A stretch of 64,000 bases of DNA from a virus, in IMG/VR virus record IMGVR_UViG_3300028837_002886, positions 66,932 through 130,931 of that record; one strand, 5' to 3'. The position numbers were made by a program, and so were the translations under genes. The notes under the pieces are model-generated. The model was not told the DNA's origin. It did no database searches and saw only the letters and a list, made by a program, of their open reading frames with translations. Positions 1 through 64,000 of the stretch are shown here, piece by piece. Numbering within the stretch: position 1 is the stretch's first letter; each line of letters opens with the position of its first letter.

Positions 1-449
1 TTATCCAGGATTTTATTAATGGACTTTGTGGGCATGTCTTTTATTTCGCCGCCACCTCTTTGCTGCCCGTACTCAATGATCTTATCTATCGTCTCAGCGA
101 CGGTCATACGGGTAAGGTCCAAGAGCTTTTTGACATTGTTGACTTCTAACTTGAATGGCTCCTCCATGTTTAAATATAGATGCGTCAACGGCGGCCTCTT
201 TGTGTCTACCCACTTAAAATGAACTACCAAACGCGCTTTAGGAAAATTAGTCCTAAGTGGACCGCCTCCTTTGCGATAAAAAATAGGGTCCCACATTCCA
301 GACTCGCCTTCTGTTTCGTTGTCTATTGGCCCTATGCGACTTTTCAGCTCTTTGACTAGCGTCTTGACAAAAGCCGTGGGTTGGTTTGACATAACCTTGG
401 CGGCGTTTACATCCTTAAATTTTTCACTTATCGCTTCTGTTATATTCAT
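1..449 (-). CDS. Hypothetical protein, runs off the window edge (MNITEAISENLKDV...)
   Basis: Translated by hand: ATG at 449 overlaps the TGA of the upstream gene (ATGA); frame open to position 1; absent from the ORF track. Confidence 0.7.
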   Translation of the reverse strand, partial: MNITEAISEKFKDVNAAKVMSNQPTAFVKTLVKELKSRIGPIDNETEGESGMWDPIFYRKGGGPLRTNFPKARLVVHFKWVDTKRPPLTHLYLNMEEPFKLEVNNVKKLLDLTRMTVAETIDKIIEYGQQRGGGEIKDMPTKSINKILD

Positions 450-1090
450 TCTTCAAAACTCGAGTTTATTATTTGAGGTTTAATAGGTTCGCTCCAACTC
501 ATCATTTCTTCGTCATACTCCACGTTGTTGTTCCAGGCGTCTTGTAGTGCTTCTTCCATGGTATCATCACTTACATACTTTCCTAACTCTTGTTCAATCC
601 TGGAGGCAATGCGCGACAGTTCATACGCATAGCTCCAATTCATATTCTTATCTTTTCGGAAAGCATTAACAACTTCTTCACCATACTCTGTTTTAAGATT
701 TTCCCAATACTCATCAGCCGCAAAGCCTATTTCGTCATTCACGTATTCATACTTGGTATCGTCAGACCAATCATTTTCCTTGGCTTCTTTCTCGAGCTCT
801 TCCATGTCAATCCAGTCGCCGTCTTCTATCTCTTTCATATCATTGAGTATTTTTGTAACTTTTTGTTGAGCTTCCCAAACAGTGTCTACAATGGCACCAA
901 CAGATCGAGTCGCGGCCGGTTTGTTTACCGTTTCATAAAAGATATAGTTCACGAAAGGACTGACATCTTCCACGATATTATAGATATCATCCATGAAACT
1001 ATCGACCGCGCCATCGACAACGCTCACCATCCAGCTCGGCATTTTATTGGGCCATTTTATTATGGCATCAATTAGATTTGTGGCGGTCAT
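446..1090 (-). CDS. Acidic hypothetical protein
   Basis: 214-aa ORF in a tightly coupled minus-strand run; ends KPQIINSSFEE (motif B-like). Confidence 0.7.
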   Translation of the reverse strand: MTATNLIDAIIKWPNKMPSWMVSVVDGAVDSFMDDIYNIVEDVSPFVNYIFYETVNKPAATRSVGAIVDTVWEAQQKVTKILNDMKEIEDGDWIDMEELEKEAKENDWSDDTKYEYVNDEIGFAADEYWENLKTEYGEEVVNAFRKDKNMNWSYAYELSRIASRIEQELGKYVSDDTMEEALQDAWNNNVEYDEEMMSWSEPIKPQIINSSFEE

Positions 1091-1430
1091 ATATGCTTTG
1101 TTCCCAGTCAGACTTCATGTCAGCTTTCCATTCCATGGCTTCCTCGTAATCGTTTACTTCTATTATTCTTATATTATGTTTATTCATCTTCTTGCGCAAC
1201 TTTTCTACTTCTCCCCGTTCAGCTGCAACAATCAAAGCATCGCTGCGCAGTAAAGGGCCATAGTCGCTGACCAAAACGATCTGTCGGTCGTTGTGCCTCT
1301 CGATGAACTTTCTGATGGCATCATTGGAGCTGCTAATAGATAACTTGGGTAGATCTTCCATGTGATAAAGCATACGATACCCCTCCCGTGTAGGTCGTAG
1401 TGACTGTCTGTAGGCTTCCATCAAAGTCAT
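1068..1430 (-). CDS. Hypothetical protein
   Basis: 120-aa ORF overlapping both neighbours. Confidence 0.65.
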   Translation of the reverse strand: MTLMEAYRQSLRPTREGYRMLYHMEDLPKLSISSSNDAIRKFIERHNDRQIVLVSDYGPLLRSDALIVAAERGEVEKLRKKMNKHNIRIIEVNDYEEAMEWKADMKSDWEQSIYDRHKSN

Positions 1431-2089
1431 TTGCCACTCCCTGTTAAATACTTTATCAACTCCATTTTAGGATTATTGCTTATATCTATCTTTAGGTAAT
1501 CTTGAAAAACCTCCTGACATGATTCGCCAAAATCATACATTTGGTCAAAATTACTAACATGTCTGTTTATTTGTTTTTGATACCAGCTTATATCATTCCA
1601 TGTTTTTTCTATGTCTTCTATGTGTAAATCGCCATGTTCTATGTCAAGCTTGACGCTTTCCCAAAGACCTAGCTCGTCTACATCCATCTTGCTCGCGATC
1701 TCTTCTAAAAACTCATCGTAACTTTCCTGAAGGTCATTGACATCAACATCTTCGGGTTTCAGCGCTTCGCCCTCTTCCCTGCTGGCTTGTACTATAGAAT
1801 TGACAAGACCCTTGCGAAAGTCGTCGGCATCTCGTACTAAATCTTTAAACCGACGCATGGCCTCTTTCATGGCTTCTTTTTCCTTGCCCAAAGGCAGACC
1901 CACCATTTCGTTTAGTAGTAGCGCGGTGAGAGTGTGAGAGCCCGTATCTTCATATATTCGTTCGGCTATATCATTCTGATATGCCATACTGGCGTCGACG
2001 ACGGCTTCCCATATATCGTTACGCTCTTCAACGGGCAGCAGTTTTTCGTCAGTGGTTACTCTTATATAAAAAGCTTTTATGTTTATCAT
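1427..2089 (-). CDS. Acidic hypothetical protein
   Basis: 220 aa; C-terminus DISNNPKMELIKYL resembles that of 5103..5735 (DITKNPKLEFIKYTF). Confidence 0.7.
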   Translation of the reverse strand: MINIKAFYIRVTTDEKLLPVEERNDIWEAVVDASMAYQNDIAERIYEDTGSHTLTALLLNEMVGLPLGKEKEAMKEAMRRFKDLVRDADDFRKGLVNSIVQASREEGEALKPEDVDVNDLQESYDEFLEEIASKMDVDELGLWESVKLDIEHGDLHIEDIEKTWNDISWYQKQINRHVSNFDQMYDFGESCQEVFQDYLKIDISNNPKMELIKYLTGSGK

Positions 2090-2637
2090 TGTTCCAACAC
2101 GTATTTTATTAATTCGCTTAATGATTTTCTCTTATCAATTTTTACATTTTTAAAGTTTTTCTGGGGACTTGTACACTGTTCATCTACCTTGCTATCAATA
2201 TCTTTTAAAAATTCATCGAATCGTTCCTGAAAACACTCGACATTAAGATCTTCAAGCTTTAGTTCTTTGTTCTCTTTCTCTACCGTCGCGTCGACAGTTA
2301 TAGTCTGGTCTTGTATTTCCTCATTAGCCTCTTGAACCAGCGATGCTGAAATCTTGATTGACTCTGCTATTTCAACAGATCCTTTCCAAGGAGTAAAATA
2401 ATTACCGTCAACAATAACCTCTAATAAAGCCATGTCATATATTTTAAACGAGTCTCCAAACTCTATGAGCGGAGGAACAACAACTTTGGCGGAATCGCCT
2501 TCAACCATTGCCGTAATCGTCGTGCTCAAGCTTTCGGAAGTCGGTAACACCAATTTTACAGTTGGAGTAGAGGCGCTGCCAACAATATTTAGCTTAAAGT
2601 TTAACTTCGTGGATTTATCTTTAAATATTTTAATCAT
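2086..2637 (-). CDS. Hypothetical protein, possibly virion-associated
   Basis: 183 aa; beta-rich N-half; lies downstream of the LamG gene. Confidence 0.6.
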   Translation of the reverse strand: MIKIFKDKSTKLNFKLNIVGSASTPTVKLVLPTSESLSTTITAMVEGDSAKVVVPPLIEFGDSFKIYDMALLEVIVDGNYFTPWKGSVEIAESIKISASLVQEANEEIQDQTITVDATVEKENKELKLEDLNVECFQERFDEFLKDIDSKVDEQCTSPQKNFKNVKIDKRKSLSELIKYVLEQ

Positions 2638-2651
2638 TATTTATTTTGTCG

Positions 2652-2948
2652 TTAAGTTGGTTTGACTAGCCTAACCGCGACACCTCTTTTAATTAGTTTA
2701 GCTTTACACTTAACGCCATCTGAAGGAGTCACTTCAATAAGCGCCGTTTCAATCACTAGCCAATCGTCTTCTGGTCGAACACGAACATCGAGCGGGGGGA
2801 CATAACCTACTCCGCCTCCAATCACGTCAACAGGTTCAGGAATTTCGACAGCTGCTTCCCAATATATGAATGCAATACCAACATTAGAATTAATAAAAGG
2901 TATCATAATGCCACCCTGCCGCCTAGACTCAAATCGAACTTTTTCCAT
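2652..2948 (-). CDS. Hypothetical protein (true start probably MIPFINS near 2907)
   Basis: ORF directly downstream of the LamG gene. Confidence 0.5.
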   Translation of the reverse strand: MEKVRFESRRQGGIMIPFINSNVGIAFIYWEAAVEIPEPVDVIGGGVGYVPPLDVRVRPEDDWLVIETALIEVTPSDGVKCKAKLIKRGVAVRLVKPT

Positions 2949-5038
2949 ACGGTAACATTATCGTCCTCGTATATCGTTATGATGTCTCCATTTCTCGTAA
3001 TTTTGTTTTCTGATATTTTTCTAATTATATCAACATCTAAATCTACTCTGTCTATTGTTTCTACACCAGACGATATTGTATTATCTATAGATCTTAAAAC
3101 ACCAACCAAGGCGTGAAAATAGATTCTTAGCCAATTTAATTTTGGAGTATTCTCTCCTGTACTAATCATTGTTGCTTTAAACTGAATTATATTTCCACAG
3201 TATTTAATATCATCACCACTGTTATACGGTTTATATCCAACTTCTAGTGGATGATCAACGTGTCTCACCTCTATCGATAGTCCTGTTCCTGATGGAGTTT
3301 CAGCATAAAAAGATACACTATCTAAATACACCCCATTTGTATTATCTTCAGGTTGATAGGCAAAACTTTCGTAATAGCCACTACTTTCATAACCCGCGCT
3401 GGAAGTTATTTCCACATTATCCAATTCAGGAGTAACATTTATATCTGTTGTAGATAACTGCCACTTAAGTCGTATTTTATCAGGACTGCCCATACTTTGC
3501 ATTGCTGTTTCCAACTGTGTCAACGTAAGCCATGATTCGTTCCAACTCCCACCACTATTAACTGAGTACTGTCTGAGAACAGTCGTATTTGCTGGAATAG
3601 TAAAAGTCTCTACAACAGAAAGCCATGCAAATATCTCCGCAGGATCAATATCAGTATTCATTGCTATTTCATGGTTTCCCAAAGGATACACCACATCTTC
3701 AGCTACATAAATATTATCTAATTCTGGCGTAACTATTCCTACGTCTGAATGCATAAAAGCTCTAAATTTGAAAACCCCAGAACTTGCAAGTGTAGAAATA
3801 TTAGAATTAATTATACTTGCGACATTAGATTCACTAGCATAATACCAAGAATCAGTTTGCCCTCCCGTGATAGCGGTCCAAGCGGCGCCATTCCACCATT
3901 TCCAAGTGGCTCCATTATCAGAGCTAATTTGATGTTTTATCCCTGAGCCCGCCGGTTTAGTAGATGTTTCTGTGAATACACCTAACACAGTAGCAAAAGC
4001 ATAGCCAGAATTAGGGTAAACATCTGGATTATCAATTGCGTAAGTATCAGGCATTAATTCTGTTCCAGCTCCTCCATTATATCTATAATTCACATAAGAA
4101 GCACTAAGTTCTTGATCGTAAATAACTATTTCATCAACTTGTCCTTTTATTGTATCGATACTAGTAGAAATATTTAAATATTCACTATTAACAGTAGTTC
4201 CTGTTAATGTGTTATTATTAAGAATATATGAATTTTCTATATTATCTATGTAAATATGCATGCCATTAGCTGTAGAACTACCATCATAAGTAACAACAAT
4301 ATGATGATAATTATCATCATCTAAAATAATACTTGTCGCAACTTGTATAACATTAGAGTTGGCATCCCTAATAAAAAATCTAAGTTCTTCGGTTCCATCA
4401 TTCCAATAAATATTAAATCCTTGTAAAACTCCTCCTTTTTTGAAGAGACGTTGATGTCCATCAGTATTCTGTAATTTAAACCAACCTTCAAAACTAAACT
4501 CATCTGTTTTTTCAAAACTAGCTATATTTCCACAATTTATCCATTCATTAACTCCATCAAATTGCAAACAATTATTTAATTTTCCAGTAACCCAATCTGC
4601 ATCTTCCATATTTTGAGTTGTTCCATTCCTACCATTCCCAGAAGAATCAGGAACATTGGTTCCAGAAGATTCGTTTAAATGATACCACGCATAAGGATTT
4701 AGTGGAATTCCTTTTAATCGCGCTACACCTCCGGTTACTTCAATCTTAGCTCCATCAAACGTGTAATTGCCACTTGTCGTAAATGACCAATTATTATCGC
4801 CACCAGCCGCGGGCTTTAACTTGGCAACTTCATTAGCTATCTCTATTTTTGTATCATCATAAGTATAATTTGCTGAGGTAGTGAACGGAATGTCGTCACT
4901 ACTACCAGTTTTTTTTGCAAGTCCTAGATAGGCGCTATCGCCACTACCAATAACTTCTACGTTGCTTTTTGTAGGACTTCCAAAATTAAATTGTGTATCG
5001 CTATTCCATTGAGCTATTCTGGTTGGCATATTTTTCAC
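2903..5038 (-). CDS. LamG/concanavalin A-like domain virion protein (tail fibre or decoration type)
   Basis: LamG signature WYHLNESSG...LQFDGVNEWI...YHHIVVTYDG...GQVDEIVIYD; internal repeats; three TPxL modules. Confidence 0.8.
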   Translation of the reverse strand: MKNMPTRIAQWNSDTQFNFGSPTKSNVEVIGSGDSAYLGLAKKTGSSDDIPFTTSANYTYDDTKIEIANEVAKLKPAAGGDNNWSFTTSGNYTFDGAKIEVTGGVARLKGIPLNPYAWYHLNESSGTNVPDSSGNGRNGTTQNMEDADWVTGKLNNCLQFDGVNEWINCGNIASFEKTDEFSFEGWFKLQNTDGHQRLFKKGGVLQGFNIYWNDGTEELRFFIRDANSNVIQVATSIILDDDNYHHIVVTYDGSSTANGMHIYIDNIENSYILNNNTLTGTTVNSEYLNISTSIDTIKGQVDEIVIYDQELSASYVNYRYNGGAGTELMPDTYAIDNPDVYPNSGYAFATVLGVFTETSTKPAGSGIKHQISSDNGATWKWWNGAAWTAITGGQTDSWYYASESNVASIINSNISTLASSGVFKFRAFMHSDVGIVTPELDNIYVAEDVVYPLGNHEIAMNTDIDPAEIFAWLSVVETFTIPANTTVLRQYSVNSGGSWNESWLTLTQLETAMQSMGSPDKIRLKWQLSTTDINVTPELDNVEITSSAGYESSGYYESFAYQPEDNTNGVYLDSVSFYAETPSGTGLSIEVRHVDHPLEVGYKPYNSGDDIKYCGNIIQFKATMISTGENTPKLNWLRIYFHALVGVLRSIDNTISSGVETIDRVDLDVDIIRKISENKITRNGDIITIYEDDNVTVWKKFDLSLGGRVAL

Positions 5039-5102
5039 CTAGTAAGATTAGTTAGCTTATGTATACTGTTACCTCCCAGTTTTATATATTTTATCTTGTG
5101 TT

Positions 5103-5735
5103 TCATTGTTCAAATGTATATTTTATAAATTCAAGCTTTGGGTTTTTTGTTATGTCAAAATCTCCCCAATTCTCAAGTTCCTCATCGATATATTTTTGCA
5201 GCCAATCTGCGTATTTACTGTCTATTTCAAAAATAGCCTCTTCTACTTTTTTCTCCAAGTAAGGTAAATTTTTCTTAGTCTGTATTATCTTTTTCCTGGC
5301 AAGCTCAGACGTCCCAATCATATCTGCGAAACTTGGGTCCATGTCTAGTTTGTCTGTTATTTTTCTGGCATACACTTTATAACTGGATGGCTTCATGCTC
5401 GGGAGAGTACGTTGCTTTACTGGATACTCCTTTTCGTATTTGGCTAACGCATAGACGAGTTTTTTGTAATTATCAAAAAGATCCGTATCAATGTATAAAT
5501 AATTATCCTCGCGCGTGGGTTCATATAACAGATAGCCTGACAGGATGACAGCGTTTGTTATTTTATTCATTGTAGCTAGCGCGTCTTGCCAGGCCTCCGC
5601 CTCGGCTTCCAGTTCTACTTCTGCCATTATTTCGTGATAAGTATACACAAAATTTTTGATATACTTGTTGCTAAGCGCGCGGTGTTTCGCAAAGTACATA
5701 AAATCATCAAAATTCATTTCATCGTCGTCGTACAT
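5103..5735 (-). CDS. Hypothetical protein
   Basis: 210 aa; ends KLEFIKYTFEQ. Confidence 0.7.
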   Translation of the reverse strand: MYDDDEMNFDDFMYFAKHRALSNKYIKNFVYTYHEIMAEVELEAEAEAWQDALATMNKITNAVILSGYLLYEPTREDNYLYIDTDLFDNYKKLVYALAKYEKEYPVKQRTLPSMKPSSYKVYARKITDKLDMDPSFADMIGTSELARKKIIQTKKNLPYLEKKVEEAIFEIDSKYADWLQKYIDEELENWGDFDITKNPKLEFIKYTFEQ

Positions 5736-5737
5736 AA

Positions 5738-6728
5738 TTAGGACTCGTGAATTTTTTTCAAAGCTTCGACATGATGAAATTGTCTTAATTTCGCGCCGAA
5801 TGCTTCGAAATATTTTGCTATATCTTTATACGAACCTTTCTTTACTGCGATTACTATTGCTGATGGAAAAAACATCCTACGGTGTTTTTCATATACTATA
5901 TATAGACGATAGCCCTCATACTGTTTAAACCATGACCTAGCCCGCTCTATACTGCTATCGTGATCTAAACCTATTTTTACAGCTAGATCGTCGTGGCTCG
6001 TGCGCTTAGACATCGACCCAGTTATCCAAAATAAAATACTTAACAAGTCTTCATCGGGATAAAGATCGAACATATCATGTATCGTCTGTCTCTTTATTGG
6101 TTTCATTCGTAAGTTGTCTCCCTGCCTTCCCTGCTCATTGTGTAAAAATCTTCCAATGCCCCGGTCAATAGGGACCACGATAAGTAGCCCAGTAGCCATT
6201 CCTCGTTTCGTCCAGCAAACTCCGCGCGTATTTGATATACCGTTCTCTTGATGCGACCAGTGCTCATTACAGAACGCCGAGATCCTTTGACTATTTCTTT
6301 GAACCCCAAGTTATGCATGTAGGCTATCTTTTTTAAAACATGCTCTAATTCGCGCACAACTGGGCCCTGTACAGGTAGTTGATCTTCAAACATTATCATT
6401 AAATGTAATTTCTTTGGCAATCTTATTTTCATAATTTTTTCATCGGCGGCCAGGCGCCTTCGTGGAATTGGGCTATTATAAAAGTTTCCTTCGCTTGATT
6501 CTTCCTCATCCACTGTTCCCAATCCCATTTTAATATTTCATAGATTTCTTCACCTAACGCGTTAGGCTCCAAGTCACGCGGATCGGTTGCGCCCGTTCCA
6601 TATGTTAGATTGCTGATAGCATTATCTTCAGCGGTCTCGATATCATCAATAAACCAAAACCCTCCGAATTTCTCTTTTAGTTCTTCTTTGTGTTGTAATA
6701 TCAAATCTACAAATTTGTCTATTGTCAT
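5738..6728 (-). CDS. Three overlapping hypothetical ORFs (5738..6199, 6103..6528, 6429..6728); starts uncertain
   Basis: Co-oriented ORFs filling the operon; true starts probably internal (MKPIKRQ, MKIRLPK). Confidence 0.5.
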
Positions 6729-6994
6729 GTCTTATCTTCATGTCGACTTTCTATCAAGCGTTTAATCATGTTGATTTTTGCTTCATATAATGTTTCGAAC
6801 AAATCATCCGGGTGTGCATATATTTTCTTTTCAATATCTAGATGTCCATCGCTCAGCCCTTTGATGATATTTACTGAGATCAACGGTTTTGATTTAGAAA
6901 TAAAATCAACTTCAGCCTCAGCTACGTGCCAACTCAGCTTGTTATTTAGTGGCAAACTGTGGTATAGTAAATATACTTTTTCGCCCTTTTTCAT
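6725..6994 (-). CDS. Small SH3-like hypothetical protein, paralogue of 8397..8660
   Basis: MKKGEKVY...SW...YAHPDDLF...EAKINMIKRLIE aligns with MKKGDVVY...SW...YARPKDLF...EAKINLVRRLIE. Confidence 0.7.
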   Translation of the reverse strand: MKKGEKVYLLYHSLPLNNKLSWHVAEAEVDFISKSKPLISVNIIKGLSDGHLDIEKKIYAHPDDLFETLYEAKINMIKRLIESRHEDKT

Positions 6995-7017
6995 GAGCTT
7001 TTTGAAACCTCCATAAA

Positions 7018-8211
7018 TTATCGTAAATATTCAAATTTGGCGGTTAAGCATCCTTTGAATAGGATCATTCCATTCTTTATATAGACCGGCAAATGACTCA
7101 CCTGAGAGTCGTTATAAAAATCTGTTTTATAAATCAAAGGAATGAAATCTGATAAATTCTTACTGAACGATTCGCTTGACTCTCGAGCCAACCCACTCGG
7201 TAGATTATCAATCGCCATAATCATAATCTTTTTGCCATTTGCTCTCTTTGGTTTCCACCAATAAATAGGATCTTTAAATGTGGTTGTTCTATTTACTAAC
7301 TTATTTCCACCATTTATATCACACGTAAAATCTCCAATAATCCTAAGCCTAGAATTCAATCTATTCTGAAACATTAACTTTTCTAGAATTGGTGGTTCCC
7401 ACGGTTTCCAGGATGTTGCATTAATCAAAACTGTGAGGTAAGGTAAAAATCTGCCAAGTCCTCGATCCTTTGTGTGTTCTCTCGTAAACTGAGTTACATA
7501 GATATCCTGCTGTGCTCGAAACCGTTTCTTCGCAGAGATGGCAAATAACTCCTCAGGTTTTATATAACGACAAGATAAACAATTCAGCACTTCTAAGGCG
7601 CCCTTTGCCATACGACCATTCCCCACAATCCCAATTATAAAGGATGTTAAACTCCTTGGAAATGATCCACACACCTGCCGTTGAAGATTATGTTTTAAAA
7701 GCTTAACGTTTTGATATAGCCGCGCGGTAAAGAGATTCACAAAAGGTGTACAAAGATCTTCCTTTAAAAACTGCTTACCTAAAAGTCTTAACACCTCTAC
7801 CATACCCACTATGCCAGCGAATCTGCCAAATGTCGAAAGTTTTTCGCCTGCAGCAGTGGTCATCAATTCATAGTCAAAGAGATTACACCCTGACCGCATT
7901 AACTTTTGTAACATTGCCCGATTACATTCTTGCGCCAAGTGCGTATGTGAAAAGAAAAAGTAAGTTGAATGCTTCTGAATAAACTTTAGAGCAACATCTT
8001 TTATACCAAAGACTACACAATCTTGACTTAAGTGCTTCACCAATCTTGCTCCTACTTGCGCATACTCCTTATCCTTAAACGCTCTTTCTTTTGACTTCTG
8101 TACTTCTACATCAATACCAAAATCGAGCAATAATGATTCTACGTTAGCAGGCATAAGAGGGGATCGGGTCTCGCCGGGATGATTCTCTCGTCTAATACCA
8201 ATCTTGTTCAC
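7018..8211 (-). CDS. Saccharopine dehydrogenase / lysine-ketoglutarate reductase-like protein (AlaDh/PNT fold)
   Basis: IGIRRE..GETRSPLMP, GIKD, FFSH, LFDYELM, FGRFAG, IGDFTCDING, AIDNLPSGLARESS. Confidence 0.85.
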   Translation of the reverse strand: MNKIGIRRENHPGETRSPLMPANVESLLLDFGIDVEVQKSKERAFKDKEYAQVGARLVKHLSQDCVVFGIKDVALKFIQKHSTYFFFSHTHLAQECNRAMLQKLMRSGCNLFDYELMTTAAGEKLSTFGRFAGIVGMVEVLRLLGKQFLKEDLCTPFVNLFTARLYQNVKLLKHNLQRQVCGSFPRSLTSFIIGIVGNGRMAKGALEVLNCLSCRYIKPEELFAISAKKRFRAQQDIYVTQFTREHTKDRGLGRFLPYLTVLINATSWKPWEPPILEKLMFQNRLNSRLRIIGDFTCDINGGNKLVNRTTTFKDPIYWWKPKRANGKKIMIMAIDNLPSGLARESSESFSKNLSDFIPLIYKTDFYNDSQVSHLPVYIKNGMILFKGCLTAKFEYLR

Positions 8212-8220
8212 TTTTAAATC

Positions 8221-8400
8221 CTATGTTATATTAAATATTTCTTTCTCTTCTACCTCTTCTCCTGCTAGCTCTTCAAGCTTTTTTATAATGGGTCTAACTT
8301 CTTCGTCTTCTACCCACACTAAGCGTTCTACCATTCTCATCCACGGTAATAAATCTTTAGCAAGCTCAGCTATCTCTTTTCCAAACTCTGTCTTGGTCAT
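8221..8400 (-). CDS. Small hypothetical protein (59 aa, MTKTEFGKEIAELAKDLLPW...)
   Basis: Translated by hand; ATGA overlap with the upstream gene. Confidence 0.6.
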   Translation of the reverse strand: MTKTEFGKEIAELAKDLLPWMRMVERLVWVEDEEVRPIIKKLEELAGEEVEEKEIFNIT

Positions 8401-8660
8401 TCTGCTATTCGTTCTTCTATAAGTCGCCTTACTAAATTAATTTTCGCCTCGGCTGCGGTTTTGAACAGATCTTTTGGCCTCGCGTAATGAGACGCGTTTT
8501 TTCTAAATCTGAAAAAATAGGCACCTACTTTTTCTATCATCTTTACGCTGGATACAGTACCCACAATGGAATTAATATTCACCTTCCATATGGCCCAGCT
8601 GGGTTTTTCGTTTACGCCCCATCCTGTGAAAAGAAAGTATACTACATCTCCCTTTTTCAT
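8397..8660 (-). CDS. Small SH3-like hypothetical protein, paralogue of 6725..6994
   Basis: Sequence similarity to 6725..6994. Confidence 0.7.
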   Translation of the reverse strand: MKKGDVVYFLFTGWGVNEKPSWAIWKVNINSIVGTVSSVKMIEKVGAYFFRFRKNASHYARPKDLFKTAAEAKINLVRRLIEERIAE

Positions 8661-9979
8661 ACTTTACCCCAACCCCACATGTTGAGCATATAGGCCTTGA
8701 AAGCTTTACCTAACAGGTCGGCCTTGTTTATATTATGCTTGACCTTTCTGAGCTTATAACCGTTTATCAATAACGCTTTTTTGATATCCTCAGCTTTCAT
8801 ACTCTTGGTGCCTTCGTATCTATTCCACATACCCTCGAGTTTTCTGATGGTGTCATCTATCCTGTCGTTGATTTTTTGTTTATTATATGGTATGCCAAGT
8901 TTCTTAGTACTGCGCGCTCTAAATAGATCATCGGTGCTTTTATATTTATTCATGGTTTTTGGGCCAAACTTGCTTATTTTAGAAATGCCGAAAACATCAT
9001 TGAGCATGAACATGTTGAAACTTTTCATGATAGGATCCAACTCGTCTCTCAACGGTCCCCAAAGTGCTTGATTGAGTTCCCTAAAGTCCCCGGTAATTTT
9101 TAACAGGGTTTCTCTATCAAGACCCTTGCGGTATTTAACAACCAACCCTTCTATTCTTGGATGTTCCGGTGGGACCTCTACTTCTGGCCCAGCCAGCTTG
9201 GAAACCATTTTGGTGAGGATAATAGAACCGACTTTGTCTGCTATTGTGCGCATTAACTCAAACTGTTTTTCTGGATCCTTTTCTGCGCGCAGTTGTTTTA
9301 TTTCACCAATATTTTTCCAGGCTTTCAAAACAGGTTCAAGTGTTTTTCCTATGTCCTCTTTGTCTATTTTGATGGGACCTTTGAACTCCCAAGCACTTGT
9401 TCTTTTACCAACTACCCTATCTACATCTGCCGGGGTGCCTATATAACTGACTACATCGGATATTACACTCATCTGACCGATCACATCTGCAAGGTCGTTT
9501 AGATTGTATTCGGCATCTACCGGCTCAAAATCTTTCTCTGGATCTACATAACCATGAAAGACAACATAGTTTTTTGTCTCGCTGTATGGTACTATGTTCG
9601 GCACAAAGCCAAATATGATTTCACAATTTATGAAATTTCTATCTAGGCCGTATTTCTTTTTATCTTCTTCGGAGAGCTTCCTGAAACCTTTTTTGATTGC
9701 TTTGAAACCGGCCCTAAAAGCATCGGAGCCCGGATGGGTAATTGGGAATTTTTCATCTATGTTGGCAGAGGGTTTGGCTTTCTTGCTTCTAACATACACT
9801 ACGTTATTGTAATTGTCAAAACCAACCATAAGGTTGGCGCCATCTACTTTTTCGTAAGCTTCGGTGCGACCTTTTAGCAGATCGTTTATAAATCCGATAA
9901 ATCTTGAAGGGGACAGAACTTCATATGGGTGGGCCATGTGACCTGCCGCTCCGCCTTCAAACAGTTGAGCGTTATTCAT
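8657..9979 (-). CDS. RNA ligase-like covalent nucleotidyltransferase
   Basis: Motif I EKVDG, III NCEII, IIIa VVFH, IV IEGLVVK, V LLKI; N-terminal GGAAGHMAHP. Confidence 0.65.
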   Translation of the reverse strand: MNNAQLFEGGAAGHMAHPYEVLSPSRFIGFINDLLKGRTEAYEKVDGANLMVGFDNYNNVVYVRSKKAKPSANIDEKFPITHPGSDAFRAGFKAIKKGFRKLSEEDKKKYGLDRNFINCEIIFGFVPNIVPYSETKNYVVFHGYVDPEKDFEPVDAEYNLNDLADVIGQMSVISDVVSYIGTPADVDRVVGKRTSAWEFKGPIKIDKEDIGKTLEPVLKAWKNIGEIKQLRAEKDPEKQFELMRTIADKVGSIILTKMVSKLAGPEVEVPPEHPRIEGLVVKYRKGLDRETLLKITGDFRELNQALWGPLRDELDPIMKSFNMFMLNDVFGISKISKFGPKTMNKYKSTDDLFRARSTKKLGIPYNKQKINDRIDDTIRKLEGMWNRYEGTKSMKAEDIKKALLINGYKLRKVKHNINKADLLGKAFKAYMLNMWGWGKV

Positions 9980-10021
9980 GTTGAGACACCTCTGCTATTT
10001 ATCTTTGTGGGAAGAATATAT

Positions 10022-10768
10022 TTATGCGGGCTTGACGCGCTTTTTAGCTTCAGTCTTGGAGATAGGCTTAATTTCGTATGTTCCGTCTTTGTTTACTTTT
10101 TCAATAGCGCCGTATTTCTCGTCATCGCCGATGCGAACGACGCGGCCCGGGACCATTAGATCTTTCTTGCTTGGGGGTTTAGGTTGACCTTGTTGCCTCT
10201 TCTTTTGTTCTTTTTCCAAATGCTTATACAAACCCTCAGTGGTCCATAGCTTTGGATCTTTTACTTTCTTGGCATATCCTTTATCTATTCTCAGACCGGC
10301 ATACTTGCCTGTAGGCATTTTAAGAAGAAGACCAGCAACACTCTTGAGTTCGCCAAGAATGTTTTCATTTATGATCATATCGCCGGCGACGTTATACAAA
10401 TCGTTTGAGAGTTTTCGTCTAGCCGCTCTATCTAAATGAAGTCTTGCAATATGATAAAACTCATGAGCGATGATAAACATTAGTTGTTCGGGTGGGAACG
10501 TATCGATAAAAGCTTCGTTGTAGTAAAAGTTTATTTTGCCGTCCTGTATATTAACGCCCGCGGTTTGTACGTCAGGGTGGTTTTTGATAAATCTACACTT
10601 TAAAAGAAAAGTGGCGAATAAAGCATCCCTCGGAATGAGATGCTGTATCATCGCGCGCAATTTTTCTGGAGGTCTTGTTTCTTCTTGTTCTAACAGCAGG
10701 TTGCCGATCTCGACAAATGGATCTTGTACCCGCTCATTCATTCGTTCAAGTAAACTCTTAAGACTCAC
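10022..10768 (-). CDS. HExxH metallopeptidase (N-terminal half of a DUF2201-type peptidase-vWA protein)
   Basis: TAGVN...YYNEAFI...FIIAHEFYHIARLH...YNVAGDMIIN. Confidence 0.85.
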   Translation of the reverse strand: MSLKSLLERMNERVQDPFVEIGNLLLEQEETRPPEKLRAMIQHLIPRDALFATFLLKCRFIKNHPDVQTAGVNIQDGKINFYYNEAFIDTFPPEQLMFIIAHEFYHIARLHLDRAARRKLSNDLYNVAGDMIINENILGELKSVAGLLLKMPTGKYAGLRIDKGYAKKVKDPKLWTTEGLYKHLEKEQKKRQQGQPKPPSKKDLMVPGRVVRIGDDEKYGAIEKVNKDGTYEIKPISKTEAKKRVKPA

Positions 10769-13070
10769 GCTTTACTCCTGCGAGTTTGAGCATATCTTCT
10801 GTGATTGTTATATCGGGAGTTAGAGGAGAAATAGCCTCTTCCTTTTTGGTTTTCTTTTTCTTTCTCTCGTGAAGGATAAAGTTCTTTGTCTCGGTATTAA
10901 TGAACCGCTGTTTGAGCTCTGGATCTTTAATTCTTACGGCTGCCTTTTCGATAGGCTCATAAGTTTCTCCAGACTTCATCATTTGCATGTACTTCTTTTT
11001 ATCATCTCCAGTTGCTATTTGCTCAAACTGCTTATCGATAGACTGCATGAAGCCATCCCATCCAGCCTTGATGCGATCAATGCCGAGCTGCAACAGGCCT
11101 GCTTTATAATCTATGGCCAGCTGATTCTTCATTTCAAGAGCAGGAGCCAATGACTCAAAGTGGGCTGTAATAATTTCAGCGCCTATGTCTAGGTCCTTAA
11201 CGAATTGACCAACGTTCATGAGGGCTTGAGTCAAAGGATCGCTTTTTGCTGATTCGTAATATTTAATACCCTTTTCCTTCATATATTTCTTCATGGCCGT
11301 TTTGGAACCGAAGTTGGCGATTTCCTGTGCCATTTCATTCATCATAATTTCATGGTCGATGGACTTGCCTTTGATTTTCTCGCGAACACCCTTGTAATTT
11401 AATAGGACATCTCTGGATGAAACCGCTTGCTTTTTGAGTTCTTCATAGTTGAGTACCATTTCGGATACTAGTTCTTCAGAATCTTTGCCTAGAAGTCTAG
11501 GAGCAACGGATTTAAACAAGTCGGCTTGACTGGCTACAATATACGCTCTTGCTCCGACGGCCTCTACATCTTTCATGTCCTTGAATGATTTCTTGCCTAA
11601 TTCCTGATAATTCTTTTTCTGAGCGTCTTCAAGAGCGCTGTACTCTTTCAAGCCCTTTAGTTTGGTCATCCTATCTACAGAAGTCCATGTTGCTGGATCT
11701 AACCAGCCTGATTCGGCTTCGCCGCCGAAACCCTTCATGACTTTCTGAAAGGCCGCTTGAGGATCCTTGCTTTCTTCTGTCCATTTTAGTAGGTTAGATG
11801 TTATGATAGAAAGAACAGGCCCTGTGTTGATTTTCTTGTTTTTGTAATCGATGATGGTGTCTTTCTTGGAGAACTTTAGCCAATCTGGTAAGCTGTACTC
11901 CATTCTCATCTTGTACATAAAACGTCTAAGAGTAGGAGCGTCGAGCTCGTTGACTGCGGTCGCGTTGTCTACTTCGCCCGCGTTGCCGGCTGCGATAGCG
12001 ATTGTATTTTTTGGTAAAACATATGTTCCTATTTTACCTGTAAGCGCCAGGTTCATGGCTGCTTTCATTTGTTCTTGAGAACCAGCGTTGAACTCATCCA
12101 AGAACAATAAGTGCTTCTTCGTGCTGCCTTGCTCTGGCATTACATCCGACACCTGCATTGTAACACCCTTGCGCCCTGTCATTTTTCCTTCCATGTCTAT
12201 AACAGGAAAACCAGCGAGAGTTTCAATAGGCACGTGCTGTATTTGGAGCAATGTTACTTCCCAGCCTCTCTTCTCAAAAAATTCTGTAATGACTTCGGAT
12301 TTGCCAACACCAGGAGGACCATAAAGAAGCATTGACAGCTTTCGCTTTTCGCCAGCTGCGCCTGCTTCGACTATGTCTGCCATATCTTCGAGTGTTTCTT
12401 CCAGGTCGCCGACTGTAATTATACTTTCAGCAACCGGAACGTCTTTTCTTTTACTAAGCTCTGCGGCCATGCTTTGAATGTTGAACTCAGCCTCGGCTTG
12501 TTTTCTGACGCCCATGTATTCCTTCTCTGCCTCTTTGGGTGCCATAACTTCCAAACAAATCTTTTCTAAAAGAATTCTGTCTGCATCGCTTATGGCGTCT
12601 TCGGCGACACCTACCTTGGCGGGTGCCCACAGTGTAGGCCCTAAATAGAATATAGGGACCCCGCCTCTTGGGTGCATCTTGGCTACAGCAACACTACCAT
12701 CTGGCTGCAAATGGCCTTTTATTTTGCCATTCTTGCTGCTCTCGTGTTGATACATCGGCACTTTCTTTTTGCCGCTATAGGTGACGCGCTTCATGTAATC
12801 GAGGTCTGGTGTGACCTTTTCGCCGCGATTGTTATAGAGGGCATATTTGTTATTTACTAACTTACATATCGCAGCATGAAATCTGAACCAGGCTGGCTCA
12901 ATAGCCTTGACTGCTTTTGACATTTTTTCATATATTTTTCTCAAGGCAACAGGAACAGCCGCAAGAGCCTTTTTAACCCCTGCGCCCATCTTTTGAGCTG
13001 TGGCCGGAATGTCAACTTCGTTTAGTTCATCATTCATTTTATCAAGTAGATGATCAAATCCGAGAGCCAT
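10758..13070 (-). CDS. MoxR-like AAA+ ATPase
   Basis: Walker A GPPGVGKS, Walker B LFLDEFN, AAGN, LDAPTLRRF. Confidence 0.9.
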   Translation of the reverse strand: MALGFDHLLDKMNDELNEVDIPATAQKMGAGVKKALAAVPVALRKIYEKMSKAVKAIEPAWFRFHAAICKLVNNKYALYNNRGEKVTPDLDYMKRVTYSGKKKVPMYQHESSKNGKIKGHLQPDGSVAVAKMHPRGGVPIFYLGPTLWAPAKVGVAEDAISDADRILLEKICLEVMAPKEAEKEYMGVRKQAEAEFNIQSMAAELSKRKDVPVAESIITVGDLEETLEDMADIVEAGAAGEKRKLSMLLYGPPGVGKSEVITEFFEKRGWEVTLLQIQHVPIETLAGFPVIDMEGKMTGRKGVTMQVSDVMPEQGSTKKHLLFLDEFNAGSQEQMKAAMNLALTGKIGTYVLPKNTIAIAAGNAGEVDNATAVNELDAPTLRRFMYKMRMEYSLPDWLKFSKKDTIIDYKNKKINTGPVLSIITSNLLKWTEESKDPQAAFQKVMKGFGGEAESGWLDPATWTSVDRMTKLKGLKEYSALEDAQKKNYQELGKKSFKDMKDVEAVGARAYIVASQADLFKSVAPRLLGKDSEELVSEMVLNYEELKKQAVSSRDVLLNYKGVREKIKGKSIDHEIMMNEMAQEIANFGSKTAMKKYMKEKGIKYYESAKSDPLTQALMNVGQFVKDLDIGAEIITAHFESLAPALEMKNQLAIDYKAGLLQLGIDRIKAGWDGFMQSIDKQFEQIATGDDKKKYMQMMKSGETYEPIEKAAVRIKDPELKQRFINTETKNFILHERKKKKTKKEEAISPLTPDITITEDMLKLAGVKRES

Positions 13071-13080
13071 TGTATTCCTC

Positions 13081-14187
13081 CTAAAACTTCGGCTGGTCGT
13101 ACATTATATGATTACCGTCTTTCTTCGGGTATCTGGTGTTAGGGTCTTGAGTTATTACGTAAAAAATATTATCTTCACTCGTGCCATAGACTTTTCCTAA
13201 AGTCTGTTTCGTCATCGGACTAAAGCCGCCATCGGTGAAGATCACCAGAAATGGTGCTGTTGAGTATTTAGTGCCCAGCAAAGACCTAACTACCTGCGTG
13301 TCCGATGGACCCAACTGTAGCAAAAATTTGCCGTCTTTCTCTTCTTTGATTAAAGTTTCGTCGATATATCTAAATATAGAGCCAGGGTCAGTGCCTCCAC
13401 CACCCTTGACTTCTATCTTTTTGCTCGGTTTAAATTCCATGAATTGGTGTACCGTAGTATCCCACTCCATAGCAAACACTTTACCAGAAACACCACCTGC
13501 TGCCGCCTCAAACGTCTTGGCTACAGAGTTGAGTTCGTTGACTACGTTTTGCATGTCGTCAGCAGTGATAGAACCAGAAGTATCAAATGCGAATATCATG
13601 TAGATATAATTCTTTTTTGGTTTTCTTAGAGGCGCCTTCGCTATAATACCGACCTGTGCTTGTGCCTTCCATGGATACATAAGATAGCTTGGATGCTGTT
13701 TTAATTTCTTACCGACCTTATCGGCAAAAAATCTGACTTTTTGTTTGAGCAATCTTGGCCAATCGATTTTGGCATCAATCAAAGGTCCAAAAACTTGTAA
13801 ACTGTTTCCGGCCTCTTTACCTGCCTTACCTCCCATACGATGAGTTTTGCGTTTAGCTTCATCATAAACCCGTTTTATAACACCTCTGGCTGTGCCGTCG
13901 CTCTTGTCGATTATTTTTTCGGTATCGGTTAGAGTGCCACGTTTCTTTTCGCCCTCTTTAGGTTTGGCCTCTCCGGGCTTACCTTTTCCTGGTTTACCTT
14001 CTGCCGGCAGCTCCTCGACACCCTTTTTATCCTCGCCTTCTCCGGGTTGTGGCTGTCCGGCCGGAGGAGGGCCAAAAGGCCATACCTCAACATCTTCGGG
14101 GGCCTGTACGGCACCACCTTCGCCCGGCGCGCCTTGCGGCTGACCGGGCACTATAGGTGTTAGTTCATCGAAAGTATAGGTTGGCAT
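13081..14187 (-). CDS. vWA domain protein (C-terminal half of a DUF2201-type protein)
   Basis: MIDAS DTSGS, GGGGTD, IFTDG; IDWPRLL; G/P/E/K-rich linker at the N-terminus. Confidence 0.85.
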   Translation of the reverse strand: MPTYTFDELTPIVPGQPQGAPGEGGAVQAPEDVEVWPFGPPPAGQPQPGEGEDKKGVEELPAEGKPGKGKPGEAKPKEGEKKRGTLTDTEKIIDKSDGTARGVIKRVYDEAKRKTHRMGGKAGKEAGNSLQVFGPLIDAKIDWPRLLKQKVRFFADKVGKKLKQHPSYLMYPWKAQAQVGIIAKAPLRKPKKNYIYMIFAFDTSGSITADDMQNVVNELNSVAKTFEAAAGGVSGKVFAMEWDTTVHQFMEFKPSKKIEVKGGGGTDPGSIFRYIDETLIKEEKDGKFLLQLGPSDTQVVRSLLGTKYSTAPFLVIFTDGGFSPMTKQTLGKVYGTSEDNIFYVITQDPNTRYPKKDGNHIMYDQPKF

Positions 14188-14195
14188 TTGCTACC

Positions 14196-14642
14196 TTACT
14201 TTTTAGTCTTAAGCTTTGCGGCTGTCGTGTTGAGAACACCGATCGTTTTGTTCTCAAGCAGATCCTTGATTGTCTCAAGTAACTTCAGAAAGTTCATATC
14301 ACCGCTTTTTGATACCTCAACGAATGTGGTAGCATCGATTGCTTCACTCACGCTTTCACCAAATTCGGCTCCCATTCCTTTCTTTGCTGCAACAGCTTCT
14401 TTGGACTTTGGCTCCATTGCGATAATTTCCCACTTATCGTTTTCGAAGTCATTACTGTCCTGCTTGAGACCGATCACGATGTTGTATTTCTCGGGAACGT
14501 ATGCCCACTTAAAACCATACTTTTTCTTGATGGCATCAGGCACGTTCTCACCATGCATCATGGCCTCTGTCAGAGCTTGCTCTGCGCCTTTCTCTGACTT
14601 TTCCTCGAGCATGTCCATAAACTTATCGAGTTGCATGCGCAT
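14196..14642 (-). CDS. Hypothetical protein, first gene of the vWA/AAA/peptidase operon
   Basis: SD AAGGAG; AAGATAA motif upstream. Confidence 0.7.
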   Translation of the reverse strand: MRMQLDKFMDMLEEKSEKGAEQALTEAMMHGENVPDAIKKKYGFKWAYVPEKYNIVIGLKQDSNDFENDKWEIIAMEPKSKEAVAAKKGMGAEFGESVSEAIDATTFVEVSKSGDMNFLKLLETIKDLLENKTIGVLNTTAAKLKTKK

Positions 14643-14652
14643 TTCTCCTTAC

Positions 14653-15258
14653 CTAGGTTTTTATTATCTTATCATCACTAAGCTGATTACTGCTAGCTGC
14701 AATCAACTTTTTTAGATTGTCGTATTCATTCCACAAAGTCGTGGGCATTAATCTTTTGAAATTCTCTTCGTTACTGTCTAGCAAAGCCTTTCGTACCCTT
14801 GTGGCGCTCACGCTTTCGTCTTCACGAGATATTGTTTGGACTTCTACTTTGGCGCCGTCTTCATAATAATCCTCAATATGTTTCCTATACTCGTCGGCGC
14901 GATCTTCGCCAGCAAACAGAACAAAGTGAGCTTTTGTTTTTTGTTTGCTGATATATCTCGACAGCCTTTGTACTATATGAGGCGTGAAACCGGTCGGAGC
15001 TTTTATAATGTGGGTCTTCGGTATTTTACCCGCAAAAGCTTTATGGATCAGCTTCTCGCGCTGTTGAAACGTGAGCGGATTATTTTTCCTTGACCGTCCT
15101 GCCACTATTATCACGAATAAGTCGCGGTACTTTTTTCGAGCGTCGTCGATTATGTTATAGTGCGCTACGGTCAAAGGTTGCATCCGCCCAAAAAACAAGG
15201 CTGTGCCTTCTAAGTGTCCTTCAAATAATACATCTCTGATTATAGTGTTAATGTTCAT
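14653..15258 (-). CDS. HIGH-family (cytidylyltransferase-like) nucleotidyltransferase
   Basis: FFGRMQPLTVAH, NPLT, AGEDR, VSATRVR; likely start MNINTII at 15258. Confidence 0.8.
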   Translation of the reverse strand: MNINTIIRDVLFEGHLEGTALFFGRMQPLTVAHYNIIDDARKKYRDLFVIIVAGRSRKNNPLTFQQREKLIHKAFAGKIPKTHIIKAPTGFTPHIVQRLSRYISKQKTKAHFVLFAGEDRADEYRKHIEDYYEDGAKVEVQTISREDESVSATRVRKALLDSNEENFKRLMPTTLWNEYDNLKKLIAASSNQLSDDKIIKT

Positions 15259-15277
15259 AGCACCATTATCTTTACGA

Positions 15278-15850
15278 TTAGTTAGTAATAATCTTATTAC
15301 TTTTTCGTATATTGTCTTTTGCCCATAATGGTTGGAGATTACACAAAGCCCAGCATTGTTTGAATTCTGGATATTCAGGTTTCTCAAATTTCCACGCAGA
15401 TCTTGGAATTATGTGATCTATATGCCATTGACCATAGTTGTTCCAAGACATACCAGGCTGGAATAGATTTTCGAGGTGTTCTTTAAGTTGTTGTAAAGTA
15501 TAACCAACTAGTTCTTCCCAGTGTCTCCCAGATTTGCTTTCCTTAAGCGAATGATACATCATACTGCCGACACTATTATTTAATCTATAATTAAGATCGT
15601 TTTTTTGTTTATCTGCTAGCCGAAGCTTAAGATACTCATTTAATCTTCCATTATTGTTTTGCTTCCATTGCCGACAGCTTTCCTTATGTTTTTCCCAGTT
15701 ATTCAAGCGCCATTGTTTATTTGATTCCTTAATTTTTTCCTTGTTACTATTGCGATATATTCTAGAGCGCTCTTTCTCTTCTTCTAAATGAGTAGATCTA
15801 TATTGTTTGTTATATCTACGTTGTCTGGTTCTCTTTTTCTCTCCGGTCAT
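15278..15850 (-). CDS. HNH endonuclease (putative homing endonuclease)
   Basis: MSWNNYGQWHIDHIIP...NLQPLWAKDNIRK. Confidence 0.85.
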   Translation of the reverse strand: MTGEKKRTRQRRYNKQYRSTHLEEEKERSRIYRNSNKEKIKESNKQWRLNNWEKHKESCRQWKQNNNGRLNEYLKLRLADKQKNDLNYRLNNSVGSMMYHSLKESKSGRHWEELVGYTLQQLKEHLENLFQPGMSWNNYGQWHIDHIIPRSAWKFEKPEYPEFKQCWALCNLQPLWAKDNIRKSNKIITN

Positions 15851-17268
15851 TAATACTTCTCCAAAACTATCTTTTGGAACCCCTCTCCACGATAGGCCTT
15901 TATTCTCTCTTTACTATGGCGCTCAAGATAGCGGTTAGTGGCATCATAAAAGTCATAGATTACAACTTCACGTTTGGTGTCTGTTTTACGCAACGCTCGG
16001 CCCAATCTTTGAAGAGCCCTTATGAATGATTTGCCGCCTGCCGTCACTATTAAAGTTTTGAGTTCTTGGATGTCTATACCCTCGTCTAAAATAGTGGAAC
16101 CAATAAGGATTATATCCTTGCCTTCTTCAAACTCTTTTATGGCCTGCTCGCGCTCTTCTACTTTGGTGTCGCCGTAAATGAACACAGAGTTTGGGATCAT
16201 CTTGTTCAGCTTTTCGCCATGAATGATATTTTTAACAAGCACTAAAACAGGTTCAGGCGCATTTTTAGCAAGCTCTACTATTTTTTCATTTCGATAATGG
16301 TTATGTATTATACCGCCTCGTTCTGCCCCGACCCAGCCGTATTCCTCTATATTGCGATTGTAAATCTTGGGGCCGCTCTTGAGCTTTTTTCTCTGAGTTA
16401 CTTTATTTATGGGCACGATATGAATAGTAGGCTCAGCCAACCATCCTTCATCGACCAATTGCTTGGCACCCAAATCGAACTTGGCCTCACCGAACCAAGC
16501 TTTTACAAGAGCGTTGTGAAGTTTATCCTTACTAAATGGAGTTGCCGATAATCCGAGTTTGTAGTGAGCGTTGACAAGCTGAGATAACAGCGTTTGATAC
16601 GTAGGCGCATTTGCCCTGTGAACCTCATCAACAAATACCATTTTAAAGTTCTGCCTTATTGTCGGGTCTATCTTACGTGCGGACTGAATGGTTGCTATTG
16701 TGATTTTATCAGGCCTATAGTTGGTGCCCTGAACTATACCTATGTTGGTGAGGCCATCTTCCCTGAACTTCTTCTCTGTTTGATGAATAAGGTCCTTCTT
16801 GTGGGCCAACACAAGAGTGGGCACATCCAATAACTTTATAATGGCGGCCATAATTTTTGTTTTGCCAGATGCGGTAGCCGATTTGATAATCATTTGCTGC
16901 TCTTTTAAAAACATTTTGACAGCGTCTATTTGATATGGTCGTAACTCAACATTGAGACAGTTTTTTATCTCGCCGGCAGTAAAGTTGTGAGTGTGCTTCT
17001 GACGATGATCGACTATTTGATAGTTCAGGTTTTCTATATTATCTAATAGCTTTTTTAGTTCCTCGAAGAGGCCTATTGGCAGGCCAGCGTGCTGCTTGTT
17101 TTGAAATTTGAGAAGTTTTACTATACGCACATTGTGTTTTTGGAACCTGCCATATGTAAAGGCTTGGGATATATCTCGGTAGGTAAACTTTTTGGAAATA
17201 TGCTCTAATAAATAATTACGTGCAGTGATAGCGATGAAATTATTTGTTAACTCCACTTTACAAAGCAT
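15850..17268 (-). CDS. uvsW: SF2 helicase, UvsW-like
   Basis: RPYQ, ATASGKT, DEVH, GLSATP, QRLGRALR, YDFYD. Confidence 0.85.
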   Translation of the reverse strand: MLCKVELTNNFIAITARNYLLEHISKKFTYRDISQAFTYGRFQKHNVRIVKLLKFQNKQHAGLPIGLFEELKKLLDNIENLNYQIVDHRQKHTHNFTAGEIKNCLNVELRPYQIDAVKMFLKEQQMIIKSATASGKTKIMAAIIKLLDVPTLVLAHKKDLIHQTEKKFREDGLTNIGIVQGTNYRPDKITIATIQSARKIDPTIRQNFKMVFVDEVHRANAPTYQTLLSQLVNAHYKLGLSATPFSKDKLHNALVKAWFGEAKFDLGAKQLVDEGWLAEPTIHIVPINKVTQRKKLKSGPKIYNRNIEEYGWVGAERGGIIHNHYRNEKIVELAKNAPEPVLVLVKNIIHGEKLNKMIPNSVFIYGDTKVEEREQAIKEFEEGKDIILIGSTILDEGIDIQELKTLIVTAGGKSFIRALQRLGRALRKTDTKREVVIYDFYDATNRYLERHSKERIKAYRGEGFQKIVLEKY

Positions 17269-17290
17269 GTTTTCACCTGGATTATATTAA

Positions 17291-17485
17291 TTACTTTTGT
17301 TTCTTTTTCCAAGCCTTTAGGGCTTTTTCATATTCTTCTTCAGAATCGAATTCTTCTATTTTCGGGCAATTACCCATTCTTCTACCTTTCCCAGACATTC
17401 CGGGTGCTGGCCCCGAACCATCTGGTATTCCTCTTACGCCTTTCCAACCTTCTGTCAATTTATCAAGCAGCTTTTGTAAAGTCAT
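17291..17485 (-). CDS. Small Gly-rich protein with DUF5320-like motif
   Basis: PDGSGPAPGMSGKGRRMGNC. Confidence 0.5.
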   Translation of the reverse strand: MTLQKLLDKLTEGWKGVRGIPDGSGPAPGMSGKGRRMGNCPKIEEFDSEEEYEKALKAWKKKQK

Positions 17486-17497
17486 TTTGGTGTCCTC

Positions 17498-17638
17498 TCA
17501 CTTTTTCTTCTTTTTTTTAGGCTTAGGTTTCTCGTCTACCTCTTTGGCTTCTGGTTCTTCGGCTACTTCTTTTTCGGCGCTTACTTCTTTATCAAAAATA
17601 CCTTCTTGTAGTTTCTTTAGCAGATCTTCAAACCTCAT
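17498..17638 (-). CDS. Small charged protein (MRFEDLLKKLQEG...KPKKKKKK, 46 aa)
   Basis: Translated by hand; SD GGAGG. Confidence 0.65.
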   Translation of the reverse strand: MRFEDLLKKLQEGIFDKEVSAEKEVAEEPEAKEVDEKPKPKKKKKK

Positions 17639-17667
17639 ACGTTCCTCCGTTTATATATGATCTACGA

Positions 17668-18803
17668 TTATCTTTGTGGGGACAATAGTATCTTTGCAAT
17701 ATTTGACTTAATGAGGGATCTGATATCTTCTTTAGTGGTGTCGCGGTCTACCCAAATACTAAATATCTCACTAAGTATCTCTTGGTGAGGAGTGCTTTTG
17801 GGCCACACTTTGTATAACATAAATTTCGCATGCGTGCGCACAAATATTTTGTTCTCTATTTCATCTGTATAATCCAGAACCGAGAAATTGTAGCCTTCCA
17901 GTTGTTCCTCTTGTATTTCTTCTACAACTTCTTCTATTTCATCTATTAACGTCATTTCTCAAAAAAGCTTTGGAGATCTCTTTCCTTACTTTTCGTTTCA
18001 CCTCCCCGATTGTAGCCCCCTCCCTGAAATATACTTTTGCTATCTCATATTCCATATATGATACTTTTGCTACATAGTCCTCGTTGTGTATGACAACCTC
18101 ATAAGTGCGATCTTTAATATTCATTAGCTCGCCTGGAAATGTAACACTAAAATTATGACCTGTTTGCTCATTGATCCGCATCAAAAGCATCCCCAGTTCC
18201 TCGTACATTTTTTCCATGTCATATAAACGATCATCGATTTTTGGAAACATAAGTTTCATTTCTTTAAAAGCCATTTCGCTAACGCCTTTTCTAGTAGCTT
18301 TGGTATTTCTTCCATTCGCATAGCATTTGCTCTTATGTTTATAATGTCAACAGTAAAAGTATTGCTCATATAATCCTGGTCGTCCGGTCTTGTTGCCAGA
18401 TTTGAATCCACAATAGTACGCATTATAAAAGAAATGTGGTATTCGAAAGAATAATCCACGGGCATTACTCTGATTACGTTCGTATCTAAATAGTACATGT
18501 GGCAATTAAACACCTCATTGAAGTGCTTGGCCGATGCGACGGCACATTTTGTTATTTTTATTTCATCGCTAGTATAACTCACCTCAACAACAACCTCTTT
18601 GCTTTCGCAATGCGGCCCATTCGCTTAACTAAAGGGTGATCCAATATGCTATCAAATCTTTCGCCCTGACGGTTTCGTATCTGACCTTTGTCCAGATACA
18701 TAACAGACCACTCTTTCTCTCCTTTGAAGATGATGTTGGCCATTTCTATAGATGTTTTAAGCCGCTCTCTCCGTTCTGCTTCCTTGTCTGTTATTTGGCC
18801 CAT
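17668..18803 (-). CDS. Four small hypothetical proteins (17668..17955, 17939..18274, 18256..18582, 18579..18803), all ending in the AKxLL-type motif
   Basis: C-termini IAKILLSPQR, ISKAFLRND, LAKWLLKK, KAKRLLLR. Confidence 0.7.
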
Positions 18804-20455
18804 TCGTATTTCTCTATATTCGCTTTTGTATATATATGCTTGAGCTCGAGTTTTACTTCTTTAGCCCAACCGAATGTAATCCTTGGGCTTACATATGACG
18901 CCAATGATGTGCCGAGGTTCAGGTCCAATGACTTTTTCTGTAGGTATGTCTGAAGCTTAAGTTTTTCAACCTGTTCTTCAAGTCTGATGATCCGTTTTGC
19001 CCACATATCTTTTTTGTGTCTGTAAGATTTGTTGGCCCTGTAAATGGCTCCTCTTAGGTTCGAGTTCTTGTATTTTCTTTTATAGTTGGCAACCTTTCTT
19101 TGTTTTTCTTTCAAGGCTTGCGACAGCTCCTTCTTGCTTATTTCTTTATATGCCTTTAGGAGCTTTTTCTTGTCTATGAGTTTTGCTTGTTTATTTTTCA
19201 AACCCTTTTTAGCTGCTTCCGTCGGTGTCTTGCGATGGTTGAGTTTCTTGGCCACCAGCATATTTGCTTCTTTGAAAATCTTGATCTTTTCATTAACAGA
19301 AAGGTTCTTATCTTTATGCTCATTCAAGTAGTTTCTCATAATAGCGGTTGCTAATGCTGTCCGGAAAACTTTCGCAGTAAGACATGGCTCAAACTGTCCC
19401 AAGAGTTCGTTGACATCCTTGGATGTTACATTGGCGAAAACCTGGTCATCGGGCTTCTTGTTTTCCATGAGCTTCTTTATGTTAGCCACCGTCTTTGCCG
19501 GTAGCTCCGCATAATCGCTGTATAATATACTGTCCTTGCCTAGAAACTTGAAGTATGTATAATGCTCATTGTCGTCGGAAAACTCGATATGCTTTCTCAG
19601 TAAAGTGGTAGCTCCGTATGTGTCAGCTTCGTCTTCATCTTTTTCATCACCAACCCTGAAACCGAGTCGGGCTATCAAACTACACACAACTGCGGTTTCC
19701 CTGTCGAACTTGCTGTCCATTCTGCTGTCGATAAAGTCAATCGCTTCCGGCATTTTGTCAATCAGCTTCATGGCTTTTTCGAACTTTTCGACATCATTGG
19801 TTTGTCTGATGTATGCCTTGGGACTTGGCATAACATACTTGTAATTACCGGTGAGTTTATCAAACCAAAACGCGAACCACATCGCATCATGATTGTGAAC
19901 GATGTTTCCCCATTTGCCAGCGGGATTGGGAGCATTTTCCCCAACGTTAAGGGTGACATCTTCAGAAGTGACGCGAGGCTTCCACCTGCCCCTAAGTGGA
20001 TTTTTACCTCGACCCATAAATATTCCGGGCGGCTCGATTATATAGTTTGCAATCTCTATTTTTTTGCCATCCATGATGGCAACGCCGAACTTTTCTTTGC
20101 GAGCCGCCTTTTCGGCTTTTTCTTCTTCTTTTTCCTCTTTGCCCCTATTTTTCTTCTTTTCTTTCTCTATTTGAATTTTGTTGTAGTATTCCGTGAAATC
20201 CCAATCATCGGGGAACCTTGTCGCGACCAAGTCAGCAGGGAGCTTTTTCTTCAGGTCGGCCCAGAAGTTTTTCTGATAAACCTTGTCAAGAACATACTGA
20301 GTTTGGAGCCTGGCTGCCCAATGATAAATCATTTCTTCGGCATCCGGATTACCATTGAACGATACTGGCTTTCCTTGAACCTTTATTGGAAAACCTTTGG
20401 GTTCGAAAGGTGGTGAAAATGATGGGCCATTGTGTCTAAGAGTTGTCCACTTCAT
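18791..20455 (-). CDS. DNA topoisomerase IB, eukaryotic/archaeal long type
   Basis: KWTTLRHNGP, EPPGIFMGRG..PLRG; catalytic residues in FRVGDEK, FLGKDSI, KVFRT, LNHRK, GTSLASYVSPR. Confidence 0.93.
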   Translation of the reverse strand: MKWTTLRHNGPSFSPPFEPKGFPIKVQGKPVSFNGNPDAEEMIYHWAARLQTQYVLDKVYQKNFWADLKKKLPADLVATRFPDDWDFTEYYNKIQIEKEKKKNRGKEEKEEEKAEKAARKEKFGVAIMDGKKIEIANYIIEPPGIFMGRGKNPLRGRWKPRVTSEDVTLNVGENAPNPAGKWGNIVHNHDAMWFAFWFDKLTGNYKYVMPSPKAYIRQTNDVEKFEKAMKLIDKMPEAIDFIDSRMDSKFDRETAVVCSLIARLGFRVGDEKDEDEADTYGATTLLRKHIEFSDDNEHYTYFKFLGKDSILYSDYAELPAKTVANIKKLMENKKPDDQVFANVTSKDVNELLGQFEPCLTAKVFRTALATAIMRNYLNEHKDKNLSVNEKIKIFKEANMLVAKKLNHRKTPTEAAKKGLKNKQAKLIDKKKLLKAYKEISKKELSQALKEKQRKVANYKRKYKNSNLRGAIYRANKSYRHKKDMWAKRIIRLEEQVEKLKLQTYLQKKSLDLNLGTSLASYVSPRITFGWAKEVKLELKHIYTKANIEKYEWAK

Positions 20456-20763
20456 AATAGAACATCCGCCTTTAGTAAGAGTTTTGCTTTTTCCCTCTTG
20501 GTTATTTCTCTATAAAAGCCGTCGATAAGCAGTTGGTATATATCCATCTTGTGCATCCGGTCAATGCCCGCGACCTCCAACGTATCGATATTTAGTTCAA
20601 AAACCTCTGTCATATGGCTGTATTTTATTTTTTGCTGACCTTTTCTGGGATGAAAATCTGTATCATCGATATGGCCCGGATTAAATATGATATAGCGCTT
20701 ATTTCTTATGTCATAAAGGACACGATTTTGCTTTATGTTGTAGAGAACTTTTATGTTACGCAT
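20452..20763 (-). CDS. Hypothetical protein
   Basis: Likely start MRNIKV; ends KREKAKLLLKAD. Confidence 0.6.
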   Translation of the reverse strand: MRNIKVLYNIKQNRVLYDIRNKRYIIFNPGHIDDTDFHPRKGQQKIKYSHMTEVFELNIDTLEVAGIDRMHKMDIYQLLIDGFYREITKREKAKLLLKADVLL

Positions 20764-21091
20764 TTTTGATGGCATCTGCCTGCTCTCTAATGAGTTTTCT
20801 CGAACTATAGTAAAGCTTATCCCAGTTTTTTGTTCCGAAACCAAACTCGGAAGCCTCGAGATTTTGTTTCTTTTTCTTGTTTACCCGCTTGGAGAGTTTT
20901 TCATAAAGACCGCTGCTCTGTCTATCTTCAAACTCGTCTAAAATTTGCTGGATTTTAGGACCTATATATTTTGTACTGCCGTTTTTGACTGACTTGGCGG
21001 CATTGTGAAAAGCCCACTGTCTTGGATCGCCTGACCTTTTATAAAGTTCAGCGATTTCCTTCAGGTGTTGCGAAGCCGTCATTTTTATCAT
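20756..21091 (-). CDS. Stand-alone DNA polymerase X N-terminal helix-hairpin-helix domain
   Basis: LKEIAELY...AFHNAAKSV...YIGPKIQQILDEF...LYEKL...GFGTK. Confidence 0.6.
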   Translation of the reverse strand: MIKMTASQHLKEIAELYKRSGDPRQWAFHNAAKSVKNGSTKYIGPKIQQILDEFEDRQSSGLYEKLSKRVNKKKKQNLEASEFGFGTKNWDKLYYSSRKLIREQADAIKNA

Positions 21092-21405
21092 TTAAGCTCT
21101 CTCTTTATTAATGTAGAATACTCATCAGCATTTTGAATAAACATTTGGTCATCAAGCGACCGCACTCCACATATTATATATGCCTTTTCTTCTGGTAAGT
21201 ATATATAATACATTCTAATGGCGCTGGAGATTACATCTTGAGGTTTAAATTCAAATCGGCTGGCAAAAGCTCTCAAGAGGTCGTTGTGATCATTTGCTAC
21301 ATTGCGAGAAACCAATATAGTTCCCTGATAAAGTATTATACGACCGCAGGATTGATCTAATTTACCGTCCTGAATGTAGCCTGGTGAGTGGAAGTATTTA
21401 CTCAT
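21088..21405 (-). CDS. Hypothetical protein
   Basis: First gene after the sigma70-type promoter. Confidence 0.65.
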   Translation of the reverse strand: MSKYFHSPGYIQDGKLDQSCGRIILYQGTILVSRNVANDHNDLLRAFASRFEFKPQDVISSAIRMYYIYLPEEKAYIICGVRSLDDQMFIQNADEYSTLIKRELK

Positions 21406-21411
21406 GTATAC

Positions 21412-21440
21412 ATTATAAGTGGTTTTTGCTGATTTGTAAA
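21412..21440 (-). promoter_or_regulatory. Sigma70-type early promoter TTTACA-N17-TATAAT
   Basis: Near-consensus hexamers with a 17-nt spacer; ATG 6 nt downstream (leaderless-like). Confidence 0.8.
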
Positions 21441-21445
21441 GCTTT

Positions 21446-23328
21446 TTATTTTCCGCGAAAAGGCGCGGTATGAAAGAACATCGCTCTCATGGCGTCTTTT
21501 TTATAATCTGGATTAATTTTAATCGCCGGCGCGTATAACTCTGGTGAAACATAGCGCTTCCACCACGTTACATCATCTATACAGTATTCATAACACAGAA
21601 GCCTCGGTCGAACCGGCAGGTATTCGATAGGAATAATTATAGAGAGAGATTTGGTCGCTTTCTTGTACAAGGGGATCGCTTTGCCTATCTCTAATACTGG
21701 TTTACGTGATTTCATTTAAGATACCATATGTTAATTAGTCGTTTCACCGTGTTTTTCTTTTCGGTTATGGACATCTTCTTGAAAGTGCCGATTTTATTTC
21801 TTAAAGGAAACGATAGCTCGGTTACAACCCAATATGGTTCATGCAACTTATATTGATATGAACGCCATGTTTCTCGGTTTCCCAACTCTTGTTTCTTATA
21901 GATTGGGATTATGATCTTTCGGATAGATCGCGAGCCGTCTTGAGATAATGTCGCAACAGCTATTGGCTTTCCGGGTATTATATTCATGGTCTTGGCAACC
22001 TGTCGAAAATCATGTTTAGAATAGTATATACGTTTTGTTTTATCCAGCCTTCGTTTGTACCGGCCCGGCCTCTCACATAGATTACTCCAGTGTGCTGCTC
22101 TCCATCATGGGATCGCCAAGCCTTATCATAATCAGCACCCCAATAAAAACCCTGCGAAGCTCTTGTTGGATGACCCTGGGTGGAACCTTGGGGCCCGCCG
22201 TCTATCTCTATTGTGTTATTAGGATTGAGCCAGCCGCGGCCATATGCTTCTAATTCTTTAGGAATGCCGTGAACATCAGGAGGTTCGTTTTCGCCCAGCA
22301 CAATATAGTTTATTCCTCTATATTGCTTGAGCTTCTTGCCTATTGGAGTTTTTGTCGTCAAAGGCAAAGATAGTTCTTTCAGGATCTGTTTTAATTTCAT
22401 TCTGTCTCTCGCATAGTGTCAAACAGAAAGTCTATAAGATTGCCCTTTTTAAAGCTATTCGGCGTCAGAGCGCCGTTATATACACTACTGCCAGGCGCCA
22501 TGACTGATGATTTCGATGTGGTGTTTTTGTCGCCTAATAATATTTTATAATTAATAGTCTCGCCAGCAACGGAAGTCACCTCTCCCACAAACCACGTGCC
22601 GCCGTAAGTTGCGTATATGAATTGATCACCTTTGTAGTATTTCATTTAATACTTTTCCCAGCAATGTCAAACAAAAACACTATGACTTCGGTTTTATCGA
22701 TCTCGGAGTCCAGTTCGGCGCTATTATACACATCATCGCCAACCATCATAACACCACTCTTGCAGAATTCAGTGCTCTTGTCACTTAATATACGCGCATA
22801 ACTATATTCAAGCGCTTTGGTGTCGTAATGTTGTATCTCTCCCACAAACCACGTGCCACTATAAGTTGCGTATATAAATTGATCGCCTTTGGAGTATTTC
22901 ATATTAGTCTGGCCACTCCTCGAACATTGTCTTTACCACGAGATGTTTATTGCCTTCGCCTATTTTTACCGCGTCGGTGTGTACATCATTAATAAAACGA
23001 AAAGAACCATGAGCCGGACAAAGTCTACTGGGTCTTGTTAACGATACGTATTCGTAATAATAATCACGCGTGATCCTGATAACCTTTAGCAAGTTAGGGT
23101 ATACTATGCCCTTTTCTGGGTTATATACTATATCACCTGGTTTGAGTTTCATTTCACTATTTCCAGTTCGGTCTGGTCAGACAGCCCCCATCCAAGCAAC
23201 CAAAAGATCATGTATCGTTTTGTAGAATAAGATAAATCCTCTTCGTCAGCGGGTTCGTGTGTATAGAGCCGTAATACTTGTTGGCCCGACTTTAGATAAT
23301 CGAATTTGTAAGCAAACTTGTATTCCAT
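21446..23328 (-). CDS. Run of seven small hypothetical proteins (21446..21715, 21712..21987, 21984..22400, 22397..22645, 22642..22902, 22904..23152, 23149..23328)
   Basis: Stop/start coupled; all end in motif B; 22397 and 22642 are paralogues. Confidence 0.7.
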
Positions 23329-23335
23329 AACACTA

Positions 23336-23360
23336 TTATCTTGGTGCCCGACAAAGATAA
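23336..23360. promoter_or_regulatory. Back-to-back AAGATAA motifs (TTATCTT-N11-AAGATAA) between divergent genes
   Basis: Inverted copies at 23336-23342 and 23354-23360 in a 59-bp divergent gap. Confidence 0.6.
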
Positions 23361-23387
23361 TAATATATCAAAACGGAGGCAATAGAC

Positions 23388-24029
23388 ATGAAGAAACTAC
23401 TTTTAGTGTTGTTGTGCTTATTCGTAGCATTTCCGCTGTTCGCGTGGAATACGGCTGAGTACAATAACCCAACTCTTGAAGAATACAGCTGGTATGTGCG
23501 CGAGTTGCCGATGCACTCTATACTATTCAAAGATGGTGAGCAGACAGAAAAATACTATACTGAATATTGCTTGTTTTTTGGAAACGAGCTAGCGGAGAAA
23601 ATCAACCATGATATGAGCGCAAGCGGTTTGCTGCTGGCGATATATATGTTTAAACCAGCCGATAGAGAAGAACGAGAAGATTATCCACTAGGCTGGCAGA
23701 TCGAGTTAATCGATAACTCTAGAGGCATATATTATATGTGGCCAGCGCTGGCAAAAGATATCTGGCCGAAACTACCAGACATCATGAAACACACTCTTAA
23801 AGCGCTTGGTGCGAGAACTCCTGGTTTAATGATGATATATTTTACGCCGTATACAAACACTGTTTCTGTTTTCTATAAGGAAAGTTACTCCGAAAATGAG
23901 AATTTTTACAAAGCTAAGTTAAGAAAGCTTCAGTTTTACTTCGATAAATTGGAAAATTTTGAAAAGGAAGTTAAAAATCCATGGCAGGGCGCTCCAGTTT
24001 GGTTAAATCCTCCAGAAGAGATTGAATAA
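23388..24029 (+). CDS. Secreted protein, paralogue of 60471..61088
   Basis: Signal peptide MKKLLLVLLCLFVAFPLFA; shared WYVR, EY.L.FGNE, FY.AKL, EKE..NP. Confidence 0.8.
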   Translation: MKKLLLVLLCLFVAFPLFAWNTAEYNNPTLEEYSWYVRELPMHSILFKDGEQTEKYYTEYCLFFGNELAEKINHDMSASGLLLAIYMFKPADREEREDYPLGWQIELIDNSRGIYYMWPALAKDIWPKLPDIMKHTLKALGARTPGLMMIYFTPYTNTVSVFYKESYSENENFYKAKLRKLQFYFDKLENFEKEVKNPWQGAPVWLNPPEEIE

Positions 24030-24364
24030 TGGCTTTGGCTAAGTTCGGCGAATGGTACGAAGATGAGGCTATGTCATCAGGCACCAATATTGCCGTCCTT
24101 GTGTTTCCAGTTTCAGTCACAGGTCGACCTGAAGATTGGCACGGAGTAGAAGCGTGGTTCGACGTCGTAGATGGTCGCGTCAAGAACGTTCTTCCTAAAA
24201 TAGTTCGCGGTTTTAGGCATCCGCGGAAGTGGGCAACAGAGGACATGAATCGACTTCCTGTCGAGTTGGAAAAACAAGTCATGAAAGCGTTGGGCGGTTG
24301 GGTAGGATTGAAAAAAATGATAACAGGCTGGATATTTAGCTATGAAATTGAAGAGAATCCTTGA
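24029..24364 (+). CDS. Hypothetical protein
   Basis: TAATG coupling; ends KKMITGWIFSY. Confidence 0.65.
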   Translation: MALAKFGEWYEDEAMSSGTNIAVLVFPVSVTGRPEDWHGVEAWFDVVDGRVKNVLPKIVRGFRHPRKWATEDMNRLPVELEKQVMKALGGWVGLKKMITGWIFSYEIEENP

Positions 24365-24548
24365 AGAAAGTGATTTTAAAGTGGGAGATATTATATTAAT
24401 AGGCAAGTTCAAAAATAAAAGGGCAGAAGTAAAGGGTTTCGGTAAAGACAAAAACAATCAACCCACCGTTAAGACAAACAAGGGCGAGAGATCGTTGTAT
24501 AGATTTCGTATCCAAAAACTTATGCCAAAAAAGAAGAAAAAAGATTAA
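24342..24548 (+). CDS. Small basic SH3/KOW-like protein
   Basis: MKLKRILEE leader, then FKVGDIILIGKFKNK...KNNQPT. Confidence 0.65.
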   Translation: MKLKRILEESDFKVGDIILIGKFKNKRAEVKGFGKDKNNQPTVKTNKGERSLYRFRIQKLMPKKKKKD

Positions 24549-24725
24549 ATGGAATACGGCAAACTTGCGAGGCGATTAGAAAAGAACACCGGAGCTTATG
24601 TTAGTCCCAGCCAGGTAAAAAGATATTTAGATAGTCATACGGAACTCAAGAACAAAAATTATCAGGACACATACAGAGCCCTTCACAGATACTTTTTGAA
24701 ATTTGCCGATGAGCTGGAGCAATAA
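24549..24725 (+). CDS. Small hypothetical protein (58 aa, MEYGKLARRL...)
   Basis: Translated by hand; abuts both neighbours. Confidence 0.55.
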   Translation: MEYGKLARRLEKNTGAYVSPSQVKRYLDSHTELKNKNYQDTYRALHRYFLKFADELEQ

Positions 24726-25039
24726 TGGCCAGAGACGATAAGATAGAACTAGCCAAGAAAGTAATAGGCATCAAAAAAGAAATAGATGAAGTCAAACGCG
24801 AGGGCCACGAGGAAAGACGCAAACTCGCTAACAAAATACATAGATTATTCAAGGAAATACGCTACGTATATTCCAAAAATCAGAAAGACATACTGTTGCT
24901 CCAGCGCAGACAGACTGACACTGAGAAGTATCTGAAAAAGATTAAAAAGTACGCCGACTGGGCCATAAGACTGATTATAGGCATCTTGCTCACAACTATA
25001 ATCGGTGTGTTCCTTAATATAATAATCAAGGCGTTCTAG
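24725..25039 (+). CDS. Coiled-coil protein with C-terminal transmembrane helix (XhlA/holin-like architecture)
   Basis: WAIRLIIGILLTTIIGVFLNIII. Confidence 0.55.
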   Translation: MARDDKIELAKKVIGIKKEIDEVKREGHEERRKLANKIHRLFKEIRYVYSKNQKDILLLQRRQTDTEKYLKKIKKYADWAIRLIIGILLTTIIGVFLNIIIKAF

Positions 25040-25048
25040 GAGTATTTA

Positions 25049-25399
25049 ATGAGGCTTAATGAGGTGATAGGGAGAAAAACACAAGTTGATCCGTATCTCA
25101 AACAAAGAGCGTTTATTGTAGATAAAAAAAGAAAACTATTGGTAGGTATAGCTCCCGAGATACACCTGAAGCAGTATATGACAGAAGCTATAGGGATGAA
25201 GTGGTTCGCTGATTATGCTGGTAAAGTAATAGTAGCTGAAACTCTAGAGGGTTTATTTAGAAAACTCATGGATATCGGCGTCATTAGTTTTGTGCCGATG
25301 ATAGATTGGCCAAGAGCAGAAAAAGGAGCCAAGGCCACGGTGGCGTTAACGAGTGAACCGTATAAGTCAATCGAAAAATTTGTTATGGTTCGCAGCTAA
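25049..25399 (+). CDS. Hypothetical protein
   Basis: SD AGGAG; MRLNE leader. Confidence 0.65.
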   Translation: MRLNEVIGRKTQVDPYLKQRAFIVDKKRKLLVGIAPEIHLKQYMTEAIGMKWFADYAGKVIVAETLEGLFRKLMDIGVISFVPMIDWPRAEKGAKATVALTSEPYKSIEKFVMVRS

Positions 25400-25440
25400 A
25401 AGAGCCAATTTGCCAGGTCATTTGGTTTTTATCACCTGTT

Positions 25441-27303
25441 TTATTGTTGTCTCTTTACTGGTGCCCATCCGGCTGCTATCATTTCTTCAGGTTTGGTTAC
25501 ATAAGGGTTGATTCGTATAACGTTGCCTAATGGAAGTTGATGCTTAATGGGTACGCTTCCTTCGTGAGCTATTTTCTCCCACCATTGCACATTAATGTGA
25601 TCAACCGAAAGAAGACGTTTGGCTATCATAGTCCTAGGTTTCAATTTCACTTACAATCCTTACTACAATCAAATTAAAGCACTCGTCGTTCTTTTTCAAG
25701 AGCTTTGAGAAAAAGGATGGTTTGCGCAGCAAAACCGCGCAATGCTTTTGGTAATCCTCTTTTGTCTCTTCTGTTATAACCTCATCCTCGCAGAGCTGGT
25801 CCAGCAGTATATTTTTGACTTTTTGGAACTCTTCTTCCAACGCGCTTCTTGTCATATTAAACATGTTTATTGTTCCCATAATTACTCCTCTTTCAAATCG
25901 TCTCTGGCTGAGTTTTTGCTATTCTTGTTGGTAAAATTTTCTTGTTTGAGACTTTGAATTATTCGATAATACTTGTAGGTTTCGTCAATAACCTCTGCGC
26001 GCACGACACCGAGCCAATGTTTATATTGTTTTTTATAATCTTCTTCGTCTTCTATGGTAACAGGAATGGCAATACCACCCTGAACTTTAACACTTTCAAA
26101 GTCATCCACGTTTTTTGTGAGTTGAAAATTAACAGTTAGAGTTATTTCCTTAGACATATTATTCCCTTTTGATTTATATATGCTATCACATCCAAACATA
26201 AGCGCGTAATAATTAGCGCAGTCGCTGCCCCGGCCACTAACTGAAGAGCGAAAATGTCAGGAGTATTGTTGAATAAAACAAACGCACCAACGACAAAAGC
26301 TATTTTTGAAACCAAACCAAAAAGAGTCATTTTACTAGTTTTCCTTTTGCGATTGCTCGTTTTCTTTGAGGGGTGTTCTTGCCGAATATATAACCATACA
26401 TATCTATGCCGCGGGCCCAATCAGCATATAGAGCCGCCCTGTCTTTCGCATCTATTTCTATTTCAGGGCAGTTTTCTGAAGTATTCTCGTACTTCCACCC
26501 CATACGTGCTGGACTTGCTTGACCGCCATCAATGAATAAATTACCACATGAACAGTAATGAAAATCATGGATTGCGCGACTGTATATAATATCGCCGCAT
26601 AAAGTGCATTTTATACCGCTCACTATCATATTAAAAGCTCCTTGGCGTGTTTCTTTTTTATTAAAGGATCTATTATTTCGTATATACTTGAGTTGCGGTT
26701 TGATAAGCGCGAAATCTCTGCTACTAATATCTATTTTCTTCAGTTTCATCCTTGTTGCTCTCGCGCAGTATAAAGACTGCTTTTTTGGAGTTGAGCTTCT
26801 TTATAAGTTTTTCGTTTTCCACCAACTCGAGACACCGAAAACTTGGGAGCCTTTCCCAATGTTGTCTTTGGAACTTGCCGGTCTTTTTCTTATAGGCAAT
26901 CATCATCATGCCTTTGTAGTGTAGTTCTTGGGCATACAAGTATATCTCGTCCTTGCGGTCAAGAGGCCAGGCCTTCATGAACCATTTACCCAAAAGAGAG
27001 TTGAGCATTATTTCATTTGCCGTCATATAATAGATACCTCTTCGCGTATTCTCGTTTTGTCAAAGGTCTTGTTTCGTTTCTTGTAAGAGCCCTGAATGTG
27101 CTAGCCTTCCACCAGCTATGCTTACTTTCGCAATGGTCTCTCGACATATAGCTATCCATTCTGACAAAATACATAATCCTACCAGCGTTGGTCTTTCTGT
27201 GTCTTAGCACGGTATAGAATTTGCCATTGTCGTTCCATGTTTTATCGGACCACCTGAAATCTTGGCCTGCGTATACACTACCAACCTTTATTTTTCGTGA
27301 CAT
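25441..27303 (-). CDS. Run of small hypothetical proteins, including a Cys-rich zinc-binding protein (26327..26749)
   Basis: Coupled ORFs; 26327 has KCTLCGDIIYS..HDFHYCSCGNLFIDGG. Confidence 0.6.
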
Positions 27304-28060
27304 CCAACACCTTCTTTACCAACTTGACTGTGCGAATGGCTTTGTTTTTATCGCTGACATCAGGAGGCAAATTCGTTATAGCCTCCATAACCAAGTCAAA
27401 CATCTCCATTAATTTTTTCGGAGTCCATTCTTCCGTCGGCTCTGTAGGATTTAACAGTCTTTTAGCTCGTTCGGTTCTTTCTTTTGCCATTCGTAACATT
27501 CCTTATACAGCCTCTTATGTATTTTATCGACTTCTTTTCGACACGATTCATACGTTTTGTTTTGCCACGTTTCACACTCTTTTTTCATGGCTTCAATCTC
27601 CGCGGCCGTTGTCCTCTGCGGTTTTTCCAGTGGAGGATTTAATAAGGCTTTTGCTTTTTTTGTTTTTGGTTTGGCCATATGTAATCAACTACCTCTCGTT
27701 TAGTCATCTTTCTCATCGTGGTGTTGCCACAACTCCAGGTTATCATCAAGATACTCTTCAAGGTTAATCTTGATACGATGTGGTGTTTTCCACATTTCCC
27801 AATTTTCTCTTTCTTGATCAAGTGGTTGTCGCGACCGTATGATCTCGCCCCACATTTCTTCCACTTCGCTGGCTGTTTTCTCTGGCGGGTTCAAAAGGTC
27901 TTTAGCTCTTTTTGTTTTCTCTTTTGGCATGACGTCTTATCTCTTTTATAATGTTATTGTCGAACTCATGGGCCATTTCTTCAGATACAATACGCCGTAG
28001 TAATTCTTCGACAGACGGCGGATTGAGAAGCTCTCTGGCTTTTTTTGCTTTTTCTGTCAA
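27278..28060 (-). CDS. Four tandem small proteins sharing an N-terminal K-x-A-[KR]-x-LLNP motif (27278..27490, 27451..27678, 27700..27930, 27902..28060)
   Basis: RAKRLLNPTE, KAKALLNPPL, RAKDLLNPPE, KARELLNPPS (the last translated by hand, TTG start). Confidence 0.7.
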
Positions 28061-28299
28061 TTGCTATTATCAACCAGCGAGATATCGTTTGTGTATTCAA
28101 CAGTTACATAATCTTCTGCTTTGGCAACACCAGCAATTATGATCAGAAACACAATAGTCACAACTATAAAAATCCAAGCCTTTTTCATAATATAGCCTCT
28201 TTATTTTCACCCTTATATATGTTATGACGTTTATTGTTTATAATAAGGGTGGACATATTTGAGTGTTAATCTACAACCTTTCTGATCGTTTACAATATT

Positions 28300-28328
28300 A
28301 ATATATCATACCTCATGAGTTCTGTAAA
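28300..28328 (-). promoter_or_regulatory. Sigma70-type promoter TTTACA-N17-TATATT with extended -10 TG
   Basis: Located in an AT-rich intergenic gap. Confidence 0.65.
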
Positions 28329-28331
28329 GGG

Positions 28332-29270
28332 TTATTTTGTTTCGGGGAGGGGGCACCACTCTGGTATTTCCAAAGATTCTTCTAACCTCAGATCTTTTTC
28401 CGAACGTTTTATTTGACGGGATTTTACGGAGCAAACGTAGCCACTATTCCAGTAACAATCATGAACATCCTCGAACTCAAGACATGGGCACTCGTTACAA
28501 TAGTTGATCTCATATTTGAGTTCTCGGCACATGATAGTTCTCTGCGTGAATTGGTAGAACTATCTTGTCTCGATTATGATTTCAGATAAGCTTTGATTAT
28601 ACTATTACCAAGTTTTTTTAGGTTCTTTTTCAGATCTTTAATGTGACATATTTTTTGTTTATCCAAGAACACTTCGTCGTTAGCGACCACAATGTCACCT
28701 CTGTATATGGCATCAACTCTATCTCTCGGCGGAGGGGTTTGCCAAGTTTTTCTTTTCCTCTGGCTCAAAGTTGTCGCAGAGTCTTTTATTCCGAAGTCCG
28801 GTTTTATAGGTCCCATTTTTCTCCTCTTTTTATTTAGTCCTGGTGCAAATTCAGGTCCCATTTCCTTCTCTCAACATTAGTTTTGCCAACTCGCGCTTTG
28901 ATAAGTCTATGCCACCTGTCAAAGCTACATTTACGTATCTGCCACGAATGAACGCTCCCATTACGGGTTCCTTGAAAAGTTTATCCTCACAGCTATCAAA
29001 ACTCACCTGAAACAGCAACATTCCGTTTCTACGAATGAAGTTATATTTATTAGGATCTCTACTCACCAACACACACGCTACATTATTGTAGAACATCCAA
29101 ATGTTATAAAAGCTTTTAGAAAAAAGCTTTTCTTGTTCGTAATCATACAGCTGCCAGATTGCTTTATATTGATCTGGTTCCTCGAAGGAGATTGCGTAAA
29201 GATCTTTGTCAACTTTCTCTATCAGCTCCGCTTTGAGAATAATCTTGTCATTCTTTTTTAAAGTTTTCAT
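28332..29270 (-). CDS. Three hypothetical proteins (28332..28532 Cys-rich, 28574..28861, 28851..29270)
   Basis: ORF track; the last two end in motif A-like tails. Confidence 0.6.
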
Positions 29271-29279
29271 ACTGGCACC

Positions 29280-29309
29280 ATTATAATATGGATTTAGCCC
29301 TATAGTAAA
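29280..29309 (-). promoter_or_regulatory. Sigma70-type promoter TTTACT-N18-TATAAT
   Basis: Intergenic, just upstream of ATG 29270. Confidence 0.55.
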
Positions 29310-29316
29310 GGACTAT

Positions 29317-29742
29317 CTAACCAGTATGGCCGAAACCACCGCTGCTGCGATCTGTTTCGCTTAGGCTCATGTCTGTCGATATAGACGGATGAATAACCTC
29401 AGCGAATACCATTTGAGCTATGCGATCTCCTGCTCTGATTTTGTATGGTGACGGACTATGGTTAATTATGAGAACCTTGATCTCGCCCCTGTAATCACTA
29501 TCTACGGTTCCGGGAGCGTTGAGGACTGTGAGCCCGTGATTGACAGCCAAACCGCTTCTCGGCCTAATCTGAGCTTCCATGTTCTGACTCATTGACATTC
29601 TGAGACCGGTTGGAACTAGCTTAAAGCGCTCAGCGCCAATCGTTACATCTTCAGAAGCATAAATATCATATCCACTGGAGCCATCGGTTTGTCTCTCTGG
29701 TGCTCTGGCGTTATCATTCAACAACTCAAATTCAACTAGCAT
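29317..29742 (-). CDS. dut: dUTPase (trimeric)
   Basis: SGYDI, IRPRSGLA, GTVDSDYRGE, GDRIAQ, RSSGGFGHTG. Confidence 0.95.
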   Translation of the reverse strand: MLVEFELLNDNARAPERQTDGSSGYDIYASEDVTIGAERFKLVPTGLRMSMSQNMEAQIRPRSGLAVNHGLTVLNAPGTVDSDYRGEIKVLIINHSPSPYKIRAGDRIAQMVFAEVIHPSISTDMSLSETDRSSGGFGHTG

Positions 29743-29751
29743 GTCTTCTCC

Positions 29752-29850
29752 TTATTTCTTTTTCTTCTTATGTCTATCTCTTCTGCGTCGCTTTTTAAGC
29801 TTATGGGTTTTCACCTTCTGTCTGTGCCACTTTTTAGCCGAACGCGAAAT
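29752..29850 (-). CDS. bS22-like (AURKAIP1/COX24 domain) small ribosomal protein, ATT start
   Basis: (M)SRSAKKWHRQKVKTHKLKKRRRRDRHKKKKK; SD AGGAG 7 nt before ATT; no in-frame ATG/GTG/TTG upstream. Confidence 0.7.
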   Translation of the reverse strand: MSRSAKKWHRQKVKTHKLKKRRRRDRHKKKKK

Positions 29851-29886
29851 AAGTTTACTCCTTTGTGTGTTATGAGTATATATGTT

Positions 29887-30225
29887 TTATACTTGGACTA
29901 AAAAATTGTCATTAGAAGGCTGGTAATCTATTAGGATAAAAGCAGAATCATCTCTGAAAGGGTTGATCTCTGTAACATCGGGACCATGGATTATTATTTC
30001 ATGCTTTATTGCGATAGGTTTTTTAGTGGAAGGGCCATAGAAAAATTTTGGTCGATTGCTCCTATAATCGACGAGATCAAAATTATTTATCTTTATTTCT
30101 AGCTCTTTTTCTACTTCTTTTATGAGGAAGTTCCGTATCGATTTTGGCCAACGCCACGATGGTGTGCATATGGATATCAAGAGAAAGGCTCGTTTCATGT
30201 AGGAAGTGCGTTCTGTAGATGTCAT
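29887..30225 (-). CDS. Hypothetical protein
   Basis: ORF track. Confidence 0.55.
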   Translation of the reverse strand: MTSTERTSYMKRAFLLISICTPSWRWPKSIRNFLIKEVEKELEIKINNFDLVDYRSNRPKFFYGPSTKKPIAIKHEIIIHGPDVTEINPFRDDSAFILIDYQPSNDNFLVQV

Positions 30226-30518
30226 TATTTTTCTATCGCCTTACCCTTCTTTTTGCCTCTTTTGAAGTGACGTCTCTTGAGTTTAGTCAGCGGAAGAACA
30301 GTCTCAGTGCTATCTATATTTGTGTCATCCACAAAATCGAACGTTTCATAAAACTTGGTCAGATCTTCATTGCAGCATTTAGAGTTAGCTATACGAATAG
30401 CTCTACCTTCATCACCGCTGCTTCTCAATACGGCGTTTGCTATTTTGACCCACTTCTTCTTTTCGGCAGAACTAAGTCCTTTCTTGTGCCTGTCTACATC
30501 CGACGGTTTCCAGGGCAT
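30225..30518 (-). CDS. ChaB-like small protein
   Basis: MPWKPSDV..HKKGLS...KKWVKIANAVL...AIRIANS. Confidence 0.55.
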   Translation of the reverse strand: MPWKPSDVDRHKKGLSSAEKKKWVKIANAVLRSSGDEGRAIRIANSKCCNEDLTKFYETFDFVDDTNIDSTETVLPLTKLKRRHFKRGKKKGKAIEK

Positions 30519-30519
30519 T

Positions 30520-30822
30520 TTATTTCTCCTTGTAACTGTGTATCAATTTAATTAGTTCCAGTTTGTGTATTTCTTTCTGTTCGATCATGTTGAGATCATA
30601 GATTATCTTTAGCATTGACTTGGCATAGCGGTAGGGTTGTTTGCGAGTTACTTTAATCATCTCGCTGCCCTCTTTTGGACAGCGAGATTTCTTTCCAACA
30701 TATACGCACATTGGGCAATATTTGTAGAGTTTTATTTCCTCCTCTAAAACTTTAGAGGGTTTATCAATCAGTTTCTTTATTTTTTTACGTCGCTCTTTCT
30801 GTTGCTTATTCACATTAGGCAA
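30520..30822 (-). CDS. Hypothetical protein with CxxC motif
   Basis: YCPMC...RCP. Confidence 0.5.
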   Translation of the reverse strand: MPNVNKQQKERRKKIKKLIDKPSKVLEEEIKLYKYCPMCVYVGKKSRCPKEGSEMIKVTRKQPYRYAKSMLKIIYDLNMIEQKEIHKLELIKLIHSYKEK

Positions 30823-31295
30823 AAGCTTCTTGGATTATAGTCGTTTGTTTCGTCGGGTTCGTTCGGCATCTGCTGCTCTTTATTCTGTGGTGGTTGGTTC
30901 GGTCCCGGTTGTCCCCATATGACGTTATGAACCAAGAATATATAGTCCTCATAAGTAGAGGCAGATAACACACTTAAACCCATATCTGTATATATTAGAA
31001 TCGATGCAACAAGAGGGGATTGACCACCGCCAGGGTTTGTCCGGGCGAGCATGATCATTAAATTGCCGAAATATATTTCTGGCTCGAAAGGTCCCCAAAC
31101 GTAGTTACCTTGTCCTTGTTTTTCACCATGCGGGTCACCAGTAATGTTGCCCCATTTCATATTCCATGGGCCATCGCAAATAATCTCTACGTATATTTCA
31201 ACATAATGTGTTTCTTCCTTTGCATCCTGTCCAAAGGCAAGAGCAAGAAAGGAAAAAAGAAAAATAAATGTTAATGCGAATATTAGTTTTTTCAC
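30810..31295 (-). CDS. Secreted hypothetical protein
   Basis: Signal peptide MKKLIFALTFIFLFSFLALAFG. Confidence 0.65.
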   Translation of the reverse strand: MKKLIFALTFIFLFSFLALAFGQDAKEETHYVEIYVEIICDGPWNMKWGNITGDPHGEKQGQGNYVWGPFEPEIYFGNLMIMLARTNPGGGQSPLVASILIYTDMGLSVLSASTYEDYIFLVHNVIWGQPGPNQPPQNKEQQMPNEPDETNDYNPRSFCLM

Positions 31296-31327
31296 GTCTT
31301 CGCTCCCACAGCAACGAAGACTACGTT

Positions 31328-32209
31328 CTACCGATCTCCGTTACCGGTTGATTTTAATCGATTATACGTATTTAATACGTTCTCGGCAAACTCTCTTTGA
31401 TTTGAATCTAAATCACTAAAGAGCGCTTCTCCATTTTGCCACCACTCTCGTTTTGTTATACTAGGTCCCCAGTTATAAGCTAATAATACCCATTCTACCC
31501 GACCGTCAAACTCATCGAATAAGTGTTTCAAAAACCTTATTTGAAGCTTCTTTGAATAAACCGGATCATATAGCTTATTTATATCGTAACCATCAACCTG
31601 TAAAAGGCTGAAGTTAGTGTGAGCCCTCGATATTAACTTGGCGGTTAAAGGCATAAACTGACAAATGCCGCGGGCTCCAACTGAACTTTTTGCCTTTTTA
31701 TTATATTCGCTTTCTACACTATCCATAGCTAAAAGCAGAAAAGGATCGATTCCCGCCAAATTTCCTCCAGCATATGACACTTCGAGATAGCTTTTCATCT
31801 CTTTGTCGGTCATTGGAGAAAACTTCTTTTTTTTGATGTTCGCGGCATGTTCTTGATATTTGGAAGTAATTTTCTTTGCGCCGATTAGCATGAAGTTTTC
31901 GAATCGCTTCTTGTCATCAACGTAATATTCGGCGATGAGATTGTCTTTGATGTAAAACGCCGTGTCTATAATAGCCTGCGTTTCCTCTTGATGCTGAGTG
32001 ATTAGCGCGTCTTTTTGAACTTCCCATTTGTGCCATCGCCCATAAAATACAGACAATAGTCCAACTATCATAAGAGATAGCACAGCAATAACAAGAAAGG
32101 AATGTCTGCGATGTTCCTTGAGGCTTTTTTCGTATAGGTCTTTGTTGTGTTTAAGCAAAAGTTGCGCATCAGCCGTCAGACCTTTTATAACGGGCCTATG
32201 CTCGCTCAT
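31328..32209 (-). CDS. Membrane-anchored lytic transglycosylase (SLT domain)
   Basis: VESEYN, GARGICQFMP, LAYNWGP; N-terminal TM helix. Confidence 0.9.
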   Translation of the reverse strand: MSEHRPVIKGLTADAQLLLKHNKDLYEKSLKEHRRHSFLVIAVLSLMIVGLLSVFYGRWHKWEVQKDALITQHQEETQAIIDTAFYIKDNLIAEYYVDDKKRFENFMLIGAKKITSKYQEHAANIKKKKFSPMTDKEMKSYLEVSYAGGNLAGIDPFLLLAMDSVESEYNKKAKSSVGARGICQFMPLTAKLISRAHTNFSLLQVDGYDINKLYDPVYSKKLQIRFLKHLFDEFDGRVEWVLLAYNWGPSITKREWWQNGEALFSDLDSNQREFAENVLNTYNRLKSTGNGDR

Positions 32210-32272
32210 TTTTTTCTCCTTGAGAGTCTTAGGTATTTTTCTATTTGACCGCATTACTCATATATGTATGTG

Positions 32273-33984
32273 TTATGTAAGATACCAAGTTTCTTCTTTT
32301 TCCAGGATGGCCATGAGGAAGTCTTTCTTATGCTTCGCGTAAAAGGATAATGTGGCGGGATCTTTGATTATCATATCTCTGCGGACAATGCTGCCTATCT
32401 CACTAAATATTTTCATAGTGCCCGAGCTTTTATAATAATCTTCTGCAGTTTGTTTATTGTAACCAGAGTCTTCTTGTCTGAGTGATTTTATCATTTTCGT
32501 GAGCTCGTCAGACTGCGACCCATGTTTATCCTTTTTATTCAGATAGCTCCAAAAAGATGCTTTATTTTTGAACTTGTGCCATGTGTGCTCAAAACCGTCC
32601 GTAAAATGTCTGGCACTAGATGAGTTCCACCACAACAAAACATCATTGTGGCTCCATAACAGTTGATTTTTCAGATAGTCAACAAGCCATTTTTCTATCC
32701 TAAGAGGCATTTTATAATTAGCGCCGTACCTGGCAACTTCAAGGCGAGATATCGGGTAACCGATCTTCATCCATGAAGGCACATTGGGAGCGTAAAATTC
32801 CTCATTTTGGTAAGAGTGTCCAGTAGCTCTTATGTGACCGTTTTGAAGTAATTTTTCAAAGCTGGTCTTGAGCTTCATTGCTTTGATTTCGCCAACGATT
32901 TCACGTTTAGTGAGACGCTCGTTGTGAAATCTTTCCATAAAATAGTCTTCATCTGTCATGTTTTTGCTCGTAGTTTACACAATATTTTTTCGGGCCCATG
33001 TGCATCTTTTTAGAATACAAACATCGGCTATAAGTCTTGCGATAATACCGACAGCTACAACACAGATTCTCCGTCGGTAACTCAGTGAATATTGTAAACT
33101 CTCTGTCAGGAAAATCGTGATTGAGTGTCTTGATTATCTTGTATGTAAACACCAAAACGTTTTTATGCCTGTCTTCTTTTTCATATATGAGACGCGTGCC
33201 GTCACCAATATAATGCTTTCTCAGTTCGTCTTCCAGCCTACGACCGCCAACGTACTTGTTGTTCAAAAAGTATTTTAAATGCCCCTTTCTTTGCGTATTG
33301 ATTGTGACGGTTTGTGTTACGTTGGAATTATTTATTTTATGCTTGATACTTATTGACGCCGAAATCATTTTTTATTGGGTGGCTCTTCCGCGGCCCTCAA
33401 ATCTTCCAATTGTTGAAGTGCCTGGCCGTCATATTTAGCAAACAGGTGATATATTAGTTCCAGATTTTTGTTGGCTTTTTTCAGCTCCAGCAGTATCCCC
33501 TTGAGTAGTTCATTATTGTCTGGCATTACAACCTCGCCACAAACTCATTCAAATGAGCCACGCACTTTTGTAATATTTTATTGGTTTCTTCAGCTATAAC
33601 GGGCTGTAGATCCGAATATTCCCCGACAATCAAATCGGCCGTCTTGGCGATAAGAGCGCCGAGCCTGTGAATGTTTGTGTAGTTGCCTTTGTCGTTTATG
33701 GTCTTGCTGGTGACAGTTACCTCTTCTTCGTTGGGATATACACTCGCCTGGGTTACTGGATGTGCATATTCAATTTTGCCCGCCATATCCTCTTTTAAGA
33801 CTTCAAGTTTTTCCATCACCTCTTTCATCTGCCTGCCGGCTTCTTCCTTGATGAGTTCAATGGCTTCGGCTTTGGTTATGGTTTGGGGCTCTTCCGAGTC
33901 GGGGGCGTTTTTTATGACAGGCTTTTCGAAGCCCTTGTCTAATATACGACCCTCTATCTCAAGTTGTTTGAGTTCATCACTCAT
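32273..33984 (-). CDS. Hypothetical proteins (32273..32959, 32949..33368, 33526..33984, plus a short ORF between 33368 and 33526)
   Basis: ORF track and hand translation. Confidence 0.55.
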
Positions 33985-34238
33985 TATTCATCGTCCTCTA
34001 CGTTAAAGTTATTGTCCATCTCTTCGAATACTTCATAAAACTCGTGAATGTCATCAAGAGTGACGCCCTTTTTAAACAGGCTATAGCCGTACTTAAGTAA
34101 GCTTACGCGCCAACCTGTTTCGTCAGAAGTGATTTTGAACTCTTCAGTGATCTGCTCATTGATGTCTTTTCTCTCTTGAATGAGAGCACTCACGGCGTTA
34201 AAACACTTCTTTACTGCCTTTTTTTGTGTTTTATCCAT
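33984..34238 (-). CDS. T4 DsbA/GapR-like dsDNA-binding protein
   Basis: Helical pattern LIQERKDINEQITEEFK...ETG..VSLLK...FKK; about 84 aa. Confidence 0.5.
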   Translation of the reverse strand: MDKTQKKAVKKCFNAVSALIQERKDINEQITEEFKITSDETGWRVSLLKYGYSLFKKGVTLDDIHEFYEVFEEMDNNFNVEDDE

Positions 34239-34269
34239 TGTTATCTCCTTGTTAATCTTATATTTCACC

Positions 34270-35836
34270 TTACAATTTGGTCATCCTGATTTCCGGATTG
34301 TCCGTAAACACTCCAGCAACAATTCCCGTCTTAAGCTTAAAATTATTTCTTTTTATTGTCTTATACGTATTACTCAATCCTTTTTCGGTACCGCTAACCG
34401 ACACACTTTCAGGCCCGAACTCCAATCTCATAAAAGTGCGATCAGATGCCCTATATGTATATATGACTTGGCCGTTCAAAAGCCAGGAGTCAACTGACAT
34501 CAGAATATATTTTTTAGCAGGCTCGCTAAGCTTTACGAGAAAGTTTTCTACGCCTGCGCCGGAGCGCCACACGTGGCGGACGATATCGCCTTTTTTAAGA
34601 TTGTCTAGCTCTTTGGCTGTCATTTAGGCGCCACCTTGTCGGTTACTATAACAGGAGGTCCCTCGATATGGATACGCATATACTCATACGCAGCTTGATA
34701 TTCCCTGTTCTTGTACGGTTTCTTTTTGCGTACTCTTTTTTCTAGATTAAGTATTTGTCCGCCTTTGTAGTTCTTGAGTTGTTTTTCTGCTCTTTTTTGT
34801 ATCAACTCTCGTCTATTCATGGTAAATTCCAACTTACATTGACATCATCGGCGGTGAAAACACTAGTTAACATGCCGATCTTAGATTTTCGAAAATCTTC
34901 TGGCTCAATAGAATAAAATTTTTCCGAGGACTCATCGAAAGGTATAGGTAATTTCGGATCTACGTCATACCTCAGGTTAATATGTTTCGGCTTACGATAT
35001 GTTTGGGACAGAGAGACGCCGGTATAATATAAAAAATATGATTCGCCTCGTTTTGACGAAAGACTAACGCGGTCTTTGCGCATGATGCCGAAATTTTCAC
35101 CGGCTGCGTCAAATGCGAAATACGCTCCCTTGGGTGCATCTACTATTTCTTTTACGGTCATTTTAACATTACCATTTTTCGATCTTCGGGTTGTCTCTGA
35201 AAATTTTAACAATTGTTTTCATTTCGAATGAAGAAACCTCGACGGCCGATATCTTGTGAAGCCGGTCTAAATCGTCCGATTCTTTTTCGATTGAGATAAT
35301 TTCAAAGTCGCCATAAGCGACAGTCGCGAGTCGCCCCTCCTCTGTTCTAAACCTGTATATTACTCGACCCTGCAGGGTCCACATCTTCGGGATTTCTTTC
35401 CATTTAGCAGATTCATCTAGCTTTATTATGTATTCGTCAACACCCAATGCTGGCACTAGCCATTTATAGAATATCATATCATTCTTTTTGAGCTTTTCTA
35501 TTTCTATCTCGGTCATTACAATAGTTTACCGGTCAAAAAGAGAGTTTTTACAATTTGAGATTTGTTCCTGCTAAACGCATTTGGATCAACCGAATAGTTT
35601 TTAGCGCTACCCAAGTTGACTTCAATAGTATAATATTTAGGAAAAATTAAGTGTGGATCGGGACCATATGACGCTCTTGGAACTCTGACCCAGAGGCCAA
35701 CGTATTCTAGCTGATACCCTTCGGCCTGCTTTTTGTATTCGAACCCCTTTTTGCGCATTATGGCAATATTCTCATCTTTATAATTGAATGTGAGAAATGA
35801 GCCATCGGGGGTATCTTGTATTTGTTTTATAGTCAT
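34270..35836 (-). CDS. Two pairs of paralogous small proteins in A-B-A-B order (34270..34623, 34817..35161, 35169..35516, 35516..35836), plus 34620..34832
   Basis: A: LKKGD/LKKND...KL.E.AK...W.L.G.VIY..R...F.DNP.I; B: MT.K.I.D.P.G....F....EN..IMRK. Confidence 0.7.
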
Positions 35837-36460
35837 TTAGATATCCAGATGGGGTAATACATTCTGTCTTACCAATAAACTCCTTGGACTATGGCCTACA
35901 AACACTCTGTTTTTTAAACCCTCAAACCTTCTGAATTCATTTATCAATTCCCGACCGAACCACTTTTGTTTATTGGCCTTGAAGTGAGACGGTGTCTCTA
36001 CCTTCTGCCAGTATGAATACCATCGGTCTACGTATAGATCCTGTCCTAATAAAACAATCTTTTCAAAACCCATCCACAGAGCCAACTCGGTAGCATATAT
36101 GGCAGAACTCCCGGCCCTGCGCAATCCTTCCGGACCGAAAAGTCTATTATCTCCCACAGGAAGTCTCTTGACTCTTATCCATTTGTACTTGCTGAACTTT
36201 GGTAGCGGCGCAAAGTCCATCAAGTTGTAAATATTTTCTTCGTTACCGTTTCTGTCCCAGATCCAATAGTAGTCAGTCCAAAACGGGATATGAAATACTG
36301 ATTTATTATAAGAGATGGTGTACTGATCTCTAATTTTGTTCCAATCAAAATCTCTTAATGACGCACCGGTACCGACGATATAAACCGTTTTTCCTACGTG
36401 TTTATCTTTAAAATCTTCGAATTTCAGATTTTCGTTTAAATGCTTTTGCCTTAGCTCCAT
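35837..36460 (-). CDS. MptE/Maf (DUF115)-like glycosyltransferase-fold protein
   Basis: FKDKHVGKTVYIVGTGASL, TISYN, ELALWMGFEKIVLLGQD. Confidence 0.75.
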   Translation of the reverse strand: MELRQKHLNENLKFEDFKDKHVGKTVYIVGTGASLRDFDWNKIRDQYTISYNKSVFHIPFWTDYYWIWDRNGNEENIYNLMDFAPLPKFSKYKWIRVKRLPVGDNRLFGPEGLRRAGSSAIYATELALWMGFEKIVLLGQDLYVDRWYSYWQKVETPSHFKANKQKWFGRELINEFRRFEGLKNRVFVGHSPRSLLVRQNVLPHLDI

Positions 36461-36463
36461 TTA

Positions 36464-38345
36464 TCATTTTTCCTCTTCGAAAATTGCCGCGAGCGTGAAC
36501 CTTTTGTATTTATCGTGGAAGCCTTTCGGGGCTTTATCCTTAACAATCTCTTCGATATCCTTTTCTGTGCCCGCGGTCTTCCGCTTGCTCCCCCAACCGG
36601 ACATTGGCGCGTTTGGGTCCCATTTAAAACCGGCCTTGAAGCCGGCGTACATGATACGTGTCAGCGCTACAGGATTTCTGTCGGATATCTTGGCTAAAAA
36701 GAAACGTTTATAATCCACACCAACCCGGGCGCCTTCTGAGTAATAGTAATACCTGTATCCCATTAGATTTCCGACACGACGCTCAGCTGCTCCACGGTCA
36801 TTTCATCTACCAATAACTCGTCGCTTTCGTAGTGAAACTTCTTGATGTGTCCTGTGAGCGTGAATTTTGGATTTTTATAAAGCGTGACCCACTTGTCATC
36901 CTTTTTGGTGCGGATTACAACTTCATTGTTTATCATTTCTAACTTGGTTTCCATTTTTTATTTATCCCCTGAATCAGACGGAGTCTCCTTTATATACAGA
37001 AAAGTGTGTGGAGAAAAGTGAAAGATCTCACCGAGATGATTTTCTATCGATACAATATTATCCTTGTTATCGACGGACTTGACTGCCGAAACTTTGACAA
37101 TCTCTTGATTGATCAGCTTAACCGTGATATCATTCATTATACTTTCCTATCGGTAAATTCAATCTCGATACAAATCTTCACACGAGCCTCGATACTGTTT
37201 GCGATGAGATGCTCTAGATTTTTCCTTTCCCACATCAAGTATTGAGCCATCTTCTTTCTCACGAACATTTCAGCAGGCCCAATTTCATCGAACTTATGTT
37301 CCTCCGTCAGCTTCGCCGCCTTTTTCATTAATTGTTCTTTTTCTTTTATCATTATTATCTCCAGCGTATAAAGGTTTATTTAAGATAAGCATATCGTGAT
37401 CGGCAGTAAACAGATAATGGCCGCTGCCGATGCGCTCGCATTTGTATGTTAACAAAATCATGTTGAGCAGATCGCGCGCGTCTTCCACATACGATTTGTC
37501 GCCTCTCTGAAAGTAAGTTGTCAGGTTGAGAGAGACAACCTCGAGCATATCTTTGATCGTAAAATCAAAGAGTTCGCTTTCTCTTGGACCCAGTAAATCA
37601 GGGATGTTTCCCTTATTTGAGGTCATCGCCATAACCGCCAACTTTTAACCTGTCCGCAAAATCAGGAAGGAATATCTTTATCCACTCTTTATAACACTCA
37701 ACTATATTCTGTTTTGTGATAGCGTGGTCAAAGTAAATGCTGTCGAACTTGTCAGCATTATCTTGGCTATTTTGTATCGGATATGTCGTTCCATATTCGA
37801 TTGCCTCCCGACTGTCTGTTTTATATGCCTCATCTGACAACATAGTAAACAGCCATTGCCACTTCCATCGAAACAACCGCGGTAGTTTTACCATCACATC
37901 GACCCAGATGATATCTTCGTCTTCTTTTGTGTCCAACAAATCAAATGGATGATCTATTTGGAGGGATTCGGGGTTTCGTTGTTCCAACCTGTTCAGATAT
38001 CTATTGATCCTGCGGTGGAATTTGCGTTCTTTCTTGGCTTGAGTAAGATTGTCGCAGGCTATAAGTTCAACTCTTCTTCTTGCCACTTTGCCCGTCTTCT
38101 TTTTTTCCTCCTCCCAGCTCGCGAATGCTTGTTCCAGGCCCTCGCGAAGTGTCGACTTGTCTTTTTTCAGACTCTTTTTGATGGCCCCGGCCATTCTTTC
38201 CTCCTATACGAATTTGTTTTTTACCCCGTCTTGGAGGTAGATTTTCCATGACATGTTTTCGAAAAGTTTCGCACATCACATAATGATCGCTTAACTCTTC
38301 TTCACTTAAGAAAATCGCTCCACAAACACAAACATACTGTTCCAT
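36464..38345 (-). CDS. Run of hypothetical proteins (36464..36763, 36763..36954, 36958..37137, 37137..37352, 37294..37641, 37613..38194, 38067..38345)
   Basis: Coupled ORFs; the ORF starting at 38345 has a CxC...H...C zinc-finger-like motif. Confidence 0.55.
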
Positions 38346-38397
38346 TTCCTGTAGTATATATGTCTCTACAGCAAAGATAATGCCTGGAGGCGACAAT

Positions 38398-38670
38398 ATG
38401 CCAGAGAAGAAGGGCTTTTTTAATGATATAGGTAAGCAAATAGTTATTATAATTATATCCCTCCTAATAGGCGGCTCTATTACTTTTGTTGCCAACTCCA
38501 TGAATCTATCTCGGAAGAACCGTGAGAGCATACTTATAATAGAGGAACACATGGCGACTATTGAGTCAGAGATGATAAAGACCGGTGCCGCGGCATCGCT
38601 CAATGCCTCGGAAGCTCAAAAGATACGCATTGATGTTGCTAAAATAAAAGGTTACTTAGGGATGGACTAA
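38398..38670 (+). CDS. Single-pass membrane protein
   Basis: SD GGAGG; IVIIIISLLIGGSITFVA. Confidence 0.65.
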   Translation: MPEKKGFFNDIGKQIVIIIISLLIGGSITFVANSMNLSRKNRESILIIEEHMATIESEMIKTGAAASLNASEAQKIRIDVAKIKGYLGMD

Positions 38671-39071
38671 TGAAGAAATTAATTCTCGCGTTGTTAATGT
38701 TTATTTTTGTATGTATGCCGCTGTTTGCAGAAGTTGATCTTGTCGAATATTTGGATGAATTCGGCATAGAGGTGCAAGAGTGGTTTGCTGTCGAAGGTCT
38801 TAATGTTATATACATCGCGGCAAAACTAGGACCTAACGCAAACGACGTAGCCAACAGCACTGTGTATATCATGAACGCCCTTTCGTATCTAGATGAATAT
38901 CAGAACTATGGCGTTGTTTTGGCCGACAGACCATGTGCATTGGAGATTGAGTTTGATAATGGGGTCCTGAGGGCGCTTCGAGAGGCTAAAACCGCTGAGG
39001 AGAAGTTGGATATAATACTTGAGTTTTCTCAACCCTATTACATGGACCAACAAAAACAAATGCTATGGTAA
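38670..39071 (+). CDS. Secreted protein
   Basis: Signal peptide MKKLILALLMFIFVCMPLFA. Confidence 0.7.
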   Translation: MKKLILALLMFIFVCMPLFAEVDLVEYLDEFGIEVQEWFAVEGLNVIYIAAKLGPNANDVANSTVYIMNALSYLDEYQNYGVVLADRPCALEIEFDNGVLRALREAKTAEEKLDIILEFSQPYYMDQQKQMLW

Positions 39072-39445
39072 TATATAATTATTCTATATTCGACAAAGTC
39101 AAACGTGGAGATGTGATTTATATCTTCGAAGTGGCTTTCGCCGGAGAATTCGAGCTGGATCATTATGAAGAAGATGAAGAAATACCTGTTCTTACTGGCA
39201 TAATAGTAGCAACGGAAAATGGCAAAAAGGACGGCACATTAACCGGGTACAAATTTGAAACTGGAGACGTGATAGATCCTAGCAAAGACGATTTAGATGA
39301 AGTCAGCTTTGCTGAGTTTGAATACTTCTTCAAGGCGGACGTTGATACGGTAGATGTAAAAAAAATAGATCTATTTAATTTCATTCAAATCAGAGATTAT
39401 ATTGAATTGGATTACAAGAAAGCAATAATTAAATCGATGGATTAA
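39065..39445 (+). CDS. Acidic hypothetical protein
   Basis: ORF track; ends KKAIIKSMD. Confidence 0.6.
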   Translation: MVIYNYSIFDKVKRGDVIYIFEVAFAGEFELDHYEEDEEIPVLTGIIVATENGKKDGTLTGYKFETGDVIDPSKDDLDEVSFAEFEYFFKADVDTVDVKKIDLFNFIQIRDYIELDYKKAIIKSMD

Positions 39446-40323
39446 ATCCTGAAATGATTATACTTCGTTAAAACCAACTCTCCCTCATCCTTATTTCTTT
39501 TTCCTTCTGTTTCCTCAAACATATAGCCAGGAAAAATAACCTTTTTCATTTTATATGAGAGAAGAATGGCTTCATCACTATTCTTAAAAGGATAGTCCGT
39601 TGCCACTATGGAGTAATACAGCTTACTGGTGTCCGTGCGACCGTCAAAAATCTCTTCGACATTGTGACACGAATGAGCGATAGCCAGTGTCATGCTGTCT
39701 TTGACTATTACAACCGCAAAACTGTTGGCATTTTTTACTACCGCCCACGCCAGCTTGTCGTCAAACTCCAGGTCTTCCTTTATACGGCTGGTTGTCTGTT
39801 CAACAACACCCCATCGAGTCATTGTAAGATCAGTAAAAACAGGCTGCCTAATGTTAGTGGTATATACTTTCAGCAGGGGGAGGTCTTTTGTGATAAGCCT
39901 CATGGCATAGTCTTCTATTGTTGGCGCAATAATAGATTCAGGAACATTTCCGGTTTCAATAAAATAAGTAATCAATCCATTTCTGAATTCATTGTTGGTA
40001 GCGAGGCACTTGCCAGTCAAGCTCAAATTTTGAGTTTCAAGAAGCTCCTGTACAGTATCCACGTGGTCTCTTTTCACACACACAAAAGCGGCAACAGGAT
40101 TTCCTAACTCGGCCACAGCAAAGGTCTGTTCCTCACCGAACTCGCTGACGATATTGGAGGCCACGTGCATGTTAATTATATCATGATAGTTCAGCTTAGG
40201 GCCGAATCTGTGCCGTGGAGCGTCGGTGTCGTTTTCCACGTAAAGAGCGGCTGCTTGATGTTCATTCTCGCCATGTTTCAATTCAAAGGCTTTTTCGTAA
40301 TTGAGAGTTAGCTTTTTGTTCAT
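39442..40323 (-). CDS. Degenerate PurH AICAR-transformylase domain
   Basis: LKHGENEHQAAALY, GPKLNYHD, AWAVVKNANSFAVV, ATDYPF, VIFPG, NHFRI are decayed versions of PurH motifs. Confidence 0.75.
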   Translation of the reverse strand: MNKKLTLNYEKAFELKHGENEHQAAALYVENDTDAPRHRFGPKLNYHDIINMHVASNIVSEFGEEQTFAVAELGNPVAAFVCVKRDHVDTVQELLETQNLSLTGKCLATNNEFRNGLITYFIETGNVPESIIAPTIEDYAMRLITKDLPLLKVYTTNIRQPVFTDLTMTRWGVVEQTTSRIKEDLEFDDKLAWAVVKNANSFAVVIVKDSMTLAIAHSCHNVEEIFDGRTDTSKLYYSIVATDYPFKNSDEAILLSYKMKKVIFPGYMFEETEGKRNKDEGELVLTKYNHFRI

Positions 40324-40688
40324 TATCTTCCCCTGTAGCTTTTATTGGTAATACCTATAAAATTAAGCGAGAATAGTGTGCCTAAAACAAGAGGCACAAT
40401 GAGTAACGCTTTCGGATAACCAGCATAAGACGCAAAAAATGCCATGAAGAAAAATGCTAATGTCAGTATGCTGTTTAATATTGATGACATCATGTTTAGC
40501 TCCGCTAAATCATTTGTATCGCCGAATATATATGCTATGAGCAAAAGTAAATAAAAGAAACTAAAAATCCCGGCGATTATTCCTGCTACTAATAGTGTGT
40601 GATTAAAAAAGGAGTAGTAAGCTATAAGAGAGAAAACAACAAAATGAAACACATAGAGGGCTTTTCTTTGTTTTAATTCTTTGTCCAT
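40323..40688 (-). CDS. Four-helix membrane protein
   Basis: Four hydrophobic segments in 121 aa. Confidence 0.65.
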   Translation of the reverse strand: MDKELKQRKALYVFHFVVFSLIAYYSFFNHTLLVAGIIAGIFSFFYLLLLIAYIFGDTNDLAELNMMSSILNSILTLAFFFMAFFASYAGYPKALLIVPLVLGTLFSLNFIGITNKSYRGR

Positions 40689-40698
40689 ATTATCACTT

Positions 40699-40727
40699 AA
40701 AAAAGAAACCCGTGGGCGGCCACGGGT
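40699..40727 (-). terminator. Rho-independent terminator after hsp20
   Basis: ACCCGTGG-CCGC-CCACGGGT followed by TTCTTTTTT. Confidence 0.85.
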
Positions 40728-40731
40728 CCTT

Positions 40732-41181
40732 TTATTTGATCTCTATATTTTTTGGTTTTGATTCAGGAGCAATGGGAACCTTCAGCTGAAGGAGTCCCTT
40801 GTCCATATTTGCCTCAAGTTCATCTAAATTGAACTTCGGGGCAATCTTCCAGGCGAACCTGAAAGATCGACGAGCAATACCCTTTCTGTAGTATCTCCCG
40901 TCTTGTGGAGATTCTTCCTCTTTACTTTTGTCATACTCCACAATGAGAGTGTCACCATCCTCGATTCGGAGCGCGATGTCTTTTTTCCCAAGGCCAACTG
41001 CCGCGATATCAATCTCGAGACCAGCTTTAGTCTCTTTGACGTCAACCGGATAGCTGATTTTGGCCTCATCAAGGGTAAAGAAACCCTCGGAAGAATCGAA
41101 CAAATCCCTCCACAAAACGTCAAAGGGTTTAAGATTGAAGAAACTGTCTGCTAAATTTAACAACTCTGAAGTCATTTTCAT
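40732..41181 (-). CDS. Small heat shock protein (Hsp20/IbpA family)
   Basis: YPVDV, RKGIARRSF, ANMDKGLLQLKVP. Confidence 0.92.
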   Translation of the reverse strand: MKMTSELLNLADSFFNLKPFDVLWRDLFDSSEGFFTLDEAKISYPVDVKETKAGLEIDIAAVGLGKKDIALRIEDGDTLIVEYDKSKEEESPQDGRYYRKGIARRSFRFAWKIAPKFNLDELEANMDKGLLQLKVPIAPESKPKNIEIK

Positions 41182-41240
41182 TTACCTCCCTAAGGTAGAT
41201 AATTATCAAAGACCTTCGTAAGCCGCCCAGGGTCTTACGT
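41180..41240 (-). promoter_or_regulatory. Structured 5' UTR of hsp20; candidate RNA thermometer
   Basis: AUCUACCUU-AGG-GAGGUAAAU hairpin buries the SD; upstream stems CGUAAG/CUUACG and AAGACC/GGUCUU. Confidence 0.55.
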
Positions 41241-41258
41241 GTTTATATATGCCTTGAC

Positions 41259-41519
41259 TTAAAGATGATCGGGCAATTTTGCACCATAATAGGGGTTCTT
41301 TTTTACCCAATCTTTCCGGCCCTTTTTGCGCTCTTTGCCTTCACCATGATATTGGGTGTATGAGTCATTCTTATTAACGAATGCACCATGGCCCGTTGAT
41401 GGCCTGCGCTTCATTTCGGCGCCGCAACTCTCACATACGATCTTTGGATCTTCTTTTATGGAATGTCGCACTTCTTTTTCAAGTCCACACTCGTAACACT
41501 TATAGTCATACGTTATCAA
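41259..41519 (-). CDS. FmdB-family zinc-ribbon protein
   Basis: TYDYKCYECG...VCESCG; likely TTG start. Confidence 0.8.
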   Translation of the reverse strand: MITYDYKCYECGLEKEVRHSIKEDPKIVCESCGAEMKRRPSTGHGAFVNKNDSYTQYHGEGKERKKGRKDWVKKNPYYGAKLPDHL

Positions 41520-41842
41520 CTGACAATCTCCGCTATGGTCTTCACCCACGCTTCTTTAGCTTTATCGAAGTCGCTATACTGCTTCGCGCCTGTTTGTTTG
41601 AAGTGTGTTTTATTCTGGCCGTTGAAGTAATGCGTTGTTGTCGCCTGAACGTTCCACGTGTCAGACCCCAATCTTCTGGAAATTTCCACCTCTCCTACTC
41701 TATTATCGTCCGAGTCCATTACGTGAATGACAAAATCATTTGAACCCGGGCTTTTTGTGTAAAGAGGACTAATCTTAAAATTCCTCTCGCTTATGTGGGA
41801 AATAGCCTCAATAAGGCTTTTTTGATTTTCTGATCGATTCAT
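41516..41842 (-). CDS. Hypothetical protein
   Basis: ORF track. Confidence 0.6.
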   Translation of the reverse strand: MNRSENQKSLIEAISHISERNFKISPLYTKSPGSNDFVIHVMDSDDNRVGEVEISRRLGSDTWNVQATTTHYFNGQNKTHFKQTGAKQYSDFDKAKEAWVKTIAEIVS

Positions 41843-41987
41843 AGTTTCGCCACTGAATTAGAGTTTTCCAGAAGCGAACTTTGTCCCAGAGAGTGGTAAT
41901 CTTTCTGTTCTTCTGATAAAGCTCGCGAGAGCCGTCTGATCTGGTTTCGATGCACAAATTTGTTCCTCTTAGTGACATTACAGCTCC

Positions 41988-42986
41988 TTACACATTAAGA
42001 AATTTTGCTTCTTCGCGGGTGATGTAATCTTCGTGCTCTTCTTCCTCACGATAGTTGGTAACTCTATCAATGGCTTTACCCTTGTATTTATCGATCACCT
42101 TGTCGATACTCAAACCTGCCGCAACAGTTATATAGAGAATAGTATCATAGTTGTTTCGAATAATACCCGAAAGGATCCTCGCACTCTTCGCTCTGCCACT
42201 GATCTTTTTGGTTACTTCTACAAGTTTGTTGGCTTCGGCATCAACGTCTGCGTTCTTAATCTTACTGTAGACTGAACGGGCGATTAAAACGTTCTTTGCT
42301 TCGTTGATTCTGCCGTAGCTGATAAACTTGACAGCTTCTTCTTCCAGATTTGAGAAAGAAACATTAACGAAGCCGCCGGCATAAGAAATCGAAGTTGTTT
42401 CAAGATGGTCGATTGACAGCGGGCTATATAAGCTTGGATCATTAAGCTCGTCGTTCATATTGACGACGCACTTGACGCTGCCGATGATGTGTTCATTGAT
42501 ATTGGAGAAATCGCGTTCCGCAAACTTGCCAATATCTTCGTTGGAGAACAGCATAATCGAGCACTTGTCCTGAAACTCATTGAACCTCTGCATCGCTCTG
42601 ACAGCATTAGCTGTGGCTGGAATCGACTCTGAGAGGAATGGGAGAATGCCGACAAAAAGGATCTTGTTTCTTTGGCGCAACAGAGGCATTAGAACCGACT
42701 TAATCGAAGAACTGCCGCTGCCACCTCCAAGGGCCGCAAATATAACAACCTTTGTCCTTACGTAGGGCTCAAGTACTTTTTCTACTTCTTCTTTGTTCTC
42801 GCCCCAAATCTTAAGGCCTAGATTATAATTACGACCGGATCCGTCTCTGGAAAGTTCGATGTTGTTGGTTAGTCCAACTTCATCTTCGAGTGCGGTGTTA
42901 AATGTGATAATTTCATCATCTTTGCTCTTAAAGAGCTCGGCGAGTCGCGAGCCGGTTTGCCCGCAACCCAATAATAAGCGCTTCAT
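41988..42986 (-). CDS. Tubulin/FtsZ-family GTPase (PhuZ/TubZ-like)
   Basis: LLGCGQTGSRL, GSGRN, ALGGGSGSS, FSNE; acidic C-terminal tail. Confidence 0.88.
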   Translation of the reverse strand: MKRLLLGCGQTGSRLAELFKSKDDEIITFNTALEDEVGLTNNIELSRDGSGRNYNLGLKIWGENKEEVEKVLEPYVRTKVVIFAALGGGSGSSSIKSVLMPLLRQRNKILFVGILPFLSESIPATANAVRAMQRFNEFQDKCSIMLFSNEDIGKFAERDFSNINEHIIGSVKCVVNMNDELNDPSLYSPLSIDHLETTSISYAGGFVNVSFSNLEEEAVKFISYGRINEAKNVLIARSVYSKIKNADVDAEANKLVEVTKKISGRAKSARILSGIIRNNYDTILYITVAAGLSIDKVIDKYKGKAIDRVTNYREEEEHEDYITREEAKFLNV

Positions 42987-43034
42987 TTTTTACTCCTTAT
43001 AGGTGTTCTATATATTATATATGCGTCTAGACGC

Positions 43035-43926
43035 CTAAGTTATGTAAATCCTGAGAGCTTTTTTAAAGATATGATTTAGAATATCAACTTTAAAAGTAGC
43101 AAACTCCGCCGAATTCTCGGCGAACCTTATTCCTTCGACATATTCGTCATTGAATATATCATCTGCTTTTTGTCCGAGGCCGTGTGGAAAATAGAGCCCG
43201 CGGGTATCTTTTCTATAATGAAGCTTAAATGGCGACATTAGCCTTAATCTACTTGATCCTATCGGGACCGGGAGCTCGTCCCACTCCATGTTGGTAGCGT
43301 AATGATAATTAGTAATATTTTTATCATCATATTTACCCAACATTGGTGTTTTTGCTTTATAAAGCTCTGCTCTGTTCGAGTATGTTTTCATGGACAGTTC
43401 CGATAGTTCTTTTGACGGGCTATAAAATTGTTGGCAAAGTTTCCTCTTGCGTCAGGATCAAAAAGAGCATTAAATAATTCTAAAAAAAATGATTCAATTT
43501 CTGGATCACTTATATAATTAGTTAATACACTTATCCCTTTAGGAGTCACAGCGAAAACTGAAGCTAGCTTATCTGAGCTACGAACAAGCGCCAATTTTTT
43601 TCTTGCGGTACTGATTGCGACTTCGCCGTTGTGGTTTAGTTGATACGCGTGACTTTTATCCGCCATCTCGGACGTCATCGCCCATTGCCATTTGAATTGC
43701 TTCACCAAAGTTTTAAGCGTATAATGCCTGGCATACGTTTTCATTTCTTTTTAGGGATAAATTTCTCTTTTCTGACAATATCGGTTAGATCTTGCTGGAT
43801 TTTATTCTTTTTCTTCATGGTTCTTTTACGAGTTTTCTCTTCCATCTCGTTAATAACTTCCTGTGCTTCTTCATCGAGCTCGCGCATAAATTCTTCATAG
43901 TCATAGCGCATTTTAATTCGTGGCAT
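43035..43926 (-). CDS. Three hypothetical proteins (43035..43391, 43388..43744, 43741..43926)
   Basis: ATGA-coupled; two start MKTY. Confidence 0.6.
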
Positions 43927-43940
43927 GTAGACTCTCCTAC

Positions 43941-44729
43941 TTATCCGGCAGGTATTTCATAAACACTGTCCAGGGTGGACAAACTTGTTCTAACTTTCAA
44001 ATCAGGATAAAGATAATATCTTCCCTCTTCGCTTACATAAGAAATGATATCAAGAAAGCCTATATTATATTTGGCAGTGTTGTATATCTCAAGGTGTTGT
44101 TCTTTCCGGACTAACTTACCGGCCGCCGATATGTTTTTATAGAAATCTGTGTTATTAAACTGATCTTGCTCGGTCGTCAAGAAAGTAATGTTTTTACTGT
44201 TGGTTGTGTCCATGAATTCGTCAAAATCTTCCAACACACTTTCGTTCGGATTGCCCAGTTTTGAATTGAAAACAGGAACATACAGAATGGTTGTCAATTT
44301 CGAGTTTGCATATCGAATAAGACCCGAAGGTATTTCCATCTGTCGAACTAAACCTGCCAGACTATTGTATTCGTCCGGTCTGAACGATAAAAGATTGATT
44401 TTCAGTTCCGTCAGCCCTATGGAAATCAGTTGATCGAGTAGGGCTTCTTCGAGCAACAGGCCGTTTGTGAGTAAAGAAAAATGCTGAAAATAAGGCTGGC
44501 CAAGTTTTAACATTTCCAATAAACGAAAAGCATTCATCAAAGGCTCACCGCCGATAAAGGAAACGGCCGAAATGCCGCGGTTCTTGAAGTGTTCATATAT
44601 AGTGGCTATTTGCCTTTTGTTGAAAAGATCGTCGGTTTGTGGCAAATGCGTATCAATGTGACAATACTGGCAATTTAAGTTAGTGTAGCAGCTTGTTATT
44701 ATGTTTAACTTCTTATTTTTTAAATCCAT
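43941..44729 (-). CDS. Radical SAM-like protein with atypical Cys motif
   Basis: CYTNLNCQYC, GGEPL, LTNGLLL. Confidence 0.75.
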   Translation of the reverse strand: MDLKNKKLNIITSCYTNLNCQYCHIDTHLPQTDDLFNKRQIATIYEHFKNRGISAVSFIGGEPLMNAFRLLEMLKLGQPYFQHFSLLTNGLLLEEALLDQLISIGLTELKINLLSFRPDEYNSLAGLVRQMEIPSGLIRYANSKLTTILYVPVFNSKLGNPNESVLEDFDEFMDTTNSKNITFLTTEQDQFNNTDFYKNISAAGKLVRKEQHLEIYNTAKYNIGFLDIISYVSEEGRYYLYPDLKVRTSLSTLDSVYEIPAG

Positions 44730-44957
44730 TATATAGTCCTCTTGTGCTCAAGATCTCCATATTATCTTTGAGCGCCAATATACTTTATTAGTGAATTCCT
44801 TCCTTAACTATTATGCCATCATTTCGAAGCTGATCGGATTTACGTTTGAATTCAATAGACGATCTGTCTGTAATCATAAAACCGAAGCCTCTGTCAAATT
44901 TAAAGTCGTGCTTCGCGAGTACTTTGTCAATCTCTTCAATAACATTGTTTGAGTGGT

Positions 44958-47533
44958 TCACTCTTTTAACACTTTCTTTACTATATGTCTGGTTAGATTT
45001 CTAGTAACGGACTTTCTATCACTGAGGTTTCCCAACTTTGTTCCGTCGATGAATATGTCATTGTTGTTATCTATATACATCCTGCCAATGGACTTCCTAT
45101 TATCCTGTTTGGCTTTAGACCAATCGCTTGACCAATCGGATATTATACTCGGGTCTATACAATCGCTATGCTTGGCTCCAATTTCACAATCTAGTTTCAT
45201 TTTATTTCCAACATTCTCTTGGCAATAGCTCTTTTTATAATCTTGCCAAGCTTTTTTGGATCAGCATGTCTACTAATAAGAACTTTGCCGTCCCAATAGA
45301 TGTCATCATCTTTTATTTCTATCCGCCAGCTGTTTTTCGGAACGGCCGGGGCCGCGTCGTCGTCGAATGAGAAAACCCCTCCATCATAATCTACAACTTC
45401 CATCAAACGTGGTGTGTCTTCAAGTGTCATTTTATCCCCTCTATATATGTTTTACTCCCCGTATCTATACTCGTCAAAACCTTCGGTGATATCCTTTTTG
45501 ATGACAATTTCTATAACTTTGTTTTCAAAGTCGACTTCTATATCAATCCATCCCTTTTCGATATAGCTCCAGCAAAGCTCCAGTGCATCATTGCGCGTGA
45601 ACTCGGGATTTATATATTGCAAATGAGGTTCAATAACTCGACAAAACAATAGTTCGTCTATCACCTGAACCTTTTCCGGATGTGTCTGAAAAGTGCGCTC
45701 TCTTAGAGTCATTTTTTATTGATATCCTCTAGCTCATCCATGAAGTCTTCTAGACCTTTTTCCGCATTATCCTTGGTGACCTCTATAAGTTTGAGCATTT
45801 GATCATGGTTGATTATTTCAGCTCTGTACAGCATTAACGCCATGCCAAGCATGTATGTAAAGAATTCAATTGTCATTTTGTTCTCCTTCAACCGCGATAT
45901 TATAAAAGAGCTTCATCTTCGAAGATTTTTTTCGCGAAGATTTTGAGTTTTTCGTTTGTTCTTATTTTGTCTCTAGTAACTAATAATTTTCCTCTGCTTG
46001 CGATCTCCTCTTGTATATCTATGTCTAGGTCCTTGTACATTCCCATGAAAGTTTTAGATATGGATAAAAAGAAAAGAGACAGCATTCCCTGAATGGCATA
46101 ATAAATGCCGTCAGACATGACCAAACCATCTGGTATATTTCCAAAAAAATCATCGTAGTTTTGACCAGGATGATCGTCTATCCATTCTTGAAACAGCTTC
46201 TTGTCTTGAGCCAAAGCATACATTACATCTTTTATCTTATCGCTATCAACCACAATCTTGCGGTTTTGTATATACTCGAAATAGTTGCGCATTGCTTTTT
46301 GAGTAAGTAACTGATGTGGCCAGATTGTCTTATTTTTACCAAGATGAATTATTTGAGATTCAACATACCATCGCATATTAAAGTGGCTGTCGTCTTTGAC
46401 TATGTCATATAGTTTTTCGAATGCTTCCCAATGTTGATGTTTTTTTGGATCTGATCGATTGCAAAAGCGAGACCACTGCTGTTTGGATGTAGAATCGTGG
46501 TTACAGATCCTGTTGTAAAATACGCGCGCCAGGTCATAGATAGTATATTCTCTTGTGTTGAACTTTAAGTCAACTAGATTATGAGCCATTTTTAGATTTA
46601 AAATTGGGACATTGAATTATTTCTACTTTCGAGCTCTGCTTACATGTGTTTACGCAGCGCTTACACATTTCGTGCTTTTGTCTCCAATATGTGGTTTTGA
46701 TTTGTTCTATTGTGACTTTGCTCTTACTCACTCTATTTCCATTATTAATATTTTTTTGGGTCCCAGCGCGGATGAACGAAAAACGTCGCACTCTCCAAGA
46801 GTTTCTGCTGAAATAGTCAAGTCGATTTTTACATCTCTAGGCCCCTTGGGAATTGGGCAGCCAGGGCCTCCTACCGGCATTAATATGGGATCATATGTTA
46901 CATTCATTGCGGTTATGTAACCTGTTAATATTACTTTATCCTTTAGAATAGCCTTGGCCACTTTTTTTTTCATATCATCTTCGGCCATTTATTTAACCTT
47001 CTCCCAGTTTTTGGCCGCATAAACCCACTTTAAACCATCATGGAACAAAGCAACATCTGAATATATGTCTGCGTCTTCTGATGTACATTGCTCAACGCCT
47101 TCTAGAAAACTACCTTCTTGGATCACGTTTATCTGCCAAATGGCCATTTCCATCTTGCCGTACTTGATTCCAAGCAAAGTTCCATCGCTGCATATTAACA
47201 GCACTTCATCGTCGTAGCAATCGACTTCGCCGCGTACATCTCCATCGACTTCTATTAAATCGTCGCTCGTTCCCCATATTTTAGTCATTTCTCGTGGCCC
47301 CTTGTGATTTTTATAGCGTATTAAAATACCTTCTGAAAAAGATACGAAAGCCCGAAAAACGCAGCCGCACATACTATAAACGTCGATACCATTATAAATA
47401 CGGTCACCAAAGCCGCGCTGCTCTTAATAGAATCGGCTACAGTACGATATATGTTTTTGACAGGCGCCGGCCTAGACCAGGCGCCCGTCTTCAGGAGAGT
47501 CTTTGCTGCTTCTTTTTTAATCTTCTTTCTCAT
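44958..47533 (-). CDS. Run of hypothetical proteins (including 44958..45200, 45197..45430, 45452..45712, 45900..46589, 46728..46988, 47321..47533)
   Basis: ORF track; several carry motif A. Confidence 0.55.
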
Positions 47534-48491
47534 TCAAGCTCTTTTTGAGAGTACGGATGAGATACTCATTAGCCCAGTTGAAATCAGGCTTTTTTCGGAT
47601 TTCGGTTTGAGCGTAAGCCAGTTCAACTTCTTTGTTGTATTCGTCATACATCCGCATAAGTTCGTCAAATGAAACCTCTTTGTTGCGGATACGGATAATG
47701 TCTTCACGAGCCTTGCCTACAATTGGAAAGTCAATTCGGCCTTTCTCAAGTAGCTGACGACCTTCATTGAGCAGGCGAATTAGATGATAAGCAAACTTAA
47801 CATCGTAACTGTCGCGACCTTCACCGGTGAAGCCCAGCTCTTTGACTCTCCAACCATACATCCCATATTCACTCTTAATCCTGTTATATATATGCTCCAG
47901 AGGCATGCCCTTGTGAAAGTGCTCCGTATTGCCCTTTTCGCCTTTGTAGAACTTGAGAATATGATTAAGTTCTGAGGCTTCGAGTTCGGTAATCGGACGA
48001 TCTTCAACAATCTCTTTCAGATATTTCAGACCAACACCAAGAGAACGAAACCTCTCGCGTTTCACAACCAGATGTTTGCGCTGGGAATAAGCATACCCAG
48101 TAAAAGTGTGGAACACACGGGTGCTGATAATCTTATCATAGTTGTCCATGATTTCCTTGAACTCAGGTTCAAGAAGCAGGATGTCCTCGGGTTTAGCGAA
48201 AAGCACCTCAACTATATTGGGGTTATTCTGCATCACCAACTTGAGAAACTTTTTGATATTATAAGCTTTGTCATCAACGTCGCTCTTGACGTTCCGATGT
48301 TGAGCACTGGATTTTTTAGTAGATCTGTCGATTTCATCGACGTTCTTGAGGCCAAGGATATACTCCTCATCGGGAATGAAAACACCCAGATAGTCTTCAT
48401 CGGATTCAGGAGTATTGAGACCGTAGAGGTGCGAACCTATTCTGGAACGGAATATGTACTTGTGAACTTTTACTTGATGTTCTTGAGGCAT
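47517..48491 (-). CDS. Pol-beta-superfamily nucleotidyltransferase (NrdC.11/RlaP-like)
   Basis: GSHLYGLNTPESDEDY, NNPNIVEVLF, YDVKFAYHLIRL. Confidence 0.85.
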   Translation of the reverse strand: MPQEHQVKVHKYIFRSRIGSHLYGLNTPESDEDYLGVFIPDEEYILGLKNVDEIDRSTKKSSAQHRNVKSDVDDKAYNIKKFLKLVMQNNPNIVEVLFAKPEDILLLEPEFKEIMDNYDKIISTRVFHTFTGYAYSQRKHLVVKRERFRSLGVGLKYLKEIVEDRPITELEASELNHILKFYKGEKGNTEHFHKGMPLEHIYNRIKSEYGMYGWRVKELGFTGEGRDSYDVKFAYHLIRLLNEGRQLLEKGRIDFPIVGKAREDIIRIRNKEVSFDELMRMYDEYNKEVELAYAQTEIRKKPDFNWANEYLIRTLKKSLNEKED

Positions 48492-48509
48492 TTTAAACTC
48501 CTGAATAAA

Positions 48510-48956
48510 TTATAACGCCTTTTCTCGTTGTTGTAAACCCATATCGGCAGCCTTTTTTGATACTTTATTGCGCGCGACAAGCGCTATAACATACACGGGC
48601 AGATAAGCAAAAATAAGCAACCACCATTTATTGGCAGGATAATCTTTTATAATGTGAAGTATAGAACAAGCAATCATGGGTATGGCATAGGCGCACACAG
48701 AAACTAACGCAATCTTGGTTAATTTCTTCTCAATATTTCTGTAATATATCTCTAATTTGCGCAATGGCAGCATGACCGGATCAGCAAGAGCGAGACTCTC
48801 TTTGTGTGCTGCGCAAGTAACTCTGTGTGGCTTTTTCCATCTTTTTGTGTCTATGCATGGCTTTCTGTTAAGAACGAATGAGCAACTCCGGCATGATTTT
48901 TCTTGTAGCAGCTTTTTGGCTATTTTTGTTTTTTTTGAGGTTCTTGCGATGTTCAT
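48510..48956 (-). CDS. Membrane protein with N-terminal CxxC
   Basis: Start MNIARTSKK after the terminator; two TM helices. Confidence 0.6.
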   Translation of the reverse strand: MNIARTSKKTKIAKKLLQEKSCRSCSFVLNRKPCIDTKRWKKPHRVTCAAHKESLALADPVMLPLRKLEIYYRNIEKKLTKIALVSVCAYAIPMIACSILHIIKDYPANKWWLLIFAYLPVYVIALVARNKVSKKAADMGLQQREKAL

Positions 48957-48963
48957 AATGTAT

Positions 48964-48991
48964 AAAAAATGCCCAGGCAAAAGCCTGGGCA
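48964..48991 (-). terminator. Rho-independent terminator after the SSB gene
   Basis: TGCCCAGGC-TTTT-GCCTGGGCA followed by TTTTTT. Confidence 0.9.
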
Positions 48992-49013
48992 CTAGTCCAT
49001 AGAGAAAATCTTA

Positions 49014-49871
49014 TTATTCGTCTTCGAGTTCAAGCATTAGTTTTTTTTCAAATTCATCTATGTTATCAGAATCGTCTTCGGTCTCCATTGTTGGAGTAGG
49101 CTCTGCTTCTTCTTTCTTCTTTTTTGGTTTTGTTTGAGGTTTCTTTGTGTCTGATTTTTCTTTAACAACGGGCTTCTTTTCAGAAACAGCCTCTGTTGCT
49201 TTATTGTCTTCGCCGTAATACTCTTCGAGGAATTGCTCCAGAGCTTCTTTCATAACATCAGGTTCTTTGAAACTTACAAGAGTATCCAAATCTTTCACAT
49301 TAGAAAGGATCTCAGCAATCTCCTCGTTATCATCAGACAGCGCGGATGGGTTTTTCATTGGACGAGAATCATCGTAATTAGGATAATCGCCTTGTTTCTT
49401 TCTTATGAGTTTGAAATCATATCCTTTTTCAACATCATCCAGCGCACCGTATTCTTCATCGAAGTAGTAAGAAAGAACTTTTTCCCATACCTTTGGACCT
49501 GTTATATACTGCTTAACTTCTGTTGGATCTTCTGCTTTGCGATCAACAATGTTATATATATACTTTTTGTTGACTTTGATCTTTCTGGCTATTTCAGTAT
49601 CCAACTCGGTGTCTGCTGCGTAACGCCTTTTGGTTTCTTCGCAGATAGGACACCTCTTGCCTTCCGTCAAACGAGGACACCAGAAAAAGTTGTCTTCACC
49701 AAACCTGTGACTTCCTGTTTCCTTGTAGAATACCTCTTTCCCTTCCATTGGCGGTAAAATACGAATGATGTTTTCTTCCTCTGGGGGATACCAGAATGAG
49801 CTTGAGAAGCCGCGATTCTTGTGCTTATCGTACATTTCGCGAAGCTTATCAAGATTTGTGTGTCTTGCCAT
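49014..49871 (-). CDS. gp32-like single-stranded DNA-binding protein
   Basis: IRILPP, H...CP...CPICE, GYDFKL, YPNYDDS, acidic tail. Confidence 0.85.
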   Translation of the reverse strand: MARHTNLDKLREMYDKHKNRGFSSSFWYPPEEENIIRILPPMEGKEVFYKETGSHRFGEDNFFWCPRLTEGKRCPICEETKRRYAADTELDTEIARKIKVNKKYIYNIVDRKAEDPTEVKQYITGPKVWEKVLSYYFDEEYGALDDVEKGYDFKLIRKKQGDYPNYDDSRPMKNPSALSDDNEEIAEILSNVKDLDTLVSFKEPDVMKEALEQFLEEYYGEDNKATEAVSEKKPVVKEKSDTKKPQTKPKKKKEEAEPTPTMETEDDSDNIDEFEKKLMLELEDE

Positions 49872-49876
49872 TTTCT

Positions 49877-50529
49877 TTATTCTCCCTCGGACTTGGTTTC
49901 TTCTATATATGCCTCATCGGGTTTCTTTTTACGATAGGCGTTCCGGAAGTTGCTCACTGCCGACATGATTCTCTTATCCTCTGAAGGTTTTTTCAGAACA
50001 GGCTCGGCTTTGGCTCTTTCCTCTGTTTTCTTTTTTAAAAACGGAAGTTTCATTTTTTCCTCTCTTGAATATTCTGTTGATTTTTTATCAATAAACCGTT
50101 TTACTGTAATAAACGGAAGTCCATCGAATAACGCTTCAATAGCGTTTAATTTTATTCTATTTATTGTCTTCATGGACCTCAAGTACTCCGTCTCTCATCA
50201 ATCTCTTCATTTCGTGGGTAAACCCATCGACGTCGATTGTTTCACCGGATTTGATTACGTGATTCTTACCCTTAAACCGCAGAGTAAGTGTGTTTTTGGT
50301 GTTGTTAATGAGCGTTATTTTTTCATACTCAAGCAGCGTTTTAGCCACTTTGGTTAGGATCTTCCTTTTGGCCATTCCTTAGAATCTCCTTGGCTAATAA
50401 CATTTTCTTCTGGCTCTCTGTTAGCGGGTTGCCGCCCATACTAATAAATACCGGTTTACCATCTGGTCCATGGAACCAACTAAAAGGAACTTCAATCTGT
50501 CTAGCTGTATTCTCCACAATCTTCACCAC
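49877..50529 (-). CDS. Three small hypothetical proteins (49877..50182, 50157..50375, 50341..50529)
   Basis: ORF track. Confidence 0.55.
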
Positions 50530-50549
50530 TCTCTCCTAGAATGTCATTA

Positions 50550-50882
50550 TTATATATGCTTCTTCCACCCCTTTATCAGTTGATGAAATGGTGCCCATGT
50601 TGCCTCGGGTAATATGTCTTTTATCGCCCTCGCTCCTACCGGATTTATCGAATGAACCACTATTTGAGCGTGAATGTCTTTCTCCGCTATAACCTTGGCC
50701 AGTTCACACCCTGTTACTGGTGTGCCCAAATCGTGATCTATAAAAATGATATCGTATTCGTGCTCATCCAACGAAGCAATAGCCTTCTTTGCGCTGTAGT
50801 ATATGTGCAGCTCATGACCAGGTAGATACTCTTTGAATGCTTCTTGTCTCTGAGGTGAATCTTCTAATATGAGCACTCTCAT
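50550..50882 (-). CDS. Cyclic-phosphate-processing receiver domain protein
   Basis: LILEDSPQR, IDHDLG, VHSINPVG. Confidence 0.75.
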   Translation of the reverse strand: MRVLILEDSPQRQEAFKEYLPGHELHIYYSAKKAIASLDEHEYDIIFIDHDLGTPVTGCELAKVIAEKDIHAQIVVHSINPVGARAIKDILPEATWAPFHQLIKGWKKHI

Positions 50883-50886
50883 GGTT

Positions 50887-51744
50887 TCACTCGTGTAACA
50901 GTATTTTAGCTTTGTCTTTCTTTCTTTTTGCTCTATGTAGCTCTATTTCGCGCTTGATTTTCTCACGCCAATTCGGTATAAACTCATCACACAACGCGTC
51001 GACTATTTCCTGTCTTTTGTTTCTGAGCAAATCCAGACAATCACGACAGGCCACGGTACTCTGTGACGAAAAATCGCGATTTTCGTGGTGTTGCTGGAAA
51101 GACTCAAAGACGCTTTGGATTATGTCATCCACGAAGTTTTGTTTATCTTTTTTTCCCAAAAAGCTTTCTGTGGCGGCTTCCAATTGGTCTATATAATCAG
51201 GACTTAATCTGTCTCCGCAAAAATCACAGTAGTATCTAATCATTCCCGGGCCTCAGCAATAATTTCGCATAATATTTTTTATACTTCTCTTTAGTGACTT
51301 TCCGGTAACCGCGGCCATTGAGCGTCTTTTTTAGATATATATCATGCACATCTCTCGCGAAAGTGCTATGTTTATCAACGCCTTGAACAAACCACCATGC
51401 GGCTTCCTGGGCCGAATCTGAACATTCCCAGTAATCTGTTATGTTAACAAGTGTGTCTTTGTGGATCCAAATAGAATCCAGTTGTATGTTATTCACCGCC
51501 GCTACCAATCCAACACCAGCTTGATTTTAGCCAGTTCTTTTTTCTCCGGTTTTTTACATTTTACTAGTATCCGTTTCATGCTCCAGGGAGAAATACCGTT
51601 TATCGTGCGAGATCGATAGGGATACCTTGAGTTGGTTAGATTATTTCTGCACGCTACATATACATTCCAAAGATCTAAATCGTCGGATTCTATTTTCAAG
51701 ACCGCCCCTCCGTCAACGAATATGTCTCCATCGATCAGTTTCAT
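50887..51744 (-). CDS. Three small proteins ending in motif A (50887..51243, 51236..51508, 51502..51744)
   Basis: KAKILLHE, YAKLLLRPG, LAKIKLVL. Confidence 0.65.
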
Positions 51745-53849
51745 ATCTCAGGCACCATTATTTTGTTTATAATGAGATCACCATCCCGCATCTTGCCCAT
51801 TTTGAAAACCAAAACTTTATTTTTGATCAGGTTACGAGCACTTTCGTTAAATTGATGCGCAAACAACGGATAACGCCTTACTCCGTTCTCATCCCTAATC
51901 GATACAAAAGCCATCATGTTGCCGTTTCTATCGCGCTTTCTTGTTACATCAGTTATAATGCCGATCAAAGCCCTACTATCAAGCATGCTTTTCAGCTGTG
52001 CTATCTCATCGGCCTTTTCTTCATACAGTATCATTGATATATCCAATGTCAATAAGTCCTGTAATAACTCCAGCTTTTCCTGCTTGTTCCAATCTGTTCC
52101 TTCCCTGGTCTTGATGAACTGTTCAAATGGAACTTTTGCGCCCTTCTTGCGCCACTCATCATAGTTAGTATACAGCGTCCTGCGATTGCCGTAAAGCTTA
52201 TCAAAAGCGCCCGCTTGTATCAAGCTGTCAAGAACCCTCTTGTTTACTTTCGTGCCGGTTTTGTGCTCCTTCAATTTGGTGAAAAAGTCAGTAATACTCT
52301 CATGAGGCGCGTGCTCGGAAATCCATTTAGCGGGAACCACGCCGCAGTTCTTGACATGGCTCAATCCATAAATGACGGTCTTGTCGTCTATAATGCTAAA
52401 GTGCGTTTTACTTTTGTTTACGTCCGGATATAATACTTCTATACCAAGCTGCTTACATTCAGCAGTCAGCCTATCCACAGGGGTTTTGTCAGAGTTCAAC
52501 GAGGCGCACATAAACTCAACAGGATAATGGACCTTGAGCCACGCGGTGTAATACGCAATGGTCGCATACGATAAAGAGTGGCTGCGGTTGAACTGGTAAC
52601 CGGTCTGTTTGATAAGATATTCCCACAGCAGCCTCGTCTCTTTCTGATTTCTGTTTTTCTTTTGACAGCCCTCGAAGAACTCCTGCTCCCACTTCTTTTT
52701 ACCCTTGGTGTCATTCTTGAACTTGGAGTGCCATTTTTCCATATAGCGCCTGAGTGAGTCCGCGCGGCCCAAACTAATTCCGGATGCCATGTGCGCAATG
52801 TTGATGGTTTGTTCCTGGAACACCAATAGACCCAAAGTAGGTTTTAATACCTCTTCTAGAACAGGATGCGCATACTTGATCTCCTCTTCGCCGTGTCTGC
52901 GTTTGATGTAGTTGTTTATAATAGGAATAGAACCTGGCCTGAATAAAGCATTCATGATTACAATATCCTCAAATATTTTAGGTTTCAGCTTTTGTAAATA
53001 ACCTTTCATCGATGGACTTTCAAACTGAAACACAGAGGTGGTCAGGCCTTTGCCAAATAATTTATAAACATCTGGAACCTCGAAGTTTATATTATGTATG
53101 TCTATTTCTTTTCCATGCCTCTCCTTTATAAAGTCCAGCGTATCATGAATAATTTTGAGAGTAGACAGTCCGAGTATGTCAAGCTTCAACAGTTTCATTT
53201 CTGCTATTGACTCACCATCAAACTCAGTCAAAAGCATGTCATCATCCCTGTTGTACTGACATGGAATATATTTTTGGACAGCCTTGTCCGCTATGATGAT
53301 GGCGGCTGCGTGTTTGCCATAGTTACGCATCTGTCCTAACAGTTTCTCAGCAAACTTGAAGATTTCAGGATACTGGTGATAAGCGCTGCTTTCGTTCCAG
53401 TTAGTTTCGTCTATGTTCTTGGATATAGCAATAGCTTTCTGGGCGGGTATACCATGTATTCTCGCGGAATCCTGAAAAGCTGACTTGATGGAATAAGTAA
53501 TGACGTTACACACCTGAGCGACGTTCGTCTGACCAAATCTTCGCTTGATGTAATCAATGACATCACCTCTGCGGGCATCTTCAAAATCAATGTCTATATC
53601 AGGAGCTTTGCCAGATATCGTCAATTTTTCAGGTTCGTCATTTATGGGATCATGATGAATGTATCCCAACAAATACCAAATCAGGATATTGGGATGCGGG
53701 TCGGTTCCGTTATCAACATCTTTCAAAAGGTTGGTGTGAGTTATGATCTCATATTTCTTGAACTCTTTTAGTTCATAATCCAATCGCTGGCGATGCTTCT
53801 CGTCGTTTATGCCTTTTTCTTTCAACAGGCGGTATAGTTTTTCTTTCAT
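51741..53849 (-). CDS. dnaE: DNA polymerase III alpha (DnaE), C-terminal part: catalytic palm, fingers, HhH, OB
   Basis: PDIDIDF, GKHAAAII, KLDILGLSTL, VFQFES, FQEQ, YQFNRSH, MAFVSIRD. Confidence 0.92.
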   Translation of the reverse strand: MKEKLYRLLKEKGINDEKHRQRLDYELKEFKKYEIITHTNLLKDVDNGTDPHPNILIWYLLGYIHHDPINDEPEKLTISGKAPDIDIDFEDARRGDVIDYIKRRFGQTNVAQVCNVITYSIKSAFQDSARIHGIPAQKAIAISKNIDETNWNESSAYHQYPEIFKFAEKLLGQMRNYGKHAAAIIIADKAVQKYIPCQYNRDDDMLLTEFDGESIAEMKLLKLDILGLSTLKIIHDTLDFIKERHGKEIDIHNINFEVPDVYKLFGKGLTTSVFQFESPSMKGYLQKLKPKIFEDIVIMNALFRPGSIPIINNYIKRRHGEEEIKYAHPVLEEVLKPTLGLLVFQEQTINIAHMASGISLGRADSLRRYMEKWHSKFKNDTKGKKKWEQEFFEGCQKKNRNQKETRLLWEYLIKQTGYQFNRSHSLSYATIAYYTAWLKVHYPVEFMCASLNSDKTPVDRLTAECKQLGIEVLYPDVNKSKTHFSIIDDKTVIYGLSHVKNCGVVPAKWISEHAPHESITDFFTKLKEHKTGTKVNKRVLDSLIQAGAFDKLYGNRRTLYTNYDEWRKKGAKVPFEQFIKTREGTDWNKQEKLELLQDLLTLDISMILYEEKADEIAQLKSMLDSRALIGIITDVTRKRDRNGNMMAFVSIRDENGVRRYPLFAHQFNESARNLIKNKVLVFKMGKMRDGDLIINKIMVPEI

Positions 53850-53864
53850 ATTGTTATGTATGTC

Positions 53865-55871
53865 TTATGATTTAGTAACGTCATGTAATACCTTTGCGAG
53901 AGTCTCGAGCGTAAACGGTTTCTGTATAACATCCTTGAAACCATAATCTTTGTAGTTGCTCATAGCATTGGATGTAGAATAGCCGCTTGAAACAATAGCC
54001 TTGACCTGCTTGTCTATTTCCAGGAGCCTCTTTATGGTCTCAATACCATCCATACCCCCAGGCATAGTAAGATCTATAACAACGGCATCAAAGTGCTTAT
54101 CTATCATGGAACCCTTGTAGGTCTCTAATGCCGCCTCACCGCACGACACCACGGTAACAGTGTAGCCCAAGTCTTCTATTAGATCCTTGGCTATCTCTCT
54201 AACCGGCGCCTGATCATCTACAAAGAGCACGTTGCCTCGGCCATTTAGGTGTGCATCCAAATCTTCTTCTTTTATTTCTTCTAAAGTCGTGGGTAAATAC
54301 AAAAAGAATGTGGAGCCTTTGCCTAACTCGGAATCAACCCACACGCAGCCTTCGTGATTTTTGATAACAGAATAGGCGGTGGCCAATCCAAGCCCGCTTC
54401 CTGCGTGTTTAGTTGTGAAATAGGGATCAAATATTTTGTTGAGGTGTTCCTTTGGTATGCCTATGCCTTTGTCAGCAATCGTAACTTCCAAATATGCACC
54501 CGGCTTTAGATGAGCATCGCAAGGTACGCCCATGGGCGCCTTCACCTCTCTCGCCGCTAATTTTATGACGCCGCCTGTGGGCATGGATTGCATAGCGTTT
54601 ATCAATATGTTTTGTATAACCTGAGATATTTGACCAGGATCAATGTGAGCGTTAGGTATGTCTTCTGGTATGTTGTATTCTATTTTAGAGTTACAACCAC
54701 TAGTGGTAAAAGTGGTTGTCTCCATTATAATTTCCTTTATGGATACTGTTCGACGAACTGGCAGACCTCCACTGGAGAATGTCAACAACTGCTGCGTCAG
54801 ACTTTTAGCGCGCTTGCAGGCCTTTAGTGCCTGTACAAGTCTGTTTATTACTTCATTTTCCAGTTTTAGATCTGGCTCGTCGAGAACCTGGTCAGATTTT
54901 ACATGTCTGCGGCTATGCATCAAAGCCAGTTCGACATTGCCACTGATAGCCGTCAGTATGTTATTGAAATCATGGGCAATACCACCGGCCATTACGCCAA
55001 CTGCTTCCAGTTTTTGGGATTTAGATAACTCCAACTCGGTCTTTCTCTGGAGTGTAATATCTCTAAACACCGCGACAGCACCGACAATATCGCCTTCTTT
55101 ATTTTTGATTGGCGCTGCTGTATTATCGATAAGCCGGCTTTTGCCTCGTTTAGATATAAGAACTACATCTTTTTTAAGTTCAATAATCTTACCTGTCTCT
55201 AGAGCCTTTTGTAACGGGTTAGGGGCCATTGCGTTGGTCTTTTCATCAAACAAATGAATGATGGCATCAAAAGGCTTTCCTATCACTTCCTTCTGTTTCC
55301 AACCAAGTATGTGTTCCGCCATGCGGTTTAGTATAGTTATTTCGCCTTTGGCACCTACAGCGACAACACCATCGCTGATGCTCTTCAATGCAATATTTAA
55401 TCGTTCGGTTTCTTCGGCCAAGGCTCGCTGCGCCTTTACCCTTTCGGTAATGTTGCGATGCTGCACTATAGCATTGACAACTTTGTTCTTAATTATAATA
55501 GGCGTGATAGTTACATCTAACGCGAGGGCGCTGTGCATCGTAAGGTGTGCGTGTTTTATCTCTGCAGGAGTATAATCTAACATAAAATGCACAGGTTGTT
55601 TTTCATAGAAAACCTTATCTATGAGAGGAATCAAATTCTCTTTGTGAAACTCTTCATCCTTGAATAGATTATATACTCCAACTACTTGTTCATCCGTGAT
55701 ATCAAACAGATCGCGGTTGACCTGGTTCTGCATAATCATTGTGCCCTTTTCGTCCGACAACCACATACTGTTTGGGCTGTTTTGTATGATTTTGCCGCAG
55801 AACTTATTTATATCTTCTTTTGTGATTTTGTTATTAGTATTTAGTAACAGGTCGTTTTTTCTTTTTCTCAT
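53865..55871 (-). CDS. Hybrid sensor histidine kinase (PAS-PAS-HisKA-HATPase-REC)
   Basis: AGGIAHDFNNIL, NILINA, DKGIGI, FTTK..GSGLGLA; REC FVDD...IDLTMP...KPF. Confidence 0.95.
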   Translation of the reverse strand: MRKRKNDLLLNTNNKITKEDINKFCGKIIQNSPNSMWLSDEKGTMIMQNQVNRDLFDITDEQVVGVYNLFKDEEFHKENLIPLIDKVFYEKQPVHFMLDYTPAEIKHAHLTMHSALALDVTITPIIIKNKVVNAIVQHRNITERVKAQRALAEETERLNIALKSISDGVVAVGAKGEITILNRMAEHILGWKQKEVIGKPFDAIIHLFDEKTNAMAPNPLQKALETGKIIELKKDVVLISKRGKSRLIDNTAAPIKNKEGDIVGAVAVFRDITLQRKTELELSKSQKLEAVGVMAGGIAHDFNNILTAISGNVELALMHSRRHVKSDQVLDEPDLKLENEVINRLVQALKACKRAKSLTQQLLTFSSGGLPVRRTVSIKEIIMETTTFTTSGCNSKIEYNIPEDIPNAHIDPGQISQVIQNILINAMQSMPTGGVIKLAAREVKAPMGVPCDAHLKPGAYLEVTIADKGIGIPKEHLNKIFDPYFTTKHAGSGLGLATAYSVIKNHEGCVWVDSELGKGSTFFLYLPTTLEEIKEEDLDAHLNGRGNVLFVDDQAPVREIAKDLIEDLGYTVTVVSCGEAALETYKGSMIDKHFDAVVIDLTMPGGMDGIETIKRLLEIDKQVKAIVSSGYSTSNAMSNYKDYGFKDVIQKPFTLETLAKVLHDVTKS

Positions 55872-56365
55872 GATATTTCAGAACACGGCACACCATTCTC
55901 CATTAGAAATGTTGAGCCGCTTATATCTCTGTCATACGGCTTGTTGAAATATACTTCTTTCACCCCAGCTTGTAATATTAGTTTTGAGCATGGCATGCAT
56001 GGGGAATAAGAAATATACAGAACAGAACCTTGAGTTCGCACGCCGTTTTTGGCGGCATATATTAGAGCGTTTGCTTCGGCATGAAGCTCGTTCCGTTCGG
56101 AAAATATTCTATGTTCTTCTCTGAACAATTCGGAGTTTAGATAATCTTCGAAGGATTTGAATTCATCATAATAATTTAATTTGTAAACTAGCTTAAAATG
56201 TTCTTCGCAATGCTTCTGACCTTCAGGAACACCATTGTATCCCATGGATATTATACGGTTATCCCTAACCAAAAGACCACCGACTTTAATACGGGCACAT
56301 GTGCTTCGACTTGCTACAATCTCGGTAATCTCTGAAAATACCTTTTTCCAATCCGGTCTGCTCAT
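55868..56365 (-). CDS. dCMP deaminase
   Basis: RSTC, GYNG, HAEANA, PCMPC. Confidence 0.92.
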   Translation of the reverse strand: MSRPDWKKVFSEITEIVASRSTCARIKVGGLLVRDNRIISMGYNGVPEGQKHCEEHFKLVYKLNYYDEFKSFEDYLNSELFREEHRIFSERNELHAEANALIYAAKNGVRTQGSVLYISYSPCMPCSKLILQAGVKEVYFNKPYDRDISGSTFLMENGVPCSEIS

Positions 56366-56479
56366 GTTATTTTCCTTTGCTTTTGGTGATTTCGACTTTA
56401 AACTTCCGACAGTATACAACCGTAAACTCAGACAGTTGTCCACATTCTTTTTTATGCCGGCATTGCCTACACTTTTTTG

Positions 56480-58305
56480 CTAACAGCTCATTTGGCGTTT
56501 CAGTTCGCTTTTTGCCCATCTGATAAATCCTCCGAAATCAACATCATGGTCGTGTGGAAAATGCGTATCCTCAGAATGCTCAGCCCAATCTATAGCACAT
56601 TTTAAATCGTAATCACCATAATGAATGTCTTTTTTCAAACCCCAATTTTCACCATTACAGTAATCTCTATAAGCCATTAACATGACTCTACAAATCGCCA
56701 TTTTCTGCTTCCTACACTATAACTCTTTACATTAGATATTGAATTACTCCGTCGACTTGAAATGCGCAGGAATTAATATACGGACTGAGATAAACTGGAG
56801 CTTTATTAAAGTTACCTACCTGGTGTACGCCAATACTTGACGCAACTTTAATTGGCTCGAATTCATCGAACTCCACCATAGCCTTATAGCCCTCTAAACT
56901 AAGAATGATCCAATTCATTTTTAAAAACACCTTCGAAAGAGAATCTCCTATTACATTTCTTACAGAGACAAGAAATCGTGAGTCTATTCTGATCTACTCC
57001 TGTAAAATATGCAACTAAAGTTGTCTCCTCAGACTGTTCTATATCTTTACCATCACAATCTACATAAGCACACTCTTCTATTCTGATCATTTACTTTCCG
57101 CCTTCTATTCAGGTTCGATTACGACTTGTTCCTCGTGCTTAAACTCAAAAGCAAAGCCACACGTTACGCATTCTGCCCTGTAACCGGCCGTGAAACAGCC
57201 ATCATCGGCCAGATAGAACTCATAATCCTCACGCAATGATTCATCAAGCTTTATCGGCTCTCTTGATTCCAACAACAAGGCTTCATATGCCTCTGGTGTC
57301 AATTTTCCATAGCCAGCTCTTGCTTTTTTTGAAAGATCCTCTGCTTTACTTTCTGCCATCTTAAGACACCTTGGGCATGTTGTCCAATTATCTGCACTCA
57401 TTTTTCCTCCTTTAGTTTACGTATACAACGGCGCAACCCATAAAACTCGAGTTTACATTCGCAGCAATAAAACAGGCATTTTCCTTTGCCCCATTCAACC
57501 GCGGTTACTGTGTGTCCTTGGTGCTCGCTGTATCGCGCTATATATTTATATTTCATCTTTTGTTTGTCATGTCAATCCCCAAGGCCATAAACACACCACC
57601 AAAAAAGCATCCACCTATAGACAACCAGAGGGCCAGCATCGAGTGGCCCGTTTCTATAAGAGTTGGATCTTTGAGAAAAACCCATAATGATATAAATCCA
57701 GACCCGCCAAACACGCCACACAGTAGGCAAAGTGGCATAAATATCATTGCCCAATTAATCTTTTCCATCTCACCTTTCCTTTAGTTCACTAAAAGAAATG
57801 TGCTTTTCTTTTAATGCTTCGAGCCTTATTAAAGCTCTATCTGCCGATTTATTATTGCCTGTCCTGTAAGCTGTGCATAAATCCTTATAGATGCTAACTT
57901 CTTTTTCGAGTCTTTGGATGCAAATGTGGTGTTCTTCTCTCTCTGATAACCACAATCCTTCTTCAGCGGTCCGTAATTCATCGTTCTCCAACTGAAGCTT
58001 TTGAATACAAGCTTCTGCCTGCTGCAACGCTCCTTCAAGCGCTTGTGCATCTACGCCCGATAAGGGTTTCCGTTGTTTACATGCCGCTCGTATTGTCAAT
58101 TTGTTCATCTTTTTTTTACCTTCAGAGCTCTTTGGATAACGGGGTCGGGAAATCCTCGCCACGAAGAATCTTCTCCATTGTCTCGACGATGTTTACGCCA
58201 ATGTGAAATAACACCTAGGTGAATAGTGTTTCTTCTTCCTTCTACAACTTTTCCACATTCCGAACATGTCCAAGTATCTCTGCACCTACTTTCTTGCAGT
58301 CCCAC
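56480..58305 (-). CDS. Run of small hypothetical proteins, several Cys-rich
   Basis: ORF track; co-oriented. Confidence 0.5.
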
Positions 58306-58343
58306 CTTATATTTCCTTATCTTTTTTCAAGGTCTGCTCCATC

Positions 58344-58724
58344 TTATATTTTGTGCAATTCTTCCGCGGAAGGATCGTTCTTTTCTGAATAATTTGCAAA
58401 TATTATATATAGCGCGCTTGCCACTGGATGATTCAGGTGATCATCCGCTTCGTAGTATTTATCCACCATATCGATGAGCCAATCAAAAGTTGTGTTCGGG
58501 GGAAAGATGATGTTAGATATCTCATCGGCTTCTTCTCGGGTCACATAGTCATTACCGAAAAAGAGAAAAACGGATATTTGTGCACCGGCTGCGTAACCGG
58601 CCAGATACGTTGTTTTCATTTCGAGATCCCATCGTCTCCAATCTGTGCCATCCTCCATGAATGAATCTGCAAATAATGGACAAGCAATCAGCATTATCAT
58701 CAATACAAAAATAATCTTTTTCAT
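58344..58724 (-). CDS. Secreted helical protein
   Basis: Signal peptide MKKIIFVLMIMLIACPLFA; GTDW...YLAGYAAG. Confidence 0.7.
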   Translation of the reverse strand: MKKIIFVLMIMLIACPLFADSFMEDGTDWRRWDLEMKTTYLAGYAAGAQISVFLFFGNDYVTREEADEISNIIFPPNTTFDWLIDMVDKYYEADDHLNHPVASALYIIFANYSEKNDPSAEELHKI

Positions 58725-58730
58725 AGTGTT

Positions 58731-59951
58731 TTATCCTAAGAATTTTATTGTTTTACCGCCTAATCTTTCTGGATTTAAGAAGCGCTCAAACTGTAACTTG
58801 TGTACAATAGGATCAACATCTGTTATGTTCAGGGCATAGGCTATAAGAGATCCTGCTGCGCTTCCCCTGCCAGGTCCTACATAAATATTTTCAGACTTGG
58901 CCCAGCCAACTATATCTGCCACTACTAAGAAATAAGAAGAAAATCCTGCGCTATAGATGATCTTGAGTTCATAAGCCAATCTCATCATGTAGGTGTCATT
59001 TCGCAAGCATCTCCTATCCAGACCCTCTACGCACTTTTTGCGGAGTATCTCATCAAGGTCGGCGCCCTCGAACTCTGGAATAGGAGGCACGATATAATCA
59101 TGCTGCTTAATATCAAACACCTCTATTTTATCGGCTATCTTTACGGTCGTATCACACCACCCCTCAATGTCCTTTTTATCGTAGCCGGTGTTTATGCCTT
59201 CTCTGATGATTTCTTCTCTTGAGTGCAAATATATATTGTCTTCGTCGAATTGAAGCCCTTTGTCGTCGCCTACTTTACCGCCAGTATTGACCAACAGCAG
59301 TTTGGCGTGATCGTCTTTCTGATCTGCCGTTATATAGTGGGCATCAGCGGTGATAATGGCTGGAACCTTCAACATTTTCCAGAACTTGTATAGTTTTATT
59401 TCTATGGCTTTTAATCTCTCGGTCTGATGTGGTTGAAACTCTATATAAAAGTCATCGCCAAATACATCAAGATACCAATCTAGGTTCCTCTTGGCCGCTT
59501 TTATATCATTGTTTATCAACATGCTTGTTACATCGTTGGCAAGACAGGCGGTTGTGGCTATTATATTTTTACTGTACGCCTTCAAGGTCTCTCTATCTAT
59601 ACGCGGTCTTTTATAAAAACCATAACGATGACCAATATATTGCATCTGCATTATGTTACGATAACCTTCGATGTTTTTCGCCAACAGTACAACATGAAAA
59701 CGTTTTTCTCCCTTTGGTTTGACTTTCAGATCATCAACCATATAGGCCTCAACACCTATCAACGGTTTGATCTTGTATTTCTCGGCAAGGTGCCAGAACT
59801 CATAAACTCCTGACATTGTTCCATGATCGGTTATAGCTAAGGCAGGCTGCCTTAGTTCTTCTGCTACATACTTAAGGCGTGCTTTTTTCGTCCCTAGCCC
59901 ATCGAGTGCACTAGAATCGGTGTGTACGTGAAGATTTACGAAGTTATCCAT
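58731..59951 (-). CDS. dnaE: DNA polymerase III alpha (DnaE), N-terminal part: PHP domain plus start of palm
   Basis: HVHTDSSALDG, AITDHG, GVEAY, TADAHY, GPGRGSAAGSL, FERFLNPER, then stop. Confidence 0.92.
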   Translation of the reverse strand: MDNFVNLHVHTDSSALDGLGTKKARLKYVAEELRQPALAITDHGTMSGVYEFWHLAEKYKIKPLIGVEAYMVDDLKVKPKGEKRFHVVLLAKNIEGYRNIMQMQYIGHRYGFYKRPRIDRETLKAYSKNIIATTACLANDVTSMLINNDIKAAKRNLDWYLDVFGDDFYIEFQPHQTERLKAIEIKLYKFWKMLKVPAIITADAHYITADQKDDHAKLLLVNTGGKVGDDKGLQFDEDNIYLHSREEIIREGINTGYDKKDIEGWCDTTVKIADKIEVFDIKQHDYIVPPIPEFEGADLDEILRKKCVEGLDRRCLRNDTYMMRLAYELKIIYSAGFSSYFLVVADIVGWAKSENIYVGPGRGSAAGSLIAYALNITDVDPIVHKLQFERFLNPERLGGKTIKFLG

Positions 59952-59960
59952 TTAGTATAT

Positions 59961-60368
59961 CTATGTCTTGAGTAAGCTTTTGACACGACATCTTTCGCAC
60001 ATATTGCGCAACCAGCTATGCTTATAATTTTGTACTGCTACTTTTTTAGTCGAACCGCAAATCTCACACGTTTTTGCGCATTGTTTTTGAGCCTCGCTGA
60101 TCAACTCGATTACCTTTACGTACACATCACCGCACTCATGCACATAAACTCTGAGCTCGGCAAACTTTTCTTTTACCTGCACAATCTCAAAATCTTTCGG
60201 AGGACGAAGGCTATCTATTTTAAGAATTAGGTCCAAAATAATATCAAACCAGCCGTCGCCGCAAGCAAAACCCTCTCTGTGACCCATGCGGCTAACCGAT
60301 TGATCTTCTTTGTGTTCGAAAAAATGTGGAAACCGATCGAATATTTTTTTCTCTAATTTGTCAGTCAC
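59961..60368 (-). CDS. Phage hypothetical protein with zinc-binding C-terminus
   Basis: CGDGWFDII, QVKEKFAELRVY, CEICG...CERC. Confidence 0.7.
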   Translation of the reverse strand: MTDKLEKKIFDRFPHFFEHKEDQSVSRMGHREGFACGDGWFDIILDLILKIDSLRPPKDFEIVQVKEKFAELRVYVHECGDVYVKVIELISEAQKQCAKTCEICGSTKKVAVQNYKHSWLRNMCERCRVKSLLKT

Positions 60369-60470
60369 TTTATCTGACCCCTGGATTTTATTAAGATAAG
60401 AATACCAGACCTAACAGTCCCGGTCATAATTATATATGGCCCAAGCGCACATCAAAACAGGAGGAGTTTA

Positions 60471-61088
60471 ATGAGAAGAATACTGTTTTCACTTTTAGCT
60501 TTGTTGTTTTTATTCGGTCTCGGTTCCGGATTGTTCGCTCAGAAAGATGCCTATAGATGGTACGTCCGAACTATTGAGCTTAAAGTTACATTCTGGGAAG
60601 ATGACGAGCAAAAGACGGAATATCGTGAAGAATATCTCTTATATTTTGGCAACGAAAAGACGTTAGAAGTAGAAGCTCAACTCGCAAGATCTAGAATGGG
60701 TTTTGGAGCCATGGTGTTCCATCCTATACCAGAAGTGACAGAAAGCATGAGCTTCCAGGCCCCCGAAAGATGGTACGTGCAACCATACGACCATAGTAAG
60801 CATGATTCTCCTAAATTATATCCATTGTTTGAGGATCGCGTATGGAACAACATGCCGCAGAACATCAAGCTCATCATAATGGCCCTGGATTACAAAGATG
60901 ACGATCTTATTCTTATTCATATGAGAGGCAACACTGGCAGCATTAGTATTTGTTACCACCCTAAGTTTGACGAAGACAAGGAGTTTTATGGGGCAAAATT
61001 GGAGCAGCTTTTGGATTATCTAAACAACCTGGAAGATCCTGAGAAAGAAATACCTAATCCAATTTTACCAATTAAGAACACAATATAA
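60471..61088 (+). CDS. Secreted protein, paralogue of 23388..24029
   Basis: Signal peptide ending GLFA; SD AGGAGG; shared motifs. Confidence 0.8.
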   Translation: MRRILFSLLALLFLFGLGSGLFAQKDAYRWYVRTIELKVTFWEDDEQKTEYREEYLLYFGNEKTLEVEAQLARSRMGFGAMVFHPIPEVTESMSFQAPERWYVQPYDHSKHDSPKLYPLFEDRVWNNMPQNIKLIIMALDYKDDDLILIHMRGNTGSISICYHPKFDEDKEFYGAKLEQLLDYLNNLEDPEKEIPNPILPIKNTI

Positions 61089-61101
61089 AGATAATTTTGT
61101 T

Positions 61102-61725
61102 ATGACTAGAGAAGAGTTTCTGTCCATCGAACATCCATCTATAGAAGAGTACCGCTATTCAGACGTTGTGGTGTACTTTTTGTGGAATAAACCAAGCAAA
61201 AGTAGTATCACCTTGAAAGGCTCAGTATGGATCTACACGGATGGCAACAAAAGCATTGCACTAAAGAACGAAGTATTAAAGGAGCTTAAAGATCTTGAAG
61301 CCGCGGCTTTTTCTATAAGAAAAAAGAATTTAATATTGTTAAACCCCGGTAAAAAATATGTTATAGGTCGACTTTTCGGTGAAAAGGTGCGACAGGAATA
61401 AAATATGAAATCAGCTGACACCATAAGCGATGTCGCAGTCCCGTTTCTTGTTAAAAGCAAAAGCGGTCAAGGCTCTACAAAAAGCTGGGAATACATATAC
61501 GTAACAGAGGTCTACGATCGATTAGCCAAGAAAGAAAGTAAAGTCGGGGCTGTTGTGAGACTAATGCGGTTCGGTAGTAACGTTGGCGTATTAATAGAAA
61601 AGGGTAAAGAAGCTCAATACATGTGGTCACATATATTTTCACCGAGGGCGCAACAGGTTGAGATGAAACGAGGTAAAAAAGATCTACTTGTTGACCTTTT
61701 CACTTTTCCTGACAGAATGATTTAA
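61102..61725 (+). CDS. Two small proteins ending in motif B (61102..61401, 61405..61725)
   Basis: KKYVIGRLFGE, KKDLLVDLFTF; AAAGATAA at 61087. Confidence 0.65.
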
Positions 61726-62154
61726 ATTTTTTCTTAACTCCTTCTTCATGCCCAACTGGATTTCCTTGTTGGTCTCGTGTTCAATTACTTCATAATTATG
61801 ATCAAAAAACTTGATGTTTTTTACCCAATCATTACGGCTGTCATCTGAGCTTATCATTTTTGCTATATCGGAGCGCTTCTTTTCCTTGCGCATGTTGTCC
61901 ATTACATCGCGACGAATGACTTGATAGAAATAAGAAAACGCATACTTGTTTTTGGTGGGATCATACTTGTCCAGCTTTTTCCAGGAAAGTATAACAGCGC
62001 TCTGAATATAGTCATCGCGCTTGGAGTAGGCGATGTCAAAGTGGTGAGTTATCTGGCTGCCCATTTCATAAAAGTTGCTGAGCAGTTGCTGCATCTTCTC
62101 CGGATCCCTTCGGTCATTATAAAGCTTTTCCATTTCCTTCTTGTCAATGTTCAT
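61684..62154 (-). CDS. gp55-like (late) RNA polymerase sigma factor
   Basis: Region-2-like DDYIQSAV...KYDPTKNKYAFSYFYQVI; short, no region 4; next to primase. Confidence 0.7.
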   Translation of the reverse strand: MNIDKKEMEKLYNDRRDPEKMQQLLSNFYEMGSQITHHFDIAYSKRDDYIQSAVILSWKKLDKYDPTKNKYAFSYFYQVIRRDVMDNMRKEKKRSDIAKMISSDDSRNDWVKNIKFFDHNYEVIEHETNKEIQLGMKKELRKNLNHSVRKSEKVNK

Positions 62155-62162
62155 GTTTTCTC

Positions 62163-62799
62163 CTAGTCTTTTAATAAAAACTTAGCTTTTTCTTTCTTAG
62201 TTGTAGCCACTTCCCAAAATTTCGCCTCGCACATGTAACTTAGCTGTATTGGAACCGCTCGTGTTCTAGAGCCACTGCCATCAGTTGCCTCTAGAATCAT
62301 CGAGTCCTTGCCTTTTTCCAAGACCTTGTACAGACCTGAGTGCGTTCGAATCAGGTCGCCTTCTTTCATGTTTTTGTACGGCGACAATTTTCTCATTATG
62401 CGATTTGCCGCCTTTTGGGCCTTTGAAGGATTCAACTATTATATCCGCCTTGTCTTTAAAATATGCTTCGAAAGGTCGCCAAGTGTCTAGGCTCTCTTTT
62501 CTTTTTTTCTTTTTCGACAAAAACTATACCCTCCCTAACAATAGCATCTTGGCCGCCATTGCTTTTCCTTTTTTGCATTCTACAATAATAACTTCGCGCC
62601 TCTCAACCGCCGCGGCGAGCCACTCGACCCCACAAGAGGTAGTGTAACCAGAAGGAAGGCCCTTAGTTTTTACAAGATCTATTATTTTTATCGACTCGCC
62701 GTCGTTATACCGGTAATCTCCCTCACGGAACCCTGTTACCACATAGTAATCTTTTTGCTCTTTTAAATAAAAAACATCGTACCTTTCGGGTTCATACAT
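62163..62799 (-). CDS. Two small proteins ending in motif A (62163..62435, 62524..62799)
   Basis: KAKFLLKD, AAKMLLLG. Confidence 0.6.
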
Positions 62800-63865
62800 G
62801 CTTCAATCTCTCTTTCAATACATTATAACTCGGACCGCTACTCATTGTAAAGCCTTTTTTTTCAGCGGAATCCAGTATTCTTCCGCGTAGCATTTCTGTT
62901 TTGTGATCTGTTTTGACTTTATGATGTTCTACTTCTTTTAATCCTGCCTCATTGGCGTCTTTATATCTGCTGTCCAGCTCGTAATAACCGACTTCTATTT
63001 CAGGCGCGATCTCTTTCATTATTTTGATGTTTTTGATTAAAGTACTGCGGCCAGCCTCATCATTGTCAGGAACAAAAATTATTTTTTTAGGATTCTTCTC
63101 GGCTATTTTCTTTGCCTGAGGTTTTGATATGGTATTGCCCAATATCGCCACACCGTTTTTAACGGTCATCGCGTCAAATGGCCCTTCGACTACCACCACC
63201 GTACCACCTTCCAGAATACTATCGTAGTTATATACTATCTGGCTTTTCTGTATGCCCTTTGGATTCAAGTATTTCCGATATTTGCGTTTTCTTTTATGAA
63301 CCTTGAAAAACAAATCTTCACCCAACAGGTCGCGGGCCTGGAAGAACACAAGCTCGTGATTCATGTAAAATGGAATGTATAACCTGGCCTTGTAATAGTT
63401 ACTAGGAAAGTACTTCAACCCGAACCTCTTGACTGTTTGTGGTGATATGTTTTTATTGAACAAGAATTTTATGGCCAGCTTTCCTAACTCGGTTTTATTC
63501 GTAATGGTCATCAACCCAGGCGGCTCATTCATCTTTGCCAGTTTTATGACTTTGATTGGTGTTTTATATGGCTTGATTATATCCTTGAATGACAGATAAC
63601 TAAGGTATGTTTTAACTATGTATTCTTGGGCTTGTTTTGTTGACATGTCCAGCAAGTCGCTTACAAAGCCCAAAAAGGTATTTGAGTAGCCGGTGTTGAA
63701 ATCATGTACCACATTCATTGGCACATTTATTGACATTCTAAATCTCGTGTCTGGCTCAAACGGCCCATTGAAACATATTTCCGTGCCTCTGGGCCCTTCT
63801 TTTACTTTGTATTTCTCGAACTGATCATACGCAAATGCTTCCATTACGTTTTGAGGAAAGGTCAA
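62792..63865 (-). CDS. DNA primase (DnaG/gp61-like, TOPRIM)
   Basis: RLYIPF, FQAR, KYLNP, VEGPFDA, PDNDEAG, KDANE. Confidence 0.9.
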   Translation of the reverse strand: MTFPQNVMEAFAYDQFEKYKVKEGPRGTEICFNGPFEPDTRFRMSINVPMNVVHDFNTGYSNTFLGFVSDLLDMSTKQAQEYIVKTYLSYLSFKDIIKPYKTPIKVIKLAKMNEPPGLMTITNKTELGKLAIKFLFNKNISPQTVKRFGLKYFPSNYYKARLYIPFYMNHELVFFQARDLLGEDLFFKVHKRKRKYRKYLNPKGIQKSQIVYNYDSILEGGTVVVVEGPFDAMTVKNGVAILGNTISKPQAKKIAEKNPKKIIFVPDNDEAGRSTLIKNIKIMKEIAPEIEVGYYELDSRYKDANEAGLKEVEHHKVKTDHKTEMLRGRILDSAEKKGFTMSSGPSYNVLKERLKHV

Positions 63866-64000
63866 ACTTTACTCCACTTCTGTGCGTCGCAGGGCCAAAT
63901 AGTTTGGTTTAATTAACTCAGTAGGGCCGTACCTGGACAGCTTTTCTTGTAGCCATTCTTTTTCAACATCCAGCTTGTTGTTCAGCTTAAACACAAGATG

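Follow-up and report, generated by a model that had tools for sequence, protein, structure and literature searches.

A bS22-like small gene with a proposed ATT start codon in the genome of a sediment tailed phage

The bS22-like gene and its phage genome

The window analysed here is the last 64 kb (64,000 nucleotides) of a 130,931-base IMG/VR virus record with a CheckV completeness of 70, and the bS22-like gene is located at approximately 96.7 kb of that record. On the minus strand, a 32-codon frame extends from an ATT at 29850-29848 to a TAA at 29754-29752. Its product, (I)SRSAKKWHRQKVKTHKLKKRRRRDRHKKKKK*, consists of 32 amino acids including 12 lysines, seven arginines and three histidines. 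The stop-to-stop frame around this small ORF is 44 amino acids long. The features of the locus, in window coordinates, are:

29317..29742, minus strand: dUTPase gene, directly downstream (Pfam PF00692, E-value 2.9e-34)
29752..29850, minus strand: bS22-like gene, 32 codons plus TAA
29848..29850, minus strand: ATT, the proposed start codon, in a frame without an upstream canonical start
29858..29863, minus strand: Shine-Dalgarno (SD) sequence AAGGAG, with a 7-nt spacer (29857-29851) to ATT
29877..29884, minus strand: CATATATA, a recurrent promoter-like phage motif, 26 nt upstream of ATT
29887..30225, minus strand: 112-aa ORF upstream, missing from one variant contig (run X2, record 14)

This layout had been described in a first-pass annotation of the DNA and was borne out on all three points. 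The 32-codon ATT frame with an SD 7 nt upstream is present on the minus strand at 29850-29752, the claimed motif upstream of the ATT was confirmed as CATATATA at 29884-29877, and the stop said to stand in frame with no canonical start before the ATT is the TAA at 29889-29887, which is separated from the ATT by 12 codons containing no ATG, GTG or TTG. As this TAA is also the stop codon of the 112-aa ORF, the frames of the two ORFs coincide. Family searches gave no family for the 112-aa ORF. Likewise, no family was found for a 97-aa ORF (window 30225-30518, minus strand) located two genes upstream of the bS22-like gene, in which the last 20 residues are K/R-rich. On the downstream side, the ATG of the dUTPase gene (29742) lies 9 nt past the stop of the small ORF and is preceded by its own GGAG at 29751-29748; the dUTPase gene and the bS22-like gene are probably on one transcript.

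The bS22-like ORF is inside a genuine tailed-phage genome and not in a host flank. Nearly all long frames of the phage are on the minus strand, and PHROG matches were obtained for baseplate wedge and tail proteins, DNA polymerase (7.5e-162), helicase (2.4e-82) and an endolysin-type transglycosylase. Two further products of the phage are a CCA-adding tRNA nucleotidyltransferase (NF009814, 2.5e-77; L317 9614-10996, minus strand, genome bases 45614-46996) and an ABC ATPase of two fused domains that most resembles YejF (5e-196, under the cut-off of that model; L317 16633-18210, minus strand, genome bases 52633-54210). Searches of the phage record for the bS21 family, and of the window plus genome bases 16000-66931 for tRNA genes, were both negative.

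When 6 kb was compared using blastn, the sole match was a dUTPase fragment of a Rhizobium phage. Relatives reached via the dUTPase (80 viral and 80 metagenome loci) had best identities of 52-56 %, and a regular expression detected no bS22-like ORF in these 160 loci. A scan of viral contigs for the core RQK[VIM]KTHK gave six matches, all of them unrelated, and neither the dUTPase-locus scans nor the core scan gave a close relative of the phage.

Similarity of the peptide to bS22

When the peptide was compared with all PDB chains using phmmer, six sequences were matched, four of which are bS22 or mS38 and two eL41. The best match was the bS22 of F. johnsoniae (Fjoh_1533, 7JIL chain 5, here 7jil_5) with an E-value of 0.0094 and 19/28 identical residues over nearly the full length of both proteins, followed in the ranking by mS38 and the Borrelia bS22 (Borrelia burgdorferi bb0822, 8FMW chain V; E-value 0.15). 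The F. johnsoniae protein has 30 amino acids compared with 32 in the phage, and it shares with the phage peptide the register K-V-x-T-H-K-x-K-K-R-x-R-x-x-R-H-K-K-K-K and a C-terminal lysine run. It differs in being cellular and chromosomal, with an ATG start and no SD, whereas the phage peptide has an extra N-terminal residue and W, H and L at basic positions.

The identities were also compared with those of 1,000,000 shuffles keeping the composition of the phage peptide. The peptide has 19 identities to a Flavobacterium-type sequence (L106), 21 to the locus of a MAG titled Candidatus Zixiibacteriota (L171) and 18 to L098, while the shuffle maxima were 18, 18 and 16, respectively, with 0/1,000,000 reaching the phage value in each case. 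For the weaker pairs, 16 identities to a viral sequence (L083) were reached by 28/1,000,000 shuffles and 15 identities to a Borreliella locus (L160) by 346/1,000,000.

A DNA-pattern scan of one genome per species gave at least 120 loci. Those listed were mostly from Bacteroidota, with others from Ignavibacteria, Chlorobiaceae and Spirochaetes and from single Omnitrophota, Zixiibacteriota and Neomarinimicrobiota MAGs. In all 119 readable bacterial loci listed (one locus was edge-cut), the distance from the start codon to the T of THK is exactly 13 codons, and the start is ATG in 113, GTG in five, TTG in one and ATT in none. The products of these 119 genes have 28-31 amino acids, near the 32 of the phage peptide. 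The ATT of the phage is 14 codons before the T of THK instead of 13, which corresponds to the one extra residue.

The phage peptide keeps the core K-[VIM]-x-T-H-K-x-K-K-R-x-R-x-x-R-H-K at a fixed register from the N-terminus, followed by the C-terminal lysine run, and 14 invariant columns are common to it and five bacterial and viral sequences. Three positions are altered when compared with the 61 distinct bacterial sequences among the matches listed. L18, after THK, stands where R is found in 61/61, H9 where K is found in 60/61, and W8 where the bacterial sequences have R, H or K.

A PSSM was built from these 61 listed distinct sequences and is partly conditioned on the phage sequence, because the 61 were fetched with a DNA pattern made of residues shared by the phage and bS22; with it, the phage peptide scored 55.1 bits, compared with a mean of 3.0 (sd 5.9, maximum 46.3) for the shuffles, none of 1,000,000 reaching the phage score. 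True bS22 members ranged from 93 to 115, and thus the phage copy is well diverged. When an HMM of the same 61, conditioned in the same way, was applied to the phage genome, in which 3,742 stop-to-stop frames have 20 aa or more, this frame alone was found (E-value 2.1e-5, with a 24.5-bit bias correction applied), the next-best frame having an E-value of 0.23. The PDB search and the whole-genome peptide searches described below are free of this conditioning.

A search with the AURKAIP1/COX24 profile, suggested in the first-pass annotation, failed to recover the peptide. The match to Pfam PF08213 (COX24_C; mS38/AURKAIP1/DUF1713) had an E-value of 2.4 and 8.6 bits, below the gathering cut-off of 23, and in the genome search the frame scored 6.7 bits; the gene is not filed under PF08213. 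This result is uninformative, since a genuine Bacteroidota bS22 used as a control (L082) had no Pfam match either, and the PF08213 test is therefore blind to this bS22 subfamily. Neither L082 nor the second control, L083, had a Pfam match at E≤10 or any match in NCBIfam, which also gave nothing for the phage peptide. The bS22-type identity proposed by the same annotation nevertheless holds beyond K/R bias, as indicated by the PDB matches, the shuffles, the HMM and the genome searches.

In the case of general protein and phage databases, the 32-aa peptide had no matches in a library of 1.84 billion proteins, where a query that short is unable to reach significance, and the 44-aa stop-to-stop frame used as a homologue query gave no candidate with three shared words. 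An alignment-based locus scan gave 591 pattern stretches, none of which was confirmed by tblastn. The only PHROG obtained for the peptide was phrog_17404 (E-value 0.091), and tblastn against GenBank phages with the low-complexity filter on gave no match.

The peptide was also searched against whole genomes of four phyla represented among the pattern loci. In the phylum of the MAG titled Candidatus Zixiibacteriota (G001), 114 of the 121 genomes were matched at E≤0.1 and 104 at E≤0.01 (best 28.9 bits), as a rule with one locus per genome, and the best matches had 81-82 % identity over 27-28 residues. At E≤0.01, matches were found in 6/51 genomes (best 18.7 bits) of the phylum of the Omnitrophota MAG, 10/41 (best 21.6 bits) of that of the Neomarinimicrobiota MAG and 1/41 (best 20.4 bits) of that of the Ignavibacteria MAG. 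Of the four phyla sampled, it is in the phylum of the Candidatus Zixiibacteriota-titled MAG that the bS22 type MPSGKKRKRQKIKTHKRKKRRRRDRHKKK is commonest and closest to the phage peptide.

The best 15 loci of this phylum consist of MPSGKKRKRQKIKTHKRKKRRRRDRHKKK plus a short variable C-terminal tail, in ORFs of 30-32 aa with a GGAGG SD and an ATG; one of them (L299) matches 7jil_5 at 9.8e-8 over its full length. These unannotated bS22 genes have in common with the phage gene the stretches RQK-x-K-THK and RRRRDRH and the form of an SD-led small ORF, but they start with ATG and not with ATT. The lineage-specific Q, K and RRRRD residues that the phage peptide shares with them are rare among the 61 listed distinct sequences. 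The likeness is at the protein level, as 22-23/29 residues are identical but only 50-57/87 nucleotides.

Two other phage genes were searched in the same phylum. The YejF-like ABC ATPase was matched in 0/41 genomes at 1e-120 and the dUTPase in 1/41 at 1e-25 (49 % identity). A Zixibacteria-type host is suggested tentatively for this sediment phage by one 32-residue gene, with two other genes giving no support.

Start signals and the ATT codon in sediment contigs

The motif CATATATA occurs 18 times in the window, compared with 2.63 copies expected, and 0/100 shuffles reached 18. All but one of the copies (17/18) are on the minus strand, which is the gene strand, and the minus-strand sites span 17659 to 60438 (e.g. 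43023, 41251, 28221, 26182 and 17659). When the sites were read, most copies were found to be followed by a purine-rich SD-like stretch and a start codon within approximately 45 nt, usually 10-45 nt. The motif is probably a phage promoter element. TTTG was also seen approximately 12-16 nt upstream of several copies. At the copy at 43023, AAGGAGTAAAAA precedes an ATG with the same AAGGAG-T-AAA layout as at the bS22-like ORF. The small ORF therefore shares its motif-SD-start layout with ordinary genes of the phage, except that ATT replaces ATG.

An SD-like 4-mer was present upstream of 86/165 phage genes in a crude gene call, compared with 15 % at random positions, which indicates that the phage relies on SD sequences. 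Inside the small ORF, the only canonical start codon in frame is the GTG of codon 13, which lacks an SD at a suitable distance. Among the 146 AGGAG sites on the gene strand, two are followed by an ATT at 4-9 nt that opens a frame of at least 30 codons with no upstream canonical start. The other of these (window 8044) showed no likeness to a known protein on inspection, and no further phage gene with an ATT start of this kind was found. The ATT is the sole plausible start of the bS22-like ORF. A sigma-70 and terminator scan gave nothing relevant to the small ORF, Rfam gave no family at E≤1 for the leader and ORF, and folding of the 144-nt stretch of leader and ORF showed nothing unusual (z -1.37).

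In E. coli, AUU works poorly as a start codon. The gene for IF3, infC, starts with AUU and is autoregulated in that species, this start being the target of IF3 discrimination. The phage gene resembles infC in its proposed AUU start with a good SD and in encoding a putative component of the initiation machinery.

The ATT was further examined in sequencing runs of a single marine-sediment study. The stretch is present in four runs, derived from three samples, one of which may have been the source of the record; no RNA run was listed as carrying it. In each of the four, a contig extends across 29848-29850 with zero differing letters:

Run X1, record 7: spans 29735-30300, ATT unchanged
Run X2, record 13: spans 29813-30300, ATT unchanged
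Run X3, record 17: spans 29618-30300, ATT unchanged
Run X4, record 20: spans 29688-29877, ATT unchanged

The depths of these contigs are low (2-9), and rare variants are dropped by contigs. The first-pass annotation had considered that ATT could be an error for ATG; this did not prove to be the case, as the ATT was the same in the contigs of three samples.

A diverged variant contig (run X2, record 14) keeps 29813-29863, a stretch covering the SD, ATT and the opening codons, apart from two differences within it. After 29863 it has 74 other letters and then joins at 30218, so that the 112-aa ORF and the motif region (354 bases) are replaced while SD, ATT and the beginning of the ORF remain. In addition, a short contig from the X1 sample matches just the last 32 bases of the ORF (29753-29784). 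When its flanks were reverse-complemented and translated by eye, a Bacteroidota-type bS22 core was read, and the contig presumably represents the bS22 gene of a cellular community member, with a cross-match in the DNA.

Possible role and other viral contigs

Cellular bS22 is described as a single basic helix between h44 and h45 of 16S rRNA that touches the 50S subunit (PMC7797042). In F. johnsoniae, its four terminal lysines face the 50S subunit, and the protein is absent from purified 30S subunits but was found in 70S initiation complexes; a position within reach of the C-terminal domain of IF3 is predicted for its C-terminus (PMC13000457). Loss of bS22 in M. smegmatis raises kanamycin susceptibility (PMC10081302). 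The bS22 of Borrelia is an unannotated gene with a GUG start that was missed by gene finders (PMC10618245). It is similar to the phage gene in being unannotated and in its non-ATG start, but GUG is a common alternative start codon and the AUU of the phage is not.

Among virus-encoded ribosomal proteins (bS21, bL12, bL9, bL31, bL33 and others), Mizuno et al. 2019 describe a preference for loosely bound, exchangeable ones (PMC6375957). The phage gene resembles these in encoding a small, loosely bound and exchangeable type of protein in a large phage of aquatic or sediment origin. The term bS22 has no occurrences in the main text of that paper, whose supplementary tables may list more proteins, and none in the PhiMa05 preprint. 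Judged by title and abstract start, none of the articles retrieved that mention both bS22 and phage has a phage-encoded bS22 as its topic. The first-pass annotation had named mostly bS21, bL12 and bL9-type proteins as phage ribosomal proteins, and in the texts searched bS22 was not found among the handful of small, exchangeable ribosomal proteins that viruses carry. On sequence grounds, the phage bS22-like gene is an addition to these proteins, with an unusual start codon.

We consider it likely that this is a real tailed-phage gene for a diverged bS22, captured from a bacterium with MPSGKKRKRQKIKTHKRKKRRRRDRHKKK-type bS22, made from AUU and acting in host ribosomes. The transcript would begin just past CATATATA, and the strong SD would help the ribosome to initiate at AUU and produce the 32-residue peptide. 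The peptide would form a basic helix in the h44/h45 pocket beneath the platform, with its C-terminal lysine run reaching the 50S subunit as in cellular bS22. Because cellular bS22 is held loosely and is lost from purified 30S subunits, the phage copy could enter host ribosomes during infection; it fits the rule of Mizuno et al. for loosely bound viral proteins, (PMC6375957), and for this reason the peptide probably enters host ribosomes at the bS22 site. In host ribosomes, it may keep them supplied with bS22, or it may alter their initiation or decoding behaviour. The weak AUU start would result in a low output, or in an output tied to IF3 activity as in infC. The weak AUU and the three replaced basic positions argue against a simple stoichiometric role in the ribosome.

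The ORF is unlikely to represent a captured bS22 gene in decay, in which the ATG has mutated to ATT and the peptide is no longer made while the frame is so far unbroken. A decaying gene would agree with the absence of ATT from the 119 listed bacterial homologues and with the changes at three basic positions that are otherwise conserved, and a frame of 32 codons may long stay open by chance. However, the gene still has a strong SD at the correct distance and a phage motif copy of its own, neither the core nor the C-terminal lysine run is disrupted, and the diverged variant contig keeps 29813-29863 with only two differences while the upstream DNA is replaced. The substituted basic positions, together with the low profile score, would also allow a changed function, so that the peptide could be made but be used in a non-ribosomal or antagonistic manner, as a nucleic-acid-binding or DNA-condensing protein or as a defective subunit blocking host ribosomes. 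In line with such a use, ribosomes with a viral bS21 were reported to be nearly inactive in vitro by Mizuno et al. (PMC6375957). We regard it as rather improbable, as the peptide has retained its length and register, the THK..KKR..R..RHKKK core and the lysine tail, which are the features seen in contact with rRNA and the 50S subunit in solved structures (PMC7797042, PMC13000457).

The remaining explanations do not involve a bS22 gene started at ATT. A chance basic ORF, or a mere 5' leader of the dUTPase mRNA unrelated to bS22, would be in keeping with the low-complexity sequence, the Pfam E-value of 2.4 and the lack of matches in the 1.84-billion-protein library. It is very improbable, given that none of the 1,000,000 shuffles reached the identities to L106, L171 or L098 or the PSSM score, that the frame is the sole significant one of 3,742, that one locus per genome was found in 114/121 genomes and, in the case of a leader, that no Rfam family and no unusual fold (z -1.37) were observed. 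Readthrough of the in-frame TAA, by which the small ORF would be a C-terminal extension of the 112-aa protein and the ATT would not be used, is suggested by the coincidence of the two frames, but a shared frame has a one-in-three chance. In addition, the promoter-like motif and the SD lie between the two ORFs, the variant contig without the 112-aa ORF keeps the SD-ATT stretch, and the small ORF itself also ends in TAA, all of which makes readthrough extremely unlikely.

Returning to the reading of a phage bS22 made from AUU, an IF3-dependent output is speculation by analogy with infC, where the control by IF3 is established, whereas for the phage gene the link is the predicted position of the bS22 C-terminus near IF3 (PMC13000457). 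In a more specific and quite doubtful version, the AUU would be functional and the peptide made only when IF3 discrimination weakens during infection; the W8/H9/L18 peptide would then replace host bS22 at the h44/h45 pocket, beside the IF3 C-terminal domain, and shift start-site selection in favour of phage messages. If this were true, the gene would encode a viral ribosomal protein carrying its own translational sensor, and it would also give initial molecular access to the phages of Zixibacteria-type sediment bacteria. With its altered conserved residues and rare AUU, the phage copy may also serve as a natural variant for probing bS22 at the subunit interface, which adjoins the decoding and initiation sites.

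bS22 has been recognised only in recent ribosome structures and is routinely missed by gene finders. ORF-length cut-offs and Pfam thresholds hide such viral genes, and at least two other large viral contigs carry one. When IMG/VR was scanned with patterns, two viral contigs with bS22-like ORFs were observed besides host flanks:

L083 (231-kb contig), 3342-3434, plus strand: 30-aa bS22-like ORF with an ATG start and no SD, among small ORFs
L290 (115-kb contig), 653-748, minus strand: 31-aa ORF of the mycobacterial MGSV type

The best PDB match of the L083 ORF is 7jil_5 (2.3e-4), and its record has a terminase match at 3.7e-11. The L290 ORF matches 9j1m_x best (1.4e-4); its contig is very AT-rich and rated 99 % complete, and no match to Terminase_6N (PF03237) was found in the record. 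A Bacteroidota bS22 gene is also included in six IMG/VR contigs (L082 and L285-L289). The gene of L082 (2098-2187, minus strand) was ruled out as a viral bS22 and assigned to the host flank of an integrated element; it is located between HU and RNase G, approximately 2 kb from a tyrosine recombinase (integrase). The five contigs L285-L289 have an identical bS22 gene and identical upstream DNA.
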